NCBI GenBank assembly: GCA_040389365.1
Contig: JAZKAB010000001.1
Location: forward strand, 1 to 41,551
Source of the DNA: Patescibacteria group bacterium
GTDB taxonomy: Bacteria; Patescibacteriota; Minisyncoccia; Phycocordibacterales; UBA9973
Length of the DNA stretch: 41,551 bases
Direction: 5' to 3'
Every line of letters starts with the position of its first letter. Position 1 is the first letter of the stretch. Under the pieces are notes generated by a model, which saw only the letters and a program-made list of their open reading frames with translations, did no database searches and had not been told where the DNA came from. Below, piece after piece: positions 1-41,551 of this stretch. A program made the translations under genes and the position numbers.

Positions 1-32
1 GAGTAATATCTGCCGTAATTTGTAGTATACTA

Positions 33-251
33 GTTGGCTGTCGTATTGAATCTGGCAGCATCACTGACGGCGCAAAGGTGTCAGTGATTCGTCGTGAATT
101 CAACCTGACAACAGGTACTGTTGTTGAACTGCAACAGGCTAAGCAGAAGGTACGCGAAGTAACTGAGGGAGAATGTGGCATTCTTGTTGAATGTAAAAAC
201 GACATTGCTCCTGGTGACATCTTAGAAGCATTTATCTTCGTAACAAAGTAA
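33..251 (+). pseudogene. infB: 3' fragment of a second, diverged translation initiation factor IF-2 gene (domain IV/C2 only)
   Basis: Frame 3 reads VGCRIESGSITDGAKVSVIRREFNLTTGTVVELQQAKQKVREVTEGECGILVECKNDIAPGDILEAFIFVTK*, collinear with the C-terminus of the minus-strand infB. Codons upstream of ~33 (VISAVICSIL) do not match the resident FSKTKERQV. The stop overlaps the rbfA ATG (TAATG). Confidence 0.85.
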
Positions 252-592
252 TGACACAACTAGCAGCAAAACAGTCACCACGTGACCAGAAGATTGAAGA
301 ACAGGTAAAAGAAATGGCTGCTCGTGTTATCGAACGCGAAAGCAACAAGACTGCACTCATCACAGTTAACCGTGTTGAACTCTTCGAGAAAGGTCGTCGC
401 GCTACTATCTACATCACAGTCATGCCAGAAACTGGTGAAGAGTCAGCCTTGAACTTCCTCAAGCGCAAGCGAGCAGACATGCGTGACGAGATCAAGAAGC
501 ATCTCAAGATCCGTACTATTCCTTTCCTAGATGTTGAAATAGACCTCGGGGAAAAGGCTAGTCGACGTATCGACGAACTGTTGAAACAATAG
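251..592 (+). CDS. rbfA: 30S ribosome-binding factor A (copy 2, diverged)
   Basis: 113 aa directly after infB; LITVNRVEL, AxIYITV and IRTIPFL motifs of the RbfA KH fold. Confidence 0.9.
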   Translation: MTQLAAKQSPRDQKIEEQVKEMAARVIERESNKTALITVNRVELFEKGRRATIYITVMPETGEESALNFLKRKRADMRDEIKKHLKIRTIPFLDVEIDLGEKASRRIDELLKQ

Positions 593-616
593 TAAGATAG
601 GGAGACCTGAATTTCA

Positions 617-688
617 GGTCTGGTGGCCAAGTGGTAAGGCGGTTCTCTGCAAAAGAACTATACGCGAGTTCGATTCTCGCCCAGACCT
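617..688 (+). tRNA. tRNA-Cys (GCA)
   Basis: Acceptor stem GGTCTGG/CCAGACC, anticodon loop CTGCAAA, T-loop GTTCGATTC, U discriminator. Confidence 0.95.
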
Positions 689-718
689 CCGTACTGTTTA
701 ACAATACGAATAGTTAAT

Positions 719-801
719 GCCCGAGTGGTGGAATGGTAGACACGAGACACTTAAAATGTCTTCCGCATTTGCGGGTGTGGGTTCGAGTCCCACCCCGGGC
801 A
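719..801 (+). tRNA. tRNA-Leu (TAA)
   Basis: GCCCGAG...CCCGGGCA, D-loop GGAATGGTAGAC, anticodon loop CTTAAAA, long variable arm; one A.C mismatch in the acceptor stem. Confidence 0.9.
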
Positions 802-810
802 CAAGGCTGT

Positions 811-842
811 TGAAATAAAATACCTTTTAGGGTATTATTTCA
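811..842 (+). terminator. AT-rich imperfect hairpin between tRNA genes
   Basis: TGAAATAAAATACC-TTTTAG-GGTATTATTTCA. Confidence 0.4.
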
Positions 843-859
843 CTTGCTGTGTACAAAGT

Positions 860-941
860 GCTGGGATGGTGGAATTGGTATACACGTTAGTCTTAGGAAC
901 TAATGCCGCAAGGCTTGGGAGTTCAAGTCTCCCTCCCAGCA
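860..941 (+). tRNA. tRNA-Leu (TAG)
   Basis: Acceptor GCTGGGA/TCCCAGC, anticodon arm TTAGT-CTTAGGA-ACTAA, variable arm GCCGCAAGGC. Confidence 0.95.
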
Positions 942-959
942 CTTTAGATGCAAGATAAT

Positions 960-1035
960 GCCCTCATAACTCAGTTGGTAGAGTAGCTCCCTCTTAAGGA
1001 GATTGTCGCAGGTTCGAGTCCTGCTGGGGGCACCA
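960..1035 (+). tRNA. tRNA-Lys (CTT), CCA encoded
   Basis: Acceptor GCCCTCA/TGGGGGC, anticodon loop CTCTTAA, T-arm GCAGG-TTCGAGT-CCTGC, ends ACCA. Confidence 0.93.
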
Positions 1036-1037
1036 CA

Positions 1038-1080
1038 TAATGCAAAAGGCGCTAGATTGAATCTAGCGCCTTTTGCATTA
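1038..1080. repeat. 43-bp inverted repeat (21-bp perfect arms); likely bidirectional terminator between convergent tRNA arrays
   Basis: TAATGCAAAAGGCGCTAGATT-G-AATCTAGCGCCTTTTGCATTA. Confidence 0.9.
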
Positions 1081-1087
1081 CTTTATG

Positions 1088-1170
1088 TGCCCGAGGTGGG
1101 ACTCGAACCCACACGCCGGTGAGGGCAGAGAATTTTAAGTCCTCCGTGTCTACCATTCCACCACTCGGGC
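1088..1170 (-). tRNA. tRNA-Leu (TAA)
   Basis: Reverse complement GCCCGAGTGGTGGAATGGTAGACACGGAGGA-CTTAAAA-TTCTC...GGTTCGAGTCCCACCTCGGGCA. Confidence 0.95.
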
Positions 1171-1195
1171 AATGTTCTTTTCATACACGATTGTA

Positions 1196-1270
1196 TGGAG
1201 GTCTGGGCGAGAATCGAACTCGCGTATAGTTCTTTTGCAGAGAACCGCCTTACCACTTGGCCACCAGACC
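1196..1270 (-). tRNA. tRNA-Cys (GCA), CCA encoded
   Basis: Identical in body to 617-688; ends TCCA. Confidence 0.95.
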
Positions 1271-1295
1271 GTACCTGTACGGCTACCCTATAGTA

Positions 1296-1625
1296 CTATT
1301 CTTTCAGCAGCTCGTCGATATGGCGTCGAGCCTTTTCTCCCAGGTCAATTTCAGCATCAAGGAAGGGGATAGTGCGGATGTTGAGCCGATCCTTCACTTC
1401 TTCTCGAATTTCCTTGCGCTTGCGCTTTAGGAAGTTGATCGCTGAATCTTCGCCGCTTTCAGGCAACACCGAGATATAAAGCATGGCCTTGCGGCCGCGC
1501 TCGAAGAGCTCAACGCGAGTGATGGTGATAAGGGCAGTCTTGTTGCTCTCGCGCTCGATAACGCGAGCAGCGATTTCTCGGATCTGATCCTGGATCTTGT
1601 CGGTTCTGCTGCTTTGAATAGTCAT
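1296..1625 (-). CDS. rbfA: 30S ribosome-binding factor A (resident copy)
   Basis: Follows infB; start moved to the ATG at 1625, just after the infB stop; LITITRVEL and IRTIPFL motifs. Confidence 0.9.
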   Translation of the reverse strand: MTIQSSRTDKIQDQIREIAARVIERESNKTALITITRVELFERGRKAMLYISVLPESGEDSAINFLKRKRKEIREEVKDRLNIRTIPFLDAEIDLGEKARRHIDELLKE

Positions 1626-1626
1626 A

Positions 1627-3111
1627 TTATTTAGAGGTGAAGATAAACGCTTCAAGCATGTCGCCAGGAGCGATATCGTTCTTGCATTCTACCAATATGC
1701 CGCATTCGCCGTCGCTTACTTCCTTAACCTTGTGCTTGGCCTGCTGCAGTTCAACGACGGTCCCTGTTGTCAGCATGAAGTCGCGGCGAATCACCGATAC
1801 CTTTGCGCCGTCAGTGATGACGCCTGACTCAATGCGGCAGCCGAGCACCTGGCGCTCTTTGGTCTTTGAAAAGGTCTTCAATACCTTTGCGGTGCCAATC
1901 ACTTATCTCGTCTCAACGCGAGGGCGACGAGCCTCAAGTTCAACCTCAAGCCATTCGGTCAGCTTGTAGATAATGTCGAAGGTCTGAATGGTTGCCTGTA
2001 CCTTTTCTTGAATGTCCTGAGCGCTCTTGTCGAGCTGCACGTTGAATCCTAGGATAATAGTATCCTTGTCGCCCTGGGCCTGCTTGATGTCTGTCTCGCC
2101 AATGTTGCCGATGGCCTTGGTGACAATCTTGATATGCAAGCCCTCGATATTCATCTTCTTGATTTCCTTCTCAACAGCCTCAACGGTGCCGAATACGTCT
2201 GCCTTGATGATAATAGGCACAACCTTTTCGCCAGACTTCGGGCGGTCTTCCTTGCTGTAGTCAGCGGTATGGCCTTCCTTGATATAGTCTTCAGCGTCGC
2301 GCTTCTTGTCGAATACCTTTACCGGTACGCCAACTTCTGGCAGTCGGTCAAAGCCGACAAGCTGCACTGGCGTGCCAGGGTCAGCGTCAGCAATTGTCTT
2401 GCCCAAGAAGTTTTCCATAATGCGGGTTGTGGTAATCGCAGTGCCTGCAACGACAAATTGGCTTTTCTTCAAGGTGCCGTTCTTCACCATCAGCGTTGCG
2501 GTAATGCCGCGCTTTGGGTCAAGGCGAGATTCAATAATGATGCCTTCAGCGTGCGCTGAAGGGTCAGCAGTAAGTTCTTCAAGGTCTGCAACCAATAGGA
2601 TTGTTTCTAAGAGCTCGTCTATGCCTGTGCCTTCCTTTGCAGAAATAGGCACCCAAGAGATGTTGCCGCCATAGCCTTCAACCATAACCTGCTGTTCAGC
2701 AAGCATCTGCTTGGCCTTTTCGATGTTTGCTCCTGGCCGGTCAATCTTGTTTATAGCGACGATAAAGGGAATCTTGGCGTCGCGAATAGTGTTAAGGGCT
2801 TCGATAGTCTGCGCCTTAACGCCGTCTTCAGCTGAGACCATAAGAATGGCAATGTCAGCTGCAACAGCGCCGCGCTCGCGCATGCCGGTAAAGGCAGCGT
2901 GGCCAGGAGTGTCGAGGAAGGTGATGCGGCGATTTTCGCCCTGGTAGGGAATAGTGATGGCATACGCGCTCAAATGCTGCGTAATGCCGCCCGCTTCTCC
3001 AGCCGTAACGTTAGTCTTGCGAATGTAGTCGAGCAGCGTCGATTTGCCATGGTCGATGTGACCCATGACTGCGACTACTGGCGGGCGAGTTGTGGTGTGT
3101 GGTGTGTTCAT
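1627..3111 (-). CDS. infB: Translation initiation factor IF-2 (short form), interrupted by an in-frame TAA at 1903-1905
   Basis: RPPVVAVMGHIDHGKSTLLD, GGITQH, DTPGH, NKID, IIKADVFGTVEA. ORFs 1903-3111 and 1627-1902 are in the same frame, separated only by TAA (…ETR*VIGTAKV…). Confidence 0.93.
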
Positions 3112-3584
3112 AATTCTAGTGGTTGTTTAGCTTCGTTGAGTGCCTGTTGTTCTTCGGCAGTAAGGGCAGTTTCAGGCTTGCCTGCTGCAACCTTCTTGGC
3201 GTAGACGCCAACATGGTTGCGGTTGGTAATAACGGAAAGGATGTAGCCGTCGCCATGCTCGTCGAGCAGGCCAGAAGCGAAGCTTTGCTCGCCGCCCGCA
3301 TCTTCGTAGGCATTGTATCGAACGAGCGAGTAGCCGCGAATGCTGCGCTTTACGCGAGCGTCTATGTATTCCAATCCTTCCTTGTGCGCTTGCAGGGTTT
3401 CTTCCAGTCCAGCGACATTGGCAGCAAGCTCAGACAGCGTCGTTTCGAGGTTGGCGCCGTCTTTGCCGTTCATGAATATGCGAAGCTTCTTTTGTAGCTG
3501 CACTACCAAAAAAGTGAGTATACCGCCACTAATTGCGAGGATAATAACAATCACAAAAGTAATTAGTGGTATACTGTCTCCCAT
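3108..3584 (-). CDS. DUF4446-like membrane-anchored protein
   Basis: N-terminal TM helix, coiled coil, VRYNAYEDAGGEQSFASGLLD motif, LTAEEQQAL end; ATGA overlap with infB. Confidence 0.75.
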   Translation of the reverse strand: MGDSIPLITFVIVIILAISGGILTFLVVQLQKKLRIFMNGKDGANLETTLSELAANVAGLEETLQAHKEGLEYIDARVKRSIRGYSLVRYNAYEDAGGEQSFASGLLDEHGDGYILSVITNRNHVGVYAKKVAAGKPETALTAEEQQALNEAKQPLEL

Positions 3585-3606
3585 AGGCAGGTATTATACT
3601 ATTTTT
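3585..3606. promoter_or_regulatory. Overlapping divergent -10 boxes in a 22-bp intergenic gap
   Basis: TATACT (+, 3595-3600) 6 nt before ATG 3607; TATAAT (-, 3598-3593) 8 nt before ATG 3584. Confidence 0.65.
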
Positions 3607-4815
3607 ATGGGTTTTTTCAAGTCTTTCTCAAAATCAGCAACTTCAGGCACGGACAGTCGAATATACCTCGATTATGCTTCAAGTACGCCATTGGATATGG
3701 AAATGCTCAAATCATTTCCAGCATTGAGCGAAGCAGCGCAAGAAGCCAATCCAAGCGCCCTTCATAAAGAGGGCCTGGAGGCTAAAAAGGCTCTTTCAGA
3801 CGCGCGAGCGCTGGTAGCAGGCACGCTCTTTGCTCATGCCGACGAGATTGTATTCACCAGCAATGCAACCGAATCAGACAATCTTGCATTGCAGGGAGCG
3901 GTCACTGCATTTTTACATAAAGGAATTGCAAAAGAGCAGATCGCGCTTGTGGTATCTGATACGGAGCATGCTGCGGTGTTAGAAACAGCGCAGGCATTTG
4001 GCAAAGACATGGCTGTTATCGTATTACCAACAGAAGAGGGAATACTTGACCCAAAAAGCATTGTTGTTCCCGAAGGAGCACAGGCGATGATTGTATCAGT
4101 GATGCATGTTAACAATGAGATTGGCGTCGTGCAGCCGATCTGTGAGATTGCAAAGCGTATTCGATTTCTGCGAAAGCATCATCCTGATGTCGCAATCATA
4201 TTGCATACTGACGCGACGCAAGCGCCGCTGCATTTTTCTTTAAACGTGCAAAAGCTTGGCATCGATATGATGACGCTTGGGGCTACCAAGCTGTATTGCC
4301 CCAAAGGCGTTGGGTTGCTGTATGTAAAAAGAGGAACAATGCTGGCGCCTGTCATGCATGGCGGAGGTCAGGAATTCGGGCTTCGTCCCGGCACGCAGCC
4401 CGTGCAGCTCATTCACGACTTCGCGCATGCGCTGGCATTCGCGCAGCGGGAACGGGAGGCATATTCTGAAAAGGCTGCTGCAGTACAGCAGGCAGCCGAA
4501 GCTGCAATTATGAAGCTGTTGCCCGATGCTGTTATAACCAGCAAAGACCTGGAGCGAACGCCGCACATAACTCATATCGCCATTAAGGGCTTTGACAGCG
4601 AGCTTTTGGTACTTGAGCTTGATGCTCGTGGCTTCGCAGTTAGTGCCAAAAGCGCCTGCAAAAATGAAGAAGTGAATGAATCCAGCATTGTCGAGCGTAT
4701 ATATGGGAATGGATGGGGGGTAGTACGCTTCTCATTCGGAAGAGATACCGCAAAAAGCGATGCTGAAAAGGCTGTTGCGGCCCTGGCGCGCATTCTGGAA
4801 AAATACGGACAATAA
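3607..4815 (+). CDS. Cysteine desulfurase, IscS/NifS family (class V PLP enzyme)
   Basis: IYLDYASSTP, FTSNATESDN, HVNNEIG, HTDATQA, KLYCPKG, GGGQEFGLRPGT and AVSAKSAC (catalytic Cys); start taken at ATG 3607. Confidence 0.88.
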   Translation: MGFFKSFSKSATSGTDSRIYLDYASSTPLDMEMLKSFPALSEAAQEANPSALHKEGLEAKKALSDARALVAGTLFAHADEIVFTSNATESDNLALQGAVTAFLHKGIAKEQIALVVSDTEHAAVLETAQAFGKDMAVIVLPTEEGILDPKSIVVPEGAQAMIVSVMHVNNEIGVVQPICEIAKRIRFLRKHHPDVAIILHTDATQAPLHFSLNVQKLGIDMMTLGATKLYCPKGVGLLYVKRGTMLAPVMHGGGQEFGLRPGTQPVQLIHDFAHALAFAQREREAYSEKAAAVQQAAEAAIMKLLPDAVITSKDLERTPHITHIAIKGFDSELLVLELDARGFAVSAKSACKNEEVNESSIVERIYGNGWGVVRFSFGRDTAKSDAEKAVAALARILEKYGQ

Positions 4816-4914
4816 TGGTATAGTACGCATATTCTGAAAGACTTTTCCTTTACGGCTGACTGACTGCATCCTGGTGCCCCATCTTAATTTTATAGAATTT
4901 AATTTGAAATTTGT

Positions 4915-7614
4915 ATGCCCCCACTAACTCAATTCACGACGAAAGCGAAGGAGGCAATAAAGCGAGCGCATGAGCTCGCTATTGAGCGTGGTCAGAACAA
5001 TGTGAATACAATGCATCTCCTGGCAGCATTGCTGGTACAGGACGATTCGAACGTGGTGACATTGCTTGATCGGCTAGAGCTCGACACGATGCTCCTTACC
5101 GATGCTGTGCTCGAAGGCATTGAGGCTGCTGACGGCCAGACGACCGTTGCTCCTTCATACCAAATGTTCCTGACAGGAGATTTAGCACAAGCCATCGAAC
5201 ACTCATTGAAGGTCGCTGCAGAAATGAAGGACAACTTCGTTTCGACAGAGCATCTCTTTATTGCGCTTCTTGATATTAAAAACCAGGCTTCGGAGCTGCT
5301 AGATCAGTTTAAGATTGATCGAGCTTCTTTGGTGCACGCGGTTGAAGACTTTAGAACAAACAAGGGCGCCGAGAAGGGCGAGAACAAGAAAATGCGCATG
5401 CTGACAAAGTATACGCGCAGCCTTACCACTATGGCCCGCGAAGACAAGCTTGATCCGGTCATTGGCCGTGACAAGGAAATCATGCGCATCATGCAGATCC
5501 TTTCTCGCCGCACGAAAAACAACCCGATCCTGATCGGCGAAGCCGGCACAGGAAAGACGGCGGTCGTTGAAGGCCTTGCTAACCGCATTGCCAAGGGCGA
5601 CGTGCCTGAGTCATTGAAAGACAAGGATATTGTCTCTCTTGATATTGGCTCATTGCTTGCGGGAACGAAATATCGCGGCGAATTCGAAGAGCGCTTGAAA
5701 AACATCCTGAAGGAAGTTGAACGCATGAACGGCAAGGTTATCCTGTTTATCGACGAGATTCATAATATCGTTGGCGCGGGAGCCGTTGACGGCAATGGCG
5801 ACATGGCGCAGCTCTTGAAGCCGGCGCTCGCTCGCGGCGAAATTCGCGCTATTGGCGCAACGACAATCAAGGAATACCAGAAGCATATTGAAAAGGATCC
5901 AGCGCTTGCGCGCCGCTTCCAGCCGGTATTCGTTGAAGAGCCAAGTCAGGAAGATACTATTGCCATCCTGCGCGGCCTCAAGGAAAAGTATGAGCTGTAC
6001 CACAGCGTGCATATTACCGATGACGCTATTATCTCAGCCGTACAGCTTTCTATCCGCTATATCACTAACCGCTTCCTGCCTGACAAGGCGGTAGACTTGC
6101 TGGATGAGGCATGCTCAGCATTGCGCATGGCACTGGAAAACAAGCCAGTATTGCTTGAAGAGTCGCATCGCAAGATCATGCGCCTAGAAATAGAGCGCGA
6201 GGCATTGCGCAAGGATCTCGACAAGGCAGCAACTGGAAAGGTTGAGGCCAAGAATGCAAAGCTTCGTATCAAGGATATCGAGGCAGAAATTGCCAACGTT
6301 GAAGAGCGTACTAAGGAATTGGAGATGAAGTGGAAGACCGAGAAGACGCTGCTGCAGGAAATCAGCAAGATTAAGAAAGATCTTGAGACGCTTCGCTTCG
6401 AGGCAGAATCTGCTGAAAACCGTGCAGATCTTGGCCGCGCAGCAGAGCTGCGTTATGGGCATATTCCGCTATTAGAAAAGGATCTGGAGGCAAAGATGGG
6501 ACGCTTGAAGAAATTGCAGAAGTCTCGACGCATTCTACGCGAAGACATTACCAGCGAAGATATTGCCGAGGTTGTGTCTCGCTGGACTGGCGTACCTTTG
6601 ATGAAGATGCTGGAAGAAGAGCGCGAAAAGCTCATTCATATGGAAAACGAGCTGCATAAGCGCGTGATCGGCCAGCAGGAGGCAATCGAGAAGATTGCAC
6701 ATGTAGTACGCCGAAATCGCGCTGGCATTGGAGATCCAAATCGCCCAATCGGTTCATTCCTATTCCTTGGCCCAACAGGCGTCGGCAAGACCGAGCTTAC
6801 CAAGACATTGGCCGAACTGATGTTTAATGATGACAAGGCATTGATTCGCGTCGACATGAGCGAATATATGGAGCGGCACAGCGTGTCGAAGCTTATCGGC
6901 TCGCCGCCAGGATACGTTGGCCACGACGAAAGCGGCCAGCTCACCGAAGCAGTGCGACATCGCCCGTATTCAGTTATCCTGTTCGATGAGATTGAAAAGG
7001 CACACCCTGAAGTGTTCAACGTATTGCTGCAGGTATTGGACGATGGTCGCCTGACAGACTCGAAGGGCCGCGTTGCGAACTTCAAGAATACGATCATCAT
7101 TATGACCTCAAACATCGGCTCTCAGTATATTGAGAAGATGGAAAGCATCGGCTTTCATAACAATACTGAAGAGAAGGAGTACGTGCAGACCAAAGACAAG
7201 GTTGAGGGCGCATTGAAAGACCATTTCCGCCCTGAGTTCCTGAACCGCATTGATGAGATCATCGTCTTTGATATCCTGAGCCAGGAGGCGATCAAGCAGA
7301 TTGTTGGCCTTCGAACGGCTTCGGTATTGAAGCGATTGTCTGAGAAGGGGATTACCGTCACTGTCGCCGAAGACGCGCTTTCATACCTGGCGCGCGTCGG
7401 GTATAATCCACACTACGGGGCACGTCCCCTTAACCGCCTGATTCAGAACAAGATTCTGAATCCGATCGCGGAGCGTATTATAGCCCGTACTATTAATGAC
7501 GGCGATACGGTCAGTGTTTCTATGAATGGGGATGACGTAGTCATTGCCGTACAGCAAGTTAAGAAGAAGCGCATTAGTTCTTTGAAGCGCGAACAGGAAG
7601 CGCACGTTTCCTAA
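4915..7614 (+). CDS. clpB: ATP-dependent chaperone ClpB
   Basis: Clp N-domain, GEAGTGKT and GPTGVGKT Walker A motifs, [12 protein letters not shown], long coiled-coil middle domain with AAELRYG. Confidence 0.92.
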
Positions 7615-7683
7615 GCGGTCGCAGTTGTATGGTTTTCATACACGTGATATAACATATCCGCAGCCCATTAGGGCCGCGGACAT

Positions 7684-7766
7684 GCGTCGGTGGTGGAGCG
7701 GTCAATCACGACAGACTGTAAATCTGTTGCCTTCGGGCTACGAAGGTTCAAATCCTTCCCGGCGCA
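7684..7766 (+). tRNA. tRNA-Tyr (GTA)
   Basis: Acceptor GCGTCGG/CCGGCGC, anticodon arm ACAGA-CTGTAAA-TCTGT, variable arm GCCTTCGGGC, T-arm GAAGG-TTCAAAT-CCTTC. Confidence 0.95.
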
Positions 7767-7818
7767 CAAACGAGAAAATCCTGAAACAAATTTGTTTCAG
7801 GATTTTCTCGTTTGTGCG
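7763..7818. repeat. Perfect 56-bp palindrome overlapping the tRNA-Tyr 3' end
   Basis: CGCACAAACGAGAAAATCCTGAAACAAA|TTTGTTTCAGGATTTTCTCGTTTGTGCG. Confidence 0.92.
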
Positions 7819-7855
7819 GGTAAATAAATGACCCTTCGTATGAGGGTCTTAAGGG

Positions 7856-8158
7856 TTAGTTAAAAGATTCAGCCAGTTTAATAAAAGTATCATCCCATTC
7901 ATCAGGAATAGTTATTGCCGTAAAACAGTTACTAAGGATAAGGATCGGATTGTCTTCATTGAGTCTGTATATCTTTTTCTTTTTGTCATTCTGAAGTTCT
8001 ATAATAACCTCACCATCAATACCAGGATTCTCCCAATTTATTCTTTTATTAACAAATTGACTAATAATTGCATTTAAGGTTTGTTCACTCACTAGCGCAT
8101 AGTGCACCTTAACGGTTTCGATATCATATCTCATGTTGAAAAGATTTGTTTCTATCAA
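7856..8158 (-). CDS. AT-rich hypothetical protein, possibly a 5'-truncated remnant
   Basis: 100-aa ORF with a weak TTG start; the frame stays open only ~10 codons further upstream; small hairpin GACCCT/AGGGTC downstream. Confidence 0.4.
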   Translation of the reverse strand: MIETNLFNMRYDIETVKVHYALVSEQTLNAIISQFVNKRINWENPGIDGEVIIELQNDKKKKIYRLNEDNPILILSNCFTAITIPDEWDDTFIKLAESFN

Positions 8159-8243
8159 TCTATAGGGAATTGAATTTTTGTCAATAAATTAGTCATTTTC
8201 CCAGCGTGGGCACATACGGAACTAAATCGCTTTTCATCAACTC

Positions 8244-8274
8244 TGTTCGAACATTTTCTAGTACGCCGCACAAA
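8244..8274 (+). repeat. 31-bp direct repeat, copy A
   Basis: TGTTCGAACATTTTCTAGTACGCCGCACAAA; 28/31 identical to 11863-11893. Confidence 0.85.
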
Positions 8275-8320
8275 AGCAAAATGCCTCACATAATATGTGT
8301 GGCATTTTGCTTTTGTGCGG
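8266..8320. repeat. 55-bp near-perfect inverted repeat
   Basis: CCGCACAAAAGCAAAATGCC-T-CACATA-A-TATGTG-T-GGCATTTTGCTTTTGTGCGG. Confidence 0.88.
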
Positions 8321-8366
8321 AGAAATTCACTACGAGGATGATAAATGTATGGTATTATTTATAGTG

Positions 8367-11300
8367 ATGTTCAAAAAAACTATTCTAATACCGTTTATAC
8401 TCTTATATATTTTATTCGTAGCGACTACAGCCAGTGCGGCAGTTTTATATCAAAACAATTTTGATAGCGATACTACGGGTGTTATTCCAGCAGATTGGGT
8501 TTCAACTGGCGGCACCTACACTGTTGAGGCGACAGGGAATGCAATTTCTACGCCGAATGCATTCGGCTCAACTGCTGGTAATTGGAATGACGGTAATCTG
8601 CTTATTTACACAGGAGCATCAGCAGCTGATACTATTGAACAATATACTCAAAAGTCCCAGATTAGCGGGGGCGTTGCGTTTGGGTCAGTGCTTAGAAGCA
8701 GTGCAGATGGTTCGACTCAATATGTAATTTTATACTACTCAAACGTAGCTCATTTTTATAAAAAAGTAAGCCCTGGCGGTTATCAGGGTATCGGGACACT
8801 GCCTACGCCTACTATTAATCCCGGTGACATAGTTACAGTAAAAGCTGCGGCGATTGGGAACCTCATTGAATTTAAGATGTGGGTTGCACCTGACTCAGAG
8901 CCTGTTAGTTGGACAGGAAGTGTTAGTGATAGCTCTATTTCATCTTCAGGATATGCCGGGTTTTATATGACAGTAGGTGGAGTAAATGCATATGTTGATG
9001 ACTTTTCTGTTAGTAGCGTGTCAAATGCAACGACCTATACCGTACAGGGACCTACTACTACTCCTGCCGGCCAAGCATCTACTAACTTTGTTGTTGAACC
9101 TGACGGTGCCTATACAGGTACAATTACTCCTTCAGACAATGGTGCCGGTGGAAGTTTCTCTCCTACTTCATTGACTTTTAGCGGGTCGGCTGTTCCTCAA
9201 TCTTTTACTTATACCCCAGCAAGTACAGGCATTAAAACCATTAGTACAACAAGTAGCCCTGGTCTGACAAATCCTGCGTCAGTAAGCGTGGTAGTTACGG
9301 CACCGATCTGGTCGCAGGCATTCACTGATACTTTTAACCGCGCTGATGGAGCAATTGGAAATAATTGGTCGCTCGGTACAGGAACTAGTTCAATTTCAGG
9401 AAATAAATTGGATGTTCCAACATCTTCGTATGTAGACGGTGTAGCCCAACGTCCTCTTAATGAAATTACAACAGTAAACCAGCGTGCTGCAGCAACTTAT
9501 CTTACCGGATCAACAGGAACCTTATGGATGACGCTTAGAACTCAAACAGGCGGAACAGAGTATTTAGTCGGTATAAATTCTGGTCAAATTCAGTTTTGGC
9601 TTTCTGATGCAGGGGCCTTGGTGGGAAGTAGCCAGGTATTTACAATTCCAAACTACAATTCAGCGCATAGCTATAGGCTTGATATAAGTGCTACGGGAAC
9701 ACTTCCTACTACATTGGCTGCAACAGTTCAAGATATCGATACAGGCATAACGGTTCTAAGTTCGTCAGTAACTGACTCCACTGCAAGCTTGCAGCAAGGC
9801 GGGAGAGTTGGATTTTTTGCGGCAAACGGGTCAGTATCATTAGATGATTTTACTGACTATAACTATGTTGAAGCAGTTCCTGCTACGAGTTATGCACTTG
9901 CCGGACCAACTACTGCTTTCGTAAATGAAGCAACTTCAAGTTTTACAGTAACACCTGACGGTACCTATACTGGCACCATAACTCCTTCAGACAATGGCGC
10001 TGGAGGAAGTTTTTCACCAACCTCATTAACATTTTCAAATTCATCTGATAGCCAGACTTTTACTTATACGCCAACAAGTTTTGGAAGTAAGACTATTACT
10101 ACAGTAAGCAGTCCTGCTCTAACAAATCCATCGTCTCTGCATGTTAACGTTCTGACTACGTATCCTATCAATGATTCGCATTTGTATTGGAGCAAAGATA
10201 CTGTATACGTAAACGGGACAGCCTTTGCTTCAATGGTTGTTCCTGGTGCATATTTAAAGACGAATTTTACCGGAACATCAATTAAGCTTCTGCTTGATCT
10301 TTCAGCGTTTGTTTCTGCCTCAATTGGTTCTGGCGATTATCCAATTGTACGGTATCAAGTTGATGGAGGATCTTGGACAGAGACGCAGCTAACCTCCTCA
10401 ACCGCTTTTGTAAATATTACAGGACTTTCAAATGCGACACATGCTTTGCGTTTTGAATATGTTTCAAATACTCAATATACAGACAACTGGACTACTCCTG
10501 TCAATGCGTTAAAAATTACTAGAGTTATTGTTGACGATGGTGCTACATTGCAAATGCCGACAATACTTAATAAGTCACTTCGCGTAGACGGTGATTCAAT
10601 AACACAGGGTATATTATCTTTTTCATCTTCTGGTACGGCAGCAGGCGGCAGAAACTATCTCGACTATGCATACTTGCTGGCTCAGTCATTGGATGCCGAA
10701 CTTAGTCAGGTTGGGTATGGCCTGCAAGGCATGCTTGGAGGAGGGAATGGGAATGTCCCTTCATATCCAAATGCTGCTGGTTTTTATTATAACGGAGTAT
10801 CTAGGCTTAGCGGAGGCACATTGCCTCAGCCGCCTGACTATTGGATTGTAAACCAGGGCACTAATGATAGCGGCGATATTACTGCCGCATATACATCGCG
10901 CATCGTTCAGATGAGAGCAGAAGCCGGTTCTACTACCCAGCTATATCTTCTTGTGCCATTCAACCAATCACACAAAGCACAGATAACAGCCGCATATAAT
11001 GCATATATTGCAGCTCACCCACTCGATAATAGGGTGCACCTTCTCGATCTTGGCGCTATTAGCTACTCTACAACAGATGGTCTGCACCCAAATGCTGCAG
11101 GACATCAAACACTCGCAACTGCACTATTAACGGCATTCAATGCGACACTTCCGGTTGCTATTAGTGCAGTATCAGCAGCACCCTCAGAGACTAATGCTGC
11201 AATATCCTGGACAACTGATATGGCTGCTAACAGCCAAGTTGAATACGGCACTACTTCCATATATGGATCTACGACTACGCTAGATACGAACCCCGTTACT

Positions 11301-11843
11301 TCCCATACCGTTAATTTGGCTGGGCTTACGGCGGGCACTACATACCACTACCGAGTATTATCTGCAGCCGGAGTAAATAATGCTAGTACTTCGAGTGATT
11401 ACACTTTTACTACTACTGCAGCTCCTGTAGTTAGTATTCCAACGGTAACCCCTCCAAGTCAGTCAGGATATGTTTCAGGAGGCGGTGGCTCAGGTATGCC
11501 AGCACCGCAAACTCCGCTACCTTCATGTATGAATAATGAAGTATTTAGCAGCGCAACAGGACAGCGTTGTTCAAGCTCAATGCCTCATACTGCTATATCC
11601 ACACTATTTACAATGAATCTTCAATTTGGTTCGAAAAACATCCAAGTTAAGCAATTGCAGCAATATCTTAATAGCAAAGGCTATATAGTATCGCTTATTG
11701 GGCCAGGATCAAAAGGAAATGAAACTACGCAATTTGGTACGGCAACAAAAGCTCAATTAATAAAATTTCAAAAAGATCACGGGATAAAACCAGCATCAGG
11801 ATATTTTGGTCCTATTACTAGGGCTTATATAGCAACCCATTAA
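8367..11843 (+). CDS. Large secreted/surface protein: two beta-sandwich plus Ig-like repeat units, SGNH/GDSL esterase, FN3, C-terminal peptidoglycan-binding domain
   Basis: Signal peptide from ATG 8367; SGNH blocks DGDSITQG, NQGTND, DGLHP; FN3-like AAISWTTD…GLTAGTTYHYRV; PGBD-like VKQLQQYLN…FGTATKAQLIKFQ…GYFGPITR. Confidence 0.8.
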   Translation: MFKKTILIPFILLYILFVATTASAAVLYQNNFDSDTTGVIPADWVSTGGTYTVEATGNAISTPNAFGSTAGNWNDGNLLIYTGASAADTIEQYTQKSQISGGVAFGSVLRSSADGSTQYVILYYSNVAHFYKKVSPGGYQGIGTLPTPTINPGDIVTVKAAAIGNLIEFKMWVAPDSEPVSWTGSVSDSSISSSGYAGFYMTVGGVNAYVDDFSVSSVSNATTYTVQGPTTTPAGQASTNFVVEPDGAYTGTITPSDNGAGGSFSPTSLTFSGSAVPQSFTYTPASTGIKTISTTSSPGLTNPASVSVVVTAPIWSQAFTDTFNRADGAIGNNWSLGTGTSSISGNKLDVPTSSYVDGVAQRPLNEITTVNQRAAATYLTGSTGTLWMTLRTQTGGTEYLVGINSGQIQFWLSDAGALVGSSQVFTIPNYNSAHSYRLDISATGTLPTTLAATVQDIDTGITVLSSSVTDSTASLQQGGRVGFFAANGSVSLDDFTDYNYVEAVPATSYALAGPTTAFVNEATSSFTVTPDGTYTGTITPSDNGAGGSFSPTSLTFSNSSDSQTFTYTPTSFGSKTITTVSSPALTNPSSLHVNVLTTYPINDSHLYWSKDTVYVNGTAFASMVVPGAYLKTNFTGTSIKLLLDLSAFVSASIGSGDYPIVRYQVDGGSWTETQLTSSTAFVNITGLSNATHALRFEYVSNTQYTDNWTTPVNALKITRVIVDDGATLQMPTILNKSLRVDGDSITQGILSFSSSGTAAGGRNYLDYAYLLAQSLDAELSQVGYGLQGMLGGGNGNVPSYPNAAGFYYNGVSRLSGGTLPQPPDYWIVNQGTNDSGDITAAYTSRIVQMRAEAGSTTQLYLLVPFNQSHKAQITAAYNAYIAAHPLDNRVHLLDLGAISYSTTDGLHPNAAGHQTLATALLTAFNATLPVAISAVSAAPSETNAAISWTTDMAANSQVEYGTTSIYGSTTTLDTNPVTSHTVNLAGLTAGTTYHYRVLSAAGVNNASTSSDYTFTTTAAPVVSIPTVTPPSQSGYVSGGGGSGMPAPQTPLPSCMNNEVFSSATGQRCSSSMPHTAISTLFTMNLQFGSKNIQVKQLQQYLNSKGYIVSLIGPGSKGNETTQFGTATKAQLIKFQKDHGIKPASGYFGPITRAYIATH
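9036..10145 (+). repeat. Intragenic duplicated ~85-aa module (about 9036-9290 and 9891-10145)
   Basis: PDG(A/T)YTGTITPSDNGAGGSFSPTSLTFS…FTYTP…LTNP occurs twice with synonymous divergence. Confidence 0.85.
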
Positions 11844-11862
11844 AGGTTGGCGTGTGGATATT

Positions 11863-11893
11863 TGTTCGAACATCTTCCAGTACGCGGCACAAA
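11863..11893 (+). repeat. 31-bp direct repeat, copy B
   Basis: TGTTCGAACATCTTCCAGTACGCGGCACAAA, starting 20 bp after the stop of the large gene. Confidence 0.85.
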
Positions 11894-12058
11894 TGAATAT
11901 TTCTCCATCAATCATGTTAAAAGTGGCTTGGCATTCAATTGGAAGTATTTCAGCAAATAACGCCGTTTTTCAAAATAATAAATTTAAATATTTTGAGGTG
12001 CGTCAATAAAAAAGCCCTCCACATACTATGTGAAGGACTTAGGGCGTGCAGTGCTTTT

Positions 12059-13114
12059 TTAATTCTGCACTACATCTTCTGTTGCATGGGCAACATGATT
12101 GTTGTTAACCGCTAGCGATAATGGTGTTTTTCCAAACTCCATTTCGATTTCCAGGCCATTGCCTTTGATCTTAAGCTTGCCTGTTGTTGCCCCGTTCATA
12201 GGAGCAACAATCGCCTTAATGGTTTCTGTAAGGGTCGCCATTGATTCAGAGGGCAGTTGAGCGGATGGAACTGGGGCGGCGGCTTCGGTTGTGGCAACTG
12301 CTGTTGTAGCAACTGCTGCGGTTTGTGCTACGGTATCGGCAACAAAACGAATGTCTTGGCCGCTAAAGTAGTTTCCTATGCGCGCATCGTTTCCGCATCC
12401 CTGCAAGAAGTAGATGAACTGGTCAGTACCGTCAACTCTTACTTGTCCTTGGTATGCGTCAAAGTTGTTGAAGGTTCTGCGCTGAGGTTTGGTCTCGCCG
12501 CGATAGTACACTTCTACGTTTGTTCCGGACAATGTTCCCTTGGTGATGTTGGTAACATCCAGGTTTGGCCGGTTAAAGGTACGGGCTGCAACTTCGCGGG
12601 CATACGCAGGAGCTTCTGCATCAGTAACACCCCCTTCTTTCATGGGAAATCCAGAATAGATTGGGTCTTTTGACGCTTCGCGCTTGCGATAGCTCACTGC
12701 GGCATACACGGCCATTGCTATAAGCAACAGCGCTGCTACAATCCATCCCCACGGCGTTTCGCTTGAAACAGCGGGAATAGTGATAGCATCTTTGCCTTCT
12801 ACATTTACCGGGCTTGTTGGAGCAGCAACCTTCCCGTTGATCTTTTCGCTGGCCAAAACGGCAGCAGCGATCTTTCTGCCGGTATCGCCGTCCTTAACGG
12901 TAATAATGGTATCGGATCCGTTGGAAAAGTGCAGATAGAATTTTTGCCCAGGCTGGATGTGATCCAGATTGGTAATGCCTGATTTTGCTAGGTTAAGGGG
13001 GCCGCTCGCTCTCATTATCCTTGTGATCTCACGGTCTAATGAATCGATAGCTGGGGCACTGAATGCCAAAGTGATTGCGCATACAAGCGCGAAGGAAAGG
13101 GTTAGCTTTTTCAT
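12059..13114 (-). CDS. Hypothetical single-pass membrane protein with a possible LysM-like segment
   Basis: Signal peptide, SGITNLDHIQPGQK (resembles the second half of LysM), TM helix PWGWIVAALLLIAMAVYAAV, Ala/Thr-rich linker. Confidence 0.65.
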   Translation of the reverse strand: MKKLTLSFALVCAITLAFSAPAIDSLDREITRIMRASGPLNLAKSGITNLDHIQPGQKFYLHFSNGSDTIITVKDGDTGRKIAAAVLASEKINGKVAAPTSPVNVEGKDAITIPAVSSETPWGWIVAALLLIAMAVYAAVSYRKREASKDPIYSGFPMKEGGVTDAEAPAYAREVAARTFNRPNLDVTNITKGTLSGTNVEVYYRGETKPQRRTFNNFDAYQGQVRVDGTDQFIYFLQGCGNDARIGNYFSGQDIRFVADTVAQTAAVATTAVATTEAAAPVPSAQLPSESMATLTETIKAIVAPMNGATTGKLKIKGNGLEIEMEFGKTPLSLAVNNNHVAHATEDVVQN

Positions 13115-13141
13115 GTTTATTTAATTTTTAAATTTGATCAT

Positions 13142-13170
13142 ATATTAGCACATTTTGTATAAAAAGTCAA
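13142..13170 (-). promoter_or_regulatory. Sigma70-type promoter for 12059-13114
   Basis: TTGACT-17 bp-TAATAT with TG extension. Confidence 0.6.
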
Positions 13171-13243
13171 TAGCAAAGATTATGTCCTATAGCGATTAAA
13201 TAAAAAAGAACCCTTGATGTTATCTCAGGTTCTTGTCGCTTCT

Positions 13244-13852
13244 TTAGTTAATGCCGTGATATACAGCCAGTCCGATTGCCGTAACGACTATCAGTACCCG
13301 CCATATTGCCTCAGATAGCTTTGTCTTATCAAGATGCTCATAATCAATGCGGTATTCTAGGTTCACCACATGCTTGCCAAACCAGTTGCCGAGCTTCGGT
13401 ATAGTGTTTGGCTTGCCATCGCTTATCAGGTGCCAGAATGGCCAGGACAGCGTCTGATCAGTGCGCCTGAACGCGTCATCGCAATGCGTAGCCAGATCGA
13501 TTATCCAATGCGAGAGCAGGCCATAGCCGCAGCCGAGCAGCATCATGTGCAGCAGGTCAGGCGAGCGAATGAAATGCGAAGCAACGAGCAGCATGATCCA
13601 CGCAAGCGGGGAGTGGCTCATGTCTTTCAGGAGAAACCAGGCGGTTTGCTCAAAATTCGGATCGCCTTCCTTCGAAAAGTTTTTCCGATGACGGATCTTG
13701 TCTTCCAATAGCTGAAGGCTTGTCGGTATGTCAGGCGCTATTGCGCCTGCAATCGTTGCTCCGAGTATCAGCGCAAGATTCTGGCCTGAGTCATGGATGC
13801 CAACCAGCAATCCGATGGGAATGCCTGTGAGGAAATGAGACTGTGGTTTCAT
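13244..13852 (-). CDS. Membrane-bound metal-dependent hydrolase (YdjM-like)
   Basis: SH…APDI…SHS…SHWIIDLAT pattern with TM helices; start taken at ATG 13852; TTGACA-17-TATTTT upstream. Confidence 0.7.
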   Translation of the reverse strand: MKPQSHFLTGIPIGLLVGIHDSGQNLALILGATIAGAIAPDIPTSLQLLEDKIRHRKNFSKEGDPNFEQTAWFLLKDMSHSPLAWIMLLVASHFIRSPDLLHMMLLGCGYGLLSHWIIDLATHCDDAFRRTDQTLSWPFWHLISDGKPNTIPKLGNWFGKHVVNLEYRIDYEHLDKTKLSEAIWRVLIVVTAIGLAVYHGIN

Positions 13853-13978
13853 TTTTTTATATTTTACGTTTTCTTTAAAATACAACTTATTTATTAAATT
13901 GTCAAATAATCTATCCGGGGCAGCTTATGGTTTGCTATACTTATCCTGCACCCATTTATTATTTTATATTTTATACTT

Positions 13979-14398
13979 ATGCTATTTATTTCGCCCTGGG
14001 CTATTGTTGCAATGATGATCTTCTCTGTAGTATTAGGCTTCGTATGGTACGGGCCGCTCTTCGGCAAGCAATGGGCACAGCTGTCAGGCCTAGTGATTCC
14101 TTCAGAAAAGCCAGCATTCAGCACAATGCTGAAGCCGATGCTGCTATCGTTTATCGGCGCAATTCTTTTGACTGCAGTATTGTCATTCGTGATCGTATTT
14201 CATAATGCGTTTTATTTGACTGTTGGACTAGCGCCAGCGCTGGCAATCGCATTCATGCTGTGGCTTGGGTTTATTGTTCCTATATACCTTAACCTGAGCG
14301 GCTGGGAAGGGAAGCCTTGGACGCTATTCTTCATCAATACCGGATACTGGCTCATATTCATGCTCGTTGCTGCAGCCATGATTACATGGATCGGATAA
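13979..14398 (+). CDS. DUF1761 family membrane protein
   Basis: LGFVWYGPLFGKQW and LFFINTGY motifs, four TM helices. Confidence 0.8.
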   Translation: MLFISPWAIVAMMIFSVVLGFVWYGPLFGKQWAQLSGLVIPSEKPAFSTMLKPMLLSFIGAILLTAVLSFVIVFHNAFYLTVGLAPALAIAFMLWLGFIVPIYLNLSGWEGKPWTLFFINTGYWLIFMLVAAAMITWIG

Positions 14399-14535
14399 GC
14401 AGTATTTCTTCAAGGGTATACTTTTATTGATTTATGAGTATACTGACCTGGCAAGACCCCCGGATCTCCTGATATGGGGGTTTTGTATTTTTATATATAA
14501 AACAAAAAAAAGAGCCCATTCGGGTTCTTTGCTAG

Positions 14536-14682
14536 CTAGGGATTAAACTTCTTTTTGTGCTGCAACGCCTTGTCATGCATTTTCTTGTTATGAGCGCTGA
14601 TATGAGCCTGTGCTGGCGCTTCTGCCTGTGCCGCACGACTCTTGTTGTAGTTATGCGTTGATTTTCTGTTCGAGTTTCCCAT
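14536..14682 (-). CDS. Small basic hypothetical protein (48 aa)
   Basis: MGNSNRKSTHNYNKS…HKKKFNP; followed by hairpin AAGAACCC/GGGCTCTT plus a T-run on the minus strand (~14506-14530). Confidence 0.55.
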   Translation of the reverse strand: MGNSNRKSTHNYNKSRAAQAEAPAQAHISAHNKKMHDKALQHKKKFNP

Positions 14683-14755
14683 GATTACATTTTTCTGAAC
14701 TATACCATTGCATTCTATATTTGCAATACAAGGCATTGTCCGATACTATGCTGGT

Positions 14756-15583
14756 ATGAAATCGCCCCAAAAGGATGAAAAGGTATACCTGTATGGCAAG
14801 CATGCATTGCGTGAAGCCTTGCTGGCAAAGCCGCAATCTGTGCAGAAGGTCTTTTTGGATGCGAATGCAGAAAGCGACAAGGAGCTGATGGAATTGCTGA
14901 CGAAGAACGGCATTGGCTTTTCTGCGATGAAGCAGGAAAACAAGTCGGTTGCGAATGATGCGGTGCATCAGGGCGTGATTGCCGTTATCAATACTGAAAA
15001 GCTGTATGGTTCAATGGAAGAGGCATTGAAGCTGTTTGATACGGTGACGAACCCCTGCTTCGTGCTGCTTGATGAATTGCATGACCCTCATAATGTTGGC
15101 GCTATCATTCGCTCTGCCGCGGCCTTTGGCGCGCATGCAGTACTGATGCCGGAGCACAACCAATCGCCAATTACTGGCACGGTTATCAAGACTTCTGCCG
15201 GCATGGTATTTCGTATTCCAATCATTCGCATCGGAAACGTAAACCAGACAGTGCGCCTGCTGAAAGAAAAGCGCATGTGGAGCTACGGGCTGGTGATGGA
15301 TGGCGATACGCCATTGAACAAGGCAGTATTCGATACCGCTACGCTGTTTATTGTCGGCAACGAGTCAACCGGCATTCGAGAGAAGACATTGGAGCTGTGC
15401 GATATTGGGCTTACCATACCAATGAGCCCTGAGTGCGAATCGCTCAATGCGTCAGTTGCAGCATCAGTGGTGCTGTATGAATGGAGCAGGGGAAGTAGCA
15501 GGGAAATAAAAAAAAGCGAAGTCGGAAGACTTCGCTTTTTGCATTCAATGCATGTAAATTTCAGGTTGTTCTTTAGCGCTTAG
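14756..15583 (+). CDS. rlmB: TrmH/SpoU family 23S rRNA 2'-O-methyltransferase (RlmB-like); C-terminal ~30 aa probably spurious
   Basis: YGKHALREAL, HQGVIA, DPHNVGAIIRSAAAFG, GNESTGIR, ESLNASVAA. Confidence 0.85.
   Translation: MKSPQKDEKVYLYGKHALREALLAKPQSVQKVFLDANAESDKELMELLTKNGIGFSAMKQENKSVANDAVHQGVIAVINTEKLYGSMEEALKLFDTVTNPCFVLLDELHDPHNVGAIIRSAAAFGAHAVLMPEHNQSPITGTVIKTSAGMVFRIPIIRIGNVNQTVRLLKEKRMWSYGLVMDGDTPLNKAVFDTATLFIVGNESTGIREKTLELCDIGLTIPMSPECESLNASVAASVVLYEWSRGSSREIKKSEVGRLRFLHSMHVNFRLFFSA
15511..15540. terminator. Bidirectional intrinsic terminator
   Basis: AAAAAGCGAAGTC-GGAA-GACTTCGCTTTTT. Confidence 0.8.
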
Positions 15584-15868
15584 CAAGCTGGCTCCAATAA
15601 CATATGCAATCGCATACAGCGCTACGTATGCTATCGCAATATCACCCTTTAGTTCAATCCGGTGGGGATATTCAATATGCAGGCAGTGATAAAGAATGCA
15701 ATAGCTCACGACACTCAGGATGATGCATAGCAGCATAAGTAATTTTAGCTGAATAACTTCGGTCAGAAACAGCGCTCCTATAGGACTTCGAAATGTTGAA
15801 ATAGTAGTCCAGATAAGAAGTGAGAAAAAGAGCAGGAAGGAAACAAGAATGCTTGGGTCAATTTTCAC
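15545..15868 (-). CDS. Hypothetical 3-TM membrane protein
   Basis: Hydrophobic 107-aa ORF ending at the terminator; TTGACA-16-TATAGT upstream (~15893-15920). Confidence 0.55.
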   Translation of the reverse strand: MKIDPSILVSFLLFFSLLIWTTISTFRSPIGALFLTEVIQLKLLMLLCIILSVVSYCILYHCLHIEYPHRIELKGDIAIAYVALYAIAYVIGASLLSAKEQPEIYMH

Positions 15869-15948
15869 AACGGTATGCTTAAGGTTTTCTTAACTATAGA
15901 ACTTTGCATCCTTTTGTCAATAAAGGCTTATTTTGCTATGATCCCTGT

Positions 15949-17403
15949 ATGGAAGATTCTAAAAAGGTGGTTACAAGATTCGCGCCCAGTCCGACTGGCT
16001 TTCAGCATATTGGGGGCATCCGCACGGCCCTGTTTGCATATCTCTGGGCCCGCAAGAATGACGGCACGTTTATCCTTCGCATTGAAGATACGGACAAGGC
16101 ACGCTCTGTCGAAGGCTCCATCGAGCATTTGCAGGAATCACTCTCATGGGTTGGCATTGACTGGGAGTATGGCCCAGACAAGCCAGGGCCATTCGGCTCT
16201 TGCATTCAGTCTGAGCGTCTCGATACCTATATTGAATGGGCGCAGAAGCTTGTTGAAAAAGGGCTAGCATATCCAGACCCGTATACCCCTGAGGAGGTTG
16301 AGGCTTTTCGACAGAAGGCGCAGGAAGAAAAGCGCGCATTTCTTTTCCGCGATCATCGTCCTGAAACGTTTGGCGCATGGGACGGCAAGACCGCATTGCG
16401 ATTCAAGGTATCTGAGCTTAAGCGCTACGAATGGCATGACGAGGCGCGCGGCGCGCTCAGTGCAGGACCGGAGGCGCTTGATGACTTTATCCTTATCAAG
16501 GCAGACGGCTATCCGACATACAACCTGGCGCATATTGTTGATGACTATAACATGGGCGTGACGCATATCTTTCGATCGGACGAATGGATCTCAAGCGTTC
16601 CTCGCTTCTTGAGCCTGTATGATGCGTTTGAAATTGAGCACCCGGTATTCGTAACGCTTCCTCCTATATTGCGAAGCGACCGCACGAAGAAGCTGGGCAA
16701 GCGCGACGGTGCCAAAGACGTGCTGGACTATAGAAAGGAGGGATACTTGCCCGAGGCAATGATCAACTATCTTGCGCTCGTTGGCTGGAATCCTGGAACG
16801 GATCAGGAAATCTTTTCCCTTCAGGAAATGATCGAGCAGTTTGCACCTGGCCGCATTCAGAAGAGCGGCGCGGTGGCGAATGAAGAAAAGCTGGACTGGA
16901 TTAACAGGGAGCATATTAAGCTATTGTCTTCAGAGGCATTTTGGCAGCATGCCTATCCTTTCATGCCGCCTTGGATTGATAAGGAAGCGCATGGCGCTGC
17001 ATTGCAGAAGATTGAGCGCTTGCTGCGCGACCGCATCGAGAAGTTTTCAGACATAGAGACGCTGTTTGCAGCGGGAGAATTCGACTATTTCTTCAATGAG
17101 CCTGCCGTTGATGCAGGGATGCTGGTATGGAAGACGCTGAAAAATGAAGCTGACGGCCTTGAAAAGACAAGGGGGTATTTGACGCACGCAGCTTCATTGC
17201 TTACAGAAGTTGCCGACAAAGACTGGAATATTGAAACCCTTAAGGAAATACTGATGCCCTATGCTGAACAGGAAGGAAAGGGAAACGTGCTTTGGCCGCT
17301 TCGCGTCTCTTTGTCAGGCAAGGAGAAGTCTCCTGACCCTTTTGAATTGATGAGCCTTCTTGGAAAAGAAGTGACAATGAAGCGCATTGCGCCGAATCAA
17401 TAA
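15949..17403 (+). CDS. gltX: Glutamate--tRNA ligase
   Basis: TRFAPSPTGFQHIGG, LRIEDTD, KLGKR (KMSKS-like), LWPLRVSLSG; start ATG 15949. Confidence 0.95.
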   Translation: MEDSKKVVTRFAPSPTGFQHIGGIRTALFAYLWARKNDGTFILRIEDTDKARSVEGSIEHLQESLSWVGIDWEYGPDKPGPFGSCIQSERLDTYIEWAQKLVEKGLAYPDPYTPEEVEAFRQKAQEEKRAFLFRDHRPETFGAWDGKTALRFKVSELKRYEWHDEARGALSAGPEALDDFILIKADGYPTYNLAHIVDDYNMGVTHIFRSDEWISSVPRFLSLYDAFEIEHPVFVTLPPILRSDRTKKLGKRDGAKDVLDYRKEGYLPEAMINYLALVGWNPGTDQEIFSLQEMIEQFAPGRIQKSGAVANEEKLDWINREHIKLLSSEAFWQHAYPFMPPWIDKEAHGAALQKIERLLRDRIEKFSDIETLFAAGEFDYFFNEPAVDAGMLVWKTLKNEADGLEKTRGYLTHAASLLTEVADKDWNIETLKEILMPYAEQEGKGNVLWPLRVSLSGKEKSPDPFELMSLLGKEVTMKRIAPNQ

Positions 17404-17467
17404 AAATTGATACAACCTTCATAACTTCTTAGGATTTTCTTGAGCAGCTGGTTGGTATATTCTTGGA

Positions 17468-20400
17468 ATGAAACTATCAATTCCAAGAATATTTTTTATT
17501 ATCACCTGCTCGTTCTTCTTTTCATCAATTGCCTGCGCTGACCCGTTGCCGCCCTTGCGGCAAGAGATGACGCTTGATCCTTCGGTGACGTATGAGGTTG
17601 TCGGCGAGCAGTATGTATACAGCACGGGCATTGTTACCATTCCAGCCGGAACAAGGCTTGTCTTTGCGCCTGGTGCAAAGCTTACCGTATACGGCAAGCT
17701 GACTGTTAAGGGTACGGCAAAGAACCCGGTCTCGATTAGCGTTGGCAGCATGGCGCCGCTGAAGCTTGAGCGGCTCGTTGTACCAGAGCAATCTGAACTG
17801 TCAGCTCCGTTAGAAATTTCTGCAGAGCAGCGCGAAGCGCAGACAGTACAGGTTGCGCCATTGGAAATTGTTCCGCTTCCTGAGCCTCAGGCAGGCATGC
17901 CCGAAGTTGCGCCGCTCGGCATTGCGCCTATGGCTGCACTGACCGCAGCAGTGCAGGGAAAGCATGGCGGCATAGTGTTTTTAGGAGGGTCGCTAGAGTC
18001 ATCGCTTTCATATCTTGAAATCAATGACGCGACGGTTGGCATACTGGTTGACGCAACAGCGTCTGTTGTTGCCAGCCATGTCACCTTTCGCAATTGCGAT
18101 ACGGGCATACTGAATAGCTTTGGAAAAATAGACTTGAATAGCAGCACCTTTATCGATACTGCGTTTCCTGGAGACATATCAACCAATGCGGTATTTACAC
18201 ATACTGATACGACATTTTCCGGAACTGGCCAGAAAGGCTGGAGCTATGGCGGCTATGTGCAGAGAGATACTGAAATACGGCTTGCCTCTAAGGATGGCGC
18301 GTATTACATCGCTGGGCTAGAGGTTGCGCAAGATGCAACGTTGACGTTTGGTCCGGGTACTGCGCTGGTCATGCAAGACGGGCGCGGCATCAAGGTTGCA
18401 GAGCGTGCAACGTTAAATATCAACGGCACGGAACTGTCTCCAGTATCGATGTATGGAACTGGTACATGCAATGCCCATGAGCCTGCTATTGAGTTCAGAA
18501 GAGCGAGCATTGGCACAATACGGCATGCGAGCCTTGACAAGCTCTGCGGCGGCATCAAGGCAGCTGAAACAACGCTCTCAATTGCAGACAGCACATTCAA
18601 GAATGTTGAGGGAATTGCAGTCGATGTCAGCATACAGACGCTTCTCACCATGACGGGCAACGACATAACGGGCAGCGATCGAGCATTAAGCATCAACCAG
18701 TCAGTTATCAAGAATGTCTCCCAGAATTATTTTCATGGCAATGCCTCGGGAGTATCGGTAGCTGACATGCCAAAGGCCATCATCAAGAACAATGGATGGG
18801 GCAGCGACAGCGGTCCAAAAATAGCAAGCAATCCTGGCGGCACTGGCGATACGATCGTGGTGACAAGGGTGCCGGAAGTTATCTATCGTCCATGGCTTGG
18901 CATGAAAGATGTTCCTGAACCTCCCGTGTCAGAAGACCCTGACGAGCCAGTCGAGCCTCCGCCTGCAAACCTTGAGCATAACCCCATTATTATCATTCCT
19001 GGCATAACAGGGTCAGTATTGACCAAAGACTATGGCGATAAGAGCGAGCTGTGGCCTAATCTTACAAAGCTGACGCTTAACCTTGCCGATAGCCATCTTA
19101 ACGACCTCATACTGCTGCAGTCTGGAACTCCTAGCACGGTGCGCCCTGTTATGGTTGGCGACATTATTCGAAAGATTTCATCAATCGATATTTTCGACGG
19201 TCTTATTGCAGCACTTTCCAAGAACGGCTATGTGGAAGGAACGAACCTCTTTGTCTTGCCGTATGACTGGCGCTTGAGCAACGAAGCAAATCAGGCACTG
19301 CTCAAAGATATGGTTGCAAAGGCGCTTGAAAAGACAGGCAAGCAGAAGGTTGATCTTGTAGCGCACAGCATGGGCGGTCTGCTAGTCAGCGACTATCTTG
19401 CGAAGAACGCGTCGGCGCCAGTCAGCCACGTATTCAATATAGCCGTACCGCATCTTGGCGCTCCCAAGTCATTCAAGACGCTCATGTACGGAGATGATAT
19501 GGGCTTTGGGTTTTCTATCGGCTCAGCACTTCGAGTTCCAGTATTGAGCGAAAGTCGCGTGAAGACCATTACCCAGAACATGCCGGCCGTATATGAATTG
19601 CTGCCAAGCAAGAGGTACATCGATATTATAGGCTCGTATATTGAAGATCGGACAAATGCCAGGCCATTTCTTTCGCTTGAAGGAACCGAAGCTGTTATGG
19701 CAGCAGATGGCAGAAATGAAAAGATGTTTCCTTTTGCCAAGGCGCTGCATGACAACACGGACAGCCTCGATCGACCGTGGATCCCAACGTATAACTTTGC
19801 TGGATGCGGCACGACAAAAACAGTCAATGGCTTTGTCTTGACCAAAGAACAGTCGCTTACGCTAACTGGATTCAAGCTTGTGCCAGAGCATCGCATTCAG
19901 TATGGAGCGGGGGACGGCGTGGTGCCGCTCAAGAGCGCAACGGCAGGCACTGGCGCGCATAACTATTTCGTTACTGCAGGCACTCACGGCTCAATGCCTT
20001 CGGTATCCGACATACAGCGGGCAATGCTTGCAGTGCTGGGCGGCACGGCAGTATCATCGAGCGCAACGCTTGCAGATACGCCAGCTTCGTGTCCGGTGTC
20101 GGGAACGGTCGTTGAAGTGCACAGTCCCGTCAGCCTTGATATCTATGACCAGCAAGGCAGGCATACCGGCCCTAATGACAAAGGGGAAATAGAATACGGC
20201 ATTCCCAACGTGCAGTATGACGTGATTAATGATGAGAAGTCGGCATTTCTGCCGGGAGGTCTAACCTACAAGATTGTAAACAGGGCAGAGAGCGCCGGCG
20301 TGTACGACATGTACATAAGCCAAAGTAATGGCAATGATATGGTAACGCAGCAGGCGTATTATCATGCAGTGCCTCTGATTAACGAGAAAAGTGTAGGCAC

Positions 20401-21160
20401 TGCAATCCTAAGTGCAGTCGATGCAAGCCCTACGATTTCGTTTGATGATACCGGTGATGGCAATGCAGACAGAGCAGTGCTTCCGTCGTCAGTGCTGCAG
20501 GGCAGCCAGATAGCTGATGCTGTAGCTCCGGTAACAAAGGGAAGCGTTGCTGCGGGAGTCGTCTCGCTTGCGGCAACTGATGACAACTCTGGCATACTTA
20601 ATACGAAGTATTCAACAGACAATGTTATTTGGAAGACGTATGACAAGCCTTTTGCGGCTGCAGAGGGCAGTACTGCCTATTTCGTTTCCATTGACAAGGC
20701 GGGGAATACTGAAGAGATACAGGAAATAAAAGTGAATGCGTCTGCAGTGCAGACAAGCACTGGCTCCTCGAGCGCTGGATTACCTTCAGCTGCAAGTCCT
20801 GCCACTCATTCTTCTGGATCCTTGTCAGGAGGCGCTGCTCCGGCAAAAAATGCACCGATTCCTGGGCCTTTGCCAAGCGTAAGCCAGCCGCAGGCATTAA
20901 GTCAGGCGCCACATCCTTCTGCTCAGGAAATGACTACGCCCATCAAAGAACCTCTTGCTGAAAAGCAAGAAAAAATGTATCTTACCGCTCCTGCACCTGA
21001 TGAGGGCACGGTGATGGCAGATAGCGAAATTACCCTAAAAGGCCTTACTGCAAGCGCCGGAGTTGCCAGGGCATTAGGAAGCAAGACAGTCATGATTATT
21101 GGGGCGCTTGCTGTAGCAGGAGCGGTACTGTATGTCATATTCAGCAAAAAGCGCAGCTAG
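17468..21160 (+). CDS. Large membrane-anchored surface protein: parallel beta-helix plus LCAT/PGAP1-like alpha/beta hydrolase (lipase/acyltransferase)
   Basis: Signal peptide; beta-helix repeats ending NNGWGSDSGP; PIIIIPGITGS, PYDWR, AHSMGG, PHLGAP, GDGVVP, THGSM; C-terminal TM plus KKR. Confidence 0.8.
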   Translation: MKLSIPRIFFIITCSFFFSSIACADPLPPLRQEMTLDPSVTYEVVGEQYVYSTGIVTIPAGTRLVFAPGAKLTVYGKLTVKGTAKNPVSISVGSMAPLKLERLVVPEQSELSAPLEISAEQREAQTVQVAPLEIVPLPEPQAGMPEVAPLGIAPMAALTAAVQGKHGGIVFLGGSLESSLSYLEINDATVGILVDATASVVASHVTFRNCDTGILNSFGKIDLNSSTFIDTAFPGDISTNAVFTHTDTTFSGTGQKGWSYGGYVQRDTEIRLASKDGAYYIAGLEVAQDATLTFGPGTALVMQDGRGIKVAERATLNINGTELSPVSMYGTGTCNAHEPAIEFRRASIGTIRHASLDKLCGGIKAAETTLSIADSTFKNVEGIAVDVSIQTLLTMTGNDITGSDRALSINQSVIKNVSQNYFHGNASGVSVADMPKAIIKNNGWGSDSGPKIASNPGGTGDTIVVTRVPEVIYRPWLGMKDVPEPPVSEDPDEPVEPPPANLEHNPIIIIPGITGSVLTKDYGDKSELWPNLTKLTLNLADSHLNDLILLQSGTPSTVRPVMVGDIIRKISSIDIFDGLIAALSKNGYVEGTNLFVLPYDWRLSNEANQALLKDMVAKALEKTGKQKVDLVAHSMGGLLVSDYLAKNASAPVSHVFNIAVPHLGAPKSFKTLMYGDDMGFGFSIGSALRVPVLSESRVKTITQNMPAVYELLPSKRYIDIIGSYIEDRTNARPFLSLEGTEAVMAADGRNEKMFPFAKALHDNTDSLDRPWIPTYNFAGCGTTKTVNGFVLTKEQSLTLTGFKLVPEHRIQYGAGDGVVPLKSATAGTGAHNYFVTAGTHGSMPSVSDIQRAMLAVLGGTAVSSSATLADTPASCPVSGTVVEVHSPVSLDIYDQQGRHTGPNDKGEIEYGIPNVQYDVINDEKSAFLPGGLTYKIVNRAESAGVYDMYISQSNGNDMVTQQAYYHAVPLINEKSVGTAILSAVDASPTISFDDTGDGNADRAVLPSSVLQGSQIADAVAPVTKGSVAAGVVSLAATDDNSGILNTKYSTDNVIWKTYDKPFAAAEGSTAYFVSIDKAGNTEEIQEIKVNASAVQTSTGSSSAGLPSAASPATHSSGSLSGGAAPAKNAPIPGPLPSVSQPQALSQAPHPSAQEMTTPIKEPLAEKQEKMYLTAPAPDEGTVMADSEITLKGLTASAGVARALGSKTVMIIGALAVAGAVLYVIFSKKRS

Positions 21161-21177
21161 TGTTACAATCAATCCTG

Positions 21178-22866
21178 ATGACGCAGAATCAAGCATTAAC
21201 TATCCTAAAAACAGGCGCCAGTGTTTTCCTCACCGGAGAGCCAGGCGCGGGAAAAACCCATACGGTCAATGCGTTTGTCGACTATCTGCGCACTCATGGC
21301 ATAGAGCCTGCAATCACTGCCTCAACAGGCATTGCGGCCACGCATATTCACGGCCAGACGATTCATTCCTGGAGCGGCATTGGCATCCGCAAGTTTATGT
21401 CGCCCTATGATCTCGACAAGCTTTCGACAACTGAGTATCTTGTTCGTCGCATTCAGAAAACGAAGGTGCTCATTATAGATGAGATCTCAATGATTGACGG
21501 GCATACGCTTGATGCGGTTGATGCTGTCTGTCGAACTATCAAGCAGGTTGAAGAGCCGTTCGGGGGCATTCAGGTTGTGCTTGTCGGAGACTTCTTCCAG
21601 CTGCCGCCAATCGCACGCAGGGGAGAGCAAGTGCCCTTTGCCTTTGAGGCTGCCGTATGGGGAGCAATGAAGCCGCTTGTCTGTTACCTTACCGAACAGC
21701 ACCGACAGAGCGACGAAACGTTTCTTGCGCTGCTTTCGGCAATTCGGCGCAATGACAATATGCAAGACCATATGGTGCATCTTGAGAGGAGGGTGGTAAC
21801 CGACAGCGACTCGCTTGAAGAGGGAGAACACATGACGCGGCTGTTCGCGCACAATGCTGACGTTGATACGATCAATGCCGCAGCGCTGCAAAGCATTGAT
21901 GGGCCAACAAACAAGTACGCGATGTATTCGAAGGGGTCAGAGTCGCTTGTTGCGAGCCTGAAGAAGGGGTGCTTGTCTCCAGAAACATTGGAATTGAAGA
22001 TTGGCGCGGTTGTCATGTGTACCAAGAACAACATGCAGAAAGGATTCGTAAACGGCACCACTGGCATCGTTATGCGCTTTGAAGCAGGAACGAAGTATCC
22101 CATTATTAGAACTGCCGATGGAGAAGAGATAACAATAGAGCCAATGGATTGGAGCATTGAAGAAGACGGCAAGATCAAGGCTTCTATTTCGCAGGTGCCG
22201 TTGCGCCTGGCCTGGGCGATCACTATTCATAAAAGCCAGGGCATGTCGATGGACAATGCCATGATGGACTTGCGTCAGGTATTTGAATACGGGCAAGGGT
22301 ATGTCGCACTGTCTCGCGTGCGCACCCTGGCCGGGCTTTATCTCGCCGGCTGGAATGAGCAGACGTTCCAGGTGCACCCTCGCATCCTGCAGCAGGACAA
22401 GCAGTTCATGCAGCTGTCTGAATCAGCCCAGGCAGCATTTGCAGAGCTTGCAGAAGCGCAGGTTGAAGCAATGCACAAGAACTTTATCTTGGCTGCTGGA
22501 GGCGTGCTCGATCCAAAGAAGAAGGGCATCAAGGTTGAAAAGAAAGATACGCTGGAACTGACGCTTGAGCTTGTATTGGCAGGAAAGTCACTGAAAGAAA
22601 TTCAGAAGGAAAGAAAGCTTGTTATGGCAACAGTGCTTGACCATGTAGAAAAGCTGATCGTATTGAAGAAGATACACGCAAGCCATATTGCAGCATTTAT
22701 CGATGCGAAGCTTGAAAAGGCATTGCCTATTATCAAGCAAGCTTTCCTGCAATGCGATACCGTATTGCTGTCTCCTGTCTTCAATTATCTCGAAGGAAAA
22801 TATACCTTTGACATGCTGCGGCTGGCGAGGGCGATGATTAGCGCGGAGAATATCAAGGATAAGTAG
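21178..22866 (+). CDS. PIF1/RecD-like SF1B helicase with C-terminal helix-turn-helix
   Basis: GEPGAGKT, IIDEISM, GDFFQLPP, LAWAITIHKSQGMS, YVALSR; start ATG 21178. Confidence 0.88.
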   Translation: MTQNQALTILKTGASVFLTGEPGAGKTHTVNAFVDYLRTHGIEPAITASTGIAATHIHGQTIHSWSGIGIRKFMSPYDLDKLSTTEYLVRRIQKTKVLIIDEISMIDGHTLDAVDAVCRTIKQVEEPFGGIQVVLVGDFFQLPPIARRGEQVPFAFEAAVWGAMKPLVCYLTEQHRQSDETFLALLSAIRRNDNMQDHMVHLERRVVTDSDSLEEGEHMTRLFAHNADVDTINAAALQSIDGPTNKYAMYSKGSESLVASLKKGCLSPETLELKIGAVVMCTKNNMQKGFVNGTTGIVMRFEAGTKYPIIRTADGEEITIEPMDWSIEEDGKIKASISQVPLRLAWAITIHKSQGMSMDNAMMDLRQVFEYGQGYVALSRVRTLAGLYLAGWNEQTFQVHPRILQQDKQFMQLSESAQAAFAELAEAQVEAMHKNFILAAGGVLDPKKKGIKVEKKDTLELTLELVLAGKSLKEIQKERKLVMATVLDHVEKLIVLKKIHASHIAAFIDAKLEKALPIIKQAFLQCDTVLLSPVFNYLEGKYTFDMLRLARAMISAENIKDK

Positions 22867-22907
22867 CAAAGATCGCCTTATGGGCGCTTTTTTGGTAGTA
22901 TGCACCT

Positions 22908-23477
22908 ATGAACGTTACAAGCACTCAGTTTATCAAGGGCGTACCGCACGGCGATGATGTCTTAGACTTGCAGCTCCCGCAGGTTGCCTTTATCGGCCGT
23001 TCCAATGTAGGGAAGTCGAGCACTATCAATGCCCTTACCAAGGTCAAAGGACTGGCAAAGACCAGTTCTTTTCCTGGTCGCACCCGTCAGATCAACGTCT
23101 TTCTTATCAACAACAAGTTCAACCTTATTGACCTTCCCGGCTATGGCTATGCCAAGGTGTCTAAGACAGAGCGTGCTGAAATTGAAGAGGTCATCAACAG
23201 CTATCTTTTCAATCCCGCAATCCCTCAAAAGAAAGTCGTGCTCATTATCGACGCCTATGTCGGCCCGACAGAATCAGACCTGGAAATGCTTGATGCGCTT
23301 TTGGAGCATAAGAAGAATGTGATCATTCTTGCTAACAAGATAGACAAGGTAAAAAAGTCTACGCAGCAGCATGTATTGATGAAGATAAAGGAAACGCTGC
23401 ATGGCCAGATCGTCATTCCGTTTTCAGCTGAAGAGAAAAAAGGAGCGGGAGAGGTATGGGAAGAAATACTGAAATAA
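22908..23477 (+). CDS. engB: Ribosome biogenesis GTPase EngB/YihA/YsxC
   Basis: GRSNVGKSS, PGRT, DLPGYGYA, NKID. Confidence 0.93.
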   Translation: MNVTSTQFIKGVPHGDDVLDLQLPQVAFIGRSNVGKSSTINALTKVKGLAKTSSFPGRTRQINVFLINNKFNLIDLPGYGYAKVSKTERAEIEEVINSYLFNPAIPQKKVVLIIDAYVGPTESDLEMLDALLEHKKNVIILANKIDKVKKSTQQHVLMKIKETLHGQIVIPFSAEEKKGAGEVWEEILK

Positions 23478-24025
23478 TACATATCGGCACTCAGCCTGTA
23501 TCGGTGCGAAAAAGCGCACGCGCAACGCGGATGCGAATCGCAGTATATTGCGACGGCACCGTCACAGCCGTACAGCCAAGCCGCATTAGCCTTGATCGCT
23601 TCGTGCGCATGCTTGAAGAGAAAGCTGCATGGATTGAGGAGAAGCTTGGCTTCTATCGAGCGAAAGGTTTTGTTGAGCGGCCACAGAAGCTTTCAGCCTT
23701 AGAAGAAAAAAGGCTGCGTATCGCGGCAAAGGCAATCGCGACGGAACGGGCTGCACATTTTAATGTGTACTATAAGTTTGAGTATAAAAAGATTTTTATC
23801 AAGAATCAGAAGACGCGATGGGGCAGCTGTTCCAGCAAGCAGAACCTTAACTTTAACTTTCGCATTGCGCTGTTGCGGCCTGAGCTGCAAGACTATCTTG
23901 TCGTGCACGAGCTCTGCCATTTGAAAGAAATGAACCACGGCAAGGCATTTTGGGCACTGGTTGAAGCGCAGATGCCTGAGTATAAAGCGCTGGATAAGGA
24001 GCTGAAGAAGCAGCCAATGGCGTAG
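23456..24025 (+). CDS. YgjP-like (DUF45) zincin-fold protein
   Basis: KTRWGSCS, YLVVHELCHLKEMNH…FW. Confidence 0.85.
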   Translation: MGRNTEIIHIGTQPVSVRKSARATRMRIAVYCDGTVTAVQPSRISLDRFVRMLEEKAAWIEEKLGFYRAKGFVERPQKLSALEEKRLRIAAKAIATERAAHFNVYYKFEYKKIFIKNQKTRWGSCSSKQNLNFNFRIALLRPELQDYLVVHELCHLKEMNHGKAFWALVEAQMPEYKALDKELKKQPMA

Positions 24026-24967
24026 CTACTTCTTAAGCTTTTCAATATCATCTTGCACTAGCCTGCGGGTGCCGCCAGACTTCATGTTTCCAATTGAAAG
24101 GTGTCCAATATCTGTGCGCACAAGCTCCTCAACGTTCAAATGGCAGGCGTCGCACATGCGGCGAATCTGGTGCTTGCGCCCTTCGTGCAATACGATGCTA
24201 AATGACATGCGAGACATGCGCTGTACCTGTGCGGGCTTAGTCTTTATCTTGTCGAGCATGATGCCAGTCGACATCTTGCGGATTGCCTCGTCAGTTATAT
24301 TTTCGCGCACTGTTACGAGATATGTTTTGCCAACCTTGGAATTTTCTTGCGTAAGGGCGCGCGCAAGGCTGCCGTCATTAGACATGATAATGAGCCCCTC
24401 AGAATCCTTGTCGAGACGGCCGATTGGGGCAAGGTGCTTGAGCTTTGGGAAGTAGTCATGCAGGTCTTTAGTCGTTGCAGTCGTCTTGTTTGTTTCAAGC
24501 CCGCGCGGCTTGTATACGAGCACTGTTTCCTTGCCTTGCAACGTTTCGCCCTGCACTTCAATCTTGTCCGTACCGACAATGATTCCAAAGCCTGGCTCCT
24601 TGATAACTTTGCCGTTTACCTTCACCTGTCCTGTATTGATGAGCTCCTTTGCTTCTCGACGAGATGCAATCCCCATATACGCGATAGCGCGCTCAAGGCG
24701 CTCTTGCCCTGCAGGAAGCGTGCTTGGCAGCTTGGGTGTTTTTACAAACACAGGCTTAGGCGGCTTTGTGCCTTTATAGTTAGGGTTGGGCTTTGGTGCC
24801 GCTAGGGGAACGGCTACGGGAGCAGTAACAGGCGTAGTGTTCTTGCCTTTGTATTTTTTGCCAATGACTGGCTTTGAAAGCTTGCTGTGAACAGCCGGGC
24901 CTTTCTTTCCGGCTTTTTTTACCTTTTCCCATTTCTTAACTTGCGGACCGCGACGGACTGTTGCCAT
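24026..24967 (-). CDS. rRNA pseudouridine synthase, RsuA/RluB family, with basic N-terminal extension
   Basis: S4 domain GIASRREA, GRLDKDSEGL, EGRKHQIRRM; start ATG 24967. Confidence 0.9.
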   Translation of the reverse strand: MATVRRGPQVKKWEKVKKAGKKGPAVHSKLSKPVIGKKYKGKNTTPVTAPVAVPLAAPKPNPNYKGTKPPKPVFVKTPKLPSTLPAGQERLERAIAYMGIASRREAKELINTGQVKVNGKVIKEPGFGIIVGTDKIEVQGETLQGKETVLVYKPRGLETNKTTATTKDLHDYFPKLKHLAPIGRLDKDSEGLIIMSNDGSLARALTQENSKVGKTYLVTVRENITDEAIRKMSTGIMLDKIKTKPAQVQRMSRMSFSIVLHEGRKHQIRRMCDACHLNVEELVRTDIGHLSIGNMKSGGTRRLVQDDIEKLKK

Positions 24968-25027
24968 ATGGGGCGAGTATAGCACACCTATTTGCGTATA
25001 TTGGAACATGGATATAAAATGGGTGCC

Positions 25028-25447
25028 ATGAATACTGTCGAAGAATATATCGAAGTTGCGCAGCAGCTGCAGGACAAGGGCGAAACAGAGGCGGCTTTGG
25101 AGCATTTCAGCAAGGCTTTTGACCTGCTTATTGACGATGCAGGGGCGTATGCGAAGGCGCAGGAAGCAGGGACTACTGATATGGCAGCGCTGCGCGCTAT
25201 GGCGCCGACGCTCTTTGCTCATTCAAAGGTATTTCTGAAAAAAGACATTACCGCAGCATATATTCTCAATGCCATGGGTGTCTTGTTTGGAGAGCTGAAA
25301 GATTATCCTAATGCGCAGCAAAAGCTCACCGAGGCGATAGAATACATTCCGGATGGCGCAGACTTTGCAGATCCAGCCGACAATCTTGCTCGACTGGCAA
25401 ATGAGGCAGCCGCTGCACAGGCAGAAGAGCAGTCAGAGGAAGATTAA
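25028..25447 (+). CDS. TPR-like helical protein
   Basis: ALEHFSKA and ILNAMGVLF…AQQKLTEAIE TPR-like patterns. Confidence 0.65.
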   Translation: MNTVEEYIEVAQQLQDKGETEAALEHFSKAFDLLIDDAGAYAKAQEAGTTDMAALRAMAPTLFAHSKVFLKKDITAAYILNAMGVLFGELKDYPNAQQKLTEAIEYIPDGADFADPADNLARLANEAAAAQAEEQSEED

Positions 25448-25527
25448 GAAAAAGCTTATTTTTTCTTCAGGAAAAATTGATGGGCTACTCGCTATACTCT
25501 TGTTATTACAATAACAAGAGTATTTTT

Positions 25528-25788
25528 ATGTCTGAATTAGCACTTGTGCGAGTTACGGTACGGTATGACAGTCGATTGCAGGAAATTACAGGAGAGAGCG
25601 AGCATCTTGTTGTCATTAGCGAGGGGGCGGTATTTCTTTTTCTCCTCACTTGCATCTTTTCTGAATTTCCTGAAATTGAGCAGCAGTATGCGCCAGGCAT
25701 GCTGTCATTTACGGTCAATGGCTTGCAGCCAAGCGTCCACAGCCAGCTGTTTGACGGCGACGAGATTTTGTTCGAGGCAGCAGCGTAG
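25528..25788 (+). CDS. MoaD/ThiS-like beta-grasp protein lacking C-terminal Gly-Gly
   Basis: VTVRY…LQEITG…FTVNG…LFDGDEILF pattern; ends EAAA. Confidence 0.65.
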   Translation: MSELALVRVTVRYDSRLQEITGESEHLVVISEGAVFLFLLTCIFSEFPEIEQQYAPGMLSFTVNGLQPSVHSQLFDGDEILFEAAA

Positions 25789-25805
25789 CGTGATATACTA
25801 GAGGT

Positions 25806-26201
25806 ATGGATAACCCAACCTATTATCAGCAGCTGCAGCGTCCTTCATGGGCGCCGCCATCAAGCGTGTTCGCGCCGGTATGGAGCGTACTATATGTTTT
25901 AATTGCTCTTTCGTTTGGTACCGTATTCTTAAAGGGAATTCAGGGTAAGCTGCCGTTCATTGTCGTTTTGCCTTTTATGCTCAATATCTTGTTTAATGTT
26001 ATATATACGCCGATACAGTTCGGGCTAAAGAACAACTATCTTGCCACGCTTGATATCTTTCTGGTCTTGGGAACACTGCTATGGGCACTGATCGCTATTC
26101 ATCCTCGCATTGCATGGATTGCGTACATAAATATTCCATACTTGCTCTGGGTGTCGTTCGCAACTGTCCTGCAGTGCACCGTTACGTACCTCAACCGCTA
26201 G
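25806..26201 (+). CDS. tspO: TspO/MBR family tryptophan-rich sensory protein
   Basis: LQRPSWAPPSSVFAPVWSVLY, PYLLWVSFATVL. Confidence 0.88.
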   Translation: MDNPTYYQQLQRPSWAPPSSVFAPVWSVLYVLIALSFGTVFLKGIQGKLPFIVVLPFMLNILFNVIYTPIQFGLKNNYLATLDIFLVLGTLLWALIAIHPRIAWIAYINIPYLLWVSFATVLQCTVTYLNR

Positions 26202-26240
26202 GGGTTTTGCAGCGAGTGGTTGTATACTCTGCATACATTC

Positions 26241-27380
26241 ATGGAACATACAGGATATGCAAAGATAGGAGCATTCATTGCAGCTGCAATCATTGTCACG
26301 GGCGCGGCTATTGTCATGTATCCGTCTCGTCATCCTGCCCCTCAGCCGCCAACACTATTGGCAGAAACCGCAATTGCCCAGCCAGCTGCTCCGGTCATCA
26401 CCCATGTCGCTACGCCTTCTTCAGTTAAGGCAATATATGTATCGAGCTGGAGCGCAGGCACTGCAGCAAGCATGGTGCGCATAAACAAGCTGCTTGATGC
26501 GGGCATGCTCAATGCTGTGGTGATTGACGTAAAAGACGCAACAGGCCGATTGTCATATATGCCACTTGATCCAGAGCTATTGGCAAGCGGCGTCGGCACG
26601 CGCCGCATCGCGCACTTGGCGCCGCTCATCAAGTCGCTGCATGATCGAAACATTTATGTTATCGGCCGCGTGACCGTATTTCAAGACTCATACAGAGCAA
26701 GCATTAAGCCTGAAGAAGCACTGCATGATCTTGAGGGCAATGTATGGAAAGACTCTAAAGGGCTCTTGTGGCTGCGACCGAACAATCCTGAAGTATGGCA
26801 GTACGTAGAAAGCATTGGCAAAGATGCATATGCGCAGGGCTTTGACGAGATCAATGTCGACTATGTGCGATTTCCTTCAGACGGCAACCTAAAGAACATT
26901 GACGTTTCAAGCTTTACCGATTCAAAGCAGAATATGATTGCCGCATTCTTCGCTCATTTAGATGCAACGCTGCGCAAGGAGTCGCATATTCCGCTTTCGG
27001 CTGATATCTTCGGGCTGACGCTGAGCGCCAAGGATGATTTGGGAATAGGGCAGAAGCTCGAGCTGATCGCGCCGCATGTCGATTATGTATGCCCGATGAT
27101 CTATCCGTCGCACTTTTCTTCTGGCAGCTACGGCTTCAAGAATCCTGCCGACCATCCGTATGAGGTTATTGAGCATTCAATGTCTGACGGCTTGGCAAAG
27201 CTAAAGGCTGCGGGCTTGCCTGCAACAGCGTTGCGCCCCTGGCTGCAGGATTTCAATCTCGGCGCAATCTATACTGCTGACAAGGTTCAGGCGCAGATTG
27301 ACGCAGTGCATGCGGTCGGGCTGCAGTCATGGCTGATGTGGGATGCGAAGAACGTATACACTTCATCTGTGTACAAATAG
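26241..27380 (+). CDS. Putative glycoside hydrolase, DUF4015-like, N-terminally anchored
   Basis: NAVVIDVKD, GFDEINVDYVRFP, SADIFG, PMIYPSH, LRPWLQDF. Confidence 0.8.
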   Translation: MEHTGYAKIGAFIAAAIIVTGAAIVMYPSRHPAPQPPTLLAETAIAQPAAPVITHVATPSSVKAIYVSSWSAGTAASMVRINKLLDAGMLNAVVIDVKDATGRLSYMPLDPELLASGVGTRRIAHLAPLIKSLHDRNIYVIGRVTVFQDSYRASIKPEEALHDLEGNVWKDSKGLLWLRPNNPEVWQYVESIGKDAYAQGFDEINVDYVRFPSDGNLKNIDVSSFTDSKQNMIAAFFAHLDATLRKESHIPLSADIFGLTLSAKDDLGIGQKLELIAPHVDYVCPMIYPSHFSSGSYGFKNPADHPYEVIEHSMSDGLAKLKAAGLPATALRPWLQDFNLGAIYTADKVQAQIDAVHAVGLQSWLMWDAKNVYTSSVYK

Positions 27381-27418
27381 TTGCTATACTATAGAGGTTA
27401 CTAGTAACAATTATTTAT

Positions 27419-27481
27419 ATGGCCAAAGGCGAAAGTCACAAAAAGGAAGCAAAGAAACCAAAGAAGGACAAGAAGAAATAA
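27419..27481 (+). CDS. 20-aa lysine-rich micropeptide MAKGESHKKEAKKPKKDKKK
   Basis: Below the ORF-track cutoff; preceded by TGCTATACT (27382-27390) and followed by a terminator. Confidence 0.6.
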   Translation: MAKGESHKKEAKKPKKDKKK

Positions 27482-27502
27482 TTGGCCCTTCGCATATCAA
27501 TG

Positions 27503-27530
27503 AAAAAAAGTCGGTACTGCGACTTTTTTT
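27503..27530 (+). terminator. Intrinsic terminator
   Basis: AAAAAAAGTCG-GTACTG-CGACTTTTTTT. Confidence 0.7.
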
Positions 27531-27571
27531 CTTGCTTTTTTAATGCTTTCAGGATCTGGTATACTAGATGT

Positions 27572-28111
27572 ATGGAAAACAATAAAATCAAACCAATCCC
27601 CGTTATTATTACTATTGTTGCGCTCGTAGCATTCGCTGCAGTGCTTATTGCTGCCAAGAAGCAGCAGGCAACAGAGGTTGCGCAGGTTCCTGAGGCTCAG
27701 GAAAGCTCGCTCTGCTACGTACTGAACAAGAAGACTGCTTCAAGCTCCAACGACGTTGCATACTTGAAGCTGACCTCAGCTGATGGCGGCAAGACCGTAA
27801 CCGGCGAGCTTGCTACATATCTTGCAGAAAAGGATGGCATGTCAGGAACACTGAACGGAACGGTTCGAAGCGATAACGGCATTGCCGTGTTTGACGGAAC
27901 ATACGCTAATGCAGCTGAAGGCATGAATAACGTTGATCAGCGCATCATTCGCCTTGACGATACCCAGGCTCAGGTTGGGTATGGAGAAACAATAAAGAAC
28001 GCTGACGGCACATACAGCTACAAGGATGCATCTGCATTGAACTATTCATTGAGCATTCCTGCTGTTGACTGTGCTGAATACAGCTCGCTGAAGACTGCTG
28101 CGGGACACTAA
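27572..28111 (+). CDS. Hypothetical membrane-anchored exported protein
   Basis: N-terminal TM helix, beta-rich domain with two Cys; start ATG 27572. Confidence 0.7.
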   Translation: MENNKIKPIPVIITIVALVAFAAVLIAAKKQQATEVAQVPEAQESSLCYVLNKKTASSSNDVAYLKLTSADGGKTVTGELATYLAEKDGMSGTLNGTVRSDNGIAVFDGTYANAAEGMNNVDQRIIRLDDTQAQVGYGETIKNADGTYSYKDASALNYSLSIPAVDCAEYSSLKTAAGH

Positions 28112-28121
28112 TTGCACACAT

Positions 28122-28151
28122 AAAAAGCGCCGCGAGATCGCGGCGCTTTTT
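28122..28151. terminator. Bidirectional intrinsic terminator
   Basis: AAAAAGCGCCGCGA-GA-TCGCGGCGCTTTTT between convergent genes. Confidence 0.85.
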
Positions 28152-28152
28152 A

Positions 28153-29616
28153 TTATTTTGCTACAGCGCTGATGCGCCATGCCTGATCGGCGTTGATGAG
28201 GGTGAGCGCTATCGGCGTTCGGGCAACAACGCTCTTCCTGCCTGATTCAGCATATGCCATTTCTTTTATTTCCCCAGTGACGGTATAGCTGCCGTCGGAA
28301 TTATGCGTAGTCGAATCAATGGAGATATGATCAGGATACGGGCTTGATGTTTGGCGTCCCAGCGCTATATCGGGATGTGCTTGCCATTCCTTAAGCAGTG
28401 CGGCCGTCAGGTATGGGCCGTATGCTGCTGCCATTTGCGTCTTTAGGATTTCAGCCGTTCCAAGCAATGACACCTGCTGCAGCGTCTTTCCAAAGTCATA
28501 GACGGCTTGCTGCACAGCCTTGCTGTCTCGCTCTTCAATGCCTTGGGCTGAATTGCAGAAATAGTTGCCGCCAATGCAGAATTCTCGATGCGATACCCAG
28601 AAGGTTGTGCCGTACGGCGCATAGTCCTTGTTCTGCTCGGGGATAGAGAGGGTGCCAACCGTTACCGCAAAGCCGATGGCTATAATCCAGAGTATCAGGC
28701 CAAAAACGCCTCGCGCATGATGCTTCCTTTTCGGAATGTTCCAGGCATGGATGCGCGCCTCGCGCGCCATTTTCTTTAGCGGCCATATGGCAATATATGC
28801 GATCGCGCTTACAAAGAGCGCCAAGAGGAGCGGGGAAGCGCCAAACAGCAGCTTGTTATCAAGCATGCTGCCATGAAAGACGATAGTCCACATGACTATG
28901 CTATATACGATCGCAATGCTTATAAGAACGATAGCGACAATAGCCGCAAAGATGCCGGTGCCGATTCGCGTTGCCTTCCACCAGGCGGAGGTAAACAATG
29001 AGGCGTAGTTCTTCTTGGTCAAAGGATGCTCTTTCCAGTATGATTCCTCGGCATACTTGCCTGCATACTTACCGTACTTTTCTTTCATCTCTGCCATGAA
29101 TTCCTGCGCATTGAACTGCTTGCCGCGCGCGAATGCGCGCTCTTCGTTAGTTACGGCTGCCGGAATAAAGAATGCCATAAGGATATACAGCGCAATGGCG
29201 CCGCCCCTGGTTATTATTGCAAGCGCGAAGAAGATAGCTCGTACGATCTTCACGTCGATATTGAAATACGCTGCAATGCCGTTGCAGACTCCCGCAATCC
29301 ACGCGCCTTCGCGAATGCGGTACAGGCGCTTTATTGCCGGCTCTGAAGACTCGGGGGCTGTATCGGTTGCCACAGGCCCCATTTCAGCAATGATTGTTTC
29401 TATTTCCTTCTGGCTTACGACGTTCTTATGCGCAGAAAGGTACTTGTCGCATTTTTCAGCAACAGCCTGCTCGAAATCTTTCATGATTTCATCCTGGTCT
29501 GGATTGCCCGCAAGCTTTGCCTTGGCCTTTTCAAGATATGACCGCAATGCTTCAGCGCCCGGCTCTTCGAGCTGGTATGCCTTGCCATTGAGGTTGATTG
29601 TTATGACGTTGTTCAT
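28153..29616 (-). CDS. PspC domain-containing membrane protein with extracellular C-terminal domain
   Basis: N-terminal EIMKDFEQAVAE…IIAEMGP helical domain, PspC motif KRLYR…IAGVCNGIAAYF…LYILMAFFIP, several TM helices. Confidence 0.85.
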   Translation of the reverse strand: MNNVITINLNGKAYQLEEPGAEALRSYLEKAKAKLAGNPDQDEIMKDFEQAVAEKCDKYLSAHKNVVSQKEIETIIAEMGPVATDTAPESSEPAIKRLYRIREGAWIAGVCNGIAAYFNIDVKIVRAIFFALAIITRGGAIALYILMAFFIPAAVTNEERAFARGKQFNAQEFMAEMKEKYGKYAGKYAEESYWKEHPLTKKNYASLFTSAWWKATRIGTGIFAAIVAIVLISIAIVYSIVMWTIVFHGSMLDNKLLFGASPLLLALFVSAIAYIAIWPLKKMAREARIHAWNIPKRKHHARGVFGLILWIIAIGFAVTVGTLSIPEQNKDYAPYGTTFWVSHREFCIGGNYFCNSAQGIEERDSKAVQQAVYDFGKTLQQVSLLGTAEILKTQMAAAYGPYLTAALLKEWQAHPDIALGRQTSSPYPDHISIDSTTHNSDGSYTVTGEIKEMAYAESGRKSVVARTPIALTLINADQAWRISAVAK

Positions 29617-29619
29617 ATG

Positions 29620-29937
29620 TTAGAGAGAATTAATACTGGTGATAATGTGCTTAAGATAGTGCTCAAGTCGCTGCATTTCCTTTCGGCCCTTATCGGTAAG
29701 GGAGTAGTACTTCCGGGGAGGTCCTGATTCCGATTCGATCCATTCGTAATCAAGCAGCGATTCGCGGCGCAGTCGGGAGAGGAGAGGGTAGAGCGTGCCT
29801 TCCTGAGTTTGAAATTCAGTCTCGGCAAGCTTTGCCAGCATGTCGGCTACATATACTTTCTCCTTGTTTATTATCTTGAGCAAGACTACTTCGAGCAGCC
29901 CCTTGCGCAATTGTTGCAATTTGTCTGTTTGTTCCAT
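29620..29937 (-). CDS. PadR family transcriptional regulator
   Basis: QLRKGLLE, EGTLYPLLSRL, SGPPRKYYSLT. Confidence 0.92.
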   Translation of the reverse strand: MEQTDKLQQLRKGLLEVVLLKIINKEKVYVADMLAKLAETEFQTQEGTLYPLLSRLRRESLLDYEWIESESGPPRKYYSLTDKGRKEMQRLEHYLKHIITSINSL

Positions 29938-29946
29938 AATTTTTTA

Positions 29947-29993
29947 TTGGTACCTTGTAATAACAAGGTACCAAATCATAAAAAGTATGTCAA
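29947..29993 (-). promoter_or_regulatory. padR promoter with overlapping palindromic operator
   Basis: TTGACA-17 bp-TACCTT on the minus strand; palindrome TTGGTACCTTGT-AATA-ACAAGGTACCAA (29947-29974) covers the -10 box. Confidence 0.75.
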
Positions 29994-30047
29994 GGGAATA
30001 TGGGATAGTGCTATACTAAAGGCATTATTACGTAGCATTTATATTTT

Positions 30048-30422
30048 ATGGAACTTCTATTTATCGTTGGACATCTTGGACTGGGAATCTATTTCCTGTA
30101 TAGCGGCCTTAATCACCTCTTCAAGGTTGGGTACTTGTCAGGCTATGCAGCATCAAAAGGCGTACCGTTTCCAAAGCTCTCAATCATTGCTTCAGGGGTA
30201 TTGTTTACGCTTGGAGGCCTTGCAATTACCAGCTGGATCACTCCTGATGTCGGCATTGGCCTGATCGTATTGGCATTGCTGCCGATCACGACTATGGTGC
30301 ACAACTTCTGGTCTATCAATGACCCAATGCAGCGTGCAGGAGAAGAGATTTCTTTTGCAAAGAATATTGCGCTGATCAGCGCATTGCTAGTTATCCTGGC
30401 TTACATTCTCGCAATCGGATAG
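30048..30422 (+). CDS. DoxX family membrane protein
   Basis: SGLNH…YAASKGVP, HNFW, FAKNIAL. Confidence 0.85.
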   Translation: MELLFIVGHLGLGIYFLYSGLNHLFKVGYLSGYAASKGVPFPKLSIIASGVLFTLGGLAITSWITPDVGIGLIVLALLPITTMVHNFWSINDPMQRAGEEISFAKNIALISALLVILAYILAIG

Positions 30423-30423
30423 C

Positions 30424-30882
30424 ATGAGGTATTGGCTGCTTAAAAGCGAAGGCGACTGCTATTCGATCGACGATCTGAAGCGCGATAAGCTGACAGTCTG
30501 GACGGGCATTCGAAACTACCAAGCGCGCAACTTTATGCGCGATGATATGAAAAAGGGCGACCTCGCCCTTTTTTATCATTCCAGCAGCAAGCCAAGCGGC
30601 GTGTACGGCATCGCTAAGGTTGTTGCAGAGGCGCATGCTGACAATACCCAGTTTGATCGGAAAGACGGTCATTATGATCCTGCGAGCAAAAAGGAAGATC
30701 CTCGATGGGTCTGCGTTGACATAGGGTTTGTAAAGAAATTCAAGGAACCGGTGTCGCTCGAAGAGATAAAGCATGACCCGAATCTTGAAGGCATGATGGT
30801 GCGCCTGCAAGGCAGCAGATTGTCAGTGCAGCCAGTGTCAGAGAAGCACTTTGAGTATATTGCAGAAGAATTGAGCAAATAA
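30424..30882 (+). CDS. EVE domain protein
   Basis: YWLLKSE, WTGIRNYQARNFMR, FYHS, SRLSVQPV. Confidence 0.92.
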   Translation: MRYWLLKSEGDCYSIDDLKRDKLTVWTGIRNYQARNFMRDDMKKGDLALFYHSSSKPSGVYGIAKVVAEAHADNTQFDRKDGHYDPASKKEDPRWVCVDIGFVKKFKEPVSLEEIKHDPNLEGMMVRLQGSRLSVQPVSEKHFEYIAEELSK

Positions 30883-31031
30883 AAAAGCACTCCTTACGGG
30901 TGCTTTGTATTATACGGTAATTATTTTACCTTGCCTGTCCCGAGAAACAGTACTTGTGATTTTTTTCTTCACTCTACAGTCTATATTGATTTTGTCAATA
31001 AACCTGATATAGTGAAGAAAAAGGAGAAAAG

Positions 31032-31826
31032 ATGGATGTGAATGAAAGATTCAAAGGCATTGATGTCGGAGCCGAATGGTTTCGACTGCTTACGGAAATT
31101 GGCTTTCGGCGAATGACCAGAAAGGAAATACTTGCGCATATCAAGCGCTCAAGCAAGAAGTATCCCGCAAAGTACCTTGAGAGCGTTCGGAAGATGAGCG
31201 AAGGAGCAGAGGAAGGGTATGCGTGCGAAGTGAATAACTTCACCATCATAGTCTGGACAAGCTGGATGCCTTCCAAGCAGCGATTCAAGATCAGAGACAA
31301 GATCTGGCCGGCAGTGCTGCTTGATCCGCGCAATCCTGATCCGTTCTTTGCTATACCATTGCATCGCGTCAAAGGATGCATTGAGCGTACTGTTAGGACT
31401 GCTCGGGTGTATAAGGAAAAGGTGCAGAAGTGGCAGGAGGTATATACTTATCCTGATTCTGAAATGGAAATTGCCAATGAGCAGTTTCCGCTGCGGTATC
31501 TGCTGTGCAAAAATCCTCAATGCAGTATGAATGGCCAAAAGCCCACCATGCTCATAACTGATATCGCGCTTGATGACGAAGAAGACAATCAGTTTTTTGC
31601 AGCGCCGTTCAAGCGGTATGCCAAGATGCGCACGCGCAATATTGCAAAAAATATTTTTGTTTTGCCGCGCAGGTTGTGGAGCTGGATGCATAAGCATGGC
31701 GTAGTTGTGCACAGGAGAAGGCCGTATGACGATCTGGAGCCTGAAGAAATTGCCGCAGCAAAAGGATTCCCTGATTACAATGACCTTGCTCACGAAAACG
31801 ACCCCGGCATGTACCTGGATGCGTAA
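31032..31826 (+). CDS. Hypothetical protein
   Basis: 264-aa ORF with AAGGAG Shine-Dalgarno, flanked by terminator-like hairpins; no family recognised. Confidence 0.65.
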   Translation: MDVNERFKGIDVGAEWFRLLTEIGFRRMTRKEILAHIKRSSKKYPAKYLESVRKMSEGAEEGYACEVNNFTIIVWTSWMPSKQRFKIRDKIWPAVLLDPRNPDPFFAIPLHRVKGCIERTVRTARVYKEKVQKWQEVYTYPDSEMEIANEQFPLRYLLCKNPQCSMNGQKPTMLITDIALDDEEDNQFFAAPFKRYAKMRTRNIAKNIFVLPRRLWSWMHKHGVVVHRRRPYDDLEPEEIAAAKGFPDYNDLAHENDPGMYLDA

Positions 31827-31828
31827 GC

Positions 31829-31852
31829 AAAGCCCTCTCTGAGGGCTTTTTT
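31829..31852 (+). terminator. Intrinsic terminator
   Basis: AAAGCCCTC-TCT-GAGGGCTTTTTT. Confidence 0.75.
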
Positions 31853-31883
31853 AATTTGCATCAAGTACGGTACAATCCATCAT

Positions 31884-32441
31884 ATGAACACTATATATTT
31901 AGGAGCAGGCGGCTTCTGGACTACCGAAGCAATATATAGAAAGGTGAAGGGGGTAGAAGAAGTCTTGCCGGGCTATATGGGTGGCACTATTCCATATCCA
32001 ACGCATGAGGCTGTTGCTACCGGCACAACCGGCCATGCTGAAGTCGTGCGCATCGTCTATGACCCTACGGTCATACCTACCGAAGATATCCTGAGAATTT
32101 TCTTTGCAATGCATGATGCGTCTGCGCCAAACCATGCGATTAACGGGGTCGGCTCTCAATATCGCTCTGTTATTTTCTATACTGACAGCGATCAGGGCGA
32201 AGCAGTTGATCCGCAAAATGGCGCCGGTGTCGGCTTGATTGAAAAGCTGATTGCAGAAATTCAACAATCGTTGCCCGAAGGCGTTGTCGTTGCCACGCAG
32301 GCAGTGTCGGCAACGGAATTCTATCCCGCTGATGAAATGCACTATAATTATTATGAGCTGAACAAAGACAGCAGTTACGTGCAGGAGGCTATAGAGCCAA
32401 AGATCCAATTAATAGCGCAGCTGTTTCCTGACAAGCTTTAG
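31884..32441 (+). CDS. msrA: Peptide methionine sulfoxide reductase A homolog lacking all cysteines
   Basis: GAGGFW (canonical GCFW), GYMGG, TGHAEVV, GSQYRSVIF, FYPADEMHYNYY. Confidence 0.8.
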   Translation: MNTIYLGAGGFWTTEAIYRKVKGVEEVLPGYMGGTIPYPTHEAVATGTTGHAEVVRIVYDPTVIPTEDILRIFFAMHDASAPNHAINGVGSQYRSVIFYTDSDQGEAVDPQNGAGVGLIEKLIAEIQQSLPEGVVVATQAVSATEFYPADEMHYNYYELNKDSSYVQEAIEPKIQLIAQLFPDKL

Positions 32442-32601
32442 GAGAGCTACGGTGCAGAAAAAGCATTAGAGGCAGCAAAAAAGCTTGTCTCGAGAAATAC
32501 TTTACTGTTTCTTCGAACTGGCTTGATGTTGGAGATAGTATGATTGCTCTCTGGATAGTATATCCAGAGAAAAAATACGAGCGATCTGTTATACTAGTTG
32601 C

Positions 32602-34599
32602 ATGAGCGTACCCTATGATCCTGAACACATTACGTACTTTGCAGAGACCGACTATCGCAACCAGCGGACGCGTTTTGGCATAAAGAGCCGTGACCGCACC
32701 CGTCACATGTATGTGATCGGAAAGTCAGGTGTGGGTAAGTCTACGCTATTGGAAAACATGGCAATTCAGGATATTGCCCGAGGCGAAGGCTTGGCAGTGC
32801 TTGATCCGCACGGCAGCTTTGCCGAAAAGATGCTCGACTATATTCCTGAGCACCGCATTAAGGATGTGATCTACTTCGCGCCGTTCGATACTGAGAATCC
32901 AATATCGTTCAACGTGCTTGAAGACGTAGGCGCAGACAAGCGACACTTCGTGGCTTCAGGACTCATGAGCACATTCAAGAAGATTTGGGTTGATGCCTGG
33001 AGCGCCCGCATGGAATATATCCTGAATAACATCCTATTGGCTCTATTGGAATCTCCAGACGCGACGCTTTTGGGCGTTAACCGCATGCTGTCTGACAAGG
33101 CATTCCGCGACAAAACTGTTGCAGGAGTGACTGACCCTGGCGTGAAGGCATTCTGGATTGAAGAGTTTGCAAAGTATGGCGACCGCTACATGCAGGAAGC
33201 AGGCGCAGCTATTCAGAACAAGATCGGTCAGTTTACCGCCAGTCCCTTGATTCGAAATCTTATCGGCCAGCCAAAGTCGAGCTTTGACATTCGCGAAGCG
33301 ATGGACAATCAGAAGATTCTGATTGTTAACCTCTCGAAGGGTCGCATTGGCGAGCAGAATACTAGCTTGCTCGGCAGCATGATCATCACCAAGATTTACC
33401 TTGCGGCTATGAGTCGTGCAGACGCGAGTCCGGCACGCTTGGCTGAACTGCCAAACTTTTATTTCTATGTCGACGAATTCCAGTCATTTGCAAACGAGTC
33501 ATTCGCAAACATTCTGTCTGAAGCCCGCAAGTACAAGCTTGCGCTTGTCATTGCGCACCAGTACGTGGCGCAAATGGAAGAATCAGTGCGCGACGCAGTG
33601 TTTGGAAACGTCGGTACCAGCATCAGCTTCCGCGTCGGCCCGCTCGATGGAGAGCTGCTTGAAAAAGTCTTCTCGCCGCAGTTTACTGCCAATGACCTTG
33701 TAAACCTCGGCATGGCGCAGATTTATCTCTCGCTCCTTATTAACGACATGGGATCATCGCCCTTTTCAGCTCGAACGCTTCCGCCGGTACAGAAGCCGAC
33801 CATTACGTATCGAAACGATGTCATAGAATCTTCCCGTGCAATTTATGCGCAGCCCCGCGATGTTGTTGAGAAAAATATCAATGACTGGTTTGGCAAGGAC
33901 GCAGTGCCTGCGCAGGGCGACAAGCCTGATCGTTCAGACCAGCCGCAGCGGCGCTATGACAATCCGCAGGGGGAGCAGCGCAGCGAAAAGCCATGGAATA
34001 ACAGTAGTCAAAAGCCGCAGCTCGAAAAGCCTGTTGCAAGCCATACACCATTCAAGAAAGCCTTTACCGCTACGCCTCCTGCATTGCCGCTTCAAGAAGC
34101 GCCCCCTGCGCCTGCTCGCGTCTTCCGACCTATTACGAAAGGCCCTTTGCCTATAAAGAAGCCATTGACTTCTGTTGCAGCGCCTGCGCCAATCCAGCAA
34201 GAAGTTTCTCTTAGCCCGGCATTGTCAGGCTTGCTGTCATCGCTTGATGGCTCAGCGCCCGCTCCTGCTGTATCCCAGCAGCCAGCGCACACTCCCTTTG
34301 CCGGAGAGAAGCCGCTGCGAGAAAGCGTTCCGCCTGTGAAGCTTACTGAGCGAGGCCCGACAGAAAAAAATCGAGATCTGCTCAAGGCAGCGCTGCAGAA
34401 CATCGCCGCGACGCCAAAGCCTGCACCTGCTGCATCACCTGAAGCTGTCGCTACTCAGCCGCAAGAGCTTCCTGCTCCAGCACCTGTACCTCCGACACCG
34501 CAGCGACCGTTCATTCCGCATGACATTACACCGCCGCAGGTTATGGCAACCCAGCCACAAGAAATTCCTTATCAGACGTTACGCAAAGTCTTAGAATAA
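32602..34599 (+). CDS. VirD4/TraD/TrwB-like P-loop ATPase with Pro-rich C-terminal tail
   Basis: HMYVIGKSGVGKS, DPHG, SFNVL, YVDEFQSF, LSEARKY, AHQY, FGNVGT. Confidence 0.85.
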   Translation: MSVPYDPEHITYFAETDYRNQRTRFGIKSRDRTRHMYVIGKSGVGKSTLLENMAIQDIARGEGLAVLDPHGSFAEKMLDYIPEHRIKDVIYFAPFDTENPISFNVLEDVGADKRHFVASGLMSTFKKIWVDAWSARMEYILNNILLALLESPDATLLGVNRMLSDKAFRDKTVAGVTDPGVKAFWIEEFAKYGDRYMQEAGAAIQNKIGQFTASPLIRNLIGQPKSSFDIREAMDNQKILIVNLSKGRIGEQNTSLLGSMIITKIYLAAMSRADASPARLAELPNFYFYVDEFQSFANESFANILSEARKYKLALVIAHQYVAQMEESVRDAVFGNVGTSISFRVGPLDGELLEKVFSPQFTANDLVNLGMAQIYLSLLINDMGSSPFSARTLPPVQKPTITYRNDVIESSRAIYAQPRDVVEKNINDWFGKDAVPAQGDKPDRSDQPQRRYDNPQGEQRSEKPWNNSSQKPQLEKPVASHTPFKKAFTATPPALPLQEAPPAPARVFRPITKGPLPIKKPLTSVAAPAPIQQEVSLSPALSGLLSSLDGSAPAPAVSQQPAHTPFAGEKPLRESVPPVKLTERGPTEKNRDLLKAALQNIAATPKPAPAASPEAVATQPQELPAPAPVPPTPQRPFIPHDITPPQVMATQPQEIPYQTLRKVLE

Positions 34600-34611
34600 A
34601 AATATACCATT

Positions 34612-35748
34612 ATGAATAAATTTATATTGGCGCTTTTTATATGCGCCCTGTTTTCGCCGTTCGCAGCACACGCTGAAGTTAAGATAAACGAAGTTGCCTG
34701 GATGGGAACGTCTGGCAGCCAGTATAGCGAGTGGATTGAACTGTATAACTCCGGAGAAGAAGCCGTGCCGTTAGCCGGCTGGAAGCTTGTCGTCAATGGC
34801 GAGGAAACCCTGTACTCCTTAACAAAAAGTATTCCGGCAAAAAGCTTTCTTCTGGTCGAGCGCACAACAGCAAGCGCGCCCGATGCAGTGCCAGGAGTTG
34901 ATGATGAAGCCGGAACCTTTGGTTCTGGCGGATTGAGCAATGTCGGAGAAGACTTGTCATTGAAAGACGACAAGGGAATTGCTGTCGACACGTTGTCGTA
35001 TGCCAGCGCCTGGCCTGCAGGAGATGCCGTAACCAAAGACACCATGCAACGGAACGGCGAGCAATGGATAACCGCTCCAGGCACGCCGCGTGCAGAAAAC
35101 GCAACGCAGGGAACTGCGCCTGCCTCAGAAACAGCTGAAGAAAAAGAAGAGGCGACATCGACAGCGAAGTCATCACCAGCATCGGGAACAGCTTCTGCTG
35201 CGAAGAAAGCAGCTGTTGCTACGCCGCCTGCTCCCAAGAAGCCGCAGATGACAATCGTTGCCTCAAAGAATATTTTGCAGGGAGTGCCAGATGAGTATGC
35301 AGCAACGATTGAGATTCCTGATGCAATGAAAGGTCCCCAGGCATACTATTATTGGAACATGGGCGACGGCACGCGGTACGTGCAGCCAAGCTTTATGCCC
35401 GTATCGCACTTGTATCGCTACCCGGGAACATATACGGTAACGCTTGCATTCTATGCATCGCCCAGCGCATCGAGGCCAGTACTTCAGGCAACTGCTGCAG
35501 CTGTCGTGTCAGTGCCTGATATAAAGGTGACTGTGCTGAACAATGGTGCAGCAATTGAGATTGAAAATGCCTCGAGCAAGGCCGTTGATGCAGGGTCGTG
35601 GTCGCTTGGCACAGAGGAAGGAACAAGGATACTGCCTCCGCTTACCGTGTTTGCTCCTCATGCCCATATCGTTATGGCGGCGCAAACGCTAGGTCTGACG
35701 ACTATACAGCATCCTGTGCTGTATACGCCAGACGGAAATAAGATATAG
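34612..35748 (+). CDS. Secreted lamin-tail-domain plus PKD-domain protein
   Basis: Signal peptide, VKINEVAW…EWIELYN, GTP; WNMGDG…HLYRYPGTYTVTL. Confidence 0.8.
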   Translation: MNKFILALFICALFSPFAAHAEVKINEVAWMGTSGSQYSEWIELYNSGEEAVPLAGWKLVVNGEETLYSLTKSIPAKSFLLVERTTASAPDAVPGVDDEAGTFGSGGLSNVGEDLSLKDDKGIAVDTLSYASAWPAGDAVTKDTMQRNGEQWITAPGTPRAENATQGTAPASETAEEKEEATSTAKSSPASGTASAAKKAAVATPPAPKKPQMTIVASKNILQGVPDEYAATIEIPDAMKGPQAYYYWNMGDGTRYVQPSFMPVSHLYRYPGTYTVTLAFYASPSASRPVLQATAAAVVSVPDIKVTVLNNGAAIEIENASSKAVDAGSWSLGTEEGTRILPPLTVFAPHAHIVMAAQTLGLTTIQHPVLYTPDGNKI

Positions 35749-35755
35749 CCTATAA

Positions 35756-35785
35756 CAAAACACACCGCTTGCGCGGTGTGTTTTG
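35756..35785. terminator. Bidirectional intrinsic terminator
   Basis: CAAAACACACCGC-TTGC-GCGGTGTGTTTTG. Confidence 0.8.
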
Positions 35786-35815
35786 CGTAATATTGGCCTT
35801 GCTACTCCTTGCCTT

Positions 35816-36625
35816 CTAAGGGGCAATAGGAGTAACTTTTGCTTTTGCAGTTGCGGGAGATTGCGTTGTTGCAGCTGTGCTTGCGGTTGCCGATGTTTCA
35901 GGGTCGGTAGCCAATGCAGCGCTTGCGGTGTCAGGCACGTTGTCGACAGCGGTGTTGATGTTATCAATTTCCTTGGCAATGATTTGCACTTCCTGGTTAG
36001 ATACCTTCAGAAGGGTGGCATCAACTGTCTTAAGGGCGTCAGCCTTTCCTGTGTCGGCAGCAATAGTGCTTTCAGGGCTATTTTGAATCGCCGTCTTGTT
36101 GGCCTGCAATGACTGCTCAAGAGATGCTGTTACGGTCAATGCAGTATTGGGCGCCTGAACGCTCAGCGTTGTCAGGTCGGCTGAAAGGGCTGCAACATGG
36201 TCGTTGATAGCCTTTTCGGCAGTCTGCTGCTTGGCTTGTGTTAGGGAATGAGATTCAGCAAGCGTCTGGATTTCGTTTACGCGATTCTCAATGCGGTTCT
36301 TCTGCCACAATACCTTTTCTTCAGGGGACTTCAGGAAAAGACCTTTTACCTCCTCGTTCACATTGATCTTGAATGAGTACAAGGGATCGCCGGGCAATGC
36401 GTTGTTGGCAACTGCAGACACGCTGCCGCCGATAAAGACAACAAAGAGCATGCTCGAAAGAGCAATGCGCAAGCCGTGCTGTACGCCTCTCTGGAAGAAT
36501 GACTCGGTGACAAGTACCGGAGTTGAAATCACGATGCGTGCCGCATGCGCGCGCATCAAGTTTCGCTCCTCATCGTCAAGATGAATCTCCTTGAGTGTCT
36601 TTAGTTTTGATAATAGGTTTTCCAT
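35816..36625 (-). CDS. DUF5667-like membrane protein, putative anti-sigma factor
   Basis: TM helix followed by ALPGDPLYSFK…NEEV; directly downstream of the ECF sigma gene. Confidence 0.75.
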   Translation of the reverse strand: MENLLSKLKTLKEIHLDDEERNLMRAHAARIVISTPVLVTESFFQRGVQHGLRIALSSMLFVVFIGGSVSAVANNALPGDPLYSFKINVNEEVKGLFLKSPEEKVLWQKNRIENRVNEIQTLAESHSLTQAKQQTAEKAINDHVAALSADLTTLSVQAPNTALTVTASLEQSLQANKTAIQNSPESTIAADTGKADALKTVDATLLKVSNQEVQIIAKEIDNINTAVDNVPDTASAALATDPETSATASTAATTQSPATAKAKVTPIAP

Positions 36626-36633
36626 AAGGGTAT

Positions 36634-37161
36634 TTATTGTTGCTCTTTTTCGTCAAAGCGAGTACGCAGCTTTTTGACAATGCGGTGAATGCGGACAGTC
36701 ATTGCATTGACGCTCTTCCCGAACAGGTTGGCGATTTCTTCAATCGGCTTTTCTTCGGTATAGCGCATGTAGATAATCTGCTGGCTTTCTTCATCGAGCG
36801 TTTCGAGAAGGGAACGGACAGTCTGAATGTCGTCCCCTCTGAATACCTCGTCTACTGCCTTGTCTGATCCAGGGTCAAATCCGGCTTCCATGAGGCTATC
36901 AAGGGAAGCAGACTTTGACTTCTTGAAGTAGTCAATAACGGCATTGCGGGCGGTTCGGTAGAGGAACGCTTCGTCGTGTTCGATTGTTTTGCCAGAGGCT
37001 AGGTACAGCCATACCTTCGTAAAGGTGTCCTGAGTGATATCAAGCGCCACCGCTCGGCTTGTTACCCGAAAGTATATAAACCTGAAGATGGCATCCTGAT
37101 GCTTCTCAACCATGTCAAAAAAGTGCTGTTCCTTGTCTTTAGACGAGTCATCCGGGTTCAT
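36634..37161 (-). CDS. ECF-type RNA polymerase sigma factor
   Basis: ALDITQDTFTKVW, FLYRTARNAVIDY, EEIANLFGKS…VRIHR; start ATG 37161. Confidence 0.9.
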   Translation of the reverse strand: MNPDDSSKDKEQHFFDMVEKHQDAIFRFIYFRVTSRAVALDITQDTFTKVWLYLASGKTIEHDEAFLYRTARNAVIDYFKKSKSASLDSLMEAGFDPGSDKAVDEVFRGDDIQTVRSLLETLDEESQQIIYMRYTEEKPIEEIANLFGKSVNAMTVRIHRIVKKLRTRFDEKEQQ

Positions 37162-37216
37162 ATTACAAGTATACACAAGAATAGGGGTTTATGGCACTTT
37201 TTGATATACTTTCGCC

Positions 37217-38434
37217 ATGATATCTACCACGCCACGGACCAATATTGTCATTATCGGAGGCGGATTTGCCGGCATAGAGGCAGCCAGGCTGCTGGCTAAA
37301 AAGGGCTTGTCCCTCAGTATCACGCTGGTTTCTAAAAACACCTGCTTTCAGTATTACCCAAGCCTGTACCGATTGGTGGTAGGGGCAACGGTCAATCAGG
37401 TTTCTATTCCTCTTAGCAGGATTTTTTCCAAGGGAGTAACTGTCGTAATCGACACGTATAAGGGCTTAGATACAGAGAAAAAGACCGTACAGCTTGAAAG
37501 CGGCCGTGAGCTTCCATACGACTATGTCGTTATGGCACTGGGCAGCGAGCCAAACTATTTTGGCATCAATGGCATGGAGGCGCATTCAATGAGCTTTCTC
37601 TCTATTGATAAGGCAATTGCATTGCGAAAGCATTTCTCAGACACTATTGCAGCAAGCAAGATGCTTGCCCCTGAAGCTGCAAAGCAGCAGCTGCGCACCA
37701 TCATTGTTGGCGCTGGTCCTTCAGGCGTTGAGCTTGCAGGCGCATTGCGCCCATTCCTTGCTGGTCTTGCACGAAACGCTGGCGTTAACCCTGGCCTGAT
37801 CACTGTTGACCTGCTTGATTCAGGTCCTCGCATTTTGCCCGCTATTCCGGAGCGAGCATCAAAGCTGGTAACAGACCAGCTCAAGAAGCAGGGTGTTACT
37901 ATATATTCAAACTATGGCGTGAATGCATGCGAAGAAGGCTGCGTGATCGCTGCCGACAAGTCGCAGTCAGGAGATGCTGCGTCAGACGTGCACATGCATG
38001 CAGGCACTGTCGTGTGGACTGCAGGGACGAAGATCAGCAGCGCGTTCGCTACAATCCCTGGCGCTACCTTCACTGATCGCAAGCGCGTAGAAGTGACTGA
38101 AACATTGACGCTGCCAAGCGACGATACTCTATATGTTATTGGTGACGGCTCAGGCACGCCATACAGCGGCTTGGCGCAGACTGCAATCGATCAGGGTGCT
38201 TATGTGGCTGGCGCTATCGAGTCTCGCATCAAGGGGCAGGCAGTTGTTGCATACGTCCCAAAGCCAGGGGTGTTTGTTATTCCGGTGGGGAAAGGCTGGG
38301 CAATTTTAAATAAGAAAGAATTCGTGGTCAGCGGCATGGCAGCATGGCTGATTCGCATTTTGGTTGATGCAAAGTATTTTATGAGCATTACGTCATTTTG
38401 GTATTTATTCAAGATGATCAAGAGAGACAAATAG
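37217..38434 (+). CDS. ndh: Type II NADH dehydrogenase-like FAD oxidoreductase
   Basis: IIGGGFAG, YDYVVMALGS, VGAGPSGVELAG, VVWTAG, YVIGD, AQTAIDQG. Confidence 0.8.
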   Translation: MISTTPRTNIVIIGGGFAGIEAARLLAKKGLSLSITLVSKNTCFQYYPSLYRLVVGATVNQVSIPLSRIFSKGVTVVIDTYKGLDTEKKTVQLESGRELPYDYVVMALGSEPNYFGINGMEAHSMSFLSIDKAIALRKHFSDTIAASKMLAPEAAKQQLRTIIVGAGPSGVELAGALRPFLAGLARNAGVNPGLITVDLLDSGPRILPAIPERASKLVTDQLKKQGVTIYSNYGVNACEEGCVIAADKSQSGDAASDVHMHAGTVVWTAGTKISSAFATIPGATFTDRKRVEVTETLTLPSDDTLYVIGDGSGTPYSGLAQTAIDQGAYVAGAIESRIKGQAVVAYVPKPGVFVIPVGKGWAILNKKEFVVSGMAAWLIRILVDAKYFMSITSFWYLFKMIKRDK

Positions 38435-38435
38435 C

Positions 38436-39194
38436 ATGAAAACTGACTGGAACAACATAGCGCAATGGTATGACAACTATCTTGTTGGAGAAGATACGTA
38501 TCAGGCACAGGTAATCGCTCCCAATCTGCTTCGCCTTATCGCTCCGCAGAAAGGCCAGCGCATTTTAGACGTTGCTTGTGGGCAGGGGTACTTTTCGCGC
38601 ATGTGCGCAGAAAAGGGCGCAGATATTGTAGGCATTGATCAGTCTGCAGTGCTAGTTGAAAAGGCCAAGGCCCAGGCTTCTGGAAAGGAATTCTACATTG
38701 TCGGCAATGCAGAGACGCTTGATGCATACAAGCTTGAAGCCTGCGATACGGTGTTTTCAGTATTGGCGCTTGAGAATATCAAGAATATTCCTGCTGTTAT
38801 GGAGGGTATTCAGCAGCTGGTGAAGGAAGGCGGAAAGGTTATCTTTGTTCTGCTGCACCCGGCCTTTCGCATTCCGCAGCACAGCGACTGGGGCTTTGAC
38901 AGCAAGAAGACAGTGCAATACAGAAAAGTTGAAAAATACTTGTCAGAAGTGAGTATTCCCATTGAGCTTGCGCCGTTCAAGGGCTCAAAGGAAACCAAGA
39001 AGGTAACGACAGTGACTTTTCATCGGTCATTGCAATGGTACATGAAGGCATTTCGCAATGCAGGCTTTGCCATTACGAATATCGAAGAATGGAATTCGCA
39101 CAAGACTTCTCAGCCAGGACCTCGACAGCACGCTGAAGACGCGGCTCGAAAGGAGATTCCGATGTTTATGGCACTTGAGCTTAAGAAGCTGTAG
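38436..39194 (+). CDS. Class I SAM-dependent methyltransferase
   Basis: ILDVACGQG motif I, GIDQS, HPAF, FHRSL. Confidence 0.85.
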   Translation: MKTDWNNIAQWYDNYLVGEDTYQAQVIAPNLLRLIAPQKGQRILDVACGQGYFSRMCAEKGADIVGIDQSAVLVEKAKAQASGKEFYIVGNAETLDAYKLEACDTVFSVLALENIKNIPAVMEGIQQLVKEGGKVIFVLLHPAFRIPQHSDWGFDSKKTVQYRKVEKYLSEVSIPIELAPFKGSKETKKVTTVTFHRSLQWYMKAFRNAGFAITNIEEWNSHKTSQPGPRQHAEDAARKEIPMFMALELKKL

Positions 39195-39206
39195 TTTTTA
39201 TCTTCT

Positions 39207-39758
39207 TCAGTATTTTTGGAATTGCCTTAAAGTCCTCAAGAGCTGTGCTCGCAATCCTCCGTTATACAACGCGGCGGCAGGATGATAGAGGGGGAGAAAA
39301 TATGATGTCGACATGCCTTCAATATGCTTTTGCAATAGCTTTCCGTGCACTGCAGAAATCTTTTTTTCAGGAAAGAAGTTGCTCATGGCATGTCGTCCAA
39401 GAAATACGACAAGCTTCGGCTTGATGGCCTGAAGCTCTTCTTCAAGCCATGGTCTGCATGCAGCTTTCTCTGAAGGAAGCGGGTCGCGATTGTTTGGCGG
39501 TCGATACTTTACGACATTGGTTATATAAATATCTTCGCGATTCATATTGATGCTCGCAAGCATTTCTGAGAGAAATTTGCCGGCCGCGCCAATGAAGGGC
39601 GTACCCTCCATGTCTTCTTTCTTGCCAGGCGCCTCTCCGATAAATACCACCTCTGCATGAGGATTGCCGTTTCCCGGCACGGCCTGCGTTGCGGTATTTT
39701 TCAGCTCGCAGGCGCAGTGCTCAATCCAGTATGCGTGAATGTCTGGTAGAGATTTCAT
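39207..39758 (-). CDS. udg: Uracil-DNA glycosylase, family 4; probable frameshift near the C-terminus
   Basis: FIGEAPG, PFIGAAG, ITNVVKYRPPNNRDP, LGRHA, YHPAAALY. Confidence 0.88.
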   Translation of the reverse strand: MKSLPDIHAYWIEHCACELKNTATQAVPGNGNPHAEVVFIGEAPGKKEDMEGTPFIGAAGKFLSEMLASINMNREDIYITNVVKYRPPNNRDPLPSEKAACRPWLEEELQAIKPKLVVFLGRHAMSNFFPEKKISAVHGKLLQKHIEGMSTSYFLPLYHPAAALYNGGLRAQLLRTLRQFQKY

Positions 39759-39781
39759 ATAAAATATGATAGCATGGCTAT

Positions 39782-40090
39782 ATGGGAATCAAATCATTTT
39801 TACTAAAAAAGACCTTGCAAATGAAAGGTGTTTCAAGCGATCAGGCAGAAACAATTGCCAAGGCAATTGAAGAGAATCCTGAAATGGCCAAGAGCCTGAA
39901 GGCATTGGAAGACAACAAGGAAGTGAAGGACTTGCTGGAAAAGATCCAGAAAGAAATCGAGGAAAAGAAGAAGGCTGGCATGCCGGAAGCATATGCCGCA
40001 GTGCAGGTGATGGGGAAATACAAGGCAGAGATTGCCAAGTATCGAAACGAGCTGGCACCCCTCATGCAGCTGATGAATCTAGGGAAATAA
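39782..40090 (+). CDS. Hypothetical helical protein
   Basis: 102-aa Lys/Glu-rich ORF with a -10 box and a terminator. Confidence 0.7.
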   Translation: MGIKSFLLKKTLQMKGVSSDQAETIAKAIEENPEMAKSLKALEDNKEVKDLLEKIQKEIEEKKKAGMPEAYAAVQVMGKYKAEIAKYRNELAPLMQLMNLGK

Positions 40091-40093
40091 AAA

Positions 40094-40124
40094 AAAAGCG
40101 CTCAGATATATTCTGAGCGCTTTT
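40094..40124. terminator. Bidirectional intrinsic terminator
   Basis: AAAAGCGCTCAGA-TATAT-TCTGAGCGCTTTT. Confidence 0.85.
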
Positions 40125-40130
40125 GCGTTC

Positions 40131-40439
40131 TTACTTAAAAACAAAGTTATGCAGCATGGTAGCGTCAGCATCGGTAAGCTGCTCATACGATATGGTTTGA
40201 ATTGATGCAGGAGTATCTATAAAACTGTACCGTATACCATCAGGCATAGCGAGCTCTATTTTGTTATCGTACATCTTATAGATAAAGCATCCAAAAGGCG
40301 CCTGTGTATGGGGGAAATAGTCTTTTATATTTACCCCTAAGCCTTTGTCGCTCATAACATGATCGTAGGATCCGTTCATGTTTGCTATCCATTTTGAAAT
40401 TTTGGCCTTGGCTTCTGCTATTTTTGTTTCTTTTGTCAT
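40131..40439 (-). CDS. Hypothetical protein (AT-rich)
   Basis: 102-aa ORF ending at the terminator; TGG-TAATAT upstream. Confidence 0.6.
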   Translation of the reverse strand: MTKETKIAEAKAKISKWIANMNGSYDHVMSDKGLGVNIKDYFPHTQAPFGCFIYKMYDNKIELAMPDGIRYSFIDTPASIQTISYEQLTDADATMLHNFVFK

Positions 40440-40515
40440 GGCGTATTTTTAACCCATATTACCACACTACTTGACTTTTTCAAAAAATAATGCAAAATGA
40501 AGCAAATTTCTTATT

Positions 40516-40728
40516 ATGTTAGATACTCGAGAATATGACCGTCTGAAGAATATAGCTGACGATTTTGCCCTAGGCTTTGCAAACAATACGTTGAAGTTTA
40601 GCAACAGCAGCCATTTGCAGCAGGCAAAGCAGAAGTATGGGTATGCGCTGGCTGAGGCTGAAAAGCTTAATGATGCAGAGAAAATTGCTGCAATGAAAGA
40701 TGCTATTTATTTCTTTGATACGGCATAG
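40516..40728 (+). CDS. Hypothetical small protein
   Basis: 70-aa ORF followed immediately by a terminator palindrome. Confidence 0.55.
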   Translation: MLDTREYDRLKNIADDFALGFANNTLKFSNSSHLQQAKQKYGYALAEAEKLNDAEKIAAMKDAIYFFDTA

Positions 40729-40729
40729 G

Positions 40730-40755
40730 AAAAGACCTGAATATTCAGGTCTTTT
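40730..40755 (+). terminator. Perfect 26-bp palindrome, likely terminator
   Basis: AAAAGACCTGAATATTCAGGTCTTTT. Confidence 0.75.
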
Positions 40756-40804
40756 ATATTTTCTCGCCTTTTTATTTTTCATATTTCTGCTACTATGAAA
40801 GCCT

Positions 40805-41551
40805 ATGTCACTATCCATCGGAATCGTCGGCCTGCCAAACGTCGGCAAGTCAACACTATTTAACGCATTAACAAAAAAAGGAGTTCCTGCAGAAAACTAC
40901 CCATTCTGCACTATCGACCCGTCAGTCGGCATCGTTGCTGTTCCTGATGCTCGCTTGCAGCAGCTGAGCGAATTCTCAAAGTCAGCCAAGACTATTCCCG
41001 GAGCTATTGAATTCGTTGATATTGCAGGATTGGTAGAGGGCGCGTCAAAGGGCGAAGGGCTTGGAAACAAGTTTCTGGCAAACATTCGCGAGACTGACGC
41101 TATCCTGGAAATGGTGCGACTCTTTCCTATAGTTGGCGGCGGAAAAGAAATTGCCCACGTATACGGTACCGTTGACCCGCTTCGCGATATTTCAGTTATC
41201 AACCTTGAGCTTATCTTGGCTGACTTTGAAACGGTGGCAAAGCGCCGCTCAAACTTGCAGCGTGACGTGAAGAAGGGTGACAAGATTGCGCTGGTTGAAG
41301 ACGCAGCGCTTGCGCGCATTGAAGTTGCGCTCGAAGCAGGAAAGCTTGCCAATACGGTTGATCTTATCGAAGAAGAAGTCAAGATCGTCAAGCAGCTTAA
41401 CCTGCTTACAACAAAGAAATTTTTATACGGCCTAAACAAGCGCAGCGGCGCGGCTAACCTGGACGAAAGCGATCCGGTAAAGTTTGCCGAGCTTACCGCA
41501 ACTATTATGGAAAGCGGCGCGCAGTACGTATTGCTTGATGCCAAGATTGAA
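40805..41551 (+). CDS. ychF: Ribosome-binding ATPase YchF (partial, runs off the window)
   Basis: Not in the ORF track. Reads MSLSIGIVGLPNVGKSTLFNALT…ENYPFCTIDP…FVDIAGLVEGASKGEGLGNKFLANIRE. Confidence 0.95.
   Translation, partial: MSLSIGIVGLPNVGKSTLFNALTKKGVPAENYPFCTIDPSVGIVAVPDARLQQLSEFSKSAKTIPGAIEFVDIAGLVEGASKGEGLGNKFLANIRETDAILEMVRLFPIVGGGKEIAHVYGTVDPLRDISVINLELILADFETVAKRRSNLQRDVKKGDKIALVEDAALARIEVALEAGKLANTVDLIEEEVKIVKQLNLLTTKKFLYGLNKRSGAANLDESDPVKFAELTATIMESGAQYVLLDAKIE

Follow-up and report, generated by a model that had tools for sequence, protein, structure and literature searches.

A mirror-image infB-rbfA-tRNA locus at the tip of a patescibacterial scaffold is very probably an assembly artefact

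Does the genome of a patescibacterium hold a second, diverged copy of the infB-rbfA-tRNA locus? The question is raised by the first bases of the window, i.e., the whole stretch of 41,551 nucleotides analyzed here, whose first base is also the first base of scaffold C1 in a metagenome-assembled genome (MAG) comprising 14 scaffolds and 728,632 bases (0.73 Mb). Here, the end of infB, rbfA, and the genes for tRNA-Cys and tRNA-Leu(taa) are found on the plus strand and again, in the same order, on the minus strand (Table 1). At face value, one would conclude from this locus that a reduced genome has duplicated its rbfA, gained foreign tRNA genes, captured genes at tRNA sites, and split its infB. Most likely, all four are products of the assembly, and the "second copy" is very probably an artefact rather than sequence of the resident genome.

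Every observation listed in the initial annotation was recovered from the sequence. Inverted similarity amounts to 78% between positions 36 to 252 and 1626 to 1842, 74% between 290 to 602 and 1286 to 1598, and 99% between 617 to 694 and 1193 to 1270. The RbfA copies, estimated to be about 70% identical, share 71% of residues 8 to 113; the tRNA-Cys bodies are identical (74 of 74 bases), and the tRNA-Leu(taa) genes are unlike in both anticodon stem and variable arm. The contrast in arginine codons of rbfA was reproduced, with CGT in 7 of 12 cases in the plus-strand copy and in none of the 14 cases in the resident gene as read from its ATG, and so was the abrupt end of the plus-strand infB homology, where similarity ceases at about base 34. 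The suggested check for other genes of tRNA-Leu(tag) and tRNA-Lys(ctt) revealed none elsewhere among the 33 tRNA genes in the 14 scaffolds. The repeated order, described as a mirror image around a palindrome (perfect arms at 1038 to 1058 and 1060 to 1080, i.e., 21 + 1 + 21 bases), is indeed present but is not symmetric about that palindrome; in relatives, the resident-type arrangement likewise includes the palindrome and the Leu(tag)-Lys(ctt) pair.

Table 1. Features at the tip of scaffold C1, in window positions
Feature	Position	Strand	Basis
Last codon (GAG) and stop (TAA) of tuf with downstream spacer, betaproteobacterial EF-Tu	1-54	+	exact identity
Joint 1, word of 19-21 bases in tuf spacer and sibling infB	34-54	+	sequence comparison
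infB 3' fragment, 71 codons + stop, lineage A (G045-like)	36-251	+	IF-2 model
rbfA, lineage A, 113 codons	251-592	+	RbfA models, tree
tRNA-Cys(gca), lineage A	617-690	+	ARAGORN
tRNA-Leu(taa), lineage A	719-802	+	ARAGORN
Lineage-A spacer with promoter-like site before tRNA-Leu(tag)	803-859	+	promoter scan
Promoter-like site TTGAAA, 17 bases, TATTAT	810-838	+	promoter scan
Stretch common to lineage A and resident, holding joint 2	855-1040	+	contig forks, colinearity
tRNA-Leu(tag)	860-942	+	
tRNA-Lys(ctt)	960-1035	+	
Native two-way hairpin terminator between converging tRNA-Lys(ctt) and tRNA-Leu(taa)	1038-1080	.	perfect 21-base arms
Resident tRNA-Leu(taa)	1087-1170	-	ARAGORN
Resident tRNA-Cys(gca)	1196-1270	-	ARAGORN
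Resident rbfA, 109 codons from ATG at 1625	1296-1625	-	
Resident infB, in-frame TAA at 1903-1905 in this assembly	1627-3111	-	

The plus-strand copy was found to belong to a sibling lineage, termed lineage A here, that resembles G045, a genome of another species of the genus. Positions 34 to 1038 share the gene order of G045 and 90.7% DNA identity over 1,013 columns, versus about 76% identity to the resident copy; at the protein level (C terminus of IF2 together with RbfA), the plus-strand copy shares 97.7% identity with G045 and only 76.7% with the resident one. In the tree in which both copies were placed, as the initial annotation had proposed, the plus-strand copy is sister to G045 (support 99/97), another species, which bears out the claim that the two copies are too diverged for a fold-back duplication; the resident copy groups with other species (G044, G022, G008, G018, and G001). 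The agreement with G045 runs through the individual parts of the segment, with matches in 182 of 198 aligned columns for positions 55 to 250, 307 of 342 bases of rbfA, 74 of 74 bases of tRNA-Cys, 82 of 84 of tRNA-Leu(taa), and 52 of 57 of the spacer ahead of tRNA-Leu(tag). The latter gene is identical in all 83 bases and is also 100% identical to its counterparts in G017 and G024. G045 itself displays a colinear layout, with its own infB intact upstream. Within the bin, C1:34-1038 is the only sequence that matches G045 at about 91%. None of the other genomes of the genus with a match has a second copy; 39 of these 41 show one match, and in G006 and G024 the two matches represent a single locus in adjacent or split pieces. 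A scan of JGI metagenome contigs with the plus-strand RbfA yielded 23 loci, of which the best had 80% protein identity and none was near-identical.

Codon usage also separates the two copies. In the plus-strand copy, CGT accounts for 10 of 16 arginine codons; the resident copy has none among 17, and the genome-wide share is 11% (349 long open frames). A fraction of 58% CGT was reached by none of 643 stop-to-stop frames (at least 150 codons and at least 8 arginine codons), a set drawn from all six reading frames and therefore including spurious ones. GC3 is 0.43 in the plus-strand copy, 0.63 in the resident copy, and 0.53 genome-wide. GC content was discarded as a sole criterion, as the values of 0.44 to 0.47 for positions 1 to 1000 and of about 0.51 for positions 1000 to 2400 lie within the spread of the window.

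Regarding the gene assignments, infB is identified by a match to the IF-2 model TIGR00487 over the GTPase and C-terminal domains, and each infB piece alone falls below the whole-protein cut-off of 424.4 bits: the plus-strand fragment covers model positions 511 to 579 of 587 (46.2 bits), and the resident gene matches with positions 83 to 477 at 1906 to 3111 (398.1 bits) and with positions 491 to 579 at 1630 to 1902 (61.8 bits). Both RbfA copies score below the TIGR00082 cut-off of 51.15 bits (32.3 and 26.6 bits) and match this model over its full length with E-values of 1e-7 and 7e-6; both genes lie directly behind infB, which is the position of rbfA in the relatives examined. For the resident rbfA, a TTG at 1655, upstream of the ATG, is open as well. 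Its product is 91.7% identical to that of G022, and the adjoining resident tRNA-Leu(taa)/tRNA-Cys stretch is colinear with G018, G022, G008, and G023.

The outermost bases have yet another affiliation. The 35-base word at positions 1 to 35 occurs exactly in seven records of the species-genome collection, i.e., six Undibacterium genomes and one Pseudomonadota MAG, and lies directly behind tuf in every one of them, the gene ahead of it being that of EF-Tu (TIGR00485, 754.5 bits versus a cut-off of 522.4). Exact identity with the window spans positions 1 to 51 in five Undibacterium loci, 1 to 47 in one locus, and 1 to 54 in L052; positions 1 to 54 are 100% identical to a Pseudomonadota MAG. Even when as many as three mismatches were tolerated, the word was absent from each of the 50 other genomes in the genus of the window, and a search of three Undibacterium loci against Rfam, in which 1 to 35 was tested as a known RNA, matched no family. 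Joint 1 is delimited by the start of the similarity to G045 at 34 and the end of the identity to L052 at 54; G045 matches 17 of 21 bases in 34 to 54 versus 7 of 33 in 1 to 33. Hence, the segments 1 to 54 and 34 to 1038 are each nearer to another organism than to the host genome, and judging from these comparisons, the scaffold tip most likely unites three sources, with the resident genome preceded by DNA of a sibling species and, outermost, of a betaproteobacterium.

A competing neighbour for the resident sequence was present in the same bin. The last 34 bases of contig C8 (C8:47356-47389) overlap perfectly with window positions 855 to 888. The promoter region on C8 is 81 to 87% identical to the region before tRNA-Leu(tag) in G022, G018, and G008, and the genes on C8 are those found beyond the tRNA pair, on the same strand, in G045, G044, G053, G023, G018, and G014; G008 matches C8 only in the first 140 bases (the tRNA gene and its promoter). 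By this match of gene content, C8 is the true resident neighbour at 855, and overlap, promoter, and gene order taken together show that the bin already contains the sequence into which the resident chromosome continues.

Further evidence was provided by independent contigs, namely, the Logan contigs of sequencing runs X1 to X20, with 46 contig records beyond those listed. In X1 and X6, contigs bearing the C8 tail enter at 855. One X1 contig covers 620 to 884, and another leaves the window at 1040 into a different, G045-like terminator; among the X1 contigs listed, 884 to 1496 is neither bridged nor excluded. X6 contains the C8-type junction and leaves positions 1 to 668 without cover. Depth contributes little: the ranges in X1, with 2.3 and 3.76 for the plus-strand contigs versus 3.74 to 9.67 for the resident ones, touch and lend weak support, and in X2 both parts are equally low (2.6 to 2.8 versus 2.1 to 3.5), which would also fit a single genome. 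Positions 1 to 53 are without cover among the contigs listed, with X1 record 1 starting at 54, which proves nothing, and X1 has almost no cover of 1171 to 1495 (bin depths of 2.83 and 0.24), a hole from which nothing is drawn. Runs X3 to X20 contain small shares of the window's words, in the case of X3 nothing beyond the conserved tRNA stretch from a relative with the colinear layout.

The initial annotation had placed a tail-to-tail joint at the palindrome. This does not hold: the joints lie at 34 to 54 and somewhere inside 855 to 1040, a stretch on each side of which relatives are colinear with the window. The exact position of this second joint cannot be placed. The identity of tRNA-Leu(tag) to G045 hinted at a joint inside this gene, given that the spacer at 943 to 959 matches G045 in 6 of 21 columns and tRNA-Lys in 66 of 76; this placement is undercut by the X3 contig of the colinear-type organism, which carries the window's tRNA-Lys exactly. 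A point against a chimera is that it requires at least about 30 bases to the left of 1041, including 5 past the tRNA, to be common to the resident genome and lineage A.

Both layouts that meet at this joint are native to the genus. Among the 41 genus genomes, 12 complete and 2 partial loci with convergent tRNA genes were found, and long perfect hairpins follow tRNA-Lys in most genus loci, with arms of 16 bases in the median and up to 32 bases (at least 16 in 17 of 30 loci, at least 20 in 9 of 30). The convergent layout and the long palindromic terminator are thus native to the genus. Two-way intrinsic terminators are known between convergent genes. The 43-base palindrome resembles them in its G+C stem, which is flanked by an A tract and, at the opposite end, by a T tract, and in its location between converging tRNA genes; it differs in its perfect arms, which are unusually long, a trait of the genus. 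As a separate observation, the tRNA-Leu(tag)/Lys(ctt) pair has been inverted repeatedly within the genus; inverted repeats flanking the pair as a cause of the inversions were not seen in the comparison of G006 with G053.

The results above show where each piece comes from, which contig competes for the junction, where contigs fork, and that both layouts are native; from them, we infer that the assembler made the joints. We propose that three co-sampled organisms were chained at short common words and that the first approximately 850 to 1,040 bases are very probably non-resident. The terminus of a tuf gene of the Undibacterium type, together with the DNA that follows it (1 to 54), would have been linked, through the 19- to 21-base word of joint 1, to the infB 3' end of lineage A, in which infB, rbfA, tRNA-Cys, tRNA-Leu(taa), a promoter, tRNA-Leu(tag), and tRNA-Lys(ctt) would follow one another colinearly. 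This piece would then have been joined to the resident genome inside the tRNA pair common to both. In the resident layout, the inverted pair with its promoter and terminator would converge on tRNA-Leu(taa), tRNA-Cys, rbfA, and infB, and leftwards from 855 the chromosome would run on into C8. The mirror image would accordingly result from a colinear and a convergent locus overlaid on their common tRNA pair. Both joints are located in sequence common to the source genomes; the contamination estimate of the bin, only 0.14%, counts against a chimera, as does the outcome of the JGI scan, in which no near-identical assembly of lineage A was found.

The initial annotation had offered captured DNA or a two-organism chimera; chimeric assembly is supported, although with three organisms, and capture is not. 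If the capture were real, a sibling infB-rbfA-tRNA fragment of about 0.8 to 1 kb, acquired via recombination in the conserved tRNA genes, would be carried by the resident genome or by part of its population and would supply another, diverged rbfA as well as spare tRNA genes. The intact open frame of the plus-strand rbfA, its accompanying tRNAs and promoter-like site, the identical sequence that tRNA genes supply for recombination, and the joint presence of both parts in X1 and in X2, where their depth is equally low, all fit this account. It is nevertheless very unlikely, since the fragment is bordered on its outer side by 54 bases that match the end of a betaproteobacterial tuf gene exactly, C8 claims the junction at 855 with the gene order of relatives, X6 lacks the fragment but contains the C8-type junction, and the other genus genomes with a match lack a second copy. 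Like genomic islands at tRNA 3' ends, the segment is foreign-looking DNA with different codon usage beside tRNA genes; unlike them, it has a betaproteobacterial outer flank and carries only orthologous housekeeping genes as cargo. Capture at a tRNA 3' end, as initially suggested, and thus a tRNA-targeted integrated island, found no support: in positions 1 to 1100, the only frames of at least 50 codons that matched a family were the infB fragment and rbfA, with no integrase or recombinase, and the only direct repeats were T-arm similarities among the tRNAs, with no duplicated tRNA 3' end at the borders that could serve as an att site. Were the plus-strand copy truly integrated, it would be a captured rbfA-tRNA module providing a second, diverged ribosome-maturation factor in an ultra-small bacterium, for which we see scant likelihood.

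A correct lineage-A contig may instead have been attached to C1 during scaffolding or binning and not by the contig assembler. The bin's scaffolds contain N runs, and therefore a scaffolder was used, and the forks at 855 and 1040 would agree with such a step; no N run separates 1 to 1040 from the rest of the window, however, and the sequence is continuous through the common tRNA pair, which leaves this route with a slim chance. The outcome is the same as for a join by the assembler, i.e., the piece is not resident DNA. An old inverted (fold-back) duplication within the resident lineage with arms that diverged later, to which the mirrored gene order around a perfect palindrome might point, is practically negligible, as the arms (74 to 78% identical) are not each other's closest relatives, are asymmetric with two extra tRNAs on one side only, and flank a terminator of a type common in a genus in which no other genome with a match has two copies.

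Returning to a chimeric assembly, chimeras, fragments of other genomes, and non-unique sequence at scaffold ends have been described for MAG assemblies (Chen et al. 2020, Genome Res, PMC7111523). As far as that paper's account of such errors goes, the present case agrees in its position at a scaffold end, in joints located in sequence common to co-sampled genomes (at one joint a chance word of about 20 bases, at the other conserved tRNA genes), in a second bin contig that stops inside the non-unique stretch, and in the better match of each piece in another organism. It differs from the cases set out there in that three organisms of two phyla are chained within 1 kb and in that the chimera imitates an inverted duplication, because the tRNA pair is oriented oppositely in the two sibling lineages. 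The case thus illustrates how such a duplication can be mimicked when two sibling lineages that differ in this orientation are assembled together. In the public MAG, C1:1-854 should be trimmed, with 855 to 1040 regarded as common sequence of uncertain origin; the end of C8 should be joined to C1 at 855, and the second rbfA should not be counted as a paralogue.

The in-frame TAA that splits the resident infB in this assembly should be treated as unconfirmed. The independent X1 contig has C at 1905, giving GAA in place of the stop codon, and GAA is found at this position in 11 of 14 relatives.

The mirror-image gene order proposed in the initial annotation was reproduced by the tRNA positions and by inverted similarities of 74 to 99% between the plus-strand copy and the minus-strand resident copy (see the table). 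Its finer points also held on recalculation: RbfA identity between the copies is 71% (about 70% had been estimated), the tRNA-Cys bodies agree at 74 of 74 bases, the tRNA-Leu(taa) genes differ in anticodon stem and variable arm, and CGT encodes 7 of 12 Arg residues in the plus-copy rbfA versus 0 of 14 in the resident one, its genome-wide share of Arg codons being 11%. Similarity to infB ends abruptly at base 34, and the bin, in which 33 tRNA genes were identified, has no further tRNA-Leu(tag) or tRNA-Lys(ctt) among them. The duplicated-looking locus occupies the extreme tip of scaffold C1, whose first 41,551 bases are the window, in a metagenome-assembled genome (MAG) of 728,632 bases and 14 scaffolds (completeness, 96.95%; contamination, 0.14%, as given). 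Both the small genome and the IF2 length of 494 residues fit the Patescibacteria label.

Features of the mirrored locus and agreement of the plus copy with the sibling species G045
Feature	Position	Strand	Source or identity	Identical to G045
infB end		+		182/198 columns
rbfA		+		307/342
tRNA-Cys	617-690	+	ARAGORN	74/74
tRNA-Leu(taa)	719-802	+	ARAGORN	82/84
Promoter spacer	803-859	+		52/57
tRNA-Leu(tag)	860-942	+	ARAGORN	83/83
Spacer between Leu(tag) and Lys		+		6/21
tRNA-Lys(ctt)	960-1035	+	ARAGORN	66/76
Palindrome, perfect arms	1038-1058 vs 1060-1080			
tRNA-Leu(taa)	1087-1170	-	ARAGORN	
tRNA-Cys	1196-1270	-	ARAGORN	
Inverted similarity	36-252 vs 1626-1842	opposite strands	78%	
Inverted similarity	290-602 vs 1286-1598	opposite strands	74%	
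Inverted similarity	617-694 vs 1193-1270	opposite strands	99%	

Bases 1 to 35 were used as an exact query word. The word was absent from the 50 other genomes of the genus, even with 3 mismatches allowed; in a collection of species genomes it occurred exactly in seven records, of which six are Undibacterium genomes and one is a Pseudomonadota MAG. In all seven it comprises the last codon and stop of a gene encoding EF-Tu (TIGR00485, 754.5 bits; cut-off, 522.4), followed by downstream spacer, and exact identity to the window extends to base 51 in five records, to base 47 in one, and to base 54 in the tuf locus of the Pseudomonadota MAG. By these matches, the left tip is betaproteobacterial DNA. 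Since infB similarity to G045 starts at base 34, a word of 19 to 21 bases (34 to 54) fits both sources; by our own arithmetic (0.7 Mb × 4 Mb × 2/4^20, or about 5), a few words of about 20 bases are expected to be common to two such genomes by chance.

When 51 genomes of the genus were compared with the locus, G045 matched window positions 34 to 860 with 92% identity and 34 to 1038 with 90.7% identity over 1,013 columns; the feature-by-feature comparison found no recognizable similarity beyond 1038. In G045, a complete infB is followed by rbfA and the four tRNA genes, all in the same direction. A 16-row tree of the IF2 C terminus plus RbfA placed the plus copy as sister to G045 (support, 99/97; 97.7% identity) and the resident copy with another species group (G044, G022, G008, G018, and G001); the plus copy thus belongs to a different species of the genus. 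The remainder of the G045 locus has no counterpart of about 91% identity in the bin.

The bin also holds the actual neighbor of the resident locus, a rival of the plus copy for one junction. Contig C8 ends in 34 bases (47356-47389) that match window positions 855 to 888 perfectly and are preceded by a separate promoter (TTGAAA, 17 bases, TATTAT), in a region 81 to 87% identical to that before tRNA-Leu(tag) in G022, G018, and G008; window positions 803 to 859 hold the G045 version of this promoter. G045, G044, G053, G023, G018, and G014 carry the C8 genes past the tRNA pair, with strand conserved when C8 is read in the infB direction. In G008 the match is limited to the first 140 bases (the tRNA and its promoter), and the locus DNA compared from G006, G062, G057, and G003 gave no C8 gene match of at least 35 residues. 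The overlap and matching gene order therefore make C8 and window positions 1 to 854 rivals for one junction, at which gene order favors C8; C8 should be joined to C1 at 855, and this would close one gap in the MAG.

Logan contigs of four sequencing runs (X1, X2, X6, and X3) were aligned to the window. The share of sampled words is 0.68 in X1 and at most 0.14 in each of the other 19 runs among those listed. A contig with the C8 tail joins the window at 855 in both X1 and X6. In X1 one contig spans 620 to 884 and another departs at 1040 into a G045-like terminator; in X3 a contig of a colinear-type relative matches 806 to 1039 and then departs. A repeat common to two genomes produces this pattern, with forks at 855 and 1040. 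Among the matches listed for X1, no contig bridges 884 to 1496, and in X6 positions 1 to 668 are without cover. Depths are weakly informative, at 2.3 and 3.76 for plus-copy contigs versus 3.74 to 9.67 for the resident in X1, and at 2.6 to 2.8 versus 2.1 to 3.5 in X2.

Locus layout was classified in 41 other genomes of the genus. tRNA-Leu(taa), tRNA-Leu(tag), and tRNA-Lys run in one direction in 15, and the tRNA pair is inverted and converges on tRNA-Leu(taa) in 12; two are partially convergent, one has a larger inversion, and in 11 the contig ends or no pair lies within 1.5 kb. Both layouts are thus native to the genus. G018, G022, and G023 are colinear with the window from 842, 848, and 860, respectively, to about 1945, across the palindrome, and the convergent half of the mirror is the resident's ordinary locus. 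Behind tRNA-Lys, most loci carry a perfect hairpin that has both an A tract and a T tract (median arm, 16 bases; longest, 32 bases in G006); among 30 loci, positions 1038 to 1080 and 29 relatives, the arm reaches at least 16 bases in 17 and at least 20 in 9. A terminator scan also scored 1038 to 1080 as terminator-like. The palindrome is therefore a two-way terminator native to the genus and does not mark the axis of a fold-back.

Taken together, these comparisons indicate that the locus is very probably an assembly chimera. The chimeric alternative of the initial annotation thus stands, with three sources: the assembler would have linked betaproteobacterial DNA to part of a sibling species with the colinear layout, and this in turn to the resident genome with the convergent one. 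Of the two joints, the first would lie at the chance word common to betaproteobacterial and sibling DNA, and the second at the conserved tRNA pair, where the crossover is only bounded, to 855-1040; the mirror image would arise because the two lineages carry the pair in opposite orientations. Chen et al. (2020, PMC7111523) describe chimeras, fragments of other genomes, and nonunique sequence retained at scaffold ends in MAG assemblies. True capture of a sibling-species fragment by the resident, the other alternative, is very improbable and would have to account for both the tuf terminus at the fragment's outer edge and the rival contig C8. A fold-back duplication, already considered incompatible with the divergence, is ruled out by the sister relationship of the plus copy and G045.

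A survey of loci L004-L014, L016, L021, L023, and L055-L087 found the promoter-Leu(tag)-Lys(ctt)-hairpin unit (window positions 803 to 1086) in both orientations beside tRNA-Leu(taa). On a 42-row IF2-plus-RbfA tree (quick method), 28 rows were classified, the resident locus and 27 relatives; their orientations require at least eight changes, six of them forced by well-supported branches, and shuffling the labels did not raise this count. Between the sister species G006 and G053, the pair has undergone a clean in-place inversion with colinear flanks, and their comparison revealed no flanking inverted repeats to explain it. In G017 the inversion also takes in tRNA-Leu(taa), so that tRNA-Cys is forward and tRNA-Leu(taa), tRNA-Lys(ctt), and tRNA-Leu(tag) follow reversed. 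The hairpin's left arm enters the tRNA-Lys 3' end by at least 4 bases in 10 of the 30 loci, and an inverted copy of that end therefore lies behind the terminator. tRNA-Lys(ctt) measures 76 bases (ARAGORN) in the window, G045, G053, and G044 and 74 in other relatives; in the alignment, its discriminator base is followed by CCA in the window and G045 and by CAA in G018, G022, and G023.

Resident infB is split in this assembly by an in-frame TAA (minus-strand codon, 1903-1905). In an independent X1 contig (depth, 7.38), base 1905 is C and the codon reads GAA (Glu), as it does in 11 of 14 relatives; the other three have ACC, AAC, and AAG. Rather than a true split of the gene, the TAA probably reflects an assembly error or a minor allele.
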